Positions 1-48,095 of a stretch of DNA of 48,095 bases are shown piece by piece; position 1 is the stretch's first letter; every line of letters begins with the position of its first letter. The position numbers and the translations under genes were made by a program. Location: sequence record SRR20825019_1265; one strand, written 5' to 3'. Under the pieces are notes generated by a model that was not told the origin of the DNA, did no database searches, and worked only from the letters and a program-made list of their open reading frames with translations.

Positions 1-2
1 AG

Positions 3-488
3 GCGGGGCTGATCTGGTTCACGCGCGGCTATCTCGAATACCAGTTTCCCAACAATGCCAAGCTGGCACAGAACACCATTGAATCGATGGAGTTCATGCT
101 GGAGTTGAGCTCGGAAGTGCCCGGCACCTCGGCGGACTGGCCCAGCGACATTACCCTTTCCGTCAATGGCACGGAAATCGGCACCTGGCTGTCGACGGGC
201 GATTTTGGTGACAAGCGCGGCGTCTACACCCCCGACTGGTGGAAGCTCAAGGGCAGCCAATATGGCAAGCTCAAAAGCTGGCGCGTCACCACGGACGGCA
301 CCTATGTGGACGGGCTGAAGATTTCGCCGGTCTCGCTGCACGATTTGGATCTGGCCACCCACCATTCGATCCGGCTGCGTATCGCGGTCAAGCCCGACGC
401 CAAGCACCCGGGCGGTATCAACATTTTCGGCCGCGGCTTCGGCAATTATGATCAGGACATCATCCTGCGCCTGCAAACGGCGCCCTGA
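3..488 (+). CDS. ArsR-type transcriptional regulator with long C-terminal domain (5' partial; HTH lies outside the window)
   Basis: Frame is open from the window edge (AGLIWFTRGYLEYQFPN...ELSSEVPG...WPSDI...GDFGDKRG..TPDWW...SQYG.LK...FGRGFGNYDQDI). This resembles the C-terminal domain of ArsR-like regulators found beside arabinofuranosidase genes. Confidence 0.75.
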   Translation, partial: AGLIWFTRGYLEYQFPNNAKLAQNTIESMEFMLELSSEVPGTSADWPSDITLSVNGTEIGTWLSTGDFGDKRGVYTPDWWKLKGSQYGKLKSWRVTTDGTYVDGLKISPVSLHDLDLATHHSIRLRIAVKPDAKHPGGINIFGRGFGNYDQDIILRLQTAP

Positions 489-564
489 TTTATCCACGCA
501 TTCACATTTGGCGTTACATTCATCGGTAGAGCGCTAGCCGATTGGGAGCCCAATGGCGCCCGTT

Positions 565-640
565 TCAAAAATCATATTTTTGAGCTTGCGTGCATGTTCC
601 ACCGCCGCTACAAACGTCTTTACTGATATAAATCAGAAAA
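565..640 (+). promoter_or_regulatory. sigma70-like promoter of the GH51 gene flanked by two palindromic operator candidates
   Basis: TTGCGT(586-591)-N17-TACAAA(609-614). Perfect inverted repeat TCAAAAAT-cat-ATTTTTGA at 565-583 and TTTACTGAT-ataa-ATCAGAAAA (1 mismatch) at 619-640. Confidence 0.55.
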
Positions 641-662
641 ACGGAATTAGTGGGAGGAGCCG

Positions 663-2174
663 GTGAAGGCGTCCGTCATTGCCAACAAGGATTACACGAT
701 CGCCAAAATCGATGATCGTGTCTATGGGGCCTTTCTGGAGCATCTGGGCCGCGCGGTCTATGAGGGCATCTATGAACCCGACCACCCGAGCGCCGACAAG
801 AACGGCATGCGCGGCGATGTGATCGATCTGGTCAAGAAGCTCAACGTGCCCGTCGTGCGCTATCCGGGCGGCAACTTCGTCTCCGCCTATAACTGGGAAG
901 ATGGCATCGGCCCGCGTGAAGAACGCCCGGTACGGCTCGACCTCGCCTGGCACACCTCGGAAAGTAATGCCGTGGGCGTGCACGAATTCGCCGACTGGTG
1001 CGCCAGCGTCGGCACCGAAATGATGCTGGCCGTCAACCTTGGCTCACGCGGCGTCGATGAAGCGCGCAACTTCCTTGAATACTGCAACCACCCGGGCGGC
1101 TCCTACTGGTCCGACCTACGCATCAAGAACGGGCGCAAGGAGCCGTTCAACGTCAAGCTCTGGTGCCTCGGCAATGAGATGGACGGCCCCTGGCAGGTCG
1201 GTCACAAGGACGCGGACGAGTATGGCAAGCTTGCCGCCAATACGGCGCGTGCCATGCGCATGTTCGACAAAAACCTGGAACTGATCGTTTGTGGTTCGTC
1301 ACACTCGGATATGCCGAGTTTTCCCGACTGGGAACGCATCGTTCTCGAGCATACCTATGACCACGTGGACCACATTTCGCTCCACATGTATTTTGCCAAT
1401 CGCGATGACAATACGCCGAACTATCTCGGCCTCAGTCAAAAGCTTGACACCTATATCGAGACCGTTGCGTCGACGATCAAGCAGGTCAAGCACAAGAAGC
1501 GCTCGAAGAAGGACATCTATATCTCCTTTGACGAGTGGAACGTCTGGTACCATTCGAACAAAAAGGATCGCGAGATCCTGGATGGCAATGGCGGCTGGCC
1601 GCATGCGCCGGGGCTGCTCGAGGACATCTACAATTTCGAAGACGTGCTGATGGTGGGGTTGATCCTCAACACCTTCATCCGACGCTCGGACGTGGTGAAG
1701 ATTGCCTGTATCGCCCAGCTGGTGAACGTGATCGCGCCGATCATGACCGAAAAGGGCGGACCGGCCTGGGCGCAGACGATCTACTACCCATATTACTTTG
1801 CTTCAGTCTTCGGTCGTGGCACGGCGCTGCAGCTGGTGACAAGCTCGCCGGGCTATGAGACGCCGCATGACAAGGATACAGCGTTTGTCGACGTCTCCGG
1901 CGTGCACAATGAAGACGACGGCACGCTGAGCTTCTTCCTTGTCAATCGCCACACCAGCGAGAGCATCGAGACCGCTGTCAGCCTGCAGGGCTTTGCCAAT
2001 GCCACGATTATCGACCATCAGGTGATGACCCATCCCGATCTCAAGGCCGTCAATACGGCCAGCAAACAGGAAGAGGTTGCACCCAAGAAGGGCAGCGGAG
2101 CCAAAGTGGATGGCGACACGCTTTCCGTCGTCTTGCCGCCCTATTCCTACCAGATGGTACGGGTCAAAATCTAA
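663..2174 (+). CDS. abfA: alpha-L-arabinofuranosidase, GH51
   Basis: GTG start after SD GGGAGGAG. Motifs FLEHLGRAVYEG, RYPGGNF, acid/base WCLGNEMDG, nucleophile SFDEWNVW, AQLVNVIAPI. No signal peptide. Confidence 0.95.
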   Translation: MKASVIANKDYTIAKIDDRVYGAFLEHLGRAVYEGIYEPDHPSADKNGMRGDVIDLVKKLNVPVVRYPGGNFVSAYNWEDGIGPREERPVRLDLAWHTSESNAVGVHEFADWCASVGTEMMLAVNLGSRGVDEARNFLEYCNHPGGSYWSDLRIKNGRKEPFNVKLWCLGNEMDGPWQVGHKDADEYGKLAANTARAMRMFDKNLELIVCGSSHSDMPSFPDWERIVLEHTYDHVDHISLHMYFANRDDNTPNYLGLSQKLDTYIETVASTIKQVKHKKRSKKDIYISFDEWNVWYHSNKKDREILDGNGGWPHAPGLLEDIYNFEDVLMVGLILNTFIRRSDVVKIACIAQLVNVIAPIMTEKGGPAWAQTIYYPYYFASVFGRGTALQLVTSSPGYETPHDKDTAFVDVSGVHNEDDGTLSFFLVNRHTSESIETAVSLQGFANATIIDHQVMTHPDLKAVNTASKQEEVAPKKGSGAKVDGDTLSVVLPPYSYQMVRVKI

Positions 2175-2188
2175 GGCCTAACGCCGTC

Positions 2189-2267
2189 CTGGACCCGCAG
2201 GATGAACGGGTCCAGCACTGGCATTTTCATGAGGTCCGCCCCCAAAAGGCGGGCCTCACTGCATTTT
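2189..2267 (+). terminator. tandem hairpins after abfA
   Basis: CTGGACCCG/CGGGTCCAG (2189-2215) and GAGGTCCGCC/GGCGGGCCTC (2231-2257), each followed by CACTG(G)CATTTT. Confidence 0.55.
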
Positions 2268-2301
2268 GTATCATAGTTTTGGATTTACATCATAAAACGC
2301 A

Positions 2302-2336
2302 TTGACAGCCCCAACCCCCTAGTTAAGTATGACTTA
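2302..2336 (+). promoter_or_regulatory. promoter of the ABC operon with overlapping palindrome
   Basis: Consensus -35 TTGACA at 2302-2307 in an AT-rich intergenic region. Palindrome TAAGT-atg-ACTTA at 2324-2336 covers the expected -10 region. Confidence 0.45.
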
Positions 2337-2400
2337 TCGCAAGGTTGAGGAGCCTTGCGGAAGGAGGCGCAACAAGGCGCTTCGCAATGGGAGGACATCG

Positions 2401-4329
2401 ATGGATAGACGCAGTTTTCTGATCGGCACCACCGCGATCGGCGCACTCATGGTTGCAGGCAATGGCCTGGCCATGGCGCAGGACGCGGAAGGGTCGGCAC
2501 CGGATCTGGCGCAGTTCCCGCGCAATGAGACGGTCATCGTTCACAACCCCGAAGGGGTTATCCGCAATCCTGGCTGGTTCAATCTCTGGGCCAATGGCGG
2601 CGGCGGTCTTTCGACCGGCCTGCAGCAGCTTACAGCCGACACCTTCTGGTACATCGATCCCGATGCCGGCATCGAAGGCGCCAGCGAAAACGCTATCTAC
2701 TATTCCCTGGCCGAAGGCCCGTGGGAATATAATGACGACTTCTCCGAGATGACCGTACGCCTGCGCAAGGGCATCATGTGGAGCGACGGTGTCGAATTCA
2801 CTGCCGACGACGTGGTGTTTACAGTCGAGAAACAGGCCGCCACTCCGGGCACCGGCTGGTATGGCGCATTCTCTACCCAGATCGAAAGCGTCACCGCCGA
2901 GGACCCCTATACGGTCCACTTCGTGCTCAAGGCCCCGAACTCGCGCTTCCACACCACCTTCTCGGTGCGCTGGAACGCCGCCTGGATCATGCCCAAGCAT
3001 GTGTTCGAGGGTGTTGAGGACATCGTGGCGTTCGAGAACAACCCGCCGGTCAGCCTTGGCCCGTATACGCTGCACTCGTTCGACCCGAACGGCACTTGGT
3101 ATATCTGGGAAAAGCGCGAAGACTGGGACAAGACCACCATGGCATTGGTGGGCGAACCCAAGCCCAGATACATCATCTACCGGAACAATATCTCGACCGA
3201 CAATCGCCTGATCGAGATGCGCAACGGCAATCTGGACATGATCCACGATCTGTCGCCGGAAGGCACATTCTCGATCGTGGAACAGGATCCGGACGTGCAG
3301 GGCTGGTTCCCCGGCTTCCCCTATGCGCACCCCGATCCGACCCTGCCCATGGCCGTCTTCAACCTGCAGAACCCCAAGTTCCAGGACAAGCGGGTCCGCT
3401 GGGCACTCACCCTCATGCTGGATGCACGCGCCATGTCCATGGCGTCCTATCGCGGCGCCGCGACGCTCTCGGCAATCTCCATTCCGCCAACCGGCACGCA
3501 TCCGCGCGACTATCATGCGCCGCTGCAGGACTATCTGGTCAATTTCGAAATCGACACAGGAACGCGCGTCATCAAGCCGTACGACCCCGATGTCGGCCTG
3601 CAGATCGCCGAAATGGTTCGTCCGCAGTTTGGCGACCAGGTGCCGACCGATCCTGAGGCCATTCGTAATTCCTTCGGCTATGGCTGGTGGAAGACCGACG
3701 TGCAGGCGGCCGAGGAACTGCTCACTGCTGCCGGCTTCACCAAGAGCGGCAATCAGTGGATGCAGCCCGATGGCACGCCGTTCACGATCAGCGTGCTGGT
3801 GCCGCAGGAGGGCGTGATCAACCGTCTCGGTGTGATGATTGCCCAGAGCTGGAGCCAGAACGGGGTCCAGGCGACAGCCGAAGTGGCCACCGACATCTGG
3901 GATCGTACCGGTGCGGGTGACTTCGAAGTGGAAATCGGCTGGGCCGTGGAAACCTATGGCGGCCATCCGGACCTGGCGTTCTTCCTGGACAGCTACCACT
4001 CGTCCTTCGTGGTCGAGCCCGGTGAAACCCAGCCCGGTCGCAACTGGATGCGCTGGACCGATCCGCGCCTTGACGAGATCATCAACAAGGTTCGTGGCAT
4101 CGACTTCAACGACCCCAAGGCGATCGAATACGGACACGAGTTCGTCAAGCTCCACCTCGAGGAGATGCCGAACATTCCGATCATGTCCTACAATGTGTTC
4201 TCCATGCAGTCGAACCGGTTCTGGACCGGCTGGCCGGATGCCGAAAACAACTACGCCAACCCGGTGACCAACTGGTCGAACTCGAAGTATATCTTCACGC
4301 AGATCAGCCCGGTTGAAGGCGCTTCATAG
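2401..4329 (+). CDS. ABC transporter substrate-binding protein, family 5 (Opp/Dpp-like, probably oligosaccharide), Tat signal
   Basis: ATG 2401 after SD GGGAGGA. Twin-arginine signal MDRRSFL...AMA. Family-5 motif LRKGIMWSDGVEFTADDVVFT; GPYTL. Confidence 0.9.
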   Translation: MDRRSFLIGTTAIGALMVAGNGLAMAQDAEGSAPDLAQFPRNETVIVHNPEGVIRNPGWFNLWANGGGGLSTGLQQLTADTFWYIDPDAGIEGASENAIYYSLAEGPWEYNDDFSEMTVRLRKGIMWSDGVEFTADDVVFTVEKQAATPGTGWYGAFSTQIESVTAEDPYTVHFVLKAPNSRFHTTFSVRWNAAWIMPKHVFEGVEDIVAFENNPPVSLGPYTLHSFDPNGTWYIWEKREDWDKTTMALVGEPKPRYIIYRNNISTDNRLIEMRNGNLDMIHDLSPEGTFSIVEQDPDVQGWFPGFPYAHPDPTLPMAVFNLQNPKFQDKRVRWALTLMLDARAMSMASYRGAATLSAISIPPTGTHPRDYHAPLQDYLVNFEIDTGTRVIKPYDPDVGLQIAEMVRPQFGDQVPTDPEAIRNSFGYGWWKTDVQAAEELLTAAGFTKSGNQWMQPDGTPFTISVLVPQEGVINRLGVMIAQSWSQNGVQATAEVATDIWDRTGAGDFEVEIGWAVETYGGHPDLAFFLDSYHSSFVVEPGETQPGRNWMRWTDPRLDEIINKVRGIDFNDPKAIEYGHEFVKLHLEEMPNIPIMSYNVFSMQSNRFWTGWPDAENNYANPVTNWSNSKYIFTQISPVEGAS

Positions 4330-4343
4330 CGCTCCTCCCAGGG

Positions 4344-4393
4344 CGGCCCGGTATACCGGGCCGTTCGGCGGGGCGCGCCCCAGGGTGCGCCCC
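4344..4393 (+). other. intercistronic GC-rich hairpins after the SBP gene (mRNA stabiliser or partial terminator)
   Basis: Perfect 20-bp palindrome CGGCCCGGTATACCGGGCCG (4344-4363) and stem GGGGCGCGCC/GGTGCGCCCC (4370-4393). Confidence 0.55.
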
Positions 4394-4539
4394 TTCCTGT
4401 CTCCGGCTCCGATCACCCACGGGACGTCATTCCTGCGAGAGCAGTGACCTTCGTACCGGACCCGGCATGACAACCAACGGCTCGCCAAGGCGGGCTTCAC
4501 CGCGTGGGTCGAGTTTTCCAGGGCAGTCGAGGAGTCCGA

Positions 4540-5544
4540 ATGCACAGTTATCTCTGGTTTGTGGGGAAGCGCGCGCTGCAATTGCTGGCGGTGATCTTCT
4601 TCGGTGTTTCGGCAACCTTCCTGGTGACGCATCTGTCACCGATCAACCCGGTGGAATCGGCTCTGGGCCGGATGACCGCAAGGTCGGTTTCCAACCCGGA
4701 AGCCATCGTGGCGATGCGTGCCGCCCTGACCGAGCTCTATGGCGTCGATGAGCCCATCTGGAGCCAATATATCAATTTCTGGACCCGATTGGTGCAAGGT
4801 GACTTCGGCCCATCGCTGCTGGCCTTCCCGACGCCGGCGATGACGCTGGTGATGCGCGCCCTGCCCTGGACCGTCACCCTGCTGACCCTGGCCACGCTGA
4901 TCACCTTTGCCGTTGGCAACATCATGGGTGGCCTTGCCGGCTACAACCAGAACAACCGCTTCCTCAAGGCCTTTGGCCTGGTGGCTATCGGCATCCAGCC
5001 GATCCCCTATTACGTCGTCGCCTTCATCATGCTGATCCTGTTCGGGTTTGTCTGGCCGATCCTGCCGATTTCCGGCGGCTTTGCGATGAACGTAACGCCG
5101 GGCTGGAACTGGCCCTACATCTCCTCGGTCATCCAGCATGCCACCCTGCCCGCGCTCTCCCTGGTGCTGGTCGGATTTGGCGGCTGGTTCCTGGGCATGC
5201 GTGCACTGGTGTCCAATGTGGTCACAGAGGACTATGTGACCTATGCCGAACTGGCCGGTGTGAAGCGATCAACAATCGTGGGCGCCTATGTGATGCGCAA
5301 TGCGCTGCTGCCACAGCTGACGGCGCTGGCCATGGCGCTCGGAACCGTGTTCTCAGGCACGGTGATCACCGAACAGGTCTTCAACTATCCCGGGCTGGGC
5401 TCCCTGCTGATCGACGCGGTCAATGCCGGGGACTATTCGCTGGTGCTGGCCGTTGCGACCGTGTCGGTGACGGCGGTGGCGGTGTCGATTTTCATCGTGG
5501 ACCTGCTCTATCCCATTCTCGATCCACGCGTACGGGCGGAGTAA
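4540..5544 (+). CDS. ABC transporter permease (OppB/DppB-like)
   Basis: ATG 4540 after GAGGAG. GDFGPS, EAA-like loop EDYVTYAELAGVK, VITEQVFNYPGLG, LDPRVR ending. Confidence 0.92.
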   Translation: MHSYLWFVGKRALQLLAVIFFGVSATFLVTHLSPINPVESALGRMTARSVSNPEAIVAMRAALTELYGVDEPIWSQYINFWTRLVQGDFGPSLLAFPTPAMTLVMRALPWTVTLLTLATLITFAVGNIMGGLAGYNQNNRFLKAFGLVAIGIQPIPYYVVAFIMLILFGFVWPILPISGGFAMNVTPGWNWPYISSVIQHATLPALSLVLVGFGGWFLGMRALVSNVVTEDYVTYAELAGVKRSTIVGAYVMRNALLPQLTALAMALGTVFSGTVITEQVFNYPGLGSLLIDAVNAGDYSLVLAVATVSVTAVAVSIFIVDLLYPILDPRVRAE

Positions 5545-5548
5545 GACC

Positions 5549-6406
5549 ATGTTTGCCGTATTCCGCGACCTCATCCGCTACAATATCGAGTTCACCATCG
5601 GGCTGATCCTGGTGGGTGTGGTGGTTCTCTTTGCCAGCCTGAGCTTCTTCTCGCCGGTCGACCCGTCGCTGATCTACACGACCATCCCGGATCAGCCGCC
5701 TTCGGCACAGTTCTGGTTCGGCACCAATTCGCGTGGCCAGGACATGTTCTGGCAGCTTTCGGCGGCCTTCCGGAACAGTCTGACCTTCGGCCTCACCGTT
5801 GCCGTGCTGAGCCGCTTCATCTCCATCGCTGTGGGGCTGACAGCCGGCTATCTGGGCGGATGGGTCGACCGGGTGCTGATGTTCGTCAATGATATCTTTG
5901 TGGCCATCCCGATCTTCCCGGTGCTGGTGCTGTTCTATTTCGTGCTGCGCAACAATATGGACAGTTTCACGCTGGCGCTGATCATGGCCTGCTTCGGCTG
6001 GCCGTTCGACGCCCGCCTGATCCGCTCGGTGGCACTGGGTCTCAAGCACCGCGAATTTACCCGCCACGCTGTTTTTGCCGGAATGAGCACGCGCAAGATC
6101 CTGCTCGAAGAACACCTTCCCTATGTGATGCCCATCGTGTTCTCGACCTTCATGAACAACATGCTGTGGTCCATCGGCCTTGAGGTGACGCTGGCGGTGC
6201 TCGGCTTCACCAATATCAACAACCCGACGATCGGCACGGCGCTGTACTGGGCCAATTCGCACTCGGCCATGGTGGTGGGCGTGTGGTGGTGGATCGCCAT
6301 TCCGGTGATCCTGATGGTGATGACCTTTATCGGCCTGTTCCTGCTGGCCATCAGCATGAACGAATATATCGACCCGCGCAGCCGCCTGCGCCGCATGGGA
6401 GCCTGA
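5549..6406 (+). CDS. ABC transporter permease (OppC/DppC-like)
   Basis: PPSAQFWFGTNSRGQD motif, multiple TM segments, IDPR ending. Confidence 0.92.
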   Translation: MFAVFRDLIRYNIEFTIGLILVGVVVLFASLSFFSPVDPSLIYTTIPDQPPSAQFWFGTNSRGQDMFWQLSAAFRNSLTFGLTVAVLSRFISIAVGLTAGYLGGWVDRVLMFVNDIFVAIPIFPVLVLFYFVLRNNMDSFTLALIMACFGWPFDARLIRSVALGLKHREFTRHAVFAGMSTRKILLEEHLPYVMPIVFSTFMNNMLWSIGLEVTLAVLGFTNINNPTIGTALYWANSHSAMVVGVWWWIAIPVILMVMTFIGLFLLAISMNEYIDPRSRLRRMGA

Positions 6407-6409
6407 GCC

Positions 6410-7447
6410 ATGACCCAGGAAAAAGACATCATCCTCCAGGTCGAAGGGCTCAAGGCCTATTACCAGATGAACTATTTCGGTGTGAACCGGGAGGTTCGGG
6501 CGGTCGACGACATCACCATGACCATGCGCAAGAACGAGGTCTATGGCATTGCCGGGGAAAGCTCCTCGGGCAAGACCAGCTTCATCAAGGTGCTGGCCGC
6601 CGCCATCCGCCCGCCGCTGCGGGTGGTCGAGGGTACGGTGAAGTACAATTTCAAGAATGGCCCGATCGACGTAACCACGGCCAGTCCCGCGCAGATCGAG
6701 ACCGTGCGCTGGAAGCATCTGAGTTACATCATGCAGGGGTCGATGAGCGTGCTCAATCCGGTGCGCCGCATTGGCCGGACCTTCCAGGATTTTGCCCAGC
6801 GCCCGCTGGGGCTGACTGGCAAGGCATTCGAGGATCGCGTCATCAAGCATTTGGCGCGGCTCAACCTGCCGCCTGATGTCCTCAAGGCCTACCCGCACGA
6901 ATTGTCGGGCGGCATGCGGCAGCGTGTGACCATTGGCCTGGCGACCGTGTGCCACCCCGAATTCATCATCGCCGACGAACCGACCACGGCACTCGATGTG
7001 GTGGTGCAGAAGGAAGTGCTGAGCCTTATTCGCGACATCCAGAAGGAAATGGGCGCCTCGGTGGTGTTTGTAACTCACGACATGAGCGTGCATGCCAATG
7101 TCGCAGACCGCGTGGGCATCATCTATGCCGGGCGGCTGGTGGAGGAAGGGCCGACGCAGAAAATGTTCTTCACCCCCAAGCATCCCTATACGGCCCATCT
7201 GGTGGCGAGCCTGCCGCGCATTGGCGACACCCAGCAACGCCCTGCCCTAGAAGGCCGCCCACCCAATCTGGCAGATCCCCCGCAAGGCTGCCGGTTCCAT
7301 CCGCGTTGTCCATTGGCCGTCGACAAATGCCGCAAGGAGGTGCCGCCCATGATCGAGGTTGCTCCAGGACAGCGTAGCGCCTGCTGGCGCTGGGAAGACG
7401 TCAAGCCGCTGGTCAATATTGCGGCCCCGGCAGGAGCGATGGCATGA
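6410..7447 (+). CDS. ABC transporter ATP-binding protein (OppD-like)
   Basis: Walker A GESSSGKT, signature LSGGMRQ, Walker B IIADEPTTALD, C-terminal GCRFHPRC...C...C. Confidence 0.93.
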   Translation: MTQEKDIILQVEGLKAYYQMNYFGVNREVRAVDDITMTMRKNEVYGIAGESSSGKTSFIKVLAAAIRPPLRVVEGTVKYNFKNGPIDVTTASPAQIETVRWKHLSYIMQGSMSVLNPVRRIGRTFQDFAQRPLGLTGKAFEDRVIKHLARLNLPPDVLKAYPHELSGGMRQRVTIGLATVCHPEFIIADEPTTALDVVVQKEVLSLIRDIQKEMGASVVFVTHDMSVHANVADRVGIIYAGRLVEEGPTQKMFFTPKHPYTAHLVASLPRIGDTQQRPALEGRPPNLADPPQGCRFHPRCPLAVDKCRKEVPPMIEVAPGQRSACWRWEDVKPLVNIAAPAGAMA

Positions 7448-8358
7448 CGACACTTCTCGATGTGCAAAACGTATCCAAGCGCTTCACCATGGGCGGGATT
7501 TTCGGCCGCAAGACCATTGATGCGGTGATGGATGCCAGCTTTTCGCTGAGTTCGGAAAATCCGGAAATCTTCACGATTATCGGGGAGTCAGGGTCGGGCA
7601 AGACGACGCTGGCGCGCATGATCCTAGGCCTGGAAGATCCAACTGAAGGCGACATTCTGTTCCGCGGCGAGAAGGTGGACCGGCATGCCGGCCGCGCCGA
7701 GCGGCTCAAGTTCATGAGCCGGGTGCAGCCGGTGTTCCAGAACCCGTTCGAGGCGTTCAACCCGCTCAAGGAAATCGAGCGCTACCTTGAAAGCACGGCA
7801 CGACGCTTTCTGGGCACCTCGGACAAGGCCGCGATTGACAAGGCCATGGATGACGCCCTGCAGAAAGTGGGTCTGAGCCTGAAGGAAGTGCGCGGGCGGT
7901 TTCCGCATGAAATGAGCGGCGGGCAACTTCAGCGCTGTGCCATTGCCCGGGCATTGATCCCCAATCCGCCGCTGCTGATCGCGGACGAACCAGTGTCGAT
8001 GGTGGACGCCTCGCTGCGCATGAGCATCGTCAATCTGCTCAGGAGCCTGCGGGATGACCTCAAGGTGTCGGTGATCTACATCACCCATGACCTGGCGACG
8101 GCCTATTACATTTCCAACCGGCTGATCATCATGCAGCGCGGGCGGATCGTGGAAATGGGGGACGCGCGGACCGTACTCGACAATCCCGAGCACCCCTATT
8201 CGCGCCTGCTCAAGGCCTCCGTGCTGTCCACGGACGACGCGGGCGCCGGGAAGCTGGGCACCGATACGGGCATGCTTGACCTGGCCAATGACAGCGTCGG
8301 GCAAGCGGGTGAGTTGGTGGCGCGACCGGACGGGCGGCATGTGCGGGTGTATGCATGA
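7444..8358 (+). CDS. ABC transporter ATP-binding protein (OppF-like)
   Basis: GESGSGKT, MSGGQLQR, LIADEPVSMVD, HPYSRLL. ATGA overlap with the upstream gene. Confidence 0.93.
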   Translation: MTTLLDVQNVSKRFTMGGIFGRKTIDAVMDASFSLSSENPEIFTIIGESGSGKTTLARMILGLEDPTEGDILFRGEKVDRHAGRAERLKFMSRVQPVFQNPFEAFNPLKEIERYLESTARRFLGTSDKAAIDKAMDDALQKVGLSLKEVRGRFPHEMSGGQLQRCAIARALIPNPPLLIADEPVSMVDASLRMSIVNLLRSLRDDLKVSVIYITHDLATAYYISNRLIIMQRGRIVEMGDARTVLDNPEHPYSRLLKASVLSTDDAGAGKLGTDTGMLDLANDSVGQAGELVARPDGRHVRVYA

Positions 8359-9296
8359 GCGCACCCATTTTTCGCGATCCTGTCGAGGATGGCGCAGCCG
8401 ATCCGGTGGTCGTCAGGCGCGAAGGCACAGATGAATGGTGGATGTTTTACACCAATCGCCGGGCCAGCGCCGACGAACCCGGGTTCGGCTGGATCCATGG
8501 TTCGCCCATCGGCATTGCAGTATCTCAGGATGGCGGGTCGAGCTGGACATATCGGGGGACGGTGAAGGGCCTGGATGCACCAGGCGATGATGGCCTCAAT
8601 ACGCATTGGGCGCCCGAAATAGTGTTCGCCGAGGGGCAGTATCATATGTTCCTCAGCTATATCACCGGCACGCCGACGCATTGGAAAGTGCCGCGCACCA
8701 TTACACATTTCATCAGTCCGGACCTGGAAACCTGGACTCGGGTCGGGCCGCTGAAACTGTCCAGCAGCAATTGCATCGACGCCTGCGTTTTCCCCAGTCC
8801 CGATGGCCAATGGCGGCTGTGGTATAAGGATGAAGGACAGGGGTCGAGCACCTGGAGCGCGACCAGCCCCGACATGATGAGCTGGACCCTGGAAGGGCCG
8901 GTGCTGCCCGGATCACCGGATGCGCCGCCGCATGAAGGGCCCAATGTCTTCGCTTTGGGAGGCCATTACTGGCTGATCGTCGACGAATGGCGCGGACAGG
9001 CGGTGTACCGGTCGGACGATACGCTGCGCTGGACGCGGCAGGGGCTTATTGCGGATGCACCGGGGGCAGACTCGATGGACCAGCGCTATGCCCGCCACGC
9101 GGATGTGGTGGTCAATGGCGACCATGCCGCGATGTACTACTTCACCCATCCCGAATGGGATGAGCGCAGCCAGACTGACGGGCCGCCCGATATTGCGGCG
9201 CGGCGTACGGCGATCCACCAGGCCCGGCTGACCGTGGTGGACGGGGTGCTGGTATGCGAGCGGGATATTCCCAAGGATCTGGGGCTCCTGCGCTAA
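8355..9296 (+). CDS. GH43-like five-bladed beta-propeller glycoside hydrolase
   Basis: AADP (base), WAPE, CIDA (pKa modulator), HEGP (acid), RHADVV. ATGA-coupled to the ABC operon. No signal peptide. Confidence 0.8.
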   Translation: MSAPIFRDPVEDGAADPVVVRREGTDEWWMFYTNRRASADEPGFGWIHGSPIGIAVSQDGGSSWTYRGTVKGLDAPGDDGLNTHWAPEIVFAEGQYHMFLSYITGTPTHWKVPRTITHFISPDLETWTRVGPLKLSSSNCIDACVFPSPDGQWRLWYKDEGQGSSTWSATSPDMMSWTLEGPVLPGSPDAPPHEGPNVFALGGHYWLIVDEWRGQAVYRSDDTLRWTRQGLIADAPGADSMDQRYARHADVVVNGDHAAMYYFTHPEWDERSQTDGPPDIAARRTAIHQARLTVVDGVLVCERDIPKDLGLLR

Positions 9297-9315
9297 TCAA
9301 GGGCGAGAGTTCGGG

Positions 9316-10905
9316 CTAACCGGCGTTCCTGGAGGCAAGCGGTTCCTCCGCCACGACCCGGTCGCGACCGCCCGCCTTGGCCAAATACAGGCGGGAATCG
9401 GCAAGCTGCATCAGCTCGCCCGTTGGGCGCATGCCATCGCCGGCGGCAACGCCAATGCTGACTGTCACCTTCATGCCCGGCGCGATCTTCTCCCAGTCGG
9501 CGTTGCCGATCGCGACCCGCACCCCTTCACAGAAGGCGGCCGCCGTGGCCAGCGGAGCCTCGGGGAAGATCAGGGCAAACTCCTCTCCGCCCAGGCGCGC
9601 GACATGGCCATGGGTGGCGATCTGGTCGACCATGATCCGGGCGACGCGCTGAAGCACGGCATCACCCGCGATATGGGTGTGGCGATCATTGACCAGTTTG
9701 AAGTTGTCCAGATCGACAATTGCCACCGACAATGGATTGCCAGCCAACCGGTCGAGGATCTGATCGAAGCTGCGACGGTTGGCGATGCCGGTGAGCGGAT
9801 CGGACAGGGCCTGGTCAGCCAGTTCGGCGGCCTGGGCGCGCAGCCGGTCGGCCTCGGTCCGGATTTCCTCGACGCGCGCGCGGCGGCGAACTGCTTCGCC
9901 GGACTGGCGAACGAAGAGATTGTGATAGAGCCGATGCATGCTCAGGGCCGCGGCGGTGTCGCCCCTGGCTTCCAATATGCGGCTCAACGCCTGGGCAGCA
10001 TTGACCTGGTGGTCAATCTGGCCTGCGGACTCCGCGAGGGCCAAGGCGTCCTGGCAAGCCGTCTCCGCCTGCCGATATTGACCCACCGCGTAGCGGACCA
10101 GGCCGAGTGTATAGAGATGGTGGGCATGCAGACTGGGGCTGGCCTCGCCCGGCAGGCTGGTCCAGCGATCGAGCAAGATGATCGCCTCATCATTGCGGCC
10201 ATCAGCGGACAGAAATTCCGCGCCGTTACAGAGTGCAACACGCAATGTCCAGAGATCGCCCGCCGCCGCGGCAAGGCCGGCCGCAGCCGTGCTTTGCTCA
10301 ATGGCCAGCGCTCTTTGTTCGGCGAGGCGCTCGTCATCTCCCAGCTTGGCGGCCAGCTCGGCCATCTTGGAATGCGCAAAGCCCAGATTGAGTGTGTAGA
10401 AGGCCGCAGCAGCGACGTTGCCGCCTGCCCCGGCCAGATCCACGGCCTGCTCCAGCAGCGACAACGCCAACTCCGATTCCTGGCACACCGAGAGCACGAC
10501 GCCCCGCACGTTCAGAGCAAAGGCCAGAATTGCGGGCGCATCCAGGGGTTGCGCCAATTCCAGCGCTTCGCCCGAGAGGTCGAATGCCTCATCGCCAAAA
10601 CCGAGATCGAGGAACAGGAAGGCCTCGACCGCAAGGGCGCGCGCGATTTCTTCGACGTTACCAAGACGCCGCCAAAGCCACTTCGCGCCTATGGCACATT
10701 CCAGGCCCTGCTCCGGATCGCCCATCTTGAAGCAGGTCCAGGCGATCTCGCAGAGACTGGCCGCCATAAGGTCCGCAGCACCAGACTTTTCGGCGCTGGA
10801 ATAGACAGCCTTGAAGTGGTTGAGGGCCTCATCCAGATCACCGGCGCGCAGCAGCAAAGTGCCTGCTGAAAAGTGTTCGCCAAATTCTGTACCAGTGACC
10901 TGCAC
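9316..10905 (-). CDS. TPR-repeat diguanylate cyclase (GGEEF)
   Basis: Ala/Leu-rich TPR-like helices, then DPLTGIANRR, DLDNFKLVND, RLGGEEF, ADSRLYLAK.GRDRV. Start uncertain (GTG 10905 chosen; the ORF is open to 10959). Confidence 0.88.
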   Translation of the reverse strand: MQVTGTEFGEHFSAGTLLLRAGDLDEALNHFKAVYSSAEKSGAADLMAASLCEIAWTCFKMGDPEQGLECAIGAKWLWRRLGNVEEIARALAVEAFLFLDLGFGDEAFDLSGEALELAQPLDAPAILAFALNVRGVVLSVCQESELALSLLEQAVDLAGAGGNVAAAAFYTLNLGFAHSKMAELAAKLGDDERLAEQRALAIEQSTAAAGLAAAAGDLWTLRVALCNGAEFLSADGRNDEAIILLDRWTSLPGEASPSLHAHHLYTLGLVRYAVGQYRQAETACQDALALAESAGQIDHQVNAAQALSRILEARGDTAAALSMHRLYHNLFVRQSGEAVRRRARVEEIRTEADRLRAQAAELADQALSDPLTGIANRRSFDQILDRLAGNPLSVAIVDLDNFKLVNDRHTHIAGDAVLQRVARIMVDQIATHGHVARLGGEEFALIFPEAPLATAAAFCEGVRVAIGNADWEKIAPGMKVTVSIGVAAGDGMRPTGELMQLADSRLYLAKAGGRDRVVAEEPLASRNAG

Positions 10906-11034
10906 GTCCAAAGCCCACAAGAATCGTTGAGAACAGTCTAGCGCAGATAGTTTGCACAATACTCTACGAAACGATGCTTCTGTTCATCGGCTCTTGCGAG
11001 CCGGGCTGGGCATGAAAGACCAGCTTGGCCCCGC

Positions 11035-11529
11035 TCAATCGCGGTTCGGTTTCCAGACCGGGTCAGGCTCCCGCCGCAGCGGGCCCATCCGGGAAATGTC
11101 TTCGCCACGACGCATGGAGATATTCATACGGAAGGAATTGCCGATGCGCTCGGAGCGCTCCACAAAAAGCGCGGCAATTTCGGGTGGGCAGATTTCCTCG
11201 ACGGTCTGGCGGAACAGGCGCAGCCAGCGCATGAAATGAATATCGGCGAGGTCGGGGATCGCCATGTGCTTGGGCATGGGACGGCCATTATAGCGTCCCG
11301 AGCCGAGCAGCATAGAACTCCAGAAATCGGCTATCTTGTCGAGGTGCCCCGGCCATTCCGCCTCGGGAATGACGCGATTAAAGATTGGACCGATGACATC
11401 GTCCTGGCGCGCACGGGCATAGAACGCATCGACGACAGTGCGGATCATCGCCTCGTCGAGCCCTTCGGGTGTGTCCCAGCCAATGCGATGCAATTGATTG
11501 CCCGCAGGCGGCCGATCATTTGGCGGCAT
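11035..11529 (-). CDS. group III (trHbP) truncated haemoglobin
   Basis: ATG 11529 after AGGAG. VDAFYARARQDDVIGPIF, HLDKIADFWSS, Y.GRPMPKH, HFMRWLRLF. Confidence 0.88.
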   Translation of the reverse strand: MPPNDRPPAGNQLHRIGWDTPEGLDEAMIRTVVDAFYARARQDDVIGPIFNRVIPEAEWPGHLDKIADFWSSMLLGSGRYNGRPMPKHMAIPDLADIHFMRWLRLFRQTVEEICPPEIAALFVERSERIGNSFRMNISMRRGEDISRMGPLRREPDPVWKPNRD

Positions 11530-12190
11530 GCTCGATACTCCTGATCGCATAGGTGCAACGGCGGCCGCCTGAAACAATATGCTCCTGACGCTCGACCTCA
11601 ACCTCCGGGCCCAGCACGGAGCGGAACACGTCGAGCTCGGCGCGGCAAAAGCCCTGGCAGGCCGTTGCGGCCGCGCAGATCGGACAATGGTTCTCAACCA
11701 ACAGCATCGACCCGTCCGGCTGCTCGGTCCAGGCGGCCATATAGCCTTCCTGGCTGCGCAGATCGGCGAGCGCAGCGACCCTGGATTTGAGGCCTGTCGC
11801 CGATCCGACCGCTGCTTCATAGGCGCTGCGTGTATCGGTTTCGCGGGCGGTGATGATGGTGTCGAGCACATCCTCGCCGAGATGGTCACGCACGATATCG
11901 AGCAATTGCACCGTCAGGGCGGCGTGGGTATCGGGAAAACGCGATTGGGCGGCGGACGCAAGGCTCCACAATTGGGTGGGCCGACCGACGCCGCCGGCAG
12001 CACTGTGCGCTTCCACCAGGCCTTCATCGGCCAGGCGCTGCAATTGCTGTCGGGCCGCCTCGCTGGTGGTCCCCAGGGATTTTCCCAGGGCCGTCGCCGA
12101 GAGCGCGCCATGCATCTTGAGGGACATAAGGATGCGCTCGGCCGGGCTGCGTGGCGACCACACAGCATTTTCCAAGCTCGAACTTGACAT
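11516..12190 (-). CDS. SufR-like winged-helix regulator with C-terminal Cys cluster
   Basis: N-terminal HTH (ARQQLQRLADEGLV...GVGRP), GYMA, ENHCPICAAATACQGFC..E, RRCTY. Overlaps the trHb start. Confidence 0.85.
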   Translation of the reverse strand: MSSSSLENAVWSPRSPAERILMSLKMHGALSATALGKSLGTTSEAARQQLQRLADEGLVEAHSAAGGVGRPTQLWSLASAAQSRFPDTHAALTVQLLDIVRDHLGEDVLDTIITARETDTRSAYEAAVGSATGLKSRVAALADLRSQEGYMAAWTEQPDGSMLLVENHCPICAAATACQGFCRAELDVFRSVLGPEVEVERQEHIVSGGRRCTYAIRSIEHAAK

Positions 12191-12227
12191 ATCATCTGAA
12201 AGGGTTTTCAAAGCCATTGCTTGGAAA
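12169..12227. promoter_or_regulatory. two related inverted-repeat operators between the regulator and sodB
   Basis: TTTCCAAG-N6-CTTGACAT (12169-12190) and TTTCAAAG-N6-CTTGGAAA (12206-12227). Confidence 0.6.
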
Positions 12228-12277
12228 TTAACCCGGCGCGCACAAACTTGCAAGCCGAATGCGAAAGGACCCCGAAC

Positions 12278-12880
12278 ATGACCTTCACGCTGCCCTCCCT
12301 GACATATTCAGCCAATGCACTGGCCGCCAATGGCATGAGCCAGGAAACGCTGGAACTGCACTACGGTAAGCACCATCAGGCCTATGTCACCGCGCTCAAT
12401 GGCTTCGTTGAAAAGATGCCGGAACTGGCCGGCAAGTCGCTCGAAGAGATCGTGACGTTCGCAAAGGACAAGGCTGATCTCGCGCCAGTGTTCAACAATG
12501 CCGGCCAGCACTGGAACCATCTCCATTTCTGGCAGGCGCTGACCCCTGAGGGCGGCAAGCTGCCCGGCAAGCTGGAAGCCAAGATCATCGAGGATTTCGG
12601 GTCTGTCGATGCATTCAAGGATAATTTCAAGACCGCTGCGACCACGCAGTTCGGGTCGGGCTGGGCCTGGCTGGTGCTGGGCACCGACGGCAAGCTCAAG
12701 ACCACCAAGACCCCCAACGGGTCGAACCCGCTGGCCACCGGCGAGGGCAAAGTGTTGCTGGGCCTCGATGTATGGGAACACTCCTATTATGTGGATTTCC
12801 GCAATCGCCGGCCGGATTATGTGAGCAATTTCCTCGACAAGCTTGCCAATTACGAGTTCGCCGAAGCCAATCTGGGCTGA
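12278..12880 (+). CDS. sodB: superoxide dismutase, Fe/Mn family (Fe-type signature)
   Basis: HYGKHH, FNNAGQHWNH (Gln of Fe-type), FGSGWAWL, DVWEHSYY. SD AAGGA upstream of ATG 12278. Confidence 0.93.
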   Translation: MTFTLPSLTYSANALAANGMSQETLELHYGKHHQAYVTALNGFVEKMPELAGKSLEEIVTFAKDKADLAPVFNNAGQHWNHLHFWQALTPEGGKLPGKLEAKIIEDFGSVDAFKDNFKTAATTQFGSGWAWLVLGTDGKLKTTKTPNGSNPLATGEGKVLLGLDVWEHSYYVDFRNRRPDYVSNFLDKLANYEFAEANLG

Positions 12881-12890
12881 TGCGCCACGA

Positions 12891-12918
12891 TGAGCCGCGA
12901 CTCGGTGTGCGCGGCTCA
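12891..12918 (+). terminator. hairpin after sodB
   Basis: 9-bp stem TGAGCCGCG/CGCGGCTCA, weak U-tract. Confidence 0.45.
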
Positions 12919-13001
12919 CTCCCTTATGATCTCCCCTTGTCTGGGGAAGCGCAGGTCGGAGTTTTGCGTCGGCCACGTTGCACTGGTAGCCTCTTTCCAC
13001 C

Positions 13002-13553
13002 ATGACTATCCCCATGCCCGAGTTCGAATTGCCCGACACCATGGCCCTGAGGCCGCTGCGCCGGCCAGCCATCGATGACGCCGAGTTCCGCTCGGCCATG
13101 TCAGGTCTTGCTTCGAGTGTTCACGTTGTGACCGCCCGGCGCGGCGATGAACGGGTAGGTCGGACGGCCACTTCCGTGCTGTCGCTGTCGGCACAGCCGC
13201 CCGCCGTTCTGGTGTCTATCGACATCGTGAGCCGATTGGCCGACCTGATCGCCAAGACCAGTTGCTTCTCCCTGGCCATGCTGGCGACCGGTCAGGAAGC
13301 CGTTGCCGATGCCTTTGCCGGGCGCGTCGAACCGGCCGACAGGTTCAGCATCGGACAATGGGGAGCCTGGCCCTCGGGGCAGCCCTATCTTCAAGGGGCG
13401 GTCACCGCACTGGATTGTGAAGTGATAGGGGCAATGGAGACTGGCACGCATGTGCTGTTTGTCGGCGCGATCATCGAGGCCGAGACCAGCACAGATGCGA
13501 GCCCCCTGCTCTGGCATCGGCATGGCTATCGCGCATTGCGCGGGGTCGACTGA
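13002..13553 (+). CDS. flavin reductase family protein (HpaC/RutF-like)
   Basis: FRSAMSGLASSVHVVT, TATSVLSLSAQPP, LDCEV, GTHVLFVG, PLLW. Confidence 0.88.
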   Translation: MTIPMPEFELPDTMALRPLRRPAIDDAEFRSAMSGLASSVHVVTARRGDERVGRTATSVLSLSAQPPAVLVSIDIVSRLADLIAKTSCFSLAMLATGQEAVADAFAGRVEPADRFSIGQWGAWPSGQPYLQGAVTALDCEVIGAMETGTHVLFVGAIIEAETSTDASPLLWHRHGYRALRGVD

Positions 13554-13640
13554 CTGGCCCGGCAGTGCCACACTACGGATGGGCGGTTGGGAAACTTCTG
13601 CCGCCACGCGACGTTTACCCCCGGAAAACGGGAACTTATC

Positions 13641-13919
13641 GTGCCGAAATATTACTTTCACTATCGTACTGATGAAGCGCTGATCCGCGACGAATCCGGC
13701 AGCGAGCACCCCGATCTGGATGCTGCGGAGCAGACTGCTGCAGAGATGGGCCGAGCCATTATTGAGAAAGTGGCGGGTGAAGGGGGCGAAATGGACGCGC
13801 CCCGCTCGATCGAAATTACCGATGCTGCCGGACACGACCTGCTCTATGTCGTTTTCTGGGCCGGACCGAAAGTCGGAGACGGCCCCGCTACGCCGATTGA
13901 ACCGGCGACGGTTCACTAG
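13641..13919 (+). CDS. small DUF6894-like protein
   Basis: GTG start. (M)PKYYFH...DESG.EHPDLDAA...IEITDAAG..L pattern typical of these small alphaproteobacterial proteins. Confidence 0.7.
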   Translation: MPKYYFHYRTDEALIRDESGSEHPDLDAAEQTAAEMGRAIIEKVAGEGGEMDAPRSIEITDAAGHDLLYVVFWAGPKVGDGPATPIEPATVH

Positions 13920-14008
13920 ACGCTTCCCACGCTCCGAACACTTCACCAATACGACTATGGCGGCCTACTGGCCGCCATTGGTGCATTATTCGACGTTTCT
14001 GACGGCGC

Positions 14009-14107
14009 CTACCAGAGCGTCGCCCCGGCGTGAACGGTCACCATAAAACCGAACAGCAAGGCGGCAACCAGACCGACATAGGAAACGTAATGGGACAGTT
14101 TGGGCAT
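14009..14107 (-). CDS. 32-aa single-TM small protein
   Basis: MPKLSHYVSYVGLVAALLFGFMVTVHAGATLW. SD AGGA 6 nt upstream, hydrophobic core, lies in otherwise unused intergenic space. Confidence 0.6.
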   Translation of the reverse strand: MPKLSHYVSYVGLVAALLFGFMVTVHAGATLW

Positions 14108-14344
14108 GGAAGGTCCTGCTTTCAAAACTGAACTAAGTCTATCAGATCGGTAGAGTTTAACAAGTCGTAAACGTATTGCGTGGTTGGGGCAGCGAGAAAC
14201 GGTTTGCCAGATTGTGACGTTCCGGTGAAACGCCTTGCTTGCCGACAGACACGAGCGGGACGCATCGAATACCGACCTTGGTGGTGCAGACACTGTCATC
14301 CGAGGTGCATAAGGTAGGGCTGCGAGTCACGGGGGAAGCTTGAG

Positions 14345-17300
14345 ATGACGACTTTGGTCAAGGCGCGATTGCTGGAGCTGGCAATATCAAAGTCAGCGGG
14401 CAATGACAGCCTGCAACGGCTATTGGTCGCTGCCGTTTCCGCGGCCGATTCAGACGATCTGGAGCGGCAGGATGGCGATGCGCTGATCGCTGCGTTGACC
14501 ACCAGCCATGAGCGGCTGACCACAACCCCGCAAGGCGCCACCCGTGTTGAGGCAACCGCGCCGCGCAGTCCGGGTGAGCCGTTGCTGCTCGATATCGTCT
14601 GCCCGGACATGCCGTTCATCGTGGATAGTGCCCTGGCCGCATTGCGGGCCATGGGTGGCACGATCCGGATGTTTGCCCATCCTGTGCTGCAGGTTGCCAA
14701 TGGCGTCGTCGTGCCCCAGGGGGGCGAGAGCGTCAGTATGCTGCATATTCAAAGCGATCCGGTCGCCGACGCGCATGCGCTGGTCGAGGAAATGCGGGTA
14801 ACGCTGTTGGAGGTGGCGCGCGCCGTTGCCGACTGGCAGCCCATGCTGGAGCGGGTGCGACGCGCATCCGATGGCCTCGGGCAGCTCAGGGCCGGGCAGC
14901 GCGATGAGCCGGAGCGGTTCATCGAATGGCTGATCGAGCACAATTTCACCTTTCTCGGCTGCCGGGAATACCGCCTGGACGGTGATGCCTTGCAGCCGGT
15001 GGCCGGCACCGGGCTGGGCATATTGCGCGACGAAGACCTCAAGGTCCTGCGCAGCGGTCCGCACTATGTGGAAAGCACGCCGCAATTGGTGGACTTCGTC
15101 GAAGGCCCCGATCCCCTGCTCGTCACCAAGGCCAATGTCCGTGCCCGCGTGCATCGGCGCACTCATCTGGACTATGTGGGGATCAAGCTGTTCGACGCGA
15201 CAGGGGCGGCACGTGGCGAATTGCGCGTTGTCGGGCATTACACGGCTCAGGCGCTGGCGACGCCGCATACCGATGTACCGATTATTCGGCGCAAGATTGC
15301 CGATGTGATGCGCCAGTCTGGCGTCGATCCGCTGGGACATGCCGGCCGCACCCTGCTGGGGGCGCTGGACAGCTATCCGCGGGACGAGTTGTTCCAGATC
15401 GACACCCAGCAGCTCGCCGAGTTCGCCGGCGCCATCGCTGGGCTTTACGACCGGCCGCGTGTGCGGGTCTTGCCGAGGATCGACCGGTTCGACAATTTCG
15501 TCTCCATTCTCGTCTATGTACCGCGCGACCGCTATGACGGCGCGGTTCGCGCCCGGATCACGCATTATCTCGCCGATCTCTATGATGGGCGCGTATCGGC
15601 CTATTATCCGCATTTCCCCGAGGGGGACCTGGTGCGGCTGCATGTGATCATCGGGCGCAATGGCGGCGCCACGCCCCAACCCGACCGGCGGGCGCTGGAG
15701 ACGGGCGTCGAAGCCCTGACGCATGATTTTTCCGACATGCTGATGGCGGCTGCCACCGAGCAGGCTGCCGTCAGCGATTGGAAGCAGGCCTTTTCCGGCG
15801 CCTATCAGAGCCGCAATGATGCCCAGGACGCATTGCGCGATATCGCAGTTTTCGAGGGGCTGGGCGATGATGGCGTCGCCATTCGCCTCGTCAGGCGTAC
15901 CGGCACGGACGGGGCGCTGGGCCTCAAATTCTATCATGAAGGTACCGCCATTCCGCTGTCGGACCGCGTGCCGATGCTGGAGCATTTCGGTTTCCGGGTG
16001 ATCGACGAGCGGACCTACACCATCGTGCCGCGCGATGGGGTCGAGCGCTATCTGCACGATATGGTGCTCGAGTTGAACGAGGACGGCGACATCGATGTCC
16101 TTTCGCGCGCTGGAGCGATCGAAGCGGGGCTGTTGGCCGTGTGGATGAGCCAGGCTGAGAGCGACCAGCTCAATGCGCTGGTGACCCTGGCCGAGTTGGA
16201 GTGGAGCGACGCCGCCCTGCTGCGCGCCTTGTCGCGCTATTTGCGGCAAGTGGGCACATCCCATTCGCAGCGCTACATCGCCAGGGCAATGGTGACGCAG
16301 CGAGCGGCCGCGCAGGCGCTGGTGGCCCTGTTCGCGGCAGTGCACGATCCTGCCCTGATCGACCGTGCCCACGCCGCCGAGGACGCGCGCGCTGCCATTG
16401 TGGCGGCACTCGACCAGATCACTTCGCTTGACGAAGACACAATCGTGCGGCGCTTCTGGAACCTGATCGAGGCATCGGTGCGCACCAATGCCTGGCAGCG
16501 CGACGAAAACGGCAACAGGCGGGCCGCGCTCGCCATCAAGTTCGACAGTCACAAGGTCGAGGGCATGGTCGCACCCCGGCCCTATCGCGAAATCTCGGTC
16601 TATTCGCCGCGCGTGGAGGGGGTGCATCTCAGATTTGGCGCCATTGCACGCGGCGGACTGCGCTGGTCGGACCGGCCCGAGGATTTCCGCACCGAAGTGC
16701 TGGGCCTGGTCAAGGCGCAACAGGTCAAGAATGCGGTGATCTTGCCGGTGGGGGCCAAGGGCGGGTTCGTGCCCAAGCGCCTGACAGCCGGGATGGCGCG
16801 CGAAGCCTGGCTGGCCGAGGGCACGGAGAGTTACAAGATCTTTGTCGGCGCCCTGCTCGATGTCACCGACAATCTGGTCGATGGCGTTGTGGTGCCGCCA
16901 GCCGATGTGGTGCGGCGCGACGGCGACGATCCCTATCTGGTGGTCGCGGCCGACAAGGGCACGGCAAGCTTTTCCGACATCGCCAATGGCATCGCCACGG
17001 TGCGCGGCTTCTGGCTGGGCGACGCGTTCGCCTCGGGCGGCTCAGCGGGCTATGACCACAAGAAGATGGGTATTACCGCGCGCGGCGGTTGGGAGGCCGT
17101 GAAGCGCCACTTCCGCGAGATGGATCGCGACATCCAGAAAGATCCATTCACGGTTGTCGGCGTCGGTGACATGAGCGGCGATGTGTTCGGCAATGGCATG
17201 TTGCTCAGCCACGAAATCCGGCTGGTCGCGGCGTTCGACCACCGGGACATCTTCATTGATCCGGACCCGGATGCTGCCGCCAGCTTTGCCGAGCGCGAGC

Positions 17301-19018
17301 GGTTGTTCCGGTTGCCGCGATCGAGCTGGCAGGACTATGAAAAGGGCCTGATCTCACAGGGCGGCGGGGTGTTTTCGCGATCGCTGAAATCCGTCCCGCT
17401 CAGCCCGCAAATGCAGGCTGTTCTCGGGCTGGACAAGGATGCAGCTCCGCCGTCCGAGATCATTCGGGCGATCCTGATGGCCCAGGTGGACCTGCTCTGG
17501 TTCGGGGGTATCGGCACCTATATCAAGGCGAGTGACGAGGACGATGCCAAGGTTGGCGACCGCGCCAATGACGCGATCCGCGTCACGGCGGATCAGGTCC
17601 GCGCCAAGGTGGTTGGCGAAGGCGCCAATCTCGGCGCGACCCAGCGCGGACGCATTGCTTATGCCCTGAGCGGCGGGCGGATCAATAGTGACGCGATCGA
17701 CAACTCGGCCGGGGTGAACTCCTCGGACCTTGAGGTCAATATCAAGATCGCCCTGGCGTCGGTGGTGGCATCGGGCACGCTGCCGATGGCCGAGCGAAAT
17801 GCCTTTTTGGCGTCGATGACCGAGGAAGTGGCAGCGCTTTGCCTGCGCAATAATTACCTGCAAACGCTGGCCATATCGCTCGCCGAACGCGCAGGGCTGG
17901 CCGAGTTGCCAGACCATCGCGTGCTGATCGAGGGGCTGGAGGAGCGCGGCCTGCTCAACCGCGCTGTCGAGTTCCTGCCCAATGACGCCACAATGGACGC
18001 CCGGGCTACTGAAGGGCGAGGCCTGGTTCGGCCCGAGCTTGCAGTGATCCTGGCCTATGCCAAGCTGACCCTGTTCGATGACCTGCTGGCGGGCACTGCC
18101 ATCGATGAGCCCTATCTGGCGGGCGAGCTGTTCCGCTACTTCCCGGAAACCCTGCACAAGGGCTATCCCGAGCAGGTGCAGGCGCATCGCCTGAGGCGCG
18201 AAGTGATCGCCACGGTGCTTGCCAATGCCATGATCAATCGCGGCGGGCCCGCATTCGTCTCTGAGTTGACCGCGGCGACCAGCGCTAGCGCCGGCGAGGT
18301 GGCCCTGGCATATGCGGCGGTGCGCGATGCGTATGGGCTGAGCAGCCTCAATGCACAGATCGATGCGCTGGATGGCGCCTTGCCCGGCTCGGTGCAATTG
18401 GCGCTCTACGCGCAGGTGGAGGCCCTGTTGCGCCAGGAGGTGTTGTGGTTCCTGCGCAATGCCTCGGTCACCAGAGGGCTGGCCGAGCTGGTGGCGCGGC
18501 ATCGCGACGGCGTGGCGCAACTGGCCGCTGCCGAAGGCCTGTTGCCCGAGGATCAACGCCAGGCACTCGACGTACGGATCAGCGGACTAATGACGCACGG
18601 GGTCCCCGAGGCCCTGGCGCAGCGCATCGGCGCCCTGCCCTTCCTCAGCCATGCCAGTGATATCGTGCTGGTCGCCGAGCGCGGCAATGTGGATGTGCTC
18701 AAGGCAGCCAAGGCCTATTTCGGCGTGGCTGGATTGTTCGACCTGTTCCGCATTATCGAGGATGGCCGCGCCATCATTCTGGGCGACCGGTTTGACCGCA
18801 TGGCCCTGGATCGGGCACTGGCCAATCTGATGCGGGCGCTGCGCGACCTGGCGGCCGATGTTCTCGTGGCCGGGAGTGTCGATGACTTCGTGGCGCAGCG
18901 TTCGGTCGCGCTGGCGCGGTCTGTGGCGGCGGTCAAGGAGTTGACCGAGGGCGCCATTACCGTGTCGCGTCTGAGCGTAGCTGCGGGTCTGCTGACAGAT
19001 CTGGCGAGGGAAGCGTAG
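14345..19018 (+). CDS. gdhB: large NAD-specific glutamate dehydrogenase
   Basis: 1557 aa. ARGGLRWSDR.EDFRTEVLGLVKAQQVKNAVI, VVAADKGTASFSD, GYDHKKMGITARG, GDMSGDVFGNG, EGANLG, IDNSAGV. Confidence 0.95.
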   Translation: MTTLVKARLLELAISKSAGNDSLQRLLVAAVSAADSDDLERQDGDALIAALTTSHERLTTTPQGATRVEATAPRSPGEPLLLDIVCPDMPFIVDSALAALRAMGGTIRMFAHPVLQVANGVVVPQGGESVSMLHIQSDPVADAHALVEEMRVTLLEVARAVADWQPMLERVRRASDGLGQLRAGQRDEPERFIEWLIEHNFTFLGCREYRLDGDALQPVAGTGLGILRDEDLKVLRSGPHYVESTPQLVDFVEGPDPLLVTKANVRARVHRRTHLDYVGIKLFDATGAARGELRVVGHYTAQALATPHTDVPIIRRKIADVMRQSGVDPLGHAGRTLLGALDSYPRDELFQIDTQQLAEFAGAIAGLYDRPRVRVLPRIDRFDNFVSILVYVPRDRYDGAVRARITHYLADLYDGRVSAYYPHFPEGDLVRLHVIIGRNGGATPQPDRRALETGVEALTHDFSDMLMAAATEQAAVSDWKQAFSGAYQSRNDAQDALRDIAVFEGLGDDGVAIRLVRRTGTDGALGLKFYHEGTAIPLSDRVPMLEHFGFRVIDERTYTIVPRDGVERYLHDMVLELNEDGDIDVLSRAGAIEAGLLAVWMSQAESDQLNALVTLAELEWSDAALLRALSRYLRQVGTSHSQRYIARAMVTQRAAAQALVALFAAVHDPALIDRAHAAEDARAAIVAALDQITSLDEDTIVRRFWNLIEASVRTNAWQRDENGNRRAALAIKFDSHKVEGMVAPRPYREISVYSPRVEGVHLRFGAIARGGLRWSDRPEDFRTEVLGLVKAQQVKNAVILPVGAKGGFVPKRLTAGMAREAWLAEGTESYKIFVGALLDVTDNLVDGVVVPPADVVRRDGDDPYLVVAADKGTASFSDIANGIATVRGFWLGDAFASGGSAGYDHKKMGITARGGWEAVKRHFREMDRDIQKDPFTVVGVGDMSGDVFGNGMLLSHEIRLVAAFDHRDIFIDPDPDAAASFAERERLFRLPRSSWQDYEKGLISQGGGVFSRSLKSVPLSPQMQAVLGLDKDAAPPSEIIRAILMAQVDLLWFGGIGTYIKASDEDDAKVGDRANDAIRVTADQVRAKVVGEGANLGATQRGRIAYALSGGRINSDAIDNSAGVNSSDLEVNIKIALASVVASGTLPMAERNAFLASMTEEVAALCLRNNYLQTLAISLAERAGLAELPDHRVLIEGLEERGLLNRAVEFLPNDATMDARATEGRGLVRPELAVILAYAKLTLFDDLLAGTAIDEPYLAGELFRYFPETLHKGYPEQVQAHRLRREVIATVLANAMINRGGPAFVSELTAATSASAGEVALAYAAVRDAYGLSSLNAQIDALDGALPGSVQLALYAQVEALLRQEVLWFLRNASVTRGLAELVARHRDGVAQLAAAEGLLPEDQRQALDVRISGLMTHGVPEALAQRIGALPFLSHASDIVLVAERGNVDVLKAAKAYFGVAGLFDLFRIIEDGRAIILGDRFDRMALDRALANLMRALRDLAADVLVAGSVDDFVAQRSVALARSVAAVKELTEGAITVSRLSVAAGLLTDLAREA

Positions 19019-19105
19019 CGGCCTGCTTTTCCCCTCACCCGAAAGTCTGCCTTGTATGGTTGATCCATTTGTCGAAGGTGGACACCAGCAAATGGAGACC
19101 CGCCG

Positions 19106-20053
19106 ATGACTGACCTGGCCCAATGGCTGAGCACGCAAACCGACGATATCGACCTCGGCCAGGCCATACTGTCGATGGCTGCGGCGGGGTCGGAAATCGC
19201 TGCTGTGCTGCGCCAGGCTCCCATTGCCGGGCAGACTGGGCTGGCCGGATCGGACAATGTGCAGGGCGAGGCGCAAAAGGCACTCGATGTAATTTCAAAC
19301 GACATTGTTTTGAATCACTTGGAGGCAAATGCGGCCATTTCGATTCTGGTATCGGAAGAGCTGGATGAAGCCGTTGAACTATCGAGTCAGGGCCGGTTTA
19401 TTGTGGCCACCGATCCCCTGGATGGATCTTCAAACCTCGACGTAAACGTCACTGTCGGAACGATATTTTCGGTTCTGGCGAGCGCAGGCGGGCCATTGCA
19501 AAAGGGACGCGCGCAATTGGCCGCCGGTTATGTCGCCTATGGGCCGGCAACGAGCTTGGTGGTGCGGATCGACGGTCCGACCAGCGTCTTTACGCTCGAT
19601 GACAGGGGTGAATGGGTGCAGACAGTGGAGGTGGCAAAGGTGCCTGCCGCCTCAGGCGAATTCGCCATCAACACGGCGCGCGAACGCTTCTGGGATGCGG
19701 CAACGACCGGTTATGTGCGCGAGAACATTGCAGGCGAAACCGGCCCGACCGGCAAGCGCTACAATATGCGCTGGGTAGGCTCGATGGTCGCCGACATTCA
19801 CCGCATCCTGATGCGCGGCGGCATTTTCCTCTATCCGCTCGACAGCGAGACAACCGGCAAGGGCGGACGGCTGCGGTTGCTGTATGAGGCCAGTCCAATG
19901 GCCTGGCTGGTCGAGGGCGCGGGCGGGCGTTCAACAACCGGGACACAGAATGTTCTTGAGGTCGAACCCACCGATATTCACCAGCGCGTGCCGGTGATCC
20001 TTGGCTCGGCAGACGAGGTGAAGCGAGTGGAGGACTGGTATAGACGGGGGTAG
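19106..20053 (+). CDS. fbp: class I fructose-1,6-bisphosphatase
   Basis: GEAQKALD, SEE, DPLDGSSN, RWVGSMVADIHR, GRLRLLYEA, HQRVP. Confidence 0.93.
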   Translation: MTDLAQWLSTQTDDIDLGQAILSMAAAGSEIAAVLRQAPIAGQTGLAGSDNVQGEAQKALDVISNDIVLNHLEANAAISILVSEELDEAVELSSQGRFIVATDPLDGSSNLDVNVTVGTIFSVLASAGGPLQKGRAQLAAGYVAYGPATSLVVRIDGPTSVFTLDDRGEWVQTVEVAKVPAASGEFAINTARERFWDAATTGYVRENIAGETGPTGKRYNMRWVGSMVADIHRILMRGGIFLYPLDSETTGKGGRLRLLYEASPMAWLVEGAGGRSTTGTQNVLEVEPTDIHQRVPVILGSADEVKRVEDWYRRG

Positions 20054-20195
20054 ATGACGAGGCGCTGCACCCTGGCGGGCAATGGGAGAAATATGGACCG
20101 CGCACAGCCCCTCTCGGTAATTGCAACGTTCTCATTGTTTCGATAGAACCCCTGCCGAACATGGCCGGCGCGTGACCGGGCCGGGAGGAGCCAGC

Positions 20196-21461
20196 ATGAC
20201 CAACGACCCCAACGTCCTGCCCGAAACCAATAAGGGCTCCTGGCAAAGCCGGCCGTTTCACCGGCAATATCTGATGACGCAGGCGAGCCGGCTGTTCGAT
20301 TTTTTCGAGGCCTCTTCGCTCAATCCCAAGGGGGGGTTCTTCGAGCTCTCCGATGATGGTCAGCCGCTGTCACCCGAAAATGGAGTGCGGCAGGTTCATG
20401 TCACGACACGCATGATCCACTGCGCCACGATCGGGAGCCTGATTGGTCGGCCCGGCTCGGACGAAATTGTCGATCACGGCATGCGCTATCTTTGGGAGAA
20501 GCATCGCGACCAGCGCCATGGCGGCTACGTCTGGTCGCTGGATGACGATGGCTATGTCGATGACAGCAAGCAGGCCTATGGCCATGCCTTTGTGCTGCTG
20601 GCAGGCGCCAGCGCCAAGCTGGTGGGACATCCCCTGGCCGATCAGGTGATTGCCGACGCCACCGAAGTGATCGAACAGCGCTTCTGGGACAAGAAGATCG
20701 GCGCGGTGCGCGAAGAATTCGGCAATGATTGGCGGCAGATCAGCACCTATCGCGGCCAGAACTCGAACATGCACCTGACCGAAGCGCTGATGGCCGCCTA
20801 TGAGGCCACCGGGGAGACCGAATATCTCAAGAAGGCGACCAGGATCGCCGACCTGATTATCCACCGCAATGCCGCCAAGCTCGACTATCGCGTGGCCGAG
20901 CATTTCCACGAGGACTGGAGCCTGGACAAGGACTATCTTGGCTCGGAGATGTTCCGTCCATCCGGCACGACGCCAGGGCACGCGCTAGAATGGTCGCGCC
21001 TCTTGTTCCAGCTTTTCGTTCTGTGCCGCAAGGAACATAGCTGGATGACCGAGTCAGCGCGTGGCCTGTTCCGCCAGGCGATAGAGCTGGGTTGGGACAA
21101 GGTGCATGGCGGCTTTTTCTATACGCTGGACTGGAACAATCAGCCGATCATGCGAGAGAAGCTGTGGTGGCCGGTGGCCGAGGCGATTGGCGCGGCGGCC
21201 TATATCGGAGCCTATGACCATGACGATTATTATCAGCGCTGGTATCGCAAGCTCTGGGACTTTGCCGAGAACCATGTGATCGACCACGAGCGCGGCGGCT
21301 GGCACAGCGAACTGACCGAGCAACTGGTGCCGACCTCGCGTCTGTTTGTGGGCAAGCCGGATCTCTACCACGCTTTGCAGGCCTGTCTGATCCCGCTCTA
21401 TCCGGTGACTGGCAGTCTCACGCATGGGATCATCGAGGCCGATCACCCCAAGCGGCTCTAA
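20196..21461 (+). CDS. AGE-family epimerase/isomerase (mannose isomerase/YihS-like)
   Basis: ATG 20196 after GGGAGGAG. YGHAFVLLA, RGQNSNMHLTEA, TPGHALEW, WWPVAEA, KPDLYHA. Confidence 0.88.
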   Translation: MTNDPNVLPETNKGSWQSRPFHRQYLMTQASRLFDFFEASSLNPKGGFFELSDDGQPLSPENGVRQVHVTTRMIHCATIGSLIGRPGSDEIVDHGMRYLWEKHRDQRHGGYVWSLDDDGYVDDSKQAYGHAFVLLAGASAKLVGHPLADQVIADATEVIEQRFWDKKIGAVREEFGNDWRQISTYRGQNSNMHLTEALMAAYEATGETEYLKKATRIADLIIHRNAAKLDYRVAEHFHEDWSLDKDYLGSEMFRPSGTTPGHALEWSRLLFQLFVLCRKEHSWMTESARGLFRQAIELGWDKVHGGFFYTLDWNNQPIMREKLWWPVAEAIGAAAYIGAYDHDDYYQRWYRKLWDFAENHVIDHERGGWHSELTEQLVPTSRLFVGKPDLYHALQACLIPLYPVTGSLTHGIIEADHPKRL

Positions 21462-21536
21462 TCCCGTTCGTGACATCCGAACTCAACCATTGCCCGTCTG
21501 CCGCGTTGCCCTCCAAAGCAATTTGGAGAACGGGCA

Positions 21537-22322
21537 ATGGCAATTCTGGACGGCAAGGTCGCACTGGTCACGGGTGCGGGTTCCGGCATCGGCAAAGCGA
21601 CTGCACTCAAGCTAGGACGTGACGGGGCAGCCGTGGTTGCCATCAGCCGCACCCGCGATGAGGTTGAGGCCACTGCCGCCGAGATCGAGCGCGCCGGGGG
21701 CAAGGCCAGGGCCGCGACCTGCGACATCACCGATGACGCCGGCATGAAGGCGATAGTCGCGGAGATCCTCGGACATTTCGGGCGACTGGATATCGTGGTG
21801 GCCAATGCCGGCATCAATGGCGTCTGGGCGCCTATTGAAGACCTGGCGCCCGACGAGTGGGACAAGACCATCGCCGTCAATCTGCGTGGTACCTACCTGA
21901 CCATCCATCATACCGTGCCAGCACTGGAAGCGGCTGGTGGCGGGGCCATTGTGGTGGTCTCCTCGATCAACGGGACGCGCACCTTTACGTCGCCGGGCGC
22001 AACGGCCTATAGCGCAACCAAGGCGGGGCAATTGGCAATGGTCAAGCAATTGGCGCTGGAGCTGGGCCAGAAAAAGATCCGCATCAATGCCGTCTGCCCG
22101 GGGGCCATCGAGAGTGACATAGAAGACAATACCGAGCATCGCGAAAGTGAGGAAGCCGGGATTCCCGTGCATTTTCCCGAGGGCGATATCCCACTGACCG
22201 GGGGCGCAAAGGGCAAGCCCGGCGATGTTGCCGATGTTATCGCCTTTCTGGTTTCCGACGCGGCGCGGCATGTCACCGGCAGTCCGGTGTGGATCGATGG
22301 GGGGCAGAGTTTGCTGCGTTAG
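21537..22322 (+). CDS. classical SDR oxidoreductase
   Basis: TGAGSGIG, ANAG, catalytic YSATK, NAVCPG, IDGG. Confidence 0.92.
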   Translation: MAILDGKVALVTGAGSGIGKATALKLGRDGAAVVAISRTRDEVEATAAEIERAGGKARAATCDITDDAGMKAIVAEILGHFGRLDIVVANAGINGVWAPIEDLAPDEWDKTIAVNLRGTYLTIHHTVPALEAAGGGAIVVVSSINGTRTFTSPGATAYSATKAGQLAMVKQLALELGQKKIRINAVCPGAIESDIEDNTEHRESEEAGIPVHFPEGDIPLTGGAKGKPGDVADVIAFLVSDAARHVTGSPVWIDGGQSLLR

Positions 22323-22417
22323 GCGGCTGACGCACAAAAGCGTACCCCTCGGCGCTGTTGTCAGCCTCGGACGCGCGTCGTAAAGCACTAGCCAGCCCTT
22401 GTTATCGGTGACGCGCC

Positions 22418-23293
22418 ATGACCGCCCTGCCCCCTCAACTGCCTCGCCTGTCGATTGAACGTGTCGTTGCCTCGGCGCTGGAGGAAGATCTGGGATTGGC
22501 TGGTGATCTGACAAGCCAGGCAACGCTGGCGCCGGGGGCCTGGGCCTCCGCCACGCTTTCGGCGCGCGAGGCCGGCGTGATCGCCGGTCTCGAACTTGCT
22601 GCTGCGGCCTTCCGGCTGGTGGGCGATGGCATCAGCTTCGTGGCGAAACTGGCCGATGGCGATCGGGTAGACGTCGGCGGTATCGTGGCCGACATTTCCG
22701 GCCCGGCACGACTGGTCATGTCGGGCGAGCGGGTCGCGTTGAATTTTCTCAATCATCTGAGCGGTATTGCAACCCAGACCCGGCGCTATGCCGACGCCGT
22801 CGCGGGAACGGGCGCGAGGATCTGCGATACCCGCAAAACCACCCCCGGCCTGCGGTCCTTCGAGAAATATGCCGTGCGCTGTGGCGGCGGCGCCAACCAC
22901 CGCTATGCGCTCAACGACGCCATTCTGATCAAGGATAATCACATTGCCGTCGCGGGCAACGTGACCGCGGCCTACAAAGCGGCTGAGGCATTTGCCGGGC
23001 ATCTGGTAGCCATCGAGATCGAAGTGACGACGCTTGCGGAACTCGAAGAAGCGCTGGCGGCCGGGGCCAGTATCATCATGCTGGACAATATGGACAATGA
23101 CACCCTGCGCGAGGCCGTGGCGATCAATGCCGGCCGGGCAAAACTGGAGGCGTCGGGCGGGGTGAAGCTGGACCGGGTGCGGTCCATCGCCGAGACCGGT
23201 GTCGATTACATCTCCACCAGTCAGATCACCATGGGTGCTACCCCGCTCGATCTGGGGCTCGACGTTGTTATTCAAGCGGGACGAGGCGCATAA
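22418..23293 (+). CDS. nadC: quinolinate phosphoribosyltransferase
   Basis: ERVALN, DTRKTTPG, NHR, LIKDNH, EIEV, MLDN, EASGG. Confidence 0.95.
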   Translation: MTALPPQLPRLSIERVVASALEEDLGLAGDLTSQATLAPGAWASATLSAREAGVIAGLELAAAAFRLVGDGISFVAKLADGDRVDVGGIVADISGPARLVMSGERVALNFLNHLSGIATQTRRYADAVAGTGARICDTRKTTPGLRSFEKYAVRCGGGANHRYALNDAILIKDNHIAVAGNVTAAYKAAEAFAGHLVAIEIEVTTLAELEEALAAGASIIMLDNMDNDTLREAVAINAGRAKLEASGGVKLDRVRSIAETGVDYISTSQITMGATPLDLGLDVVIQAGRGA

Positions 23294-24114
23294 TGTCCGA
23301 GGCCACCGCCCTGTCGTTGACGGATATTGCCGTCGAGGCCGCAGTCGCCGCGGCAGAGGTGATCTGCGCCGTTTATGACCGGCCGATCCATGTGGTGACC
23401 AAGGACGACGGCTCGCCGGTGACCGAGGCCGACGCGGCGGCCGAGGCGATCATCATCGAGCATTTGAAGGTCACGGGCCTCCCCGTGCTTGGCGAAGAGA
23501 GCGTGGCCGCAGGGATCATCCCGCAACTGGGCGAACGCTATTTCGTCGTCGATCCGCTGGATGGCACCAAGGAATTCATCAAGCGCAATGGCGAGTTTAC
23601 CGTCAACATCGCCCTGGTCGAGCACGGCCGGCCGGTGATGGGCGTGGTATTGGCGCCGGCCAGCGGCGAAATCTTCGTTGGCGATGCTGACGGTGCCTGG
23701 GCCGGCAAAATCGCAGATGGCGTTGTCGTTGATCGTCAAGCCATCAAGGTGGGGCTGTTGCAGCGTCCGAAGATTGTCGCCAGCCGAAGCCATGGCCACG
23801 CGGCGCTGGAGAAGCTTTGCCACACGCTGGAAGTGGAAAGCGATGTTTCCGTGGGATCATCACTCAAGTTCTGCCTGCTGGCACGCGGCGATGCGCAGCT
23901 TTACCCCCGATTTACCCCGACTTGTGAATGGGATACCGCCGCCGGGCAGGCCGTGCTTGAAGCAGCGGGCGGCGCTGTCCTCACCCTGGACGGCGCGCCG
24001 ATGCGCTACGGCAAGAGGGAACTGAAATTTCTCAATCCCTATTTTGTCGCGGCGGCCAGTCTGGAACTGGCGCAGACCGGGGCCAATGAGATGCGTCGCC
24101 TCATCGAATTGTGA
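23293..24114 (+). CDS. cysQ: 3'(2'),5'-bisphosphate nucleotidase
   Basis: KDDGSPVTEAD, VDPLDGTKEF, SRSH, GSSLKFC, WDTAAG. TAATG coupling to nadC. Confidence 0.92.
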   Translation: MSEATALSLTDIAVEAAVAAAEVICAVYDRPIHVVTKDDGSPVTEADAAAEAIIIEHLKVTGLPVLGEESVAAGIIPQLGERYFVVDPLDGTKEFIKRNGEFTVNIALVEHGRPVMGVVLAPASGEIFVGDADGAWAGKIADGVVVDRQAIKVGLLQRPKIVASRSHGHAALEKLCHTLEVESDVSVGSSLKFCLLARGDAQLYPRFTPTCEWDTAAGQAVLEAAGGAVLTLDGAPMRYGKRELKFLNPYFVAAASLELAQTGANEMRRLIEL

Positions 24115-24185
24115 GTGCGGGCGCATCAGCGCGGCCAAAGTACCGGAAACCATCGACTGGCAAGGCGCCAGAGCTCTGTCATGCA

Positions 24186-24269
24186 ATCAGTGATTAACTG
24201 ATCTGCGTATCGTTCCCTGCCGTAAAGCTTGCAGCAGCTATCACAGCCATATATACGCCGAGCATATAT
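24186..24269 (+). promoter_or_regulatory. promoter/operator region of padR-RND
   Basis: ATCAGT-gatta-ACTGAT (24186-24202), TTGCAG (24229-24234) as -35 candidate, ATATAT-N9-ATATAT (24249-24269) over the -10 region. Confidence 0.4.
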
Positions 24270-24300
24270 CGGACCAGAATATGGCCAGAGGAACGCGCGC

Positions 24301-24849
24301 ATGAACGTCAGAACTCTCTGCCTCTCCATTCTCTATGATGAAGAGGCCAGCGGATACGACATTCGCCGGATGTGTACGGAAGGCAATTTCGCGTATTTCG
24401 TCGAAGCCAGCTATGGCTCGATCTACCCCGCACTTGCGCGCCTCGAAGACGAGGGGCTGGTGGCCAGCCGCACCGAGCAACAGACCGGCAAGCCTGCGCG
24501 AAAGGTCTATTCCATCACCGAGGCCGGAAAGGCCGCTTTTGCCGCAGAACTCAGCGAGCCGCTGGGCGAAGACATGTTCCGCAGCCCGTTCCTGCTCTTT
24601 GCGCGGTTCGCGCACATCCTGCCGCGTGAGCTGGTCGAGCAGCGCTGTGCGGAATTTCTGGAACGAACGGTCACAAGTCGCGAACAACTGGACCATGCAC
24701 CTTCAGAGCATAGCTGCAATGCAGCAGATATGTGGGTCATCAACTACGGACGTGCAGTATTGGAGGTTGCGGAACAACATTTCCGCACCCATATGCACGA
24801 ACTGATCACAATGGCGCGAGCCGAGCCGCGCAAAGACGCGGCTGAATAA
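24301..24849 (+). CDS. PadR-family transcriptional regulator
   Basis: SGYDI, ASYGSIYPALARLEDEGLV, KPARKVYSITEAGK. Confidence 0.92.
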   Translation: MNVRTLCLSILYDEEASGYDIRRMCTEGNFAYFVEASYGSIYPALARLEDEGLVASRTEQQTGKPARKVYSITEAGKAAFAAELSEPLGEDMFRSPFLLFARFAHILPRELVEQRCAEFLERTVTSREQLDHAPSEHSCNAADMWVINYGRAVLEVAEQHFRTHMHELITMARAEPRKDAAE

Positions 24850-24866
24850 GGGGCGAGATAGACTTC

Positions 24867-26132
24867 ATGCGTGCACTGTTTTCCTATGGCCTAGCTTTCG
24901 CCATCCTGCTTCTCGCCGGTGGCTGGCTGGCAACCGGAACTTTGGTCCAAGGCGGCCAGGGCCCTGGCAATGGCGAAACGCCGATCATCGCCGTGATCGA
25001 GGGCGAAGAGCACGGACCTATTTCTTCCGCACTGGCCGATGCAGGCGTGCTGGCCGAGCACAACGAACCTGAATTCGATCCAGCGCTAACAATTGCTCAA
25101 CGCAATGAGGCAACGACCGGTTCCGGCGCCCCGCTGCAAAGCGTTCGCACCCAGCGGTTCACTGCAGCAGCGATGCCCATCGAAGTGCCGTTGCGCGGGC
25201 GCACACAGGCTAAAGCAACGGTCACCGCTGTGGCAGAAACCTCGGGCGCCGTGGATGTCGTGCATGTCACCAAGGGACAGCGCGTGGAAGTCGGCGACCC
25301 CTTGTGCACGCTCGACCAGGGAACACGCGTTGCGGCTGTCGCCCAGGCGGAAGCCGGGTTGGCGCAGGCCGAAGCAGCTCTTGCCCAGGCCCAGTTGAAT
25401 TTCGATACCAATACCGACCTGCGCGATCGCGGACTGGCCGCCGCCAACACTGCCAACGCCGTTGAGGTTGCCCTGGCCCAGGCCAGGGCCGGTGTCAGCC
25501 AGGCCAAGGCCGGGCTGGACAATGCCGAGGCAGAGCTTGAGCGCACCGAGATCGTCGCCAAAGTCGCCGGGCTGGTGCAGGACCCGGTCGCGGTAGAGGG
25601 TTCGATGCTCAATGCCGGCTCGCCATGTGCCACCATCGTGCAGCTTAACCCCATCGTTTTTACCGGCATGGTGCCGGAAGCGCATATCGAACTGGCCAAG
25701 ACGGGGCTTGAAGCCACCATTACGACCGTGACCGGCCAGAGCGTGTCGGGCGAGGTGACCTATGTGTCCGCGGTCGCAGACAATGCGACCCGGGCCTTCC
25801 CGGCTGAAATCGAAATCCCCAATGAAGACTTTGCCATTCGCGACGGTGTGACCGCAGAGGCAGTCGTGAATATCGGCACCGCGCCGGGTCACCTGCTGCC
25901 ACAGTCTGTCCTGACGCTGGACGATGAAGGCGTGTTGGGTGTGCGTACGGTGGAAGACGGCGTTGTGGCCTTTTACCCGATCACCATTGTGAGCGACACG
26001 CGCGAGGGCGTGTGGGTCACCGGCCTGCCCCTGATTTCCGACGTCATTACCGTGGGTCAGGAAAATGTGAATTCCGGACAGGCCGTTGAGGCCAGCCCGA
26101 CCGATCAGTCCGCCGAAACCGCTGCCAGCTAA
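24867..26132 (+). CDS. RND efflux periplasmic adaptor (MFP)
   Basis: N-terminal TM, lipoyl half-motifs (AETSG.V..V....GQRV..GD), coiled-coil hairpin, ATRAF, GVWVTGL. Confidence 0.9.
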   Translation: MRALFSYGLAFAILLLAGGWLATGTLVQGGQGPGNGETPIIAVIEGEEHGPISSALADAGVLAEHNEPEFDPALTIAQRNEATTGSGAPLQSVRTQRFTAAAMPIEVPLRGRTQAKATVTAVAETSGAVDVVHVTKGQRVEVGDPLCTLDQGTRVAAVAQAEAGLAQAEAALAQAQLNFDTNTDLRDRGLAAANTANAVEVALAQARAGVSQAKAGLDNAEAELERTEIVAKVAGLVQDPVAVEGSMLNAGSPCATIVQLNPIVFTGMVPEAHIELAKTGLEATITTVTGQSVSGEVTYVSAVADNATRAFPAEIEIPNEDFAIRDGVTAEAVVNIGTAPGHLLPQSVLTLDDEGVLGVRTVEDGVVAFYPITIVSDTREGVWVTGLPLISDVITVGQENVNSGQAVEASPTDQSAETAAS

Positions 26133-26143
26133 GGACGCAAGCC

Positions 26144-29100
26144 ATGCTCGATTTCATCGAAAAAATCCTCAGGATGCCAAGGGTCGTCCTGACGATCATG
26201 GTCGTCGTGCTGGGTGGCGGCACGCTTGCCTATCTCTCCCTGCCCAAGGAGAGCTTCCCGGCCATCGACATTCCCTATCTTTATGTCTCGATCAGCCAGT
26301 CGGGTGTTTCGCCCAGCGACGCGGAAAATCTACTCGCCAAGCCGGCTGAGGATGAACTGACGGGCCTGCCGGGCCTGCAGAACATCACGACGACGTCGAC
26401 AACGGGCCACGCCTCGGTGCTGCTCGAGTTCGACATCAATACCGACAAGGACCAGGCCCTGCAGGACACGCGTGCCCGCATGGACGCGCTACGCGCCGCC
26501 CTGCCGGATGACGCCAACGACCCGACCGTTTCGGAAATCGACTTTATCGGCCCCGTCATGTCGGTCGCCGTCTATGGTTCTGCCCCGGAAAAGGAACTCG
26601 TGCGGCGCGCCGAGCTGTTGCAGGACGCGATCGAAGCCATTCCAGAGATCCGGGAGGCCGTACTTTCGGGCGCGCGCAAGGAACAGCTCGAAGTGCGGGT
26701 CGACCTGCTGCGGCTCGAGGCCTATGGCCTGACCGCCACCCAGCTGTTCGACGCGCTGTCGCGCAACAATATGGTGGTGGCCGGCGGCACGCTGAACACC
26801 GGACAGGGCTCGTTCAATGTTGAAGTGCCGGGTCTGATCACCACGGCTGAAGACGTCTTCAGCCTGCCCCTCAAGACCGATGGCAACACCATCGTAACGT
26901 TCGGCGACGTTGCCACGATCACCCGCACCCTGGCCGATGCGACCGAGTTTACCCATGTCAACGGCTCCCCTGCCCTCATCATGGGTGTGTCCAAGAAGCC
27001 GGGCACCAACATCATCGATGTTTCCGACAAGGTGCGCGCGGTCACCGAGGAGGTGGCCAAGGACTGGCCGACCGGCGTGAGCTATTCGTTCTTCCTCGAC
27101 CAGGCGGAAACGACAACGGCTCTGTTCCGCTCGCTTGAAGCGGCGGTGCTGACTGCTGTGGCCCTGGTGCTGATCACCTGTGTGGCCACACTAGGCGTGC
27201 GCCCGGCCATCATGATCGGCATGTCGATCCCGTTGTCATTCATGATGGCGTTTCTGGTAGCCCAGGGCCTGGGCATGACCATCAACATGATGGTGATGTT
27301 CGGCCTTGTGATTGCTGTGGGCGTTCTCGTCGACGATCCCGTGGTGGTGGTCGAATACGCCGAACGCAAATTGCAGGAAGGCGTGCCCAAGCGCGAAGCC
27401 TTCATCATGGCGATGCGCAAGATGTTCGTGCCTGTGGTGGGCGCGACGGCAACGACGCTGGGCGCCTTTGTGCCGCTGCTGTTCTGGCCGGGCATTATCG
27501 GCAAGTTCATGAGCTATCTGCCGACGATCGTGATCATCGTCATGATCGCCTCCTTCATCTCTGCGCTGATCTTCATGCCAGTGATCGGCTCGATCATCGC
27601 GTCGACCCATGTCGACGAGAAGGAAAAGGCCAGGGCCGATATCGTCATGTATCCGGACAAGTTTGACTCCAAGAAGGTGGGCGGACTGACCGGCTTTTAT
27701 GTGCGCGTGATGGAAAAGCTGCTGCACTGGCCGCTGCCTACCCTGGCGGTCGGATTCGGCGTCATCGCCACCATCTTCGTGGCCTATGCGACCAACCCAA
27801 CAGGTTCGGAAGCCTTCCCGGCATCCGAGCCCGAATTTGCTACGGTCGCCGTGGTCGGCAGGGGCAACTACTCTCCCGAGGAAATCCGGGACATGCTGGT
27901 GGAGGTCGAAAACGAGCTGATGCAGGTCCAGGGCATCCAGGACGTCATCATGCAGTTCGGCACGACCGGCGCCTTTGGCACCATGCCGCCCGACACAATC
28001 GGCAATTTCCAGCTGCAGCTGACCAACTGGAACCACCGCGTTCCTGCTGAGCAGATTTTTGCCGATATTCGCGAGCGCGTTTCGGACTTCGCTGGTCTCG
28101 ATATCCAGTTGCTGGCGGCCGAAAGTGGCCCGCCGGCCGGCAAGGATATCAACCTGCGGGTAGAGAGCTCCAACTACGACGACCTTCTGCCGGTCGTGAC
28201 CGCGATCCGCGATCATCTGGCCACCTGGCCGGAGGTCGTTGACGCCGAAGACGGGCGTCCCTCCCCCGGGATCGACTGGGAGATCAAGGTGGATCGCGCC
28301 GAGGCCGGCAAGTACGGCATCGGCGTGCGCGAGCTGGCTCCTTATGTGCAGCTGGTGACCTCCGGCGTGAAGCTGGGCACCTATCGGGATGCCGAGACCG
28401 GCGACGAGCTCGACATTCGCGTGCGCCTGCCGGAGGACGAACGGACCTTCGACGCGCTCGACTCGATGCGCATTGCGACCAGCCAGGGTCTGGTGCCGGT
28501 TTCAAACTTCATCGAACGCACCGCCGTCCCCAAGGTGGCCAATATCGAGCGGCGCAACCAAGTCTACACGATGGCCGTGGCCGCAGGGCTGACCAATCTG
28601 CCTGAAGGCGTCTACCCGGCCGACAAGGTGGAGGAGCTGCAGACCTGGATCACCCAGCAGGACTTCCCGGATCGAGTGAACGTAGAGTTCGGTGGCGCCG
28701 AAGAGCAGATGGGTGACGCCAATGCCTTTATTGGCCAGGCGATGATCATGGCCTTGGTTCTCATCTCGTTCATCCTGCTGCTGGAGTATAACAGCTTCTA
28801 TCAAGTGCTGGTGACGCTGATGACGGTGGTGATGTCCGTGGCTGGTGTGCTGCTGGGCATGCTGGTCACCGGAATGACCTTCTCGGCCATCATGACCGGG
28901 CTGGGCATTGTGGCTCTGGCGGGTATCGTGGTGAAGAACGGCATCGTGTTGATCGATACCTATAACGACTACCACCGGCACCAGAACGTGGAGGCGGTCA
29001 AGGCAATGCTGCTGACCGTAAGCCAGCGCGTGCGTCCAGTGTTGTTGACCGCATTCCTCACGGCTCTCGGCGTGATCCCGATGTGGGCCAATGTCGAGTT

Positions 29101-29479
29101 CGACTTCATCCGCCGTGAAATCGTGGTGGGCGGCATCGCCGGCTCGTGGTTTGTCCACCTCTCGGCAGCCCTCGTCTCAGGCCTGTTCCTGTCGACGGCC
29201 CTGACCCTGGTGATGGTACCGGTGATGATCACCGCCCCCACGGTGATGTGGAGCCAGATCCGTTGGCTCGGGTCGGTCTTTGCTGCAATGGGCGTCTGGA
29301 TTGCCAGCCCCTTCCGCCAGAAACAAGCGGCAGCGCCGGCAGGGTTTGACGGCATGGCCGTGGAAATCCCGGAAGAGGCGGATAGCGCCAAGCGCTATAT
29401 CGTCTCCAAGCAGGCCGGGTTGACCGAAAAGGAAGCCAATGGCGTGACAGTGGTCAGCCGAAGAGATGCGGCAGAGTAG
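26144..29479 (+). CDS. RND efflux transporter, AcrB/AcrD/AcrF family
   Basis: 1111 aa. TM4 LVDDPVVVVE, TM10 GIVVKNGIVLID and RVRPVLLT proton-relay motifs. Confidence 0.93.
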   Translation: MLDFIEKILRMPRVVLTIMVVVLGGGTLAYLSLPKESFPAIDIPYLYVSISQSGVSPSDAENLLAKPAEDELTGLPGLQNITTTSTTGHASVLLEFDINTDKDQALQDTRARMDALRAALPDDANDPTVSEIDFIGPVMSVAVYGSAPEKELVRRAELLQDAIEAIPEIREAVLSGARKEQLEVRVDLLRLEAYGLTATQLFDALSRNNMVVAGGTLNTGQGSFNVEVPGLITTAEDVFSLPLKTDGNTIVTFGDVATITRTLADATEFTHVNGSPALIMGVSKKPGTNIIDVSDKVRAVTEEVAKDWPTGVSYSFFLDQAETTTALFRSLEAAVLTAVALVLITCVATLGVRPAIMIGMSIPLSFMMAFLVAQGLGMTINMMVMFGLVIAVGVLVDDPVVVVEYAERKLQEGVPKREAFIMAMRKMFVPVVGATATTLGAFVPLLFWPGIIGKFMSYLPTIVIIVMIASFISALIFMPVIGSIIASTHVDEKEKARADIVMYPDKFDSKKVGGLTGFYVRVMEKLLHWPLPTLAVGFGVIATIFVAYATNPTGSEAFPASEPEFATVAVVGRGNYSPEEIRDMLVEVENELMQVQGIQDVIMQFGTTGAFGTMPPDTIGNFQLQLTNWNHRVPAEQIFADIRERVSDFAGLDIQLLAAESGPPAGKDINLRVESSNYDDLLPVVTAIRDHLATWPEVVDAEDGRPSPGIDWEIKVDRAEAGKYGIGVRELAPYVQLVTSGVKLGTYRDAETGDELDIRVRLPEDERTFDALDSMRIATSQGLVPVSNFIERTAVPKVANIERRNQVYTMAVAAGLTNLPEGVYPADKVEELQTWITQQDFPDRVNVEFGGAEEQMGDANAFIGQAMIMALVLISFILLLEYNSFYQVLVTLMTVVMSVAGVLLGMLVTGMTFSAIMTGLGIVALAGIVVKNGIVLIDTYNDYHRHQNVEAVKAMLLTVSQRVRPVLLTAFLTALGVIPMWANVEFDFIRREIVVGGIAGSWFVHLSAALVSGLFLSTALTLVMVPVMITAPTVMWSQIRWLGSVFAAMGVWIASPFRQKQAAAPAGFDGMAVEIPEEADSAKRYIVSKQAGLTEKEANGVTVVSRRDAAE

Positions 29480-29499
29480 AGTCATTTGTCCAATATATG

Positions 29500-29529
29500 A
29501 GAAAGGCCTGCAGCGATGCGGGCCTTTCT
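29500..29529. terminator. bidirectional terminator between RND and GNAT
   Basis: AGAAAGGCCTGCA-gcga-TGCGGGCCTTTCT between convergent stops. Confidence 0.8.
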
Positions 29530-29535
29530 GCATTT

Positions 29536-30009
29536 CTATTGGGATTGGAACGCCGTCAGCTTCCAGGTGTCACCATCGAACACGATGTCGCGGGACGTGA
29601 CCAACCTGCCGCCGAGCGCCCGAGGCCAGAACGTCTGCGCTGCAACGTTGGCGTGGGGCACAGCGATATGCCAGACGCCGGGATGTGCTCCCAGGGCAAG
29701 ATCGAGCGCCGCTCTGCCGACGCCCCTGCCCCGATGGGTGCGCAGCACGAAGAACTCCGCCATGAACCAGCATGGTTTTCGACCAGTGAGCGGGCATTCG
29801 TCGATGACCAGCGCGAAGCCCGCAATCTCATCGCCTGACATAATGAAATAGGGATGGCGCCAGAAGCGGTCGAGAAAGTCGTATGCAAACCGGCCGTCTG
29901 GCCCGACTGGAAACGGCATGAACTCGGTCATGTCGTGCAGGTAGAGCTGGATCAGATTGGCGATCGCGGTTTTGTCCTCGTCCTTCGCCCTGCGGATCGA
30001 TACGGTCAT
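29536..30009 (-). CDS. GNAT N-acetyltransferase
   Basis: LIQLYLHDM.EF, IAGFAL, AEFFVLRTHRGRGVG acetyl-CoA motif, N..AQ.FW. Confidence 0.88.
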   Translation of the reverse strand: MTVSIRRAKDEDKTAIANLIQLYLHDMTEFMPFPVGPDGRFAYDFLDRFWRHPYFIMSGDEIAGFALVIDECPLTGRKPCWFMAEFFVLRTHRGRGVGRAALDLALGAHPGVWHIAVPHANVAAQTFWPRALGGRLVTSRDIVFDGDTWKLTAFQSQ

Positions 30010-30839
30010 GCCGATTCTCCCTTAGAGAACGCTTCGAATAGCGCCCTGATGCGCGCAGTCTGACGAAGTTCCATGGGGGCCAGGAGCCAGATGGCTATAC
30101 TGAAGGCCGGGACGTCCGATATGCGAACCAGGTCGGGCGACGCGTCGGCGAGTGCGGCAGGGACGAGACCTGCGCCGAGGCCTGCCTCGACGGCCCGAAA
30201 CATGGCTAGCGGCGTGGGCACGCTGGCCTGAGGCCTGGCAGTGGGGTGGGCTTTGCGCAACCAGCGAGCGGCCGGCTGGCTGCAGTCGCGATTGCCATAT
30301 TCGATCCAGGGCAGATCGGCCGTTTTGGCCGCATCGTCGGCGCGCACATAGGGATAGAAAACCAGTTTGCCGATTTCCCTGCCAAACAGATGGTCATCGG
30401 GCGCATTGGTCGCCCGCAGCGCGACCTCGGCCTCGCGCCGGGACAGATTGCGCAGTTCCGAACCGATTTCCAGGGATATGTCGATCTCCGGGTGGTGGGT
30501 ACGAAAGCGCGCGAGTATTGGCATGTAGAGCCAGGCCAGCACGTCGACGGTGGTCAGCTTGATATGGCCGGTCAAACGATGATCGCGACCTGTGATATCG
30601 CGCTCAAGTCCCGCCAGCTCGGCTTCGATGCGGCGCGCGGTTTCGAGGAGACGTTCACCCTCGGGGGTCAGGACGACGCCGTCATCCCGACGCTCTGCCA
30701 GAAGCGTGCCGTAATGCGCTTCAAGTTCCTTAAGCTTGCGCGACACGGTGGTGTGCGCCACACCGAGCCGCCGCGCGGCGCCTGTGAAGCTTCGCGCATC
30801 GTCCAGCGCTGCAAAGATCGACAGGTCTGGCGGACTCAT
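30006..30839 (-). CDS. LysR-family regulator
   Basis: SFTGAARRLGVAHTTVSRKLKELE, LTPEGE, LSRREAEVALR. ATGA overlap with the GNAT gene. Confidence 0.92.
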   Translation of the reverse strand: MSPPDLSIFAALDDARSFTGAARRLGVAHTTVSRKLKELEAHYGTLLAERRDDGVVLTPEGERLLETARRIEAELAGLERDITGRDHRLTGHIKLTTVDVLAWLYMPILARFRTHHPEIDISLEIGSELRNLSRREAEVALRATNAPDDHLFGREIGKLVFYPYVRADDAAKTADLPWIEYGNRDCSQPAARWLRKAHPTARPQASVPTPLAMFRAVEAGLGAGLVPAALADASPDLVRISDVPAFSIAIWLLAPMELRQTARIRALFEAFSKGESA

Positions 30840-30935
30840 TGAACATTCCTGCACATCTAGGGCGAATTATCGCGCGTTGACGGTGCGCAAGTGAACCATA
30901 GTATTCCGACTGTGACCAGTCAGGAGACCTTTCTC

Positions 30936-31343
30936 ATGTTCGTTTCTATTGCCCTTATTACGACCGGCGCGCTCGTGTTTGCTTCGGCCGCCGTGCAGCA
31001 TCTCAATACCGTCGGCTCGCGCGGAGTGGGCTTTGTCTTCACCGACCGCGCAACGCCATTGAGCCGCGAAGGCTTCTCCGGGCGAGCGGCGCGGACCTTG
31101 CAGAACAACCTTGAGTCTACGGGGATGGTCACGCCGGCCGCCCTGGTGCTGCTGTTTGCTGGTGCAGACGGCGTGGTGGTAAGTGGCGCCACGCTCATCT
31201 ACGCTCTGGCGCGCTCAGGCTTCACGATCAGCTATTGGGCGGGCATCAACAGGATGCGCTCGTTGTTCTGGGGCATCGGCATGGCGATGATTGCCGTTCT
31301 GACAGTCAACGCCATGCTTGTTGTGGTGGCCGGACTGAACTGA
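30936..31343 (+). CDS. MAPEG-family membrane protein
   Basis: ATG after AGGAG. TM segments, GRAARTLQNNLE, Y.LAR, RSLFW. Divergent from LysR. Confidence 0.75.
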   Translation: MFVSIALITTGALVFASAAVQHLNTVGSRGVGFVFTDRATPLSREGFSGRAARTLQNNLESTGMVTPAALVLLFAGADGVVVSGATLIYALARSGFTISYWAGINRMRSLFWGIGMAMIAVLTVNAMLVVVAGLN

Positions 31344-31346
31344 CGG

Positions 31347-33242
31347 CTATTCCGCCGCCGGCGCGCCGCGCTTGACGAAGCCATCCGGGTCATCCTGGGT
31401 GCGGGCCAGCAATTCGGCGGCCTCGTTGGCTTCGCGCTGGCGATTCCACATCTGGGCGTAAAGGCCATCCTGCCGCAGCAAATTGGCATGATCGCCGCGC
31501 TCGGCGATCTGCCCGTCGCGCAGCACCAGTATTTCGTCGGCGTTGACGACAGTTGAGAGGCGGTGAGCGATGACGACAGTGGTGCGATTGCGCGATACCT
31601 CATCCAGCGCGGCCTGAATGTCCCGTTCAGTCTTGGTATCCAGGGCCGAGGTGGCCTCGTCGAGAATAAGGATCGAGGGCGACTTGAGGATGGTGCGGGC
31701 GATGGCAACGCGTTGCTTTTCACCGCCCGAGAGTTTCAGACCGCGTTCGCCTACCGGGGTGTTGTACCCCTTGGGCAGCGTCTCGATGAAATCGGCAACC
31801 TGGGCCATGCGCGCGGCGTCCTTGACCTCTTCGGCAGAGGCGCCCGGACGGCCATATTCGATATTGTAGCCGATGGTGTCGTTGAACAGCACGGTGTCCT
31901 GGGGAACCATGCCGATGGCCGAACGCAGGCTCTCCTGGGTGACATCGCGCAGATCCTGCCCGTCAATGGTCACGCGACCTCCGGTGACGTCATAGAAGCG
32001 GAAGAGCAGGCGCGAAATGGTCGACTTGCCCGCGCCGGTCGGGCCGACAATGGCCACGGTCTTGCCGGCGGGGACTTCGAAGCTAACCCCCTTGAGGATC
32101 GGGCGGTCAGGATCGTAGTGGAAGCTGACATCCTCAAAGCGGATGACAGGGCCGGTCACGGCAAGCGACTTCGCGCCGGGCTTGTCCTGGATCTCGGGAT
32201 CCTGGTCGAGCAGCTTGAACATTTCCTCGATATCGGTGAGGCCCTGGCGGAGCTCGCGATAGACGAAGCCGATGAAGTTGAGCGGCCGGTAGATCTGCAT
32301 CAGGAAGGTGTTGAGCAGGACAAAATCGCCCAGGGTCAGCGTACCATCCATGACGCCCAGAATGGACATGATGGAGATGACGAGGAAGCCGCCATAGAAG
32401 ATGACGGCCTGGCCGAAATTGAGAAATCCGAGGGAGGTCCAAATCCGGATGGCCGAACGTTCATAGCCTTCCATCGCGCCATCAAAACGCCTGGCTTCCA
32501 TTTCCTCGTTGGCAAAATATTTCACCGTCTCGAAGTTGAGCAGGCTGTCGATTGCCTTGCCATTGGCGTCGGTATCGCTCTCGTTCATGTCCCGGCGGAT
32601 AGAAATGCGCCAGTTCGAGGCCTTGATAGTGAAATAAAGGTAGCCCCAGATCATCACCACCAGCACGCCGAGATAGCTGATACCGAACAGCCAGACGAAG
32701 ATGATGGCGACCACGACAAACTCGACCATGGTCGGGGCGATGTTGAGCATGGCGAAACGGACGACCGTCTCGATGCCCTTGGTGCCGCGCTCGATAACGC
32801 GCGAAAGGCCGCCGGTGCGCCGCTGCAGGTGGAAGCGCAGGGACAGGCGGTGCATGTGGTGGAAGGTTTGCAGAGCCAGCTTACGCACGGCATGCTGGCC
32901 GACACTGGCGAACCAGACATCGCGCAATTGCTGGAAACCGGCATCGACAATATTGCCGATGACATAGGCGATGACCAACACCAGCGGAATTGCCAGCCCA
33001 AGGATCAGGGTCTGATCCGGCTCAGTGCCATCCAGGCTGTCGATGATGCCCTTATAGGCGAAAGGGATGAGTGTCGTGGCGACCTTGCTGGCCAATAGCG
33101 CGGCCAGCGCCATGATCACCCGCATTCTCAGATCGGGGCGATTTTCCGGCCACATATAGGACCAGAGATTACGAACCGTAGAAAATACCGATCCCTCGTC
33201 CGCGCTGACGGACGGTTTCTTCTCAGTGCTGTCAGAAGCCAT
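31347..33242 (-). CDS. Atm1/HMT1-type ABCB half-transporter
   Basis: LSLRFHLQRRTGGLSRVIERG, DSLLNFETVKYF, PLNFIG, GPTGAGKS, LSGGEKQR, LDEATSALD. Its ATG overlaps the ArsR stop (TGATG). Confidence 0.93.
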   Translation of the reverse strand: MASDSTEKKPSVSADEGSVFSTVRNLWSYMWPENRPDLRMRVIMALAALLASKVATTLIPFAYKGIIDSLDGTEPDQTLILGLAIPLVLVIAYVIGNIVDAGFQQLRDVWFASVGQHAVRKLALQTFHHMHRLSLRFHLQRRTGGLSRVIERGTKGIETVVRFAMLNIAPTMVEFVVVAIIFVWLFGISYLGVLVVMIWGYLYFTIKASNWRISIRRDMNESDTDANGKAIDSLLNFETVKYFANEEMEARRFDGAMEGYERSAIRIWTSLGFLNFGQAVIFYGGFLVISIMSILGVMDGTLTLGDFVLLNTFLMQIYRPLNFIGFVYRELRQGLTDIEEMFKLLDQDPEIQDKPGAKSLAVTGPVIRFEDVSFHYDPDRPILKGVSFEVPAGKTVAIVGPTGAGKSTISRLLFRFYDVTGGRVTIDGQDLRDVTQESLRSAIGMVPQDTVLFNDTIGYNIEYGRPGASAEEVKDAARMAQVADFIETLPKGYNTPVGERGLKLSGGEKQRVAIARTILKSPSILILDEATSALDTKTERDIQAALDEVSRNRTTVVIAHRLSTVVNADEILVLRDGQIAERGDHANLLRQDGLYAQMWNRQREANEAAELLARTQDDPDGFVKRGAPAAE

Positions 33243-33562
33243 CAGGCCAGTTCCGTTTCCTTGTTGGCGGCGACGGGCGCCAGCCCCTTGAGGAGACCGC
33301 CAAAGGCCGAATTGAGTTCGGCCAGTCTGTCGTGGCGGAGACAATAGCGATTGCGCGTACCATGCGGCTTGCGCTCGATAAGGCCTGCATCGAGCAGGAC
33401 CTTGATATGCTGGGATACGGTCGACTGGGCAAGGGTCAGGCTGTCCGTCACATCGGCGCAGCAGCATTGACCCTGCTGCTGGGTGGCCAGAATGCGCAGA
33501 ATTTCCAGCCGTACGGGGTGCCCAAGTGCGCGCATGGTATTGGCAATGTCATCATCATGCAT
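33242..33562 (-). CDS. ArsR/SmtB metalloregulator with CCC motif
   Basis: RALGHPVRLEIL, QCCCAD, LAQSTVSQHIKVLLDAGLI, NRYCL. Start taken at ATG 33562 (uncertain). Confidence 0.88.
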   Translation of the reverse strand: MHDDDIANTMRALGHPVRLEILRILATQQQGQCCCADVTDSLTLAQSTVSQHIKVLLDAGLIERKPHGTRNRYCLRHDRLAELNSAFGGLLKGLAPVAANKETELA

Positions 33563-33673
33563 GGCGCTGTGCTCGACATGTCGGGACCGCGCAATGGGGT
33601 CCGCGCTGTCCGGTTGATCGGTGGATTGCGATGGAAGATGGGGGTTGCGACGCGGAAAATCAATAGGCCCGTG

Positions 33674-33699
33674 AAAACGGCGCCTTTCGGCGCCGTTTT
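33674..33699 (-). terminator. intrinsic terminator of the LysM gene
   Basis: Perfect AAAACGGCGCC-tttc-GGCGCCGTTTT. Confidence 0.85.
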
Positions 33700-33707
33700 C
33701 TGGTGGA

Positions 33708-35873
33708 CTATTGAGCCAGTGCATCCTCGGGCAGGTCGAAGACCTGACCGGGATAGATCCGGTCCGGATCGCGGATCTGCCCGGTGTTGGCCTGGTAGAT
33801 CGTGGTGTATTTGAGCCCCTCGCCATAAACACGGCGCGCGATAGTCCAAAGATTATCGCCGCGGCGAATAATGGCCCTGCCGGAGGCGAAACGCTGCGCG
33901 TCCGGATCCCCCAGGGACACTGCGACCATAGTCGGGACGGCTGGCTCGTCCGAAACAATTTCCGCAGGCGCCTCAACCGGTTCGGCCGAAGCTTGCTGGG
34001 GTTGCTCTGTTGCGGACGTATCTGTCCCGGACGGGGCAGTCGCCGGATCAGCAGCCGGCACAGGTTCAACCTGTTCGCTCTCTGCGACCTGCTGAGCAGG
34101 CCCTTCAGTTTGCTGCTCCGGTTCGGTAGCAACCGGCTCCGGAGTGTCGACAGGCTGTGGGGTCATCTCTTCGGCCTCTGCGACCTCAGGTACAGCAACA
34201 GGCTGATCGGGCGTGGCCGCCGCAGGCTCGGCCGGAGCGTCCGTCGCCGGGGTGGTAGTCGCGGGAGCTGTGGGTTCCGGCGCCGTGTCAGCTTCGCTCC
34301 CCGGCACTGACACCGGTGCCTCAGCCACATCGACCGGCGTTTCGACACCCGGCACATCCACGACGAAGTCGACTTCGGCGCGCGCGATGACGTCGGCGGC
34401 GCCGGGTTGCAACAGGTCAACGCGCACCCGCTGGCTGGGTGAATCCAGGACCGGACCGGCCTCGACCAGCCAGCGACCGCCTTCGACCGTCGTGTCGGCG
34501 ACGAAGCTGTCGTCGACATAGAGGCGAATAATGCCCCCATCGGGCCCGGCACCAGCAAAGAAGGTGCGATCGTTCTCGAGCTCGATTGCATCAATGGTCG
34601 GCGGCACTACAGTGGTTTGCACCGGCGCAGGTTCCTCTACAGGCGTCTCATCCACAACTGGTTCATCGGGGGCGGCCACAGGAGCCTCAGCGGCATCGGC
34701 CGCGGTCTCAGGAGTTGTCCCAGAGGCGACTGAGGGCTCGGCAGCCGGCTCAGCTAACTCTGTCGCTTCCGCGACTGCTACTGGTTCAGTCGCGTCATCG
34801 GTGGCTTCGGCCCCTTGGGTCTCAGGCGTCTCTCGGGTCTCAGGCGTCTCTCGGGTCTCGGGCGCCCCTTGTGTCGCGGGCGTCTCTGGCGTGGCGGGTG
34901 CCGCCTCGGTTGCGGATGCCGATGACGCTTCTGATTCTGCCGCCTCAGGCAGGCCCGCAACCTCCATGGCAGGTGTTTCGGCCGGTTGACCTGCTGCGGT
35001 CTCGGTCTCGGGCACGACCGGTTCGCTTTCAGGCGCTGTCGATGGTTGGGGCGCGACAGGTTGGTCGACCGGTTCGGCCTCGACGGCCTCACTCTCAGCT
35101 GCCGGGTCAACGGCACTAGCGGGCTCGCTTGTCTCGGCAGGCTCGGGTGTGGCAGCAGAGGCTGGCGCCTCGGTGGTTGTCGGCTCCTGAGCGGGTTCGG
35201 GCGCCCGGGCAATCTGGACCGGGTCCGTCAGGCCCTGGAGCACTTCGCTGGCCTCGCCCGGGGTGCTGGCAACCACCAGAGGCTGGCTGGTCTTGTTTTC
35301 GTCTATGACGACAACAAAAGAATCCTCGGCGGTGCCGGGCTTACCCTCTTCACCCAGCGTGATCTCCAGGCCGCCAGGCGGCAGCGGCGCATCGGGCACA
35401 AAGACCCAGTCACCGCTCGATTCCACCTCAGCGGTGCCGAGCAGTTCGCCATTGGCGAAGACTTCAACGCGACTGCCTGGTGTACCGCTACCGGCGATGA
35501 CAACGGAGCCATCAGGCTCGGCGCGCAGCAGCCCGAATGTGGCGGCTACAACCTGATCCACGTCGGATTCGGCCTCGGCTCCGGCTTCCACGGGTGGTGT
35601 CACATCGAGTTCGGGTTCGGCGGGGACCGCTTCCTCGACACTGGTGACAACCTCTTCGGCGGGCGCTTCGGTTTCGGCAACAGCGGGCGCCGGCGGAGCC
35701 GGAATCAGACCGACTTCGACCATCTTGCCGCGCAGGCACTGCCCCATTCCATCGGGGCTGTTGAAACAGGTGACAATCGATGGACCGGACAGAACGCCTA
35801 GAACAACGAGTAAAGTGACTGCCGCTGCCCCGATCGTCAGAGCCAGAGGTCGTTTCGGAGCGGTTTCGGCCAG
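33708..35873 (-). CDS. membrane-anchored LysM peptidoglycan-binding protein with two Ig-like domains and acidic Pro/Ala/Glu linkers; probable CTG start
   Basis: C-terminal LysM IIRRGDNLWTIARRVYGEG..YTTIYQAN..QIRDPDRIYPGQVF. Ig-like GSVVIAG...G.W and FFAG...GRW segments. In-frame N-terminal TM upstream of ATG 35747. Confidence 0.85.
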   Translation of the reverse strand: MAETAPKRPLALTIGAAAVTLLVVLGVLSGPSIVTCFNSPDGMGQCLRGKMVEVGLIPAPPAPAVAETEAPAEEVVTSVEEAVPAEPELDVTPPVEAGAEAESDVDQVVAATFGLLRAEPDGSVVIAGSGTPGSRVEVFANGELLGTAEVESSGDWVFVPDAPLPPGGLEITLGEEGKPGTAEDSFVVVIDENKTSQPLVVASTPGEASEVLQGLTDPVQIARAPEPAQEPTTTEAPASAATPEPAETSEPASAVDPAAESEAVEAEPVDQPVAPQPSTAPESEPVVPETETAAGQPAETPAMEVAGLPEAAESEASSASATEAAPATPETPATQGAPETRETPETRETPETQGAEATDDATEPVAVAEATELAEPAAEPSVASGTTPETAADAAEAPVAAPDEPVVDETPVEEPAPVQTTVVPPTIDAIELENDRTFFAGAGPDGGIIRLYVDDSFVADTTVEGGRWLVEAGPVLDSPSQRVRVDLLQPGAADVIARAEVDFVVDVPGVETPVDVAEAPVSVPGSEADTAPEPTAPATTTPATDAPAEPAAATPDQPVAVPEVAEAEEMTPQPVDTPEPVATEPEQQTEGPAQQVAESEQVEPVPAADPATAPSGTDTSATEQPQQASAEPVEAPAEIVSDEPAVPTMVAVSLGDPDAQRFASGRAIIRRGDNLWTIARRVYGEGLKYTTIYQANTGQIRDPDRIYPGQVFDLPEDALAQ
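34817..34864 (-). repeat. 18-bp in-frame tandem repeat (~2.6 copies; PETRET)
   Basis: GGGTCTCAGGCGTCTCTC at 34817-34834 and 34835-34852, then partial GGGTCTCGGGCG. Confidence 0.85.
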
Positions 35874-35896
35874 TTTGCCCTCCCGGTAAAATTCAA

Positions 35897-37540
35897 TCAG
35901 CCGGCGAGCGTTTTCGCCTGGCTGGTGTTTGCCCCCAGTGTCGAATCCTGTGCCGCCTCAGTCTTCAACAGCTTGTATGTGATTGATTCATACAGAGCTT
36001 CAAACGAGGCATCAATGATATTGGGCGAAACGCCGATAGTTACCCAGCGCTCACCGCTGCCGTCGCGGCTTTCGACCAGTACACGGGTGACCGCGCCCGT
36101 GCCGCCGTCCAGGATACGGACCTTGAAGTCCACCAGCTCAAGATCCTCGATTCGGGACGAATATTTGCCCAGATCCTTGCGCAGGGCCTGGTCCAGGGCG
36201 TTGACCGGGCCATTGCCCTCGGCCACCGACATCAGCAATTCGCCATCGACCCGGATTTTGACCACGGCTTCGGTGACCGTGACCTCCTCGCCAAGGGCGT
36301 TGTGGCGCCGCTCGACCATGGCGCGATAGTGCTCGACGTCGAAAAAGTCGGGGAGCGTGCCGAGGACGCGGCGGGCAAGCACAGCGAAGGACGCATCGGC
36401 GCCGTCATAGGAATAGCCCCGGGATTCGCGTTCCTTGACGGTAGCGAGCAGCTTTTCCAGCTTCGGGTCGTCCTTTTCTAGCGCGATATCGTGCCGGGCC
36501 AATGCGGTGAGCAGGTTGGACTTGCCAGCCTGTTGGGACACCATGATGGCACGTTCATTGCCGACGCTTTCGGGCGGCACATGCTCATAGGTGGAAAAGT
36601 CCTTGAGCAGGGCGGAAGCGTGAATACCCGCCTTGGTCGCGAAGGCAGATGCTCCCACATAGGGCGCCTGCCGCGCCGGCGCGCGGTTGAGTCGGTCATC
36701 GAAAGCGCGGGAAATGTGCGTGAGGCGCGAGAGGTGTTCGGGGGTGATGCCGGTTTCGAAGCGTTCGGCATAATAGCGCTTGAGGGCAAGGGTCGGGATC
36801 AGCGTCACCAGATTGGCGTTGCCGCAACGTTCGCCCAGTCCATTCAGTGTGCCCTGGATCTGGCAGACCCCGGCCTCGACCGCCGCCAAGGCGTTGGCAA
36901 CGGCCTGGCCGGTGTCGTCATGAGGATGGATGCCCAGACGATCACCGGGCGCGATGGCCAGCACGTCCGCAATGATTTCGCGCACCTCCGAGGGCATGGT
37001 GCCGCCATTGGTGTCGCAGAGCACGACCCAGCGCGCGCCGGCCTCAAGGGCTGTCTTCACGCAGGTCAGGGCATAGGTGCGATTGGCCTTGTAGCCATCG
37101 AAGAAGTGCTCGAGATCGACCAGCACTTCCTTATTGCCGTCCGAGGCGGTACGAACAGAATCGGCAATCCCTTCGAGATGTTCTTCGGTGCTGCAGCCAA
37201 GCGCCAGCTCGACCTGGTAGTCCCAGGCCTTGGCAACATAGCAAACGGCCCCGGCCGCTGAATTGACCAGCCCCATGACACCAGGATCATTGGCAGCCGA
37301 GCGCCCTGCCCGCTTGGTCATGCCGAAGGCCGTGAAGATGGCTTTTTTGGTACGCTTTTCCTCGAAGAATGCCGTATCGACCGGATTAGCGCCCGGATAG
37401 CCGCCTTCAATATAGTCCACGCCAATCTGTTCGAGCATGCCGGCGATGGCGATCTTGTCCTCTAGAGAGAACTCGATGCCGGCGGTCTGCGCGCCGTCGC
37501 GCAGGGTGGTGTCGAAGAGATAGAGGCGTGTGCGGGACAT
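35897..37540 (-). CDS. cimA: citramalate synthase (LeuA/CimA family)
   Basis: DTTLRDGAQ, IEGGYPGANP, EHFFDG, LCDTNGG, GERCGNANL, PYVG.SAF..KAGIH, GNGPVNALD, TRVL.ES; bacterial CimA subfamily pattern. Confidence 0.85.
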   Translation of the reverse strand: MSRTRLYLFDTTLRDGAQTAGIEFSLEDKIAIAGMLEQIGVDYIEGGYPGANPVDTAFFEEKRTKKAIFTAFGMTKRAGRSAANDPGVMGLVNSAAGAVCYVAKAWDYQVELALGCSTEEHLEGIADSVRTASDGNKEVLVDLEHFFDGYKANRTYALTCVKTALEAGARWVVLCDTNGGTMPSEVREIIADVLAIAPGDRLGIHPHDDTGQAVANALAAVEAGVCQIQGTLNGLGERCGNANLVTLIPTLALKRYYAERFETGITPEHLSRLTHISRAFDDRLNRAPARQAPYVGASAFATKAGIHASALLKDFSTYEHVPPESVGNERAIMVSQQAGKSNLLTALARHDIALEKDDPKLEKLLATVKERESRGYSYDGADASFAVLARRVLGTLPDFFDVEHYRAMVERRHNALGEEVTVTEAVVKIRVDGELLMSVAEGNGPVNALDQALRKDLGKYSSRIEDLELVDFKVRILDGGTGAVTRVLVESRDGSGERWVTIGVSPNIIDASFEALYESITYKLLKTEAAQDSTLGANTSQAKTLAG

Positions 37541-37557
37541 AAGGGGCCTAACTCGAT

Positions 37558-38052
37558 TTACTGCTGCCTGGGGGGCCAGAAGTCGGTGTCATGGTCGGGG
37601 TGCTGATGGTTGGAGGCGCGGATGGCACTCCACCAGTCCTGGCTTTCGTCCTCGGTCGATCCGCCATGCTCGATGGTTGGCAGCGTATCAAACCATGGGA
37701 CGCGGCTTTCATTGCCGGTATTGGTGCCGGGCGGAAAAAGCTCGGGATGGTCGAGCGATCCAATGGTGAAATTGACCCGGTTGCCGGTGGTATCTTCGTA
37801 GAACAAAGGCGTGCCGCACTGGGCACAGAAGCCGCGATCGACATGCTCGGAACTGCGGAAGCGCGCCGGTTCACCGCGGGTCCAGGTGATCGCCTCGCGC
37901 GGGGCAGCGACGAGCGCAGCAAAGATGTTGCCGACGGCCTTCTGGCACATGCGACAGTGGCAGATGTGGGAATTGTCCATCATCTCGGTGGCGTGATAGC
38001 GCACGGCGCCACATTGGCAGCCGCCGCTGACTTCGATCTTGTAGCGGTCCAT
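37558..38052 (-). CDS. GFA/CENP-V family protein
   Basis: GGCQCGAVRY, CHCRMCQK, FCAQCGTPL. Confidence 0.9.
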   Translation of the reverse strand: MDRYKIEVSGGCQCGAVRYHATEMMDNSHICHCRMCQKAVGNIFAALVAAPREAITWTRGEPARFRSSEHVDRGFCAQCGTPLFYEDTTGNRVNFTIGSLDHPELFPPGTNTGNESRVPWFDTLPTIEHGGSTEDESQDWWSAIRASNHQHPDHDTDFWPPRQQ

Positions 38053-38525
38053 CAGGTCTCCTCCCTCGGGGGCCAGTCATTGGTATCGTGATCTGGATGC
38101 TGGTTGGAATGGATGCCGGCCATGAAGTCACGCCATTCGTCGCTGACATCATGGCGTTCAGGCAGCGTGCTGAGCCCGGCAAAGAAGGGTTGCCTGTCGG
38201 TCAGATTGACCTGGATTTCGGGGGCGGCGACATTTGGATCGTCGAAGGCGCCAATGGCCAGTTCGATGCCGAAACGCGTCTCATAAGCGAGCGGCGTGCC
38301 ACATTCGCCGCAGAAGGCGCGGCGGGCCGCGTTGGAACTCTGGAACCATTTTGGTACGCCCCTGGTCCATACGGCGTTGTGTGCCGTGACCAGGGGCCCG
38401 AAGAAGCCACCAAAGGCCTTCTGGCACATGCGGCAATGGCAGATGGAGGGCCGGCCGAGACGTGTGACGCGGAAACGAACCGCGCCACACTGGCAACCGC
38501 CGGTATGGGCTTCAGCCTGGGGCAT
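38052..38525 (-). CDS. GFA/CENP-V family protein (paralog)
   Basis: GGCQCGAVRF, CHCRMCQK, FCGECGTPL. Confidence 0.9.
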   Translation of the reverse strand: MPQAEAHTGGCQCGAVRFRVTRLGRPSICHCRMCQKAFGGFFGPLVTAHNAVWTRGVPKWFQSSNAARRAFCGECGTPLAYETRFGIELAIGAFDDPNVAAPEIQVNLTDRQPFFAGLSTLPERHDVSDEWRDFMAGIHSNQHPDHDTNDWPPREET

Positions 38526-38895
38526 GGCACACTGCTTCTATATTGTTGCCATCCGGGTCGATGACAAAAGCGCCGTAATAGGTCGGATGATAGTGCTCGC
38601 GTACGCCCGGGGCGCCGTTGTCGGTTCCGCCTGCGGCCATAGCGGCTGCGTAGAAGGCGTCGACATCAGCGCGGGTCTCGGTGCGGAACGCATAATGGCG
38701 ACCGGGACCGGTCTCGCTCGCCTCCGTCAACCAGAAATCCGGCCCATCCTTGCCATAGCCGCCGACCTTGACGCCGCCGGTGAACTCCACCGGCACTTCA
38801 TTGAGCAAGGTGATGCCGAGCGGGGCGAAGGTGGCATCATAGAAGGCCTTGGCCTTGTTCCAGTTCGCGACGAGAATTCCAACGTGATCAAGCAT
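38512..38895 (-). CDS. VOC/glyoxalase family protein
   Basis: MLDHVGI, HYAF, VDAFY.AA..AGG.DNGAPG.R..Y, DPDGNNIEAVCH. Confidence 0.9.
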   Translation of the reverse strand: MLDHVGILVANWNKAKAFYDATFAPLGITLLNEVPVEFTGGVKVGGYGKDGPDFWLTEASETGPGRHYAFRTETRADVDAFYAAAMAAGGTDNGAPGVREHYHPTYYGAFVIDPDGNNIEAVCHAPG

Positions 38896-38961
38896 GGGTC
38901 CAACTCCGGTTTGAGGAGTGGCGATCTGGCGCGATTCCGCTGACAGGGCATGGCAGGAAGG

Positions 38962-40365
38962 TCACCGCTTGACCTCCCACTTGGTCTGGCGTTGGCCGGC
39001 TTCGTCCTTGTAGTCCATCAGGGCGATGCCTTGCTCGGCAAGTTCGTTGCGGATGGCGTCAGCCTTGGCGAAGTCTTTGGCGTTGAGGGCGGCGAGGCGG
39101 GCGGCGATTTGTTCGGCAACTTCCACACTGCCGCCAGTTGGAAACTGCGACTTGAGCCAGCCGAGGTTATGGCCTTGCACCCCCAAGAAACGCAATCCGG
39201 CGGCCACCGCAGCGATATCTCCCTCCTTGTGCAAGTTTTGGAGAACTTTGATAGCCGAGGGGGTGTTCAGGTCATCACACACTGCTGAATAGAAATCCGA
39301 GGATAGCTGTCCATCCGAAGCCTCATGACCCTGAACAGCCGAGGTAAGCTTCGATAGAATAATGTCCGCCTCTTCTAGGCGAGCAACGCTAAAATCGATC
39401 GGCTCGCGATAGTGCGTCATGAGCATCGCGAAGCGCAACACCGGACCAGGCCATTTCCACCCGCCAAAGCCGGTCGTCTCCAGCAGGTCGTGGATCGTGA
39501 AGAAATTGCCGAGCGACTTGCTCATCTTTTGGCCTTCGACCTGCAGGAAGCCGTTGTGCATCCAGACATTGGCCATGGCGTGCGAGCCGTGGGCGCAGCG
39601 CGACTGAGCGATCTCATTTTCGTGGTGCGGGAAAATGAGATCGAGTCCGCCGCCATGAATGTCGAATGTCTCGCCCAGATAGCGCTCGGACATGGCGGAG
39701 CATTCGATATGCCAGCCGGGCCGGCCGCGACCCCAGGGGCTGTCCCAGCCGGGTTCATCCTCGGACGACAGCTTCCAGAGTACAAAGTCGGCCGGATTGC
39801 GCTTGTGCGTGTCCACCGCGACGCGGGCGCCGGCCAGATTGTCCTCGAGGTTGCGCCCCGAGAGTTGTCCGTAGTCGGGCATGGAATCGACGGCAAACAA
39901 CACCTCGCCGCCCGCCTCATAGGCATTACCCTTGTCCAGCAGGCGCTGGATCATCGCTTGCATCTCGGCGATGTTTTCGGTGGCGCGGGGCTGGATGGTC
40001 GGTTCGAGGCAGCCGAGCGCAGCAACATCCTTCTGGTATTGCGCGGCGGTGGTTTCGGTGACCTTGCGGATGGCCTCGTTCAGCGGCAGTTCGGGATGAT
40101 CGCGCAGGGCGCGGGCGTTGATCTTGTCATCGACGTCGGTGATGTTTCGCACATAGGTGACGTGCTCGGCCCCATAGGTGTGGCGCAGCAGGCGAAACAG
40201 CAGGTCGAAGACAATGGCGGCCCGGCCATTGCCGATATGGGCGAAGTCATAGACCGTGGGACCGCAGGCATAGAGACGCACATTTTTCTCGTCCATCGGC
40301 ACGAAGGGGGACTTGGTCCGGGTGAGCGTGTTGTAGAGAGAAAGCTGCGGATTTGCCGTGGTCAT
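38962..40365 (-). CDS. cysS: cysteine--tRNA ligase
   Basis: [57 protein letters not shown] 40365 after AGGA. Confidence 0.97.
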
Positions 40366-40464
40366 CGCGGGGTCCTGTGGGCCATACGGAATTGCTCTGG
40401 CGGGAGAGCCTCTATCCGTTTTCAAACTATCAGGATGAAGAAGACCGCTCCGCCAACACTGGGG

Positions 40465-40509
40465 TTAGCAGGTAATAATGCAGCAGATAATGGTGCACGC
40501 GGTGTTCAT
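40465..40509 (-). CDS. Cys/Ile/Thr-rich leader peptide (uORF) of the cysS operon
   Basis: ATG AAC ACC GCG TGC ACC ATT ATC TGC TGC ATT ATT ACC TGC TAA = MNTACTIICCIITC, 99 nt upstream of cysS. Confidence 0.75.
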   Translation of the reverse strand: MNTACTIICCIITC

Positions 40510-40516
40510 GGCGCGG

Positions 40517-40545
40517 AGATTGGCCGGGCGGCCAGAAGAAATCAA
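40517..40545 (-). promoter_or_regulatory. sigma70-like promoter placing +1 at or near the uORF ATG
   Basis: TTGATT(40545-40540)-N17-CAATCT(40522-40517)-7 nt-ATG(40509). Confidence 0.6.
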
Positions 40546-40553
40546 GCCCAAAC

Positions 40554-40580
40554 AAAAAAAGGGCGGTCCGAAGACCGCCC
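40554..40580 (-). terminator. intrinsic terminator of the cytochrome c gene
   Basis: GGGCGGTC-TTCG-GACCGCCC-TTTTTTT on the minus strand. Confidence 0.9.
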
Positions 40581-40610
40581 GATCGCTTTGGAGGCGACAC
40601 TCATCCGTAC

Positions 40611-41054
40611 CTAAGAGGCGCGGAATTGCTCGTGACAGGCACCGCATTGTCCCATGACGGTCTGCAGGCCGGCCTTGTAGGCGTCGACATCACCGGCCTG
40701 TGCACCTGCGAGGGCGGCTTCGGCACCTCCCTTGGCGGTGTCCAGAATTGCGGTGAATTCTTCCCAGTTCTCCCAGATCGCCGGTAGCGCTCTGGACCCT
40801 TCGATTGCGGAACCTTCCGGGAAGAGGTCGGGTAATTGGGTAAAACTATCAACCAATGTCTGCGCGGCGGCGATTGCCTCGTCACCGGTCTTGTCCATGG
40901 CTCCACCCTGGAGAACAGCGCCATTTGACTTCATCAGGTCCTGGCGCATGGCCACGGCCTCTTCTGGGCTAAAGGCATCCTGGGCAATTACACCCAATGC
41001 GCCGACAGCGGCCAAGGCAACGAATGCCAGGGCCGCAGTAGTACGGATGAACAT
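40611..41054 (-). CDS. class II cytochrome c (c556/c')
   Basis: Signal peptide, RQDLMK, LFPEGS, ALPAIWENWEEF, C-terminal CGACH. Confidence 0.9.
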   Translation of the reverse strand: MFIRTTAALAFVALAAVGALGVIAQDAFSPEEAVAMRQDLMKSNGAVLQGGAMDKTGDEAIAAAQTLVDSFTQLPDLFPEGSAIEGSRALPAIWENWEEFTAILDTAKGGAEAALAGAQAGDVDAYKAGLQTVMGQCGACHEQFRAS

Positions 41055-41218
41055 GTCTGCACCTTGATTTGTTGGTAAGCCGGGCCTTCTTCAGCCCAGC
41101 GACATACCGTCGCATGCAAGGTGTGCCCGCCCAACAGGTTCACAGGAATGTGAGATGCCATAACCCAAGCCTCGGGTGAACAGGCCGACGATGAAACATC
41201 GGCAAACCCTGAAATCGA

Positions 41219-41668
41219 TCAGGAACGGAACTGTTGGTGGCACTGGCCACAGGTGCCCATCAGGGATTGCAAGGCGGCACCATAGCCCTCTGCATCCCCT
41301 GCCTCAGCGGCGACAAGCCCGGCTTCGGCAGCCGCCAGGCCGGTATCGACAATTGCAGTGAAGGCTTCCCAGTTTTCCCAGATCGCCGGCAGGGCTTCAC
41401 TGTCACCGACAATGGAGCCTTCGGGGAACAGGTCCGGAATGTGGCTGTAATTGTCGCGCAGTGTCGTCATTGCCGCGACGGCCTCGGCCCCGGACAGATT
41501 GCGCGCGGTGCGCAGAATGCCACCATCTTCCCGCATCAGCGCCTGGCGCATGGCGACCGCTTCTTCAGGTGTTGCGGGCGGGGTGAACGCGTCCTGGGCG
41601 AACACGGCGACTGCACCGACGGCCAGAAAGGCAGCAATAGCGAAGCTGGAAAGCTTGCGGTTGAGCAT
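41219..41668 (-). CDS. class II cytochrome c (c556/c'), paralog
   Basis: Signal peptide, RQALMR, LFPEGS, ALPAIWENWEAF, C-terminal CGQCH. Confidence 0.9.
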   Translation of the reverse strand: MLNRKLSSFAIAAFLAVGAVAVFAQDAFTPPATPEEAVAMRQALMREDGGILRTARNLSGAEAVAAMTTLRDNYSHIPDLFPEGSIVGDSEALPAIWENWEAFTAIVDTGLAAAEAGLVAAEAGDAEGYGAALQSLMGTCGQCHQQFRS

Positions 41669-41777
41669 CAATTGTTTCCCTCAAAATATTATGCACCGAA
41701 CCGGGCCCCTCTTCCCGTTGGCGGCACGTTTACATGGGTTTGTGACAGGCCCAACGGGCACACGTGAAAGTTATCGA

Positions 41778-42785
41778 TCAGTGCGCCAGCAACTCGACAG
41801 ACTGATCGATGTCGCCGAAGACCGACTTTCCAGTTTCATCGACTGCGCCTATGCGCACCTTGTCGCCGGGTTTCAGGAAAGGCGTGCGGGCACGGCCATA
41901 TTTGGCTTTCTCTGCAGTGCGCGCCTCTGCAATGCAAGCAAAGCCGATGCCATCAGCTTTGAGCGGCAGGGTCTGGTCATGCGGGTTGGACACAGTGCCG
42001 CCGCCAATTATTGTCCCGGCAGCCAGGTTTCGGGTGCGGGCGGCCTCGACGATCAGATCGGCAAAGTCGAAATGCATGCCGATGCCGGCATTGGGCTGCC
42101 CATAGAGCTTGCCATTGACCTCGATGCGAATGGGCAGGTGCAGGCGATTATCACGCCAGTTCCCGCCAAGGCTGGCCGGGGTCATCACAATTGGCGCAAA
42201 GGCGGTGGATGGCTTGGCGTGGAAAAAGCCGAACCCGTTCTGGAGATCATCCACCACCAGCCGGCGCAGCGACACATCGTTGAGCACTGTCACAAGGCGA
42301 ATGGCGGACGCGGCCTGTTCGCGCGTCGCGCCCATCGGCACGGCCCCGATGATCACGCCGACTTCGCCCTCGAAATCAAGCGCCAGGTCGTCCCCGGGAA
42401 CCACGATTGGCGCGGTGGCGGCAGAAAGGGAATCCGAGCCGCCCTGATAGAGCAGCGGACGGATGGACTGCAGCTCTTCGTCCTTGCTGCCCTTGAGCGA
42501 CCTGACACGTTCGAGGTGGCTCATATAGGCCGAACCGTCGATCCACTGATAGGCCCTGGGCAGGGGCGCATGAGCTGCCTTGGGGTCGAAGACCTGGCCG
42601 GTAATCTCGCCAGCGTCCAGTTGCGTGGCCAGCGCCTCCAGAGCCGGCTCGGCGCGCGCCCATTCATCCATGGCGGCCTGGAGGTTGGGGGCGATGCGCC
42701 CGGCCGAAACACACCGGTCCAGATCGCTGGAAACGACCACGAGCTGGCCATCGGGACGGCCATTGCGCAAGGTGGCGAGTTTCAT
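41778..42785 (-). CDS. fumarylacetoacetate hydrolase family protein
   Basis: MKLATL...DGQLVVVS, PLPRAYQWIDGSAY, DFEGEV, NDVSLR, GTIIG.GTVSN. Confidence 0.9.
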   Translation of the reverse strand: MKLATLRNGRPDGQLVVVSSDLDRCVSAGRIAPNLQAAMDEWARAEPALEALATQLDAGEITGQVFDPKAAHAPLPRAYQWIDGSAYMSHLERVRSLKGSKDEELQSIRPLLYQGGSDSLSAATAPIVVPGDDLALDFEGEVGVIIGAVPMGATREQAASAIRLVTVLNDVSLRRLVVDDLQNGFGFFHAKPSTAFAPIVMTPASLGGNWRDNRLHLPIRIEVNGKLYGQPNAGIGMHFDFADLIVEAARTRNLAAGTIIGGGTVSNPHDQTLPLKADGIGFACIAEARTAEKAKYGRARTPFLKPGDKVRIGAVDETGKSVFGDIDQSVELLAH

Positions 42786-42984
42786 GCGATCTCTCCTTGA
42801 GGCTTGTGTTGCCCGGACGCGCTACCGCAGGGCAAATCATGTCGCTATAATGTTGCCACGGACGTTAAAGCATTATCCATTGCGTTAGAATCGGTTTGGC
42901 CGCTTCAAGTCATTGTTTTGCCGCGCGATCCATCAGGGGCCGCTCAACGCAAGTGGGTTCGGCCTTCGCAAACGGGAATATGGC

Positions 42985-44124
42985 GTGAACTTCACTTTGT
43001 CCGGGCTTCGCCCACTTATCCTGCTGATTCTTGCGGCAATCGTGTTGATGCTGGACATCGAGGCGGCCCATGCGCAGGCGGCGCAATGCCAGCAGTTGCA
43101 GTCGGCACTCGCCCAGTTCGACCGCAATGGTGACTTCCGCCAGCTCGGCAGCAATTCCAGTGCGGCGCGGCAATTGCAGCGCCAGGTGCAGCAGGCCGAA
43201 AGCCGCTACATTCGTGAAGGCTGCAATGACGATGCCCGCGCCGGCCGTACGCTGAGCCGGAGCTGCCAGTTGATCGCGCGCGATGTGCTGAGCCTGCGGG
43301 ATGACTATGCCCAGCTCAGCCAGTCGGTGGAAACCGCCAACGCGGTGGCCCAGCAACGCGAGGCCATCCTGCAAGAAATGGCGCGCTTTGGGTGCAATTC
43401 GGGGTCCAATGCTACGTTCACCCGCGAGCGTCAGAATATTTTCGACCGGATATTCGGCACCACCTCGGAAGGCGATTTCACCGATGGCGACTTCATCGAT
43501 GGCGGCGATTACTGGGGTTATCAGGGCTACAATACCGTCCGCACAGTATGCGTGCGCCTGAGCGACGGCTATTTCTGGCCGATCAGCTACGCCACCCTGC
43601 CCGACTATATCGGCAATGACGCCATGAGCTGCCAGCAGATGTGTCCCAACACGCCGGTGGAGCTCTATTACTACAATAATCCGGGCGAAGAGCCCGAGCA
43701 GATGCGCAGCATCAATGGCGTGCCCTATGCATCGCTGCCAACGGCCTTTGCCTATCGCAATGAGTTCGACAAGTCGGCCAGCTGCACAGCAGCAGCGCCG
43801 GCCGATGGCTCGGTGATGGTGGTGGCCGCTGCGGACGGCAGCAGCCGGGCCATGCTGGACATAAACGGGTTGCGCATCCCCATGCCCTTGAGGGACCCGC
43901 GAGGGGTAACGCCGGTGCAGGCCGCTGCTCCCGAGGCTGTGGCCACGGTGGCGCTGGTCGATGTGCCCCTGCCCCGCCCGCGTCCCGCCGGGCCGGGGGA
44001 AGCTGCCCGTCAGCCGACGGCACCGGTAGAGCCGGAACTGCGGATCGTCGAGCTTGGCGGGAAGAGTGTCAGGGTAGTCGGTCCAGACACGCCTTACGCC
44101 CGAGCAGGACAAGCAGGGACTTGA
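42985..44124 (+). CDS. exported DUF2865-domain protein
   Basis: GTG start, signal peptide ending AHA, Cys-containing coiled N-terminus, RTVCVRLSDGYFWPIS...C...CP, Y.SLPTAF.YR, C-terminal VRVVGP. Confidence 0.8.
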   Translation: MNFTLSGLRPLILLILAAIVLMLDIEAAHAQAAQCQQLQSALAQFDRNGDFRQLGSNSSAARQLQRQVQQAESRYIREGCNDDARAGRTLSRSCQLIARDVLSLRDDYAQLSQSVETANAVAQQREAILQEMARFGCNSGSNATFTRERQNIFDRIFGTTSEGDFTDGDFIDGGDYWGYQGYNTVRTVCVRLSDGYFWPISYATLPDYIGNDAMSCQQMCPNTPVELYYYNNPGEEPEQMRSINGVPYASLPTAFAYRNEFDKSASCTAAAPADGSVMVVAAADGSSRAMLDINGLRIPMPLRDPRGVTPVQAAAPEAVATVALVDVPLPRPRPAGPGEAARQPTAPVEPELRIVELGGKSVRVVGPDTPYARAGQAGT

Positions 44125-45397
44125 GTTCGGGGCCGTCATGACGGCCCGTCAGCGCCATGCGGAGCGGCAGGAACAGACCCTTGCCCTTGCGTCCGGTACT
44201 CGCCTTGAGCGCATTCGTCCAATGGCTCCAGGTGGTGTCGTCCCAGGGTTCGGGGGGCAGCAGGGCCTTGGCCAATGCCAGGAAGTCACGGTCTTCGTCG
44301 GCCACGACTGGCTCGACTGGCCCGGTCAGCAGCTTGGACCATTCCACGATGTCAGGGAACTTGACGAGGTTCTCACGCAGCAGGGTCCACATGGCCTCGC
44401 CTTCCAGCCCAAGCGCGCTGAGCCGCGGCGCAGCGACCGCATAGGGCATGACGTGCAGCATGCGGGCGTTGAGCGTATCGAGTTCGGCCGGGTCGAACCG
44501 GGCAGAACCGTGCGAGATCATCGAAAAATCGAGCTTCTCAGCGATCGCATCAAGGCCGTCATAGACCTCGACCGGCAGGCTGGTGCCGGTCAGGGTGGCA
44601 ACAATGGCTATGGCCAGCGGTTCGTAGCCCTCTGCACGGAAATCAGCGATCGACTGGCTACCGAGGCGTTTTGAGAAGCCCTGTCCCTGCGCATCGGTCA
44701 GCAGGTTGTGGTGGCCGAAGACAGGCGGCGCTGCGCCCAGGGCCTCAAAGATTTCGATCTGGGTGCCGGTGTTGGACACATGGTCCTCGCCCCGGATGAT
44801 ATGGGTGATGCCCAGATCAATATCGTCGACTACTGATGGCAACGTGTAGAGATAGGATCCGTCCGCACGGATCAGCACCGGGTCGGACATGGACGCGGTA
44901 TTGACCGTCTGCGGGCCCTTGATGAGATCGTCAAACTGCACGGGGCGGCCATCGAGCCGGAAGCGCCAATGCGGCGTGCGGCCTTCGGCCTCGAGCCGGG
45001 CACGATCTTCATCGGTGAGGCTCAGTGCGGCCCGATCATAGATCGGGGGCTTGCCGAGCAGGCGCGCGCGGGCGCGCTTGCGGTCGAGTTCTTCCTCGGT
45101 TTCGTAACACGGATAGAGACGACCGGCCGCAATCAGACGATCGCGGGCGGCATCATAGAGCGCCGTGCGTTCGGACTGGCGCACCAGCACGTCGGGCTGA
45201 ACACCCAGCCAGGACAGGTCCGCCTCGATGCCATCGGCAAATTCTCGGGTGGAGCGCGCGTGGTCGGTGTCATCCATGCGCAGCACGTAGCGGCCGCCAT
45301 GGCGGCGGGCAAAGTACCAATTGAGCAAGGCCGGACGGGCATTGCCCAGATGAATGTGGCCGGTGGGGGACGGCGCCCAGCGAACGGTTACACTCAT
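44069..45397 (-). CDS. gltX: glutamate--tRNA ligase
   Basis: RWAPSPTGHIHLGN, LRMDDTD, THIIRGEDH, FSKR (KMSKS-like), LFLPLR.ALTG..DGPEL. Confidence 0.93.
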   Translation of the reverse strand: MSVTVRWAPSPTGHIHLGNARPALLNWYFARRHGGRYVLRMDDTDHARSTREFADGIEADLSWLGVQPDVLVRQSERTALYDAARDRLIAAGRLYPCYETEEELDRKRARARLLGKPPIYDRAALSLTDEDRARLEAEGRTPHWRFRLDGRPVQFDDLIKGPQTVNTASMSDPVLIRADGSYLYTLPSVVDDIDLGITHIIRGEDHVSNTGTQIEIFEALGAAPPVFGHHNLLTDAQGQGFSKRLGSQSIADFRAEGYEPLAIAIVATLTGTSLPVEVYDGLDAIAEKLDFSMISHGSARFDPAELDTLNARMLHVMPYAVAAPRLSALGLEGEAMWTLLRENLVKFPDIVEWSKLLTGPVEPVVADEDRDFLALAKALLPPEPWDDTTWSHWTNALKASTGRKGKGLFLPLRMALTGRHDGPELKSLLVLLGRKACLDRLP

Positions 45398-47061
45398 CCG
45401 ATTGTCCCGTCCCTGTAGCCATTGGTGATGGGGTATTTGCGACCCTGCCCAAAGGCGCGGGGCGTGATCTTGGGGCCCGGCGCGGACTGGCGGCGCTTGT
45501 ATTCGGCGATGTTGAGCAGGCGTTCGATGCGCTTGACGAGGGCTGCATCGTGGCCGCGCGCGACAATGGCGCCCAGCGCCATTTCCTCTTCGACAATGCA
45601 GGTCAAGATGTCATCCAACACCGGATAGGGCGGCAGGCTGTCCTGGTCGGTCTGGTCGGGACGCAATTCCGCGCTGGGCGCCTTGTCGATGATCGACTGG
45701 GGTATGACCTCGCCTGCCCTACCCAGGCAATCACCCGGCATGTTCTTGTTGCGCCAGGCCGCCAGGGCGTAGACGTCCATCTTGAACATGTCCTTGAGCG
45801 GGTTATATCCGCCATTCATGTCGCCGTAGATGGTGGCGTAGCCAACGCCCATTTCGGACTTGTTGCCCGTGGTGAGCAACATTGAACCGAGCTTGTTGGA
45901 AACCGCCATGAGGATGGTGCCGCGCATGCGGGACTGAATATTTTCCTCAGCTATGTCGATGGGGCGGTTGCCGAAAATAGGCTGCAATTCGTTGAGCGCG
46001 TTGTCGACCGGGTCGCCAATGGCGACAACGTCATAACGGACGCCCAGCCTTTCGGCGCAGTCCTTGGCATCACGCAGGCTGGCCTCGGACGTGTAGCGAT
46101 AGGGCAGCATGATGGCGTGGACCTTCTCGGGTCCGAAGGCGTCGGCTGCCATGGCGGCGACGACAGCACTATCGATGCCGCCGGAAAGCCCCAGCACGAC
46201 GTGGGAGAATCCGTTCTTTTGGACATAGTCGCGCAGGCCAAGCACACAGGCGCGCCAGGGGGCTTCCTCGACCGAAGTCAGGTCCTCAACGCGACCATCG
46301 GTGCAGGTCCAGCCATTTTCGGTCCGCGTCCAGTCCGAAACGATGAAATCGGGTTCGAAAGACTTGCCTTGAACAACCAGTTTGTCGCTCGGCTCCATGG
46401 CAAAGGACGCGCCGTCGAAGACCAGTTCGTCCTGACCACCAACCTGATTGAGATAGAGCATGGGCACCCCGTCTTCAGCGACGCGGGCGCGCACCAGATC
46501 CTTGCGGATGTGCTGCTTATTGGTCCAGTAGGGCGAGCCGTTGGGGCACAGCATGATTTCGGCGCCGCGCATGGCCAGGTGCTCGCAGACGGCTGTGTGC
46601 CAGACATCCTCGCAAATGGGAATGCCCACCGAGATACCCTTGATGGTCACGGGCAATGGCAATGGGCCAGCCTCGAAATAGCGCTTCTCATAAAAAACGT
46701 CGCTATTGGGCAATTCGCGCTTGTAGCGAATGGCGGTAATGTCGCCATGTTCAGCAACAAGGACCGCGTTGTGCAGGCCAGTCACATCGAGCCAGATGGT
46801 GGGCAGAATGAGCACCACATCGGTGCCCTTGGTATCGGCCACCAGCGCACGTGCGGCACCAATGGCGTCCTTGATGAACTGCTCCTTGAACAGCAGGTCG
46901 TCCGGGAAATAACCGGTAAGGAACAGTTCGGACAGCATCAGGATATCGGCCTTGGCGGCCTTGGCGTCGTCCAGCGCCTTGCGCGCGAGCGCGAGGTTTC
47001 CGGACAGGTCGCCCACCTTGGGATTGAGCTGGGCGAGCGCGATGCGAAGCTGGTCGGTCAC
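45394..47061 (-). CDS. nadE: glutamine-dependent NAD+ synthetase
   Basis: Nitrilase-like domain (ELFLTGY, FYEKRYF, ICEDVW) plus GLSGGIDS, ENIQSR.RG, TGNKSE, PSAELRPDQ.D, EYKRRQ. GTG 47061. Confidence 0.95.
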   Translation of the reverse strand: MTDQLRIALAQLNPKVGDLSGNLALARKALDDAKAAKADILMLSELFLTGYFPDDLLFKEQFIKDAIGAARALVADTKGTDVVLILPTIWLDVTGLHNAVLVAEHGDITAIRYKRELPNSDVFYEKRYFEAGPLPLPVTIKGISVGIPICEDVWHTAVCEHLAMRGAEIMLCPNGSPYWTNKQHIRKDLVRARVAEDGVPMLYLNQVGGQDELVFDGASFAMEPSDKLVVQGKSFEPDFIVSDWTRTENGWTCTDGRVEDLTSVEEAPWRACVLGLRDYVQKNGFSHVVLGLSGGIDSAVVAAMAADAFGPEKVHAIMLPYRYTSEASLRDAKDCAERLGVRYDVVAIGDPVDNALNELQPIFGNRPIDIAEENIQSRMRGTILMAVSNKLGSMLLTTGNKSEMGVGYATIYGDMNGGYNPLKDMFKMDVYALAAWRNKNMPGDCLGRAGEVIPQSIIDKAPSAELRPDQTDQDSLPPYPVLDDILTCIVEEEMALGAIVARGHDAALVKRIERLLNIAEYKRRQSAPGPKITPRAFGQGRKYPITNGYRDGTIG

Positions 47062-47092
47062 TGGAAGCTGGCCTGGGTGCAAGGGACAGGAC

Positions 47093-47150
47093 CATCCGGT
47101 GTGGAGCCGGATGCGGCGCAAGGATTAGCCGCTCACCCCCATGAGGGCAA
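47093..47150 (-). promoter_or_regulatory. nadE promoter and 5' hairpin
   Basis: TTGCCC(47150-47145)-N17-TAATCC(47127-47122). 7-bp hairpin CATCCGG/CCGGATG (47113-47093) near the predicted +1. Confidence 0.45.
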
Positions 47151-47188
47151 GCGGCGCAGACAGGAAGCGGCTTTGCAGGCGGAGAAGA

Positions 47189-48094
47189 CTACTCGCCGGC
47201 CAGGCGCTGTTGGCGTGGTGGCTTTTGCGCGTGCACTTCCTCGGCAACCAGGAATGCCAGTTCCAGCGCCTGGCTGGCATTGAGGCGTGGGTCGCAATAG
47301 GTGTTGTAGCGGTCCGAAAGCGTAGCCTCAGTGACTGCCGAGACGCCGCCGACGCACTCGGTGACGTCGTCACCGGTCATCTCGATATGCACGCCGCCGG
47401 CATAGCTGCCCATTTCGCGATGCACCTCGAAGAAGTGCTTCACTTCGGCCAGCACGCGGTCGAACGGGCGGGTCTTGAAGCCGGTCGACGCCTTGATGGT
47501 GTTGCCATGCATCGGATCGCAACACCAAACCACAGTGCGTCCGGCTTTCTGGACGGTCTCGATCAAACGGGGCAGATGCTCGTGCACCTTATCGGCGCCA
47601 AAACGGGAAATCAGCGTGATGCGACCGGCCTCGTCGGTCGGGTTGAGCCGGTCGAGCAGACGCAGCAAATCGTCATTGGACAGGCTGGGGCCGCACTTGA
47701 TGCCGATGGGATTGTTGATGCCGGCGAAATATTCGACATGTGCCTCGTCAGGATTGCGGGTGCGATCGCCGATCCAGAGCATATGGCCAGAGGTGGCATA
47801 CCAATCATTGGTTATCGAGTCCCGGCGGGTCAGCGATTCCTCATAGCCCAGCAGCAGCGCTTCATGGCTGGTGAAGAAGCTGGTCTGCTTGAGAGCCGGC
47901 GTATTGTCGGGGTTGATGCCAAGCGCCGACATGAAGGTGATGGCGTCGTCAATGCGGCGGGCCACTTCCTCAAATCGCGCATCCCAGCTGGAGCCCTTCA
48001 TGAAGCCCATGGTCCACTCGTGGATACGGGTGAGTTCGGCATAGCCGCCCATGGAGAAGGCGCGCAGCAGATTGAGCGTCGCGGCCGACTGGCG
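47189..48094 (-). CDS. class II DAHP synthase (5' partial)
   Basis: [64 protein letters not shown]. Confidence 0.93.
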
Positions 48095-48095
48095 A

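Follow-up and report, generated by a model that had tools for sequence, protein, structure and literature searches.

Described leader ORFs ahead of cysS and in other operons

The closest described element is the uORFC-8-2 motif, an upstream ORF (uORF) with Cys codons located upstream of cysS in Rhodobacterales (Brewer et al., 2021, RNA Biol 18:2417, PMC8632094). According to the accessible part of that paper, the uORF begins with a conserved AUG and carries tandem Cys codons, mostly UGC and usually at positions 14-15; the motif has two prominent stems, with the Cys codons in the first, and was proposed to act as a ribosome-mediated attenuator whose 3' U run forms an intrinsic terminator. Isoleucine, cimA, leaderless starts and Rhizobiales do not occur in that part of the text, and Rfam holds no model of the motif. 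In an unrelated phylum, a mini-ORF with Cys residues precedes cysS, and a transcription start was mapped to its AUG; it was read as an attenuator. This mini-ORF differs from the leader described here in having two Cys residues, and the accessible text mentions neither Ile codons nor cimA. Leaderless polycysteine short ORFs of mycobacteria were tested experimentally and, in the part of the report that was accessible, are sensory and exert operon-level control (Canestrari et al., 2020, bioRxiv 10.1101/834739). They share with our locus a leaderless sensory short ORF and operon-level control, both of which are predicted here from sequence, but they belong to another phylum, sense Cys only and precede Cys-metabolic genes, and homology is not expected.

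Leader-peptide attenuators in general are textbook devices. The enteric thr leader reads Thr and Ile, the ilvGMEDA leader reads Ile, Leu and Val, the pheST leader controls an aminoacyl-tRNA synthetase, and rare control codons are used in the leu leader. Enteric leaders have a Shine-Dalgarno (SD) sequence, end in an intrinsic terminator and sense amino acids from one pathway. Our locus resembles them in that several charged tRNAs would be read by one leader, in its alternative 1:2 and 2:3 pairings, and in that a synthetase can be under leader control; it differs in that its two amino acids are unrelated in metabolism and that a synthetase and a biosynthetic enzyme are encoded in one unit. Of the features that define trp-, thr- and ilv-type leaders, the window has the codon-rich short ORF and, with region 1 at the ORF end, 1:2 and 2:3 pairings that exclude each other; a 3:4 intrinsic terminator ahead of the first structural gene is absent from it. 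"The window" denotes the whole 48,095-nt stretch analyzed here (sequence record SRR20825019_1265).

As far as the accessible text of the uORFC-8-2 paper goes, the leader in the window resembles that motif in lying directly upstream of cysS, in its AUG start and in its tandem Cys codons; hairpins lie around and past the Cys codons in the motif, and the minimum-free-energy fold of the window leader shows hairpin P1 (Table 1) and a weak hairpin that spans the Cys codons. The tandem Cys codons stand at positions 14-15 in the motif and at codons 9-10 (TGC TGC) in the window uORF, although the paper may number from another start. The motif includes an intrinsic terminator, whereas the window has only an interrupted U/C tract past P1. 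The motif was described as a Cys sensor of cysS in Rhodobacterales only; here, no other feature is as constant as Ile, the unit includes cimA, and a close relative of the host belongs to the Rhizobium order. A sequence-only reading of this DNA had recognized no characterized alphaproteobacterial element in the leader; the Cys/cysS half, and only that half, is already published as uORFC-8-2.

The leader ORF and its conservation

The features of the locus are collected in Table 1. The terminator of the upstream cytochrome c' gene, which the terminator scan located as an 8-bp stem (7 GC pairs) and a T run, sets the cysS leader apart as its own transcription unit. From the uORF stop to the cysS ATG there are 99 nt. 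The same scan of the window detected no intrinsic terminator between the uORF and cysS; the cysS-VOC gap has no terminator either. The minus-strand terminator, promoter, ORF and downstream genes all lay where the sequence-only reading had placed them, and the proposed gene order cysS-VOC-GFA-GFA-cimA was borne out, with both TIGR00435 and TIGR00977 above cut-off. The VOC-GFA-GFA insert between cysS and cimA was also found in several relatives.

Table 1. Positions of the cysS leader, its predicted RNA elements and the neighboring genes in the window
Feature	Position	Strand	Details
Cytochrome c' gene, upstream neighbor	40611-41054		PF01322
Intrinsic terminator of the cytochrome c' gene	40554..40580	-	Stem 40580-40561 plus T run
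Promoter (predicted)	40517..40545	-	-35 TTGATT 40545-40540, 17-nt spacer, -10 CAATCT 40522-40517
Leader ORF	40465..40509	-	MNTACTIICCIITC, 14 codons plus TAA; ATG 40509-40507, TAA 40467-40465
Hairpin P1 (regions 1:2)	40450..40471	-	5' arm CUGCUAAC pairs with GUUGGCGG; minimum-free-energy fold and covariation
Long hairpin P2 (regions 2:3)	40394..40459	-	Base UGGCGG:CCGCCA; nascent fold and covariation
Anti-SD (putative)	40435-40431	-	UCCUG, in the upper part of P2
cysS ribosome-binding site	40363..40377	-	CAGGA 40377-40373, ATG 40365-40363
cysS, cysteine--tRNA ligase	38962..40365	-	TIGR00435, 456 bits, cut-off 340
VOC/glyoxalase gene	38895-38512	-	66-nt gap after cysS
First GFA gene	38525-38052	-	14-nt overlap with the VOC gene
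Second GFA gene	38052-37558	-	1-nt overlap with the first GFA gene
cimA, citramalate synthase	35897..37540	-	TIGR00977, 586 bits, cut-off 450; 17 nt past the second GFA gene

The leader peptide contains four Cys residues (all TGC), four Ile (three ATT and one ATC) and three Thr, with Ile at codons 7, 8, 11 and 12 and Cys at codons 5, 9, 10 and 14. The ORF was compared with all 486 ORFs of the window, on either strand, that start with ATG and span 8-30 codons. Its last 10 residues contained eight Ile plus Cys, and the next best ORFs contained four; the leader ORF was the sole outlier among the 486, which is more than chance.

To survey relatives, a covariance model (R1) was built from an alignment of 95 leaders; a rule-based uORF classifier had missed obvious leaders and was dropped in favor of the model. 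R1 matched in 76 of 101 whole Rhizobium-order genomes, 73 of the matches lying directly upstream of cysS; counted by sampled genome, the leader stood directly upstream of cysS in 73 of 98. The host's close relative G408 belongs to this order. In Rhodobacterales, an Ile/Cys uORF preceded cysS at 27 of 30 sampled loci. The short Cys/Ile ORFs that the sequence-only reading suggested looking for upstream of cysS in relatives are indeed conserved in both groups. The window scored 52.1 bits against R1 and the Rhodobacterales leaders scored 23.8-32.7 bits; most of the latter have tandem Cys codons three to five codons before the stop, like the window, and some encode peptides near-identical to it (e.g., L313 and L323). 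In the relative L211, the cysS protein is 84% identical to that of the window, yet the uORF is identical in peptide and DNA, and the 160-nt segment that runs from the -10 box up to the cysS ATG differs by only four substitutions. Among 30 cysS loci of the Hyphomonas order, five uORFs were found, all poly-Cys, with no Ile runs and no R1 match. Four of 100 fetched loci of a class-level sample matched R1, and all four belonged to the training set of the model; most cysS-cimA pairs in this sample outside the Rhizobium order and Rhodobacterales had no such uORF. Several class-level uORF candidates proved by eye to be out-of-frame ORFs inside the upstream gene and were dropped. Rfam returned no family at the leader, either in the window (E up to 10) or in seven relatives including a Roseovarius locus. 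In the accessible parts of an S. meliloti ribosome-profiling paper, cysS does not occur in the text and the supplementary file has no entry upstream of cysS at the expected coordinates, which is not evidence of absence.

The richness of the uORF in Cys and Ile codons, claimed from the window, proved to be conserved in relatives. Across 69 unique leaders, Ile made up 41.5% and Cys 15.6% of the last eight codons, compared with 4.7% and 1.0% in cysS genes, an enrichment of 8.8-fold and 16-fold, respectively. Every one of the 69 leaders had two to five Ile in the last eight codons, with Ile at position -3 in 67 and at position -4 in 54. The Cys count in the same codons ranged from 0 to 3; 41 leaders had a single Cys and seven had none, and these seven, as well as leader L034, still had the Ile run. 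Judged by these leaders, Ile is the most constant feature of the leader in the Rhizobium-order sample, more so than Cys. ATT was favored over ATC in leaders (166:63) and is the rare codon in cysS (124:495). ATT and ATC interchange at the same positions of the leaders, and therefore the amino-acid identity of the codon is the conserved property. The equally AU-rich codons for Lys, Asn, Phe and Tyr showed no enrichment. Thr, also proposed from the window as a sensed amino acid, accounted for only 3.4% of the last eight codons and is not conserved.

The uORF ATG of the window sits 7 nt past the -10 box and has no SD sequence before it. Because of this spacing, the transcript is predicted to be leaderless, and transcription would start at the A of the ATG. 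Among sequencing runs, a search found contig-level holders, one small-share metatranscriptome and no RNA run of this organism. L211 has both promoter hexamers identical to those of the window, with a different spacer and different upstream DNA. A -35-like TTG[AGC][CT] lay 34-40 nt upstream of the in-frame uORF ATG in 63 of 67 leaders compared with 96 of 2150 control ATGs, and in 63 of 67 leaders the ATG with such promoter support shared its frame with the stop codon that lies within P1; an out-of-frame case never occurred (0/67). Promoter spacing in the window and in these 63 relatives thus speaks for the placement of the uORF as a leaderless ORF, as had been suggested. The uORF itself ranges from 10 to 31 codons across relatives, and its N-terminus varies freely.

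Competing helices and access to the cysS ribosome-binding site

The single-sequence fold of the window leader was unexceptional (z = -0.75), so the structure had to be shown by comparison. Covariation was assessed for P1 and P2 only. The 5' arm of P1 consists of the last sense codon and the stop codon of the uORF; across the 95 leaders, 92.8% of cells were paired, and two-sided changes occurred in five of six pairs. The basal helix of P2 reuses the 3' arm of P1, and the two helices are thus mutually exclusive; this helix was 87.4% paired, with two-sided changes in six of seven pairs. None of 500 shuffles reached the observed score for either helix, and slid controls gave at most 46.6% for P1 and 44.8% for P2.

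When the uORF of the window was masked, the predicted nascent RNA switched from P1 to a P2 of approximately 20 bp (-19 to -22 kcal/mol), and the full-length P2 state was just 1.9 kcal/mol less stable than the minimum-free-energy structure. With P1 formed, the minimum-free-energy structures pair the cysS SD with the UCCUG element. Enforcing P2 gave a predicted SD/AUG accessibility of 0.448, compared with 0.355 when P1 was enforced; of 58 leaders, 45 had a more accessible SD under enforced P2 than under enforced P1 (Wilcoxon p = 2.6e-6). The gain with P2 enforced was only 0.06 in the window-type relative L211. Under equilibrium folding with stepwise masking, the SD accessibility of the window leader stayed at approximately 0.5. 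Because equilibrium masking left accessibility unchanged and L211 gained so little, a P1/P2 switch would have to be kinetic. In 29 relatives, equilibrium masking gave a small effect, accessibility being 0.40 for a ribosome placed on the last Cys codon vs. 0.32 for one on the stop codon (p = 6e-5); ribosome-masked SD accessibility did not differ from that of free RNA in the same relatives (p = 0.18). Duplex energies of the anti-SD with its own SD compared with those of other leaders differed modestly (-15.5 vs. -14.3 kcal/mol, p = 0.012, 29 leaders).

The sequence-only reading had taken the element for a candidate attenuator; the classical terminator form is not supported here, as the terminator scan of the window found no classical terminator. 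Among Rhizobium-order leaders, a terminator-like hairpin with a U tract preceded cysS in nine of 68 and was absent in 59, and the cysS start usually lay 76-100 nt past the uORF stop. A U/C-rich tract lies downstream of P1 in all leaders; it begins 6 nt past P1 and is broken by C.

Linkage to cimA, the preferred reading and its alternatives

On the same strand, cimA lay downstream of cysS in 82 of 98 Rhizobium-order genomes and at 29 of 30 Rhodobacterales loci. The leader was present in 69 of the 82 cimA-linked genomes vs. none of 11 in which cysS was verifiably unlinked (Fisher p = 4e-8, a value confounded by shared ancestry); p rose to 6e-6, with the same confounding, if four leader-bearing and one leaderless contig-edge cases were counted as unlinked. 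Of the expectation that leader content would follow cimA linkage, the tracking of the leader with linkage stood and the conservation of Thr did not. In the Hyphomonas order, cimA was within 1.5 kb of cysS at 0 of 30 loci, and no Ile leader was evident before cimA genes unlinked to cysS (30 loci). At 68 of 98 class-level cimA loci, cysS lay upstream of cimA; in these samples, the cysS-cimA adjacency is spread far wider than the leader. Literature searches returned nothing relevant on cysS/cimA or an Ile link.

The data suggest, with a probability of roughly 0.7, that the element works by leader-peptide attenuation through ribosomes on a leaderless transcript, with Ile- and Cys-tRNA as the sensed signals and cysS-(VOC-GFA-GFA)-cimA as the controlled unit, mainly by freeing the ribosome-binding site. 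Reading frame, control codons, promoter spacing, competing helices and gene order are conserved by sequence comparison; from these we infer ribosome stalling, cysS-cimA co-transcription and an amino-acid response. A 70S ribosome would translate the 14 codons of the uORF from a transcript starting at its ATG. When Ile-tRNA or Cys-tRNA is scarce, the ribosome would stall on Ile or Cys codons within the final third of the uORF and cover region 1 (the last codon and the stop codon), region 2 would pair with region 3 to form P2, and the pyrimidine-rich anti-SD would be buried, leaving the cysS ribosome-binding site open. When the ribosome reaches the stop codon and departs, or covers region 2, P1 or alternative downstream folds would form and the anti-SD would pair with the cysS SD. 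The output in the window is most likely translational. A polarity (Rho) effect may extend control to the downstream genes, including cimA, and in the minority of relatives with a terminator-like 3:4 hairpin, transcriptional control would be added.

If the leader were instead a Cys-only attenuator of cysS, as for uORFC-8-2, its Ile codons would not be sensors but an AU-rich, slowly read spacer that sets the position of the ribosome or prevents structure at the 5' end so that leaderless initiation can occur, and the cimA linkage would be an inherited order without regulatory meaning. We consider this unlikely, although the first gene has Cys as its cognate amino acid and Cys is enriched 16-fold, the published uORFC-8-2 model, in its accessible text, invokes Cys alone, many orders have the cysS-cimA adjacency without a leader, and the ATT bias could stem from nucleotide-level selection. 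A spacer role fits poorly with Ile being steadier than Cys (present in 69/69 leaders, with Cys absent in seven), with an ATT/ATC alternation that keeps the amino acid, and with the lack of enrichment of equally AU-rich codons. The genomic context points the same way: where cimA is unlinked, poly-Cys leaders occur without Ile runs, and the leader was found in none of the 11 genomes with cysS verifiably apart from cimA.

Transcriptional control, the output proposed for uORFC-8-2, would make P1 with the following pyrimidine-rich tract, or a 3:4 hairpin, an intrinsic terminator that is blocked by stalled ribosomes. The U run at the 3' end of the published motif (PMC8632094, accessible text), the tract found past P1 in all leaders and the terminator-like hairpins of nine relatives agree with it; nevertheless, we give it little chance, as the window scan was negative between the uORF and cysS, the tract starts at a distance from P1 and is C-interrupted, a terminator-like element is absent in 59 of 68 relatives, whose cysS start usually comes 76-100 nt past the uORF stop, and the tract forms the 5' arm of the covarying P2. 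It is very improbable that the peptide product itself matters, either as a hydrophobic Cys/Ile small protein or as a nascent arrest peptide sensing a free metabolite. The S. meliloti trp leader peptide acts in trans, and the C-terminal pattern of our uORF is conserved, with CxxC or CxC spacing in the peptides of many relatives; against this, length and N-terminus are free to vary, the Cys count of the last eight codons falls to zero in some leaders, the last codon and the stop codon are held by RNA pairing, and the rare-codon bias suits regulatory codons.

Under the attenuator reading with Ile- and Cys-tRNA sensing, the published Cys motif, experimentally untried, would reach from one order into a second large one that includes rhizobia and other model bacteria. 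What would be new is that the main conserved control codons in the Rhizobium-order sample are Ile and not Cys, that the last gene of the unit encodes the enzyme that opens the citramalate route to isoleucine, and that the leader appears to act by freeing the ribosome-binding site of a leaderless mRNA and not through a terminator. The locus offers a testable case of two unrelated amino-acid signals integrated by a single short ORF. Its practical value is modest: better annotation of cysS/cimA regulation and a compact two-input sensor.

The locus also raises the question of why CysRS and CimA would be co-regulated; there is no evident physiological reason for CysRS to rise on Ile starvation. Tentatively, and with rather less confidence than we have in an attenuator, the leader may primarily serve as an Ile sensor that exists because of cimA and couples tRNA-Cys charging to the threonine-independent Ile route in two large alphaproteobacterial orders. 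If so, the leader would work as a logic gate read by ribosomes, with two amino acids unrelated in metabolism as its inputs. In E. coli, cysteine interferes with threonine deaminase, and the gate might reflect a physiological link of this kind, in which cysteine hits threonine deaminase and the citramalate bypass is needed.

The leader locus and its predicted leaderless start

The terminator, promoter, Ile/Cys ORF and cysS...cimA gene order described in the sequence-only reading were confirmed on the window sequence and by gene matches. From the sequence comparisons below, we consider it probable, at roughly 0.7, that the leader is a leaderless, ribosome-mediated attenuator of the cysS...cimA unit responding to Ile and Cys. 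The ORF stood out as claimed, with eight Ile plus Cys among its last 10 residues, compared to four in the runners-up among 486 window ATG ORFs of 8-30 codons, and its ATG was without a Shine-Dalgarno (SD) sequence.

Features of the leader locus in the window
Feature	Position	Strand	Basis or remark
cytochrome c' gene	40611-41054	minus	ends in strong terminator
terminator of cytochrome c' gene	stem 40580-40561, then T run	minus	terminator scan
-35 box TTGATT	40545-40540	minus	sequence
-10 box CAATCT	40522-40517	minus	sequence; 17 nt after -35, 7 nt before ATG
leader ORF MNTACTIICCIITC	ATG at 40509, TAA 40467-40465	minus	sequence
cysS start	ATG at 40365	minus	downstream of leader ORF

cysS is followed by a VOC gene, then two GFA genes, then cimA; the successive spacings along this run were a 66-nt gap, a 14-nt overlap, a 1-nt overlap and a 17-nt gap, and a scan of the intergenic gaps found no terminator-like sites, weak matches falling only within coding sequence. 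An insert between cysS and cimA, made up of one VOC/glyoxalase gene with two or three GFA-family paralogues (37558-38895 in the window), was likewise seen in the Rhizobiaceae and Phyllobacteriaceae loci L001-L008, L021, L025 and L070. At 40546-40615, overlapping the cytochrome c' terminator, Rfam suhB/mmgR matched weakly (E = 2.5; 18 bits against a gathering score of 41), most likely by chance.

Among leaders defined by R1, a covariance model of 116 positions from an alignment of 95 leaders, 63 of 67 carried a -35-like TTG[AGC][CT] starting 34-40 nt (mode 36-37) 5' of an ATG that shares its frame with the stop codon inside hairpin P1. A promoter-linked ATG in either other frame was found in none of the 67, and among 2150 control ATGs from these loci, only 96 had a -35-like motif. 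The uORF varied from 10 to 31 codons with a free N-terminus, and the parts kept were the frame and the C-terminal codons. Transcription would be expected to start at the A of the uORF ATG, because a -35 box, a spacer of ~17 nt, a -10 box and ~7 nt precede it. The claim of a leaderless start held for the spacing, which the 63 leaders fit, while the start itself is a prediction. The leader is almost certainly translated.

Conservation of the leader and linkage to cimA

The leader is real and conserved, as the expected recurrence of a short Cys/Ile ORF in relatives was borne out in two orders. By a simple composition rule, an Ile/Cys-rich ATG uORF was located 60-220 nt 5' of cysS in 34 of 81 loci (80 from public genomes plus the window); the carriers included Rhizobiaceae, Phyllobacteriaceae, a Brucella-related genome, Xanthobacteraceae-like genomes, Bosea, Rhodobacterales and several metagenome-assembled genomes. 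R1 matched 76 of 101 whole genomes of the order containing Rhizobium; 73 matches lay directly 5' of cysS, and each of the remaining eight was weak, an antisense copy of palindromic P2, or located where a contig ends. Weak matches away from cysS were seen at G364:C16:37499-37592 (31.6 bits) and G359:C53:16014-16140 (26.4 bits), the latter in a genome with cysS and cimA on separate contigs. Among the 30 cysS loci sampled from Rhodobacterales, 27 had a uORF with four or more Ile plus Cys in the last ten residues, and 22 had five or more; several of the peptides were nearly identical to that of the window. The closer relative G408 (locus L211), whose CysRS is 84% identical to that of the window, had an identical uORF and, over the 160 nt reaching from the -10 box up to the start codon of cysS, only four substitutions, together with a 57-nt indel between terminator and promoter and a different promoter spacer.

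The presence of the leader also tracked cimA linkage. With cimA recognized as TIGR00977 and linkage defined as a position 3' of cysS on the same strand, cimA was linked in 28 of 33 loci with a uORF among the 80 public ones; of the five exceptions, four are loci that stop short and one comes from a Hyphomonas genome lacking cimA. Linkage was also found in 29 of 30 Rhodobacterales loci (gaps 45-251 nt), the remaining locus ending at a contig edge, and in 82 of 98 Rhizobium-order genomes (gaps 15-3462 nt). The leader was present in 69 of these 82 and in none of the 11 Rhizobium-order genomes where cysS is verifiably without cimA downstream; in the other four leader-bearing genomes, cysS is at a contig edge. 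Fisher's test gave p = 4e-8, or p = 6e-6 if the four leader-bearing and one leader-lacking contig-edge cases are taken as unlinked, both values counting genomes rather than independent events. No Ile leader of their own was evident at unlinked cimA genes.

The adjacency of cysS and cimA predates the leader and is more widespread. Across the Alphaproteobacteria, 68 of the 98 class-level cimA loci that could be evaluated (L081-L180) had cysS 5' of cimA, mostly with gaps <150 nt, and the pair extends well beyond the leader-carrying taxa; R1 matched only four of the 100 fetched loci, all four being training sequences. The tally of 175/301 given with this adjacency includes one unpublished genome, G212, used nowhere else. 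Outside the two orders, many alphaproteobacteria have cysS starting ~25-100 nt past a same-strand upstream ORF, so that a leader would not fit (L089, L097, L105, L111, L138, L149, L158, L159 and others); judging by its C-terminal residues, this ORF may be gltX-like. In the Hyphomonas order, cimA was within 1.5 kb of cysS in none of 30 loci, and five of 30 (L191, L199, which is the same place as L053, L206, L209 and L210) had a uORF that closes with 3-7 Cys in a row and lacks an Ile run. None of the five matched R1, and this poly-Cys uORF appears to be an independent, Cys-only leader for cysS.

Candidate control codons and the predicted P1/P2 switch

Codon statistics were taken from 69 unique leaders of the Rhizobium order, in an alignment anchored at the stop codon, with cysS genes for comparison. 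Ile made up 41.5% of the last eight codons (4.7% in cysS genes) and Cys 15.6% (1.0%), and the ATT to ATC ratio was 166:63 in the leaders and 124:495 in cysS genes, ATT and ATC interchanging at the same leader positions. Every leader had two to five Ile in the last eight codons; position -3 was Ile in 67 leaders and position -4 in 54; Cys was absent from seven, single in 41, double in 18 and triple in three. Given these counts, Ile is at least as much a conserved candidate control codon as Cys. Of the Cys, Ile and Thr codons proposed for sensing, Cys and Ile were enriched, and Thr, at 3.4% of the last eight codons, dropped out. The stop codon was TAG in 51 leaders. A Methyloceanibacter leader (L034:5886-6010, R1 score 52.2 bits) encodes a peptide without any Cys, rich in Ile, Leu and Val; the leaders of L225 and L226 resemble it, with one Cys each.

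The leader RNA is a covarying RNA with two predicted states. In P1, the last sense codon and the stop codon pair with a segment 5-9 nt 3', as GCUAGC:GCUGGC in most relatives and as the compensated variant CUGCUAAC:GUUGGCGG in the window; at the base of P2, the downstream P1 segment is re-paired with a distal segment GCCAGC (CCGCCA in the window). Across the 95 leaders, 92.8% of cells were paired for P1 and 87.4% for the P2 base (best slid controls 46.6% and 44.8%), five of six and six of seven pairs were changed on both sides, and 0 of 500 shuffles reached either score. For the window, masking the uORF gave a predicted nascent fold with a P2 hairpin of ~20 bp (40459-40394, -19 to -22 kcal/mol); unmasked, the nascent RNA was predicted to form P1 and a nested fold pairing UCCUG (40435-40431) with the cysS SD CAGGA (40377-40373), with the full-length P2 state 1.9 kcal/mol above the minimum free energy.

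A scan found no intrinsic terminator before cysS in the window, and a terminator-like hairpin with a U tract was present in only nine of 68 relatives. The distance from the uORF stop to the cysS start was mostly 76-100 nt. With P2 enforced, the SD/AUG window had a predicted accessibility of 0.448, up from 0.355 with P1 enforced, and the value was higher with P2 in 45 of 58 leaders (p = 2.6e-6; the other 10 of the 68 were left out, as their region 3 ran into the SD or not enough pairs were enforceable). Three findings speak against a simple picture: SD accessibility in the window leader stayed the same under equilibrium masking, the window-type leader L211 gained little with P2 enforced (0.48 to 0.54), and the self-versus-cross test of anti-SD:SD pairing was modest (p = 0.012). 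In view of the missing terminator, the enforced-helix gain and the flat equilibrium masking, we read the modeled switch as kinetic and mainly translational; Rho polarity may also be possible.

Relation to known leaders

In its main text, Brewer et al. 2021 (PMC8632094) describes the uORFC-8-2 motif, with 145 examples exclusively upstream of cysS in Rhodobacterales and two tandem Cys codons, and proposes terminator-based ribosome-mediated attenuation; isoleucine, citramalate, cimA, leaderless, Rhizobiales and Hyphomicrobiales are all absent from that main text. The sequence-only reading did not recognize the element as a characterized one, which fails for its Cys/cysS half, published there for one order as a motif put forward ahead of testing, and stands for the Ile and cimA aspects; the present leader adds Ile, cimA and a second order. 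A literature search found no other paper naming the motif and none linking cysS and cimA in this sense or addressing their pairing. Not found in print by this search were the prominence of Ile, the cimA association, the second order, the leaderless start and an output by ribosome-binding-site release. For Deinococcus deserti, a leader that contains Cys and is itself leaderless has been noted ahead of cysS, and the leaderless Cys ORFs of mycobacteria would resemble the present leader in their mainly translational output.

The Roseovarius locus L026 also matched Rfam PYLIS_3 at 4448-4546 (45.4 bits vs. a gathering score of 38), on the minus strand ~1.3 kb upstream of the cysS leader; this is an unexpected match for an alphaproteobacterium, and a probably spurious one.
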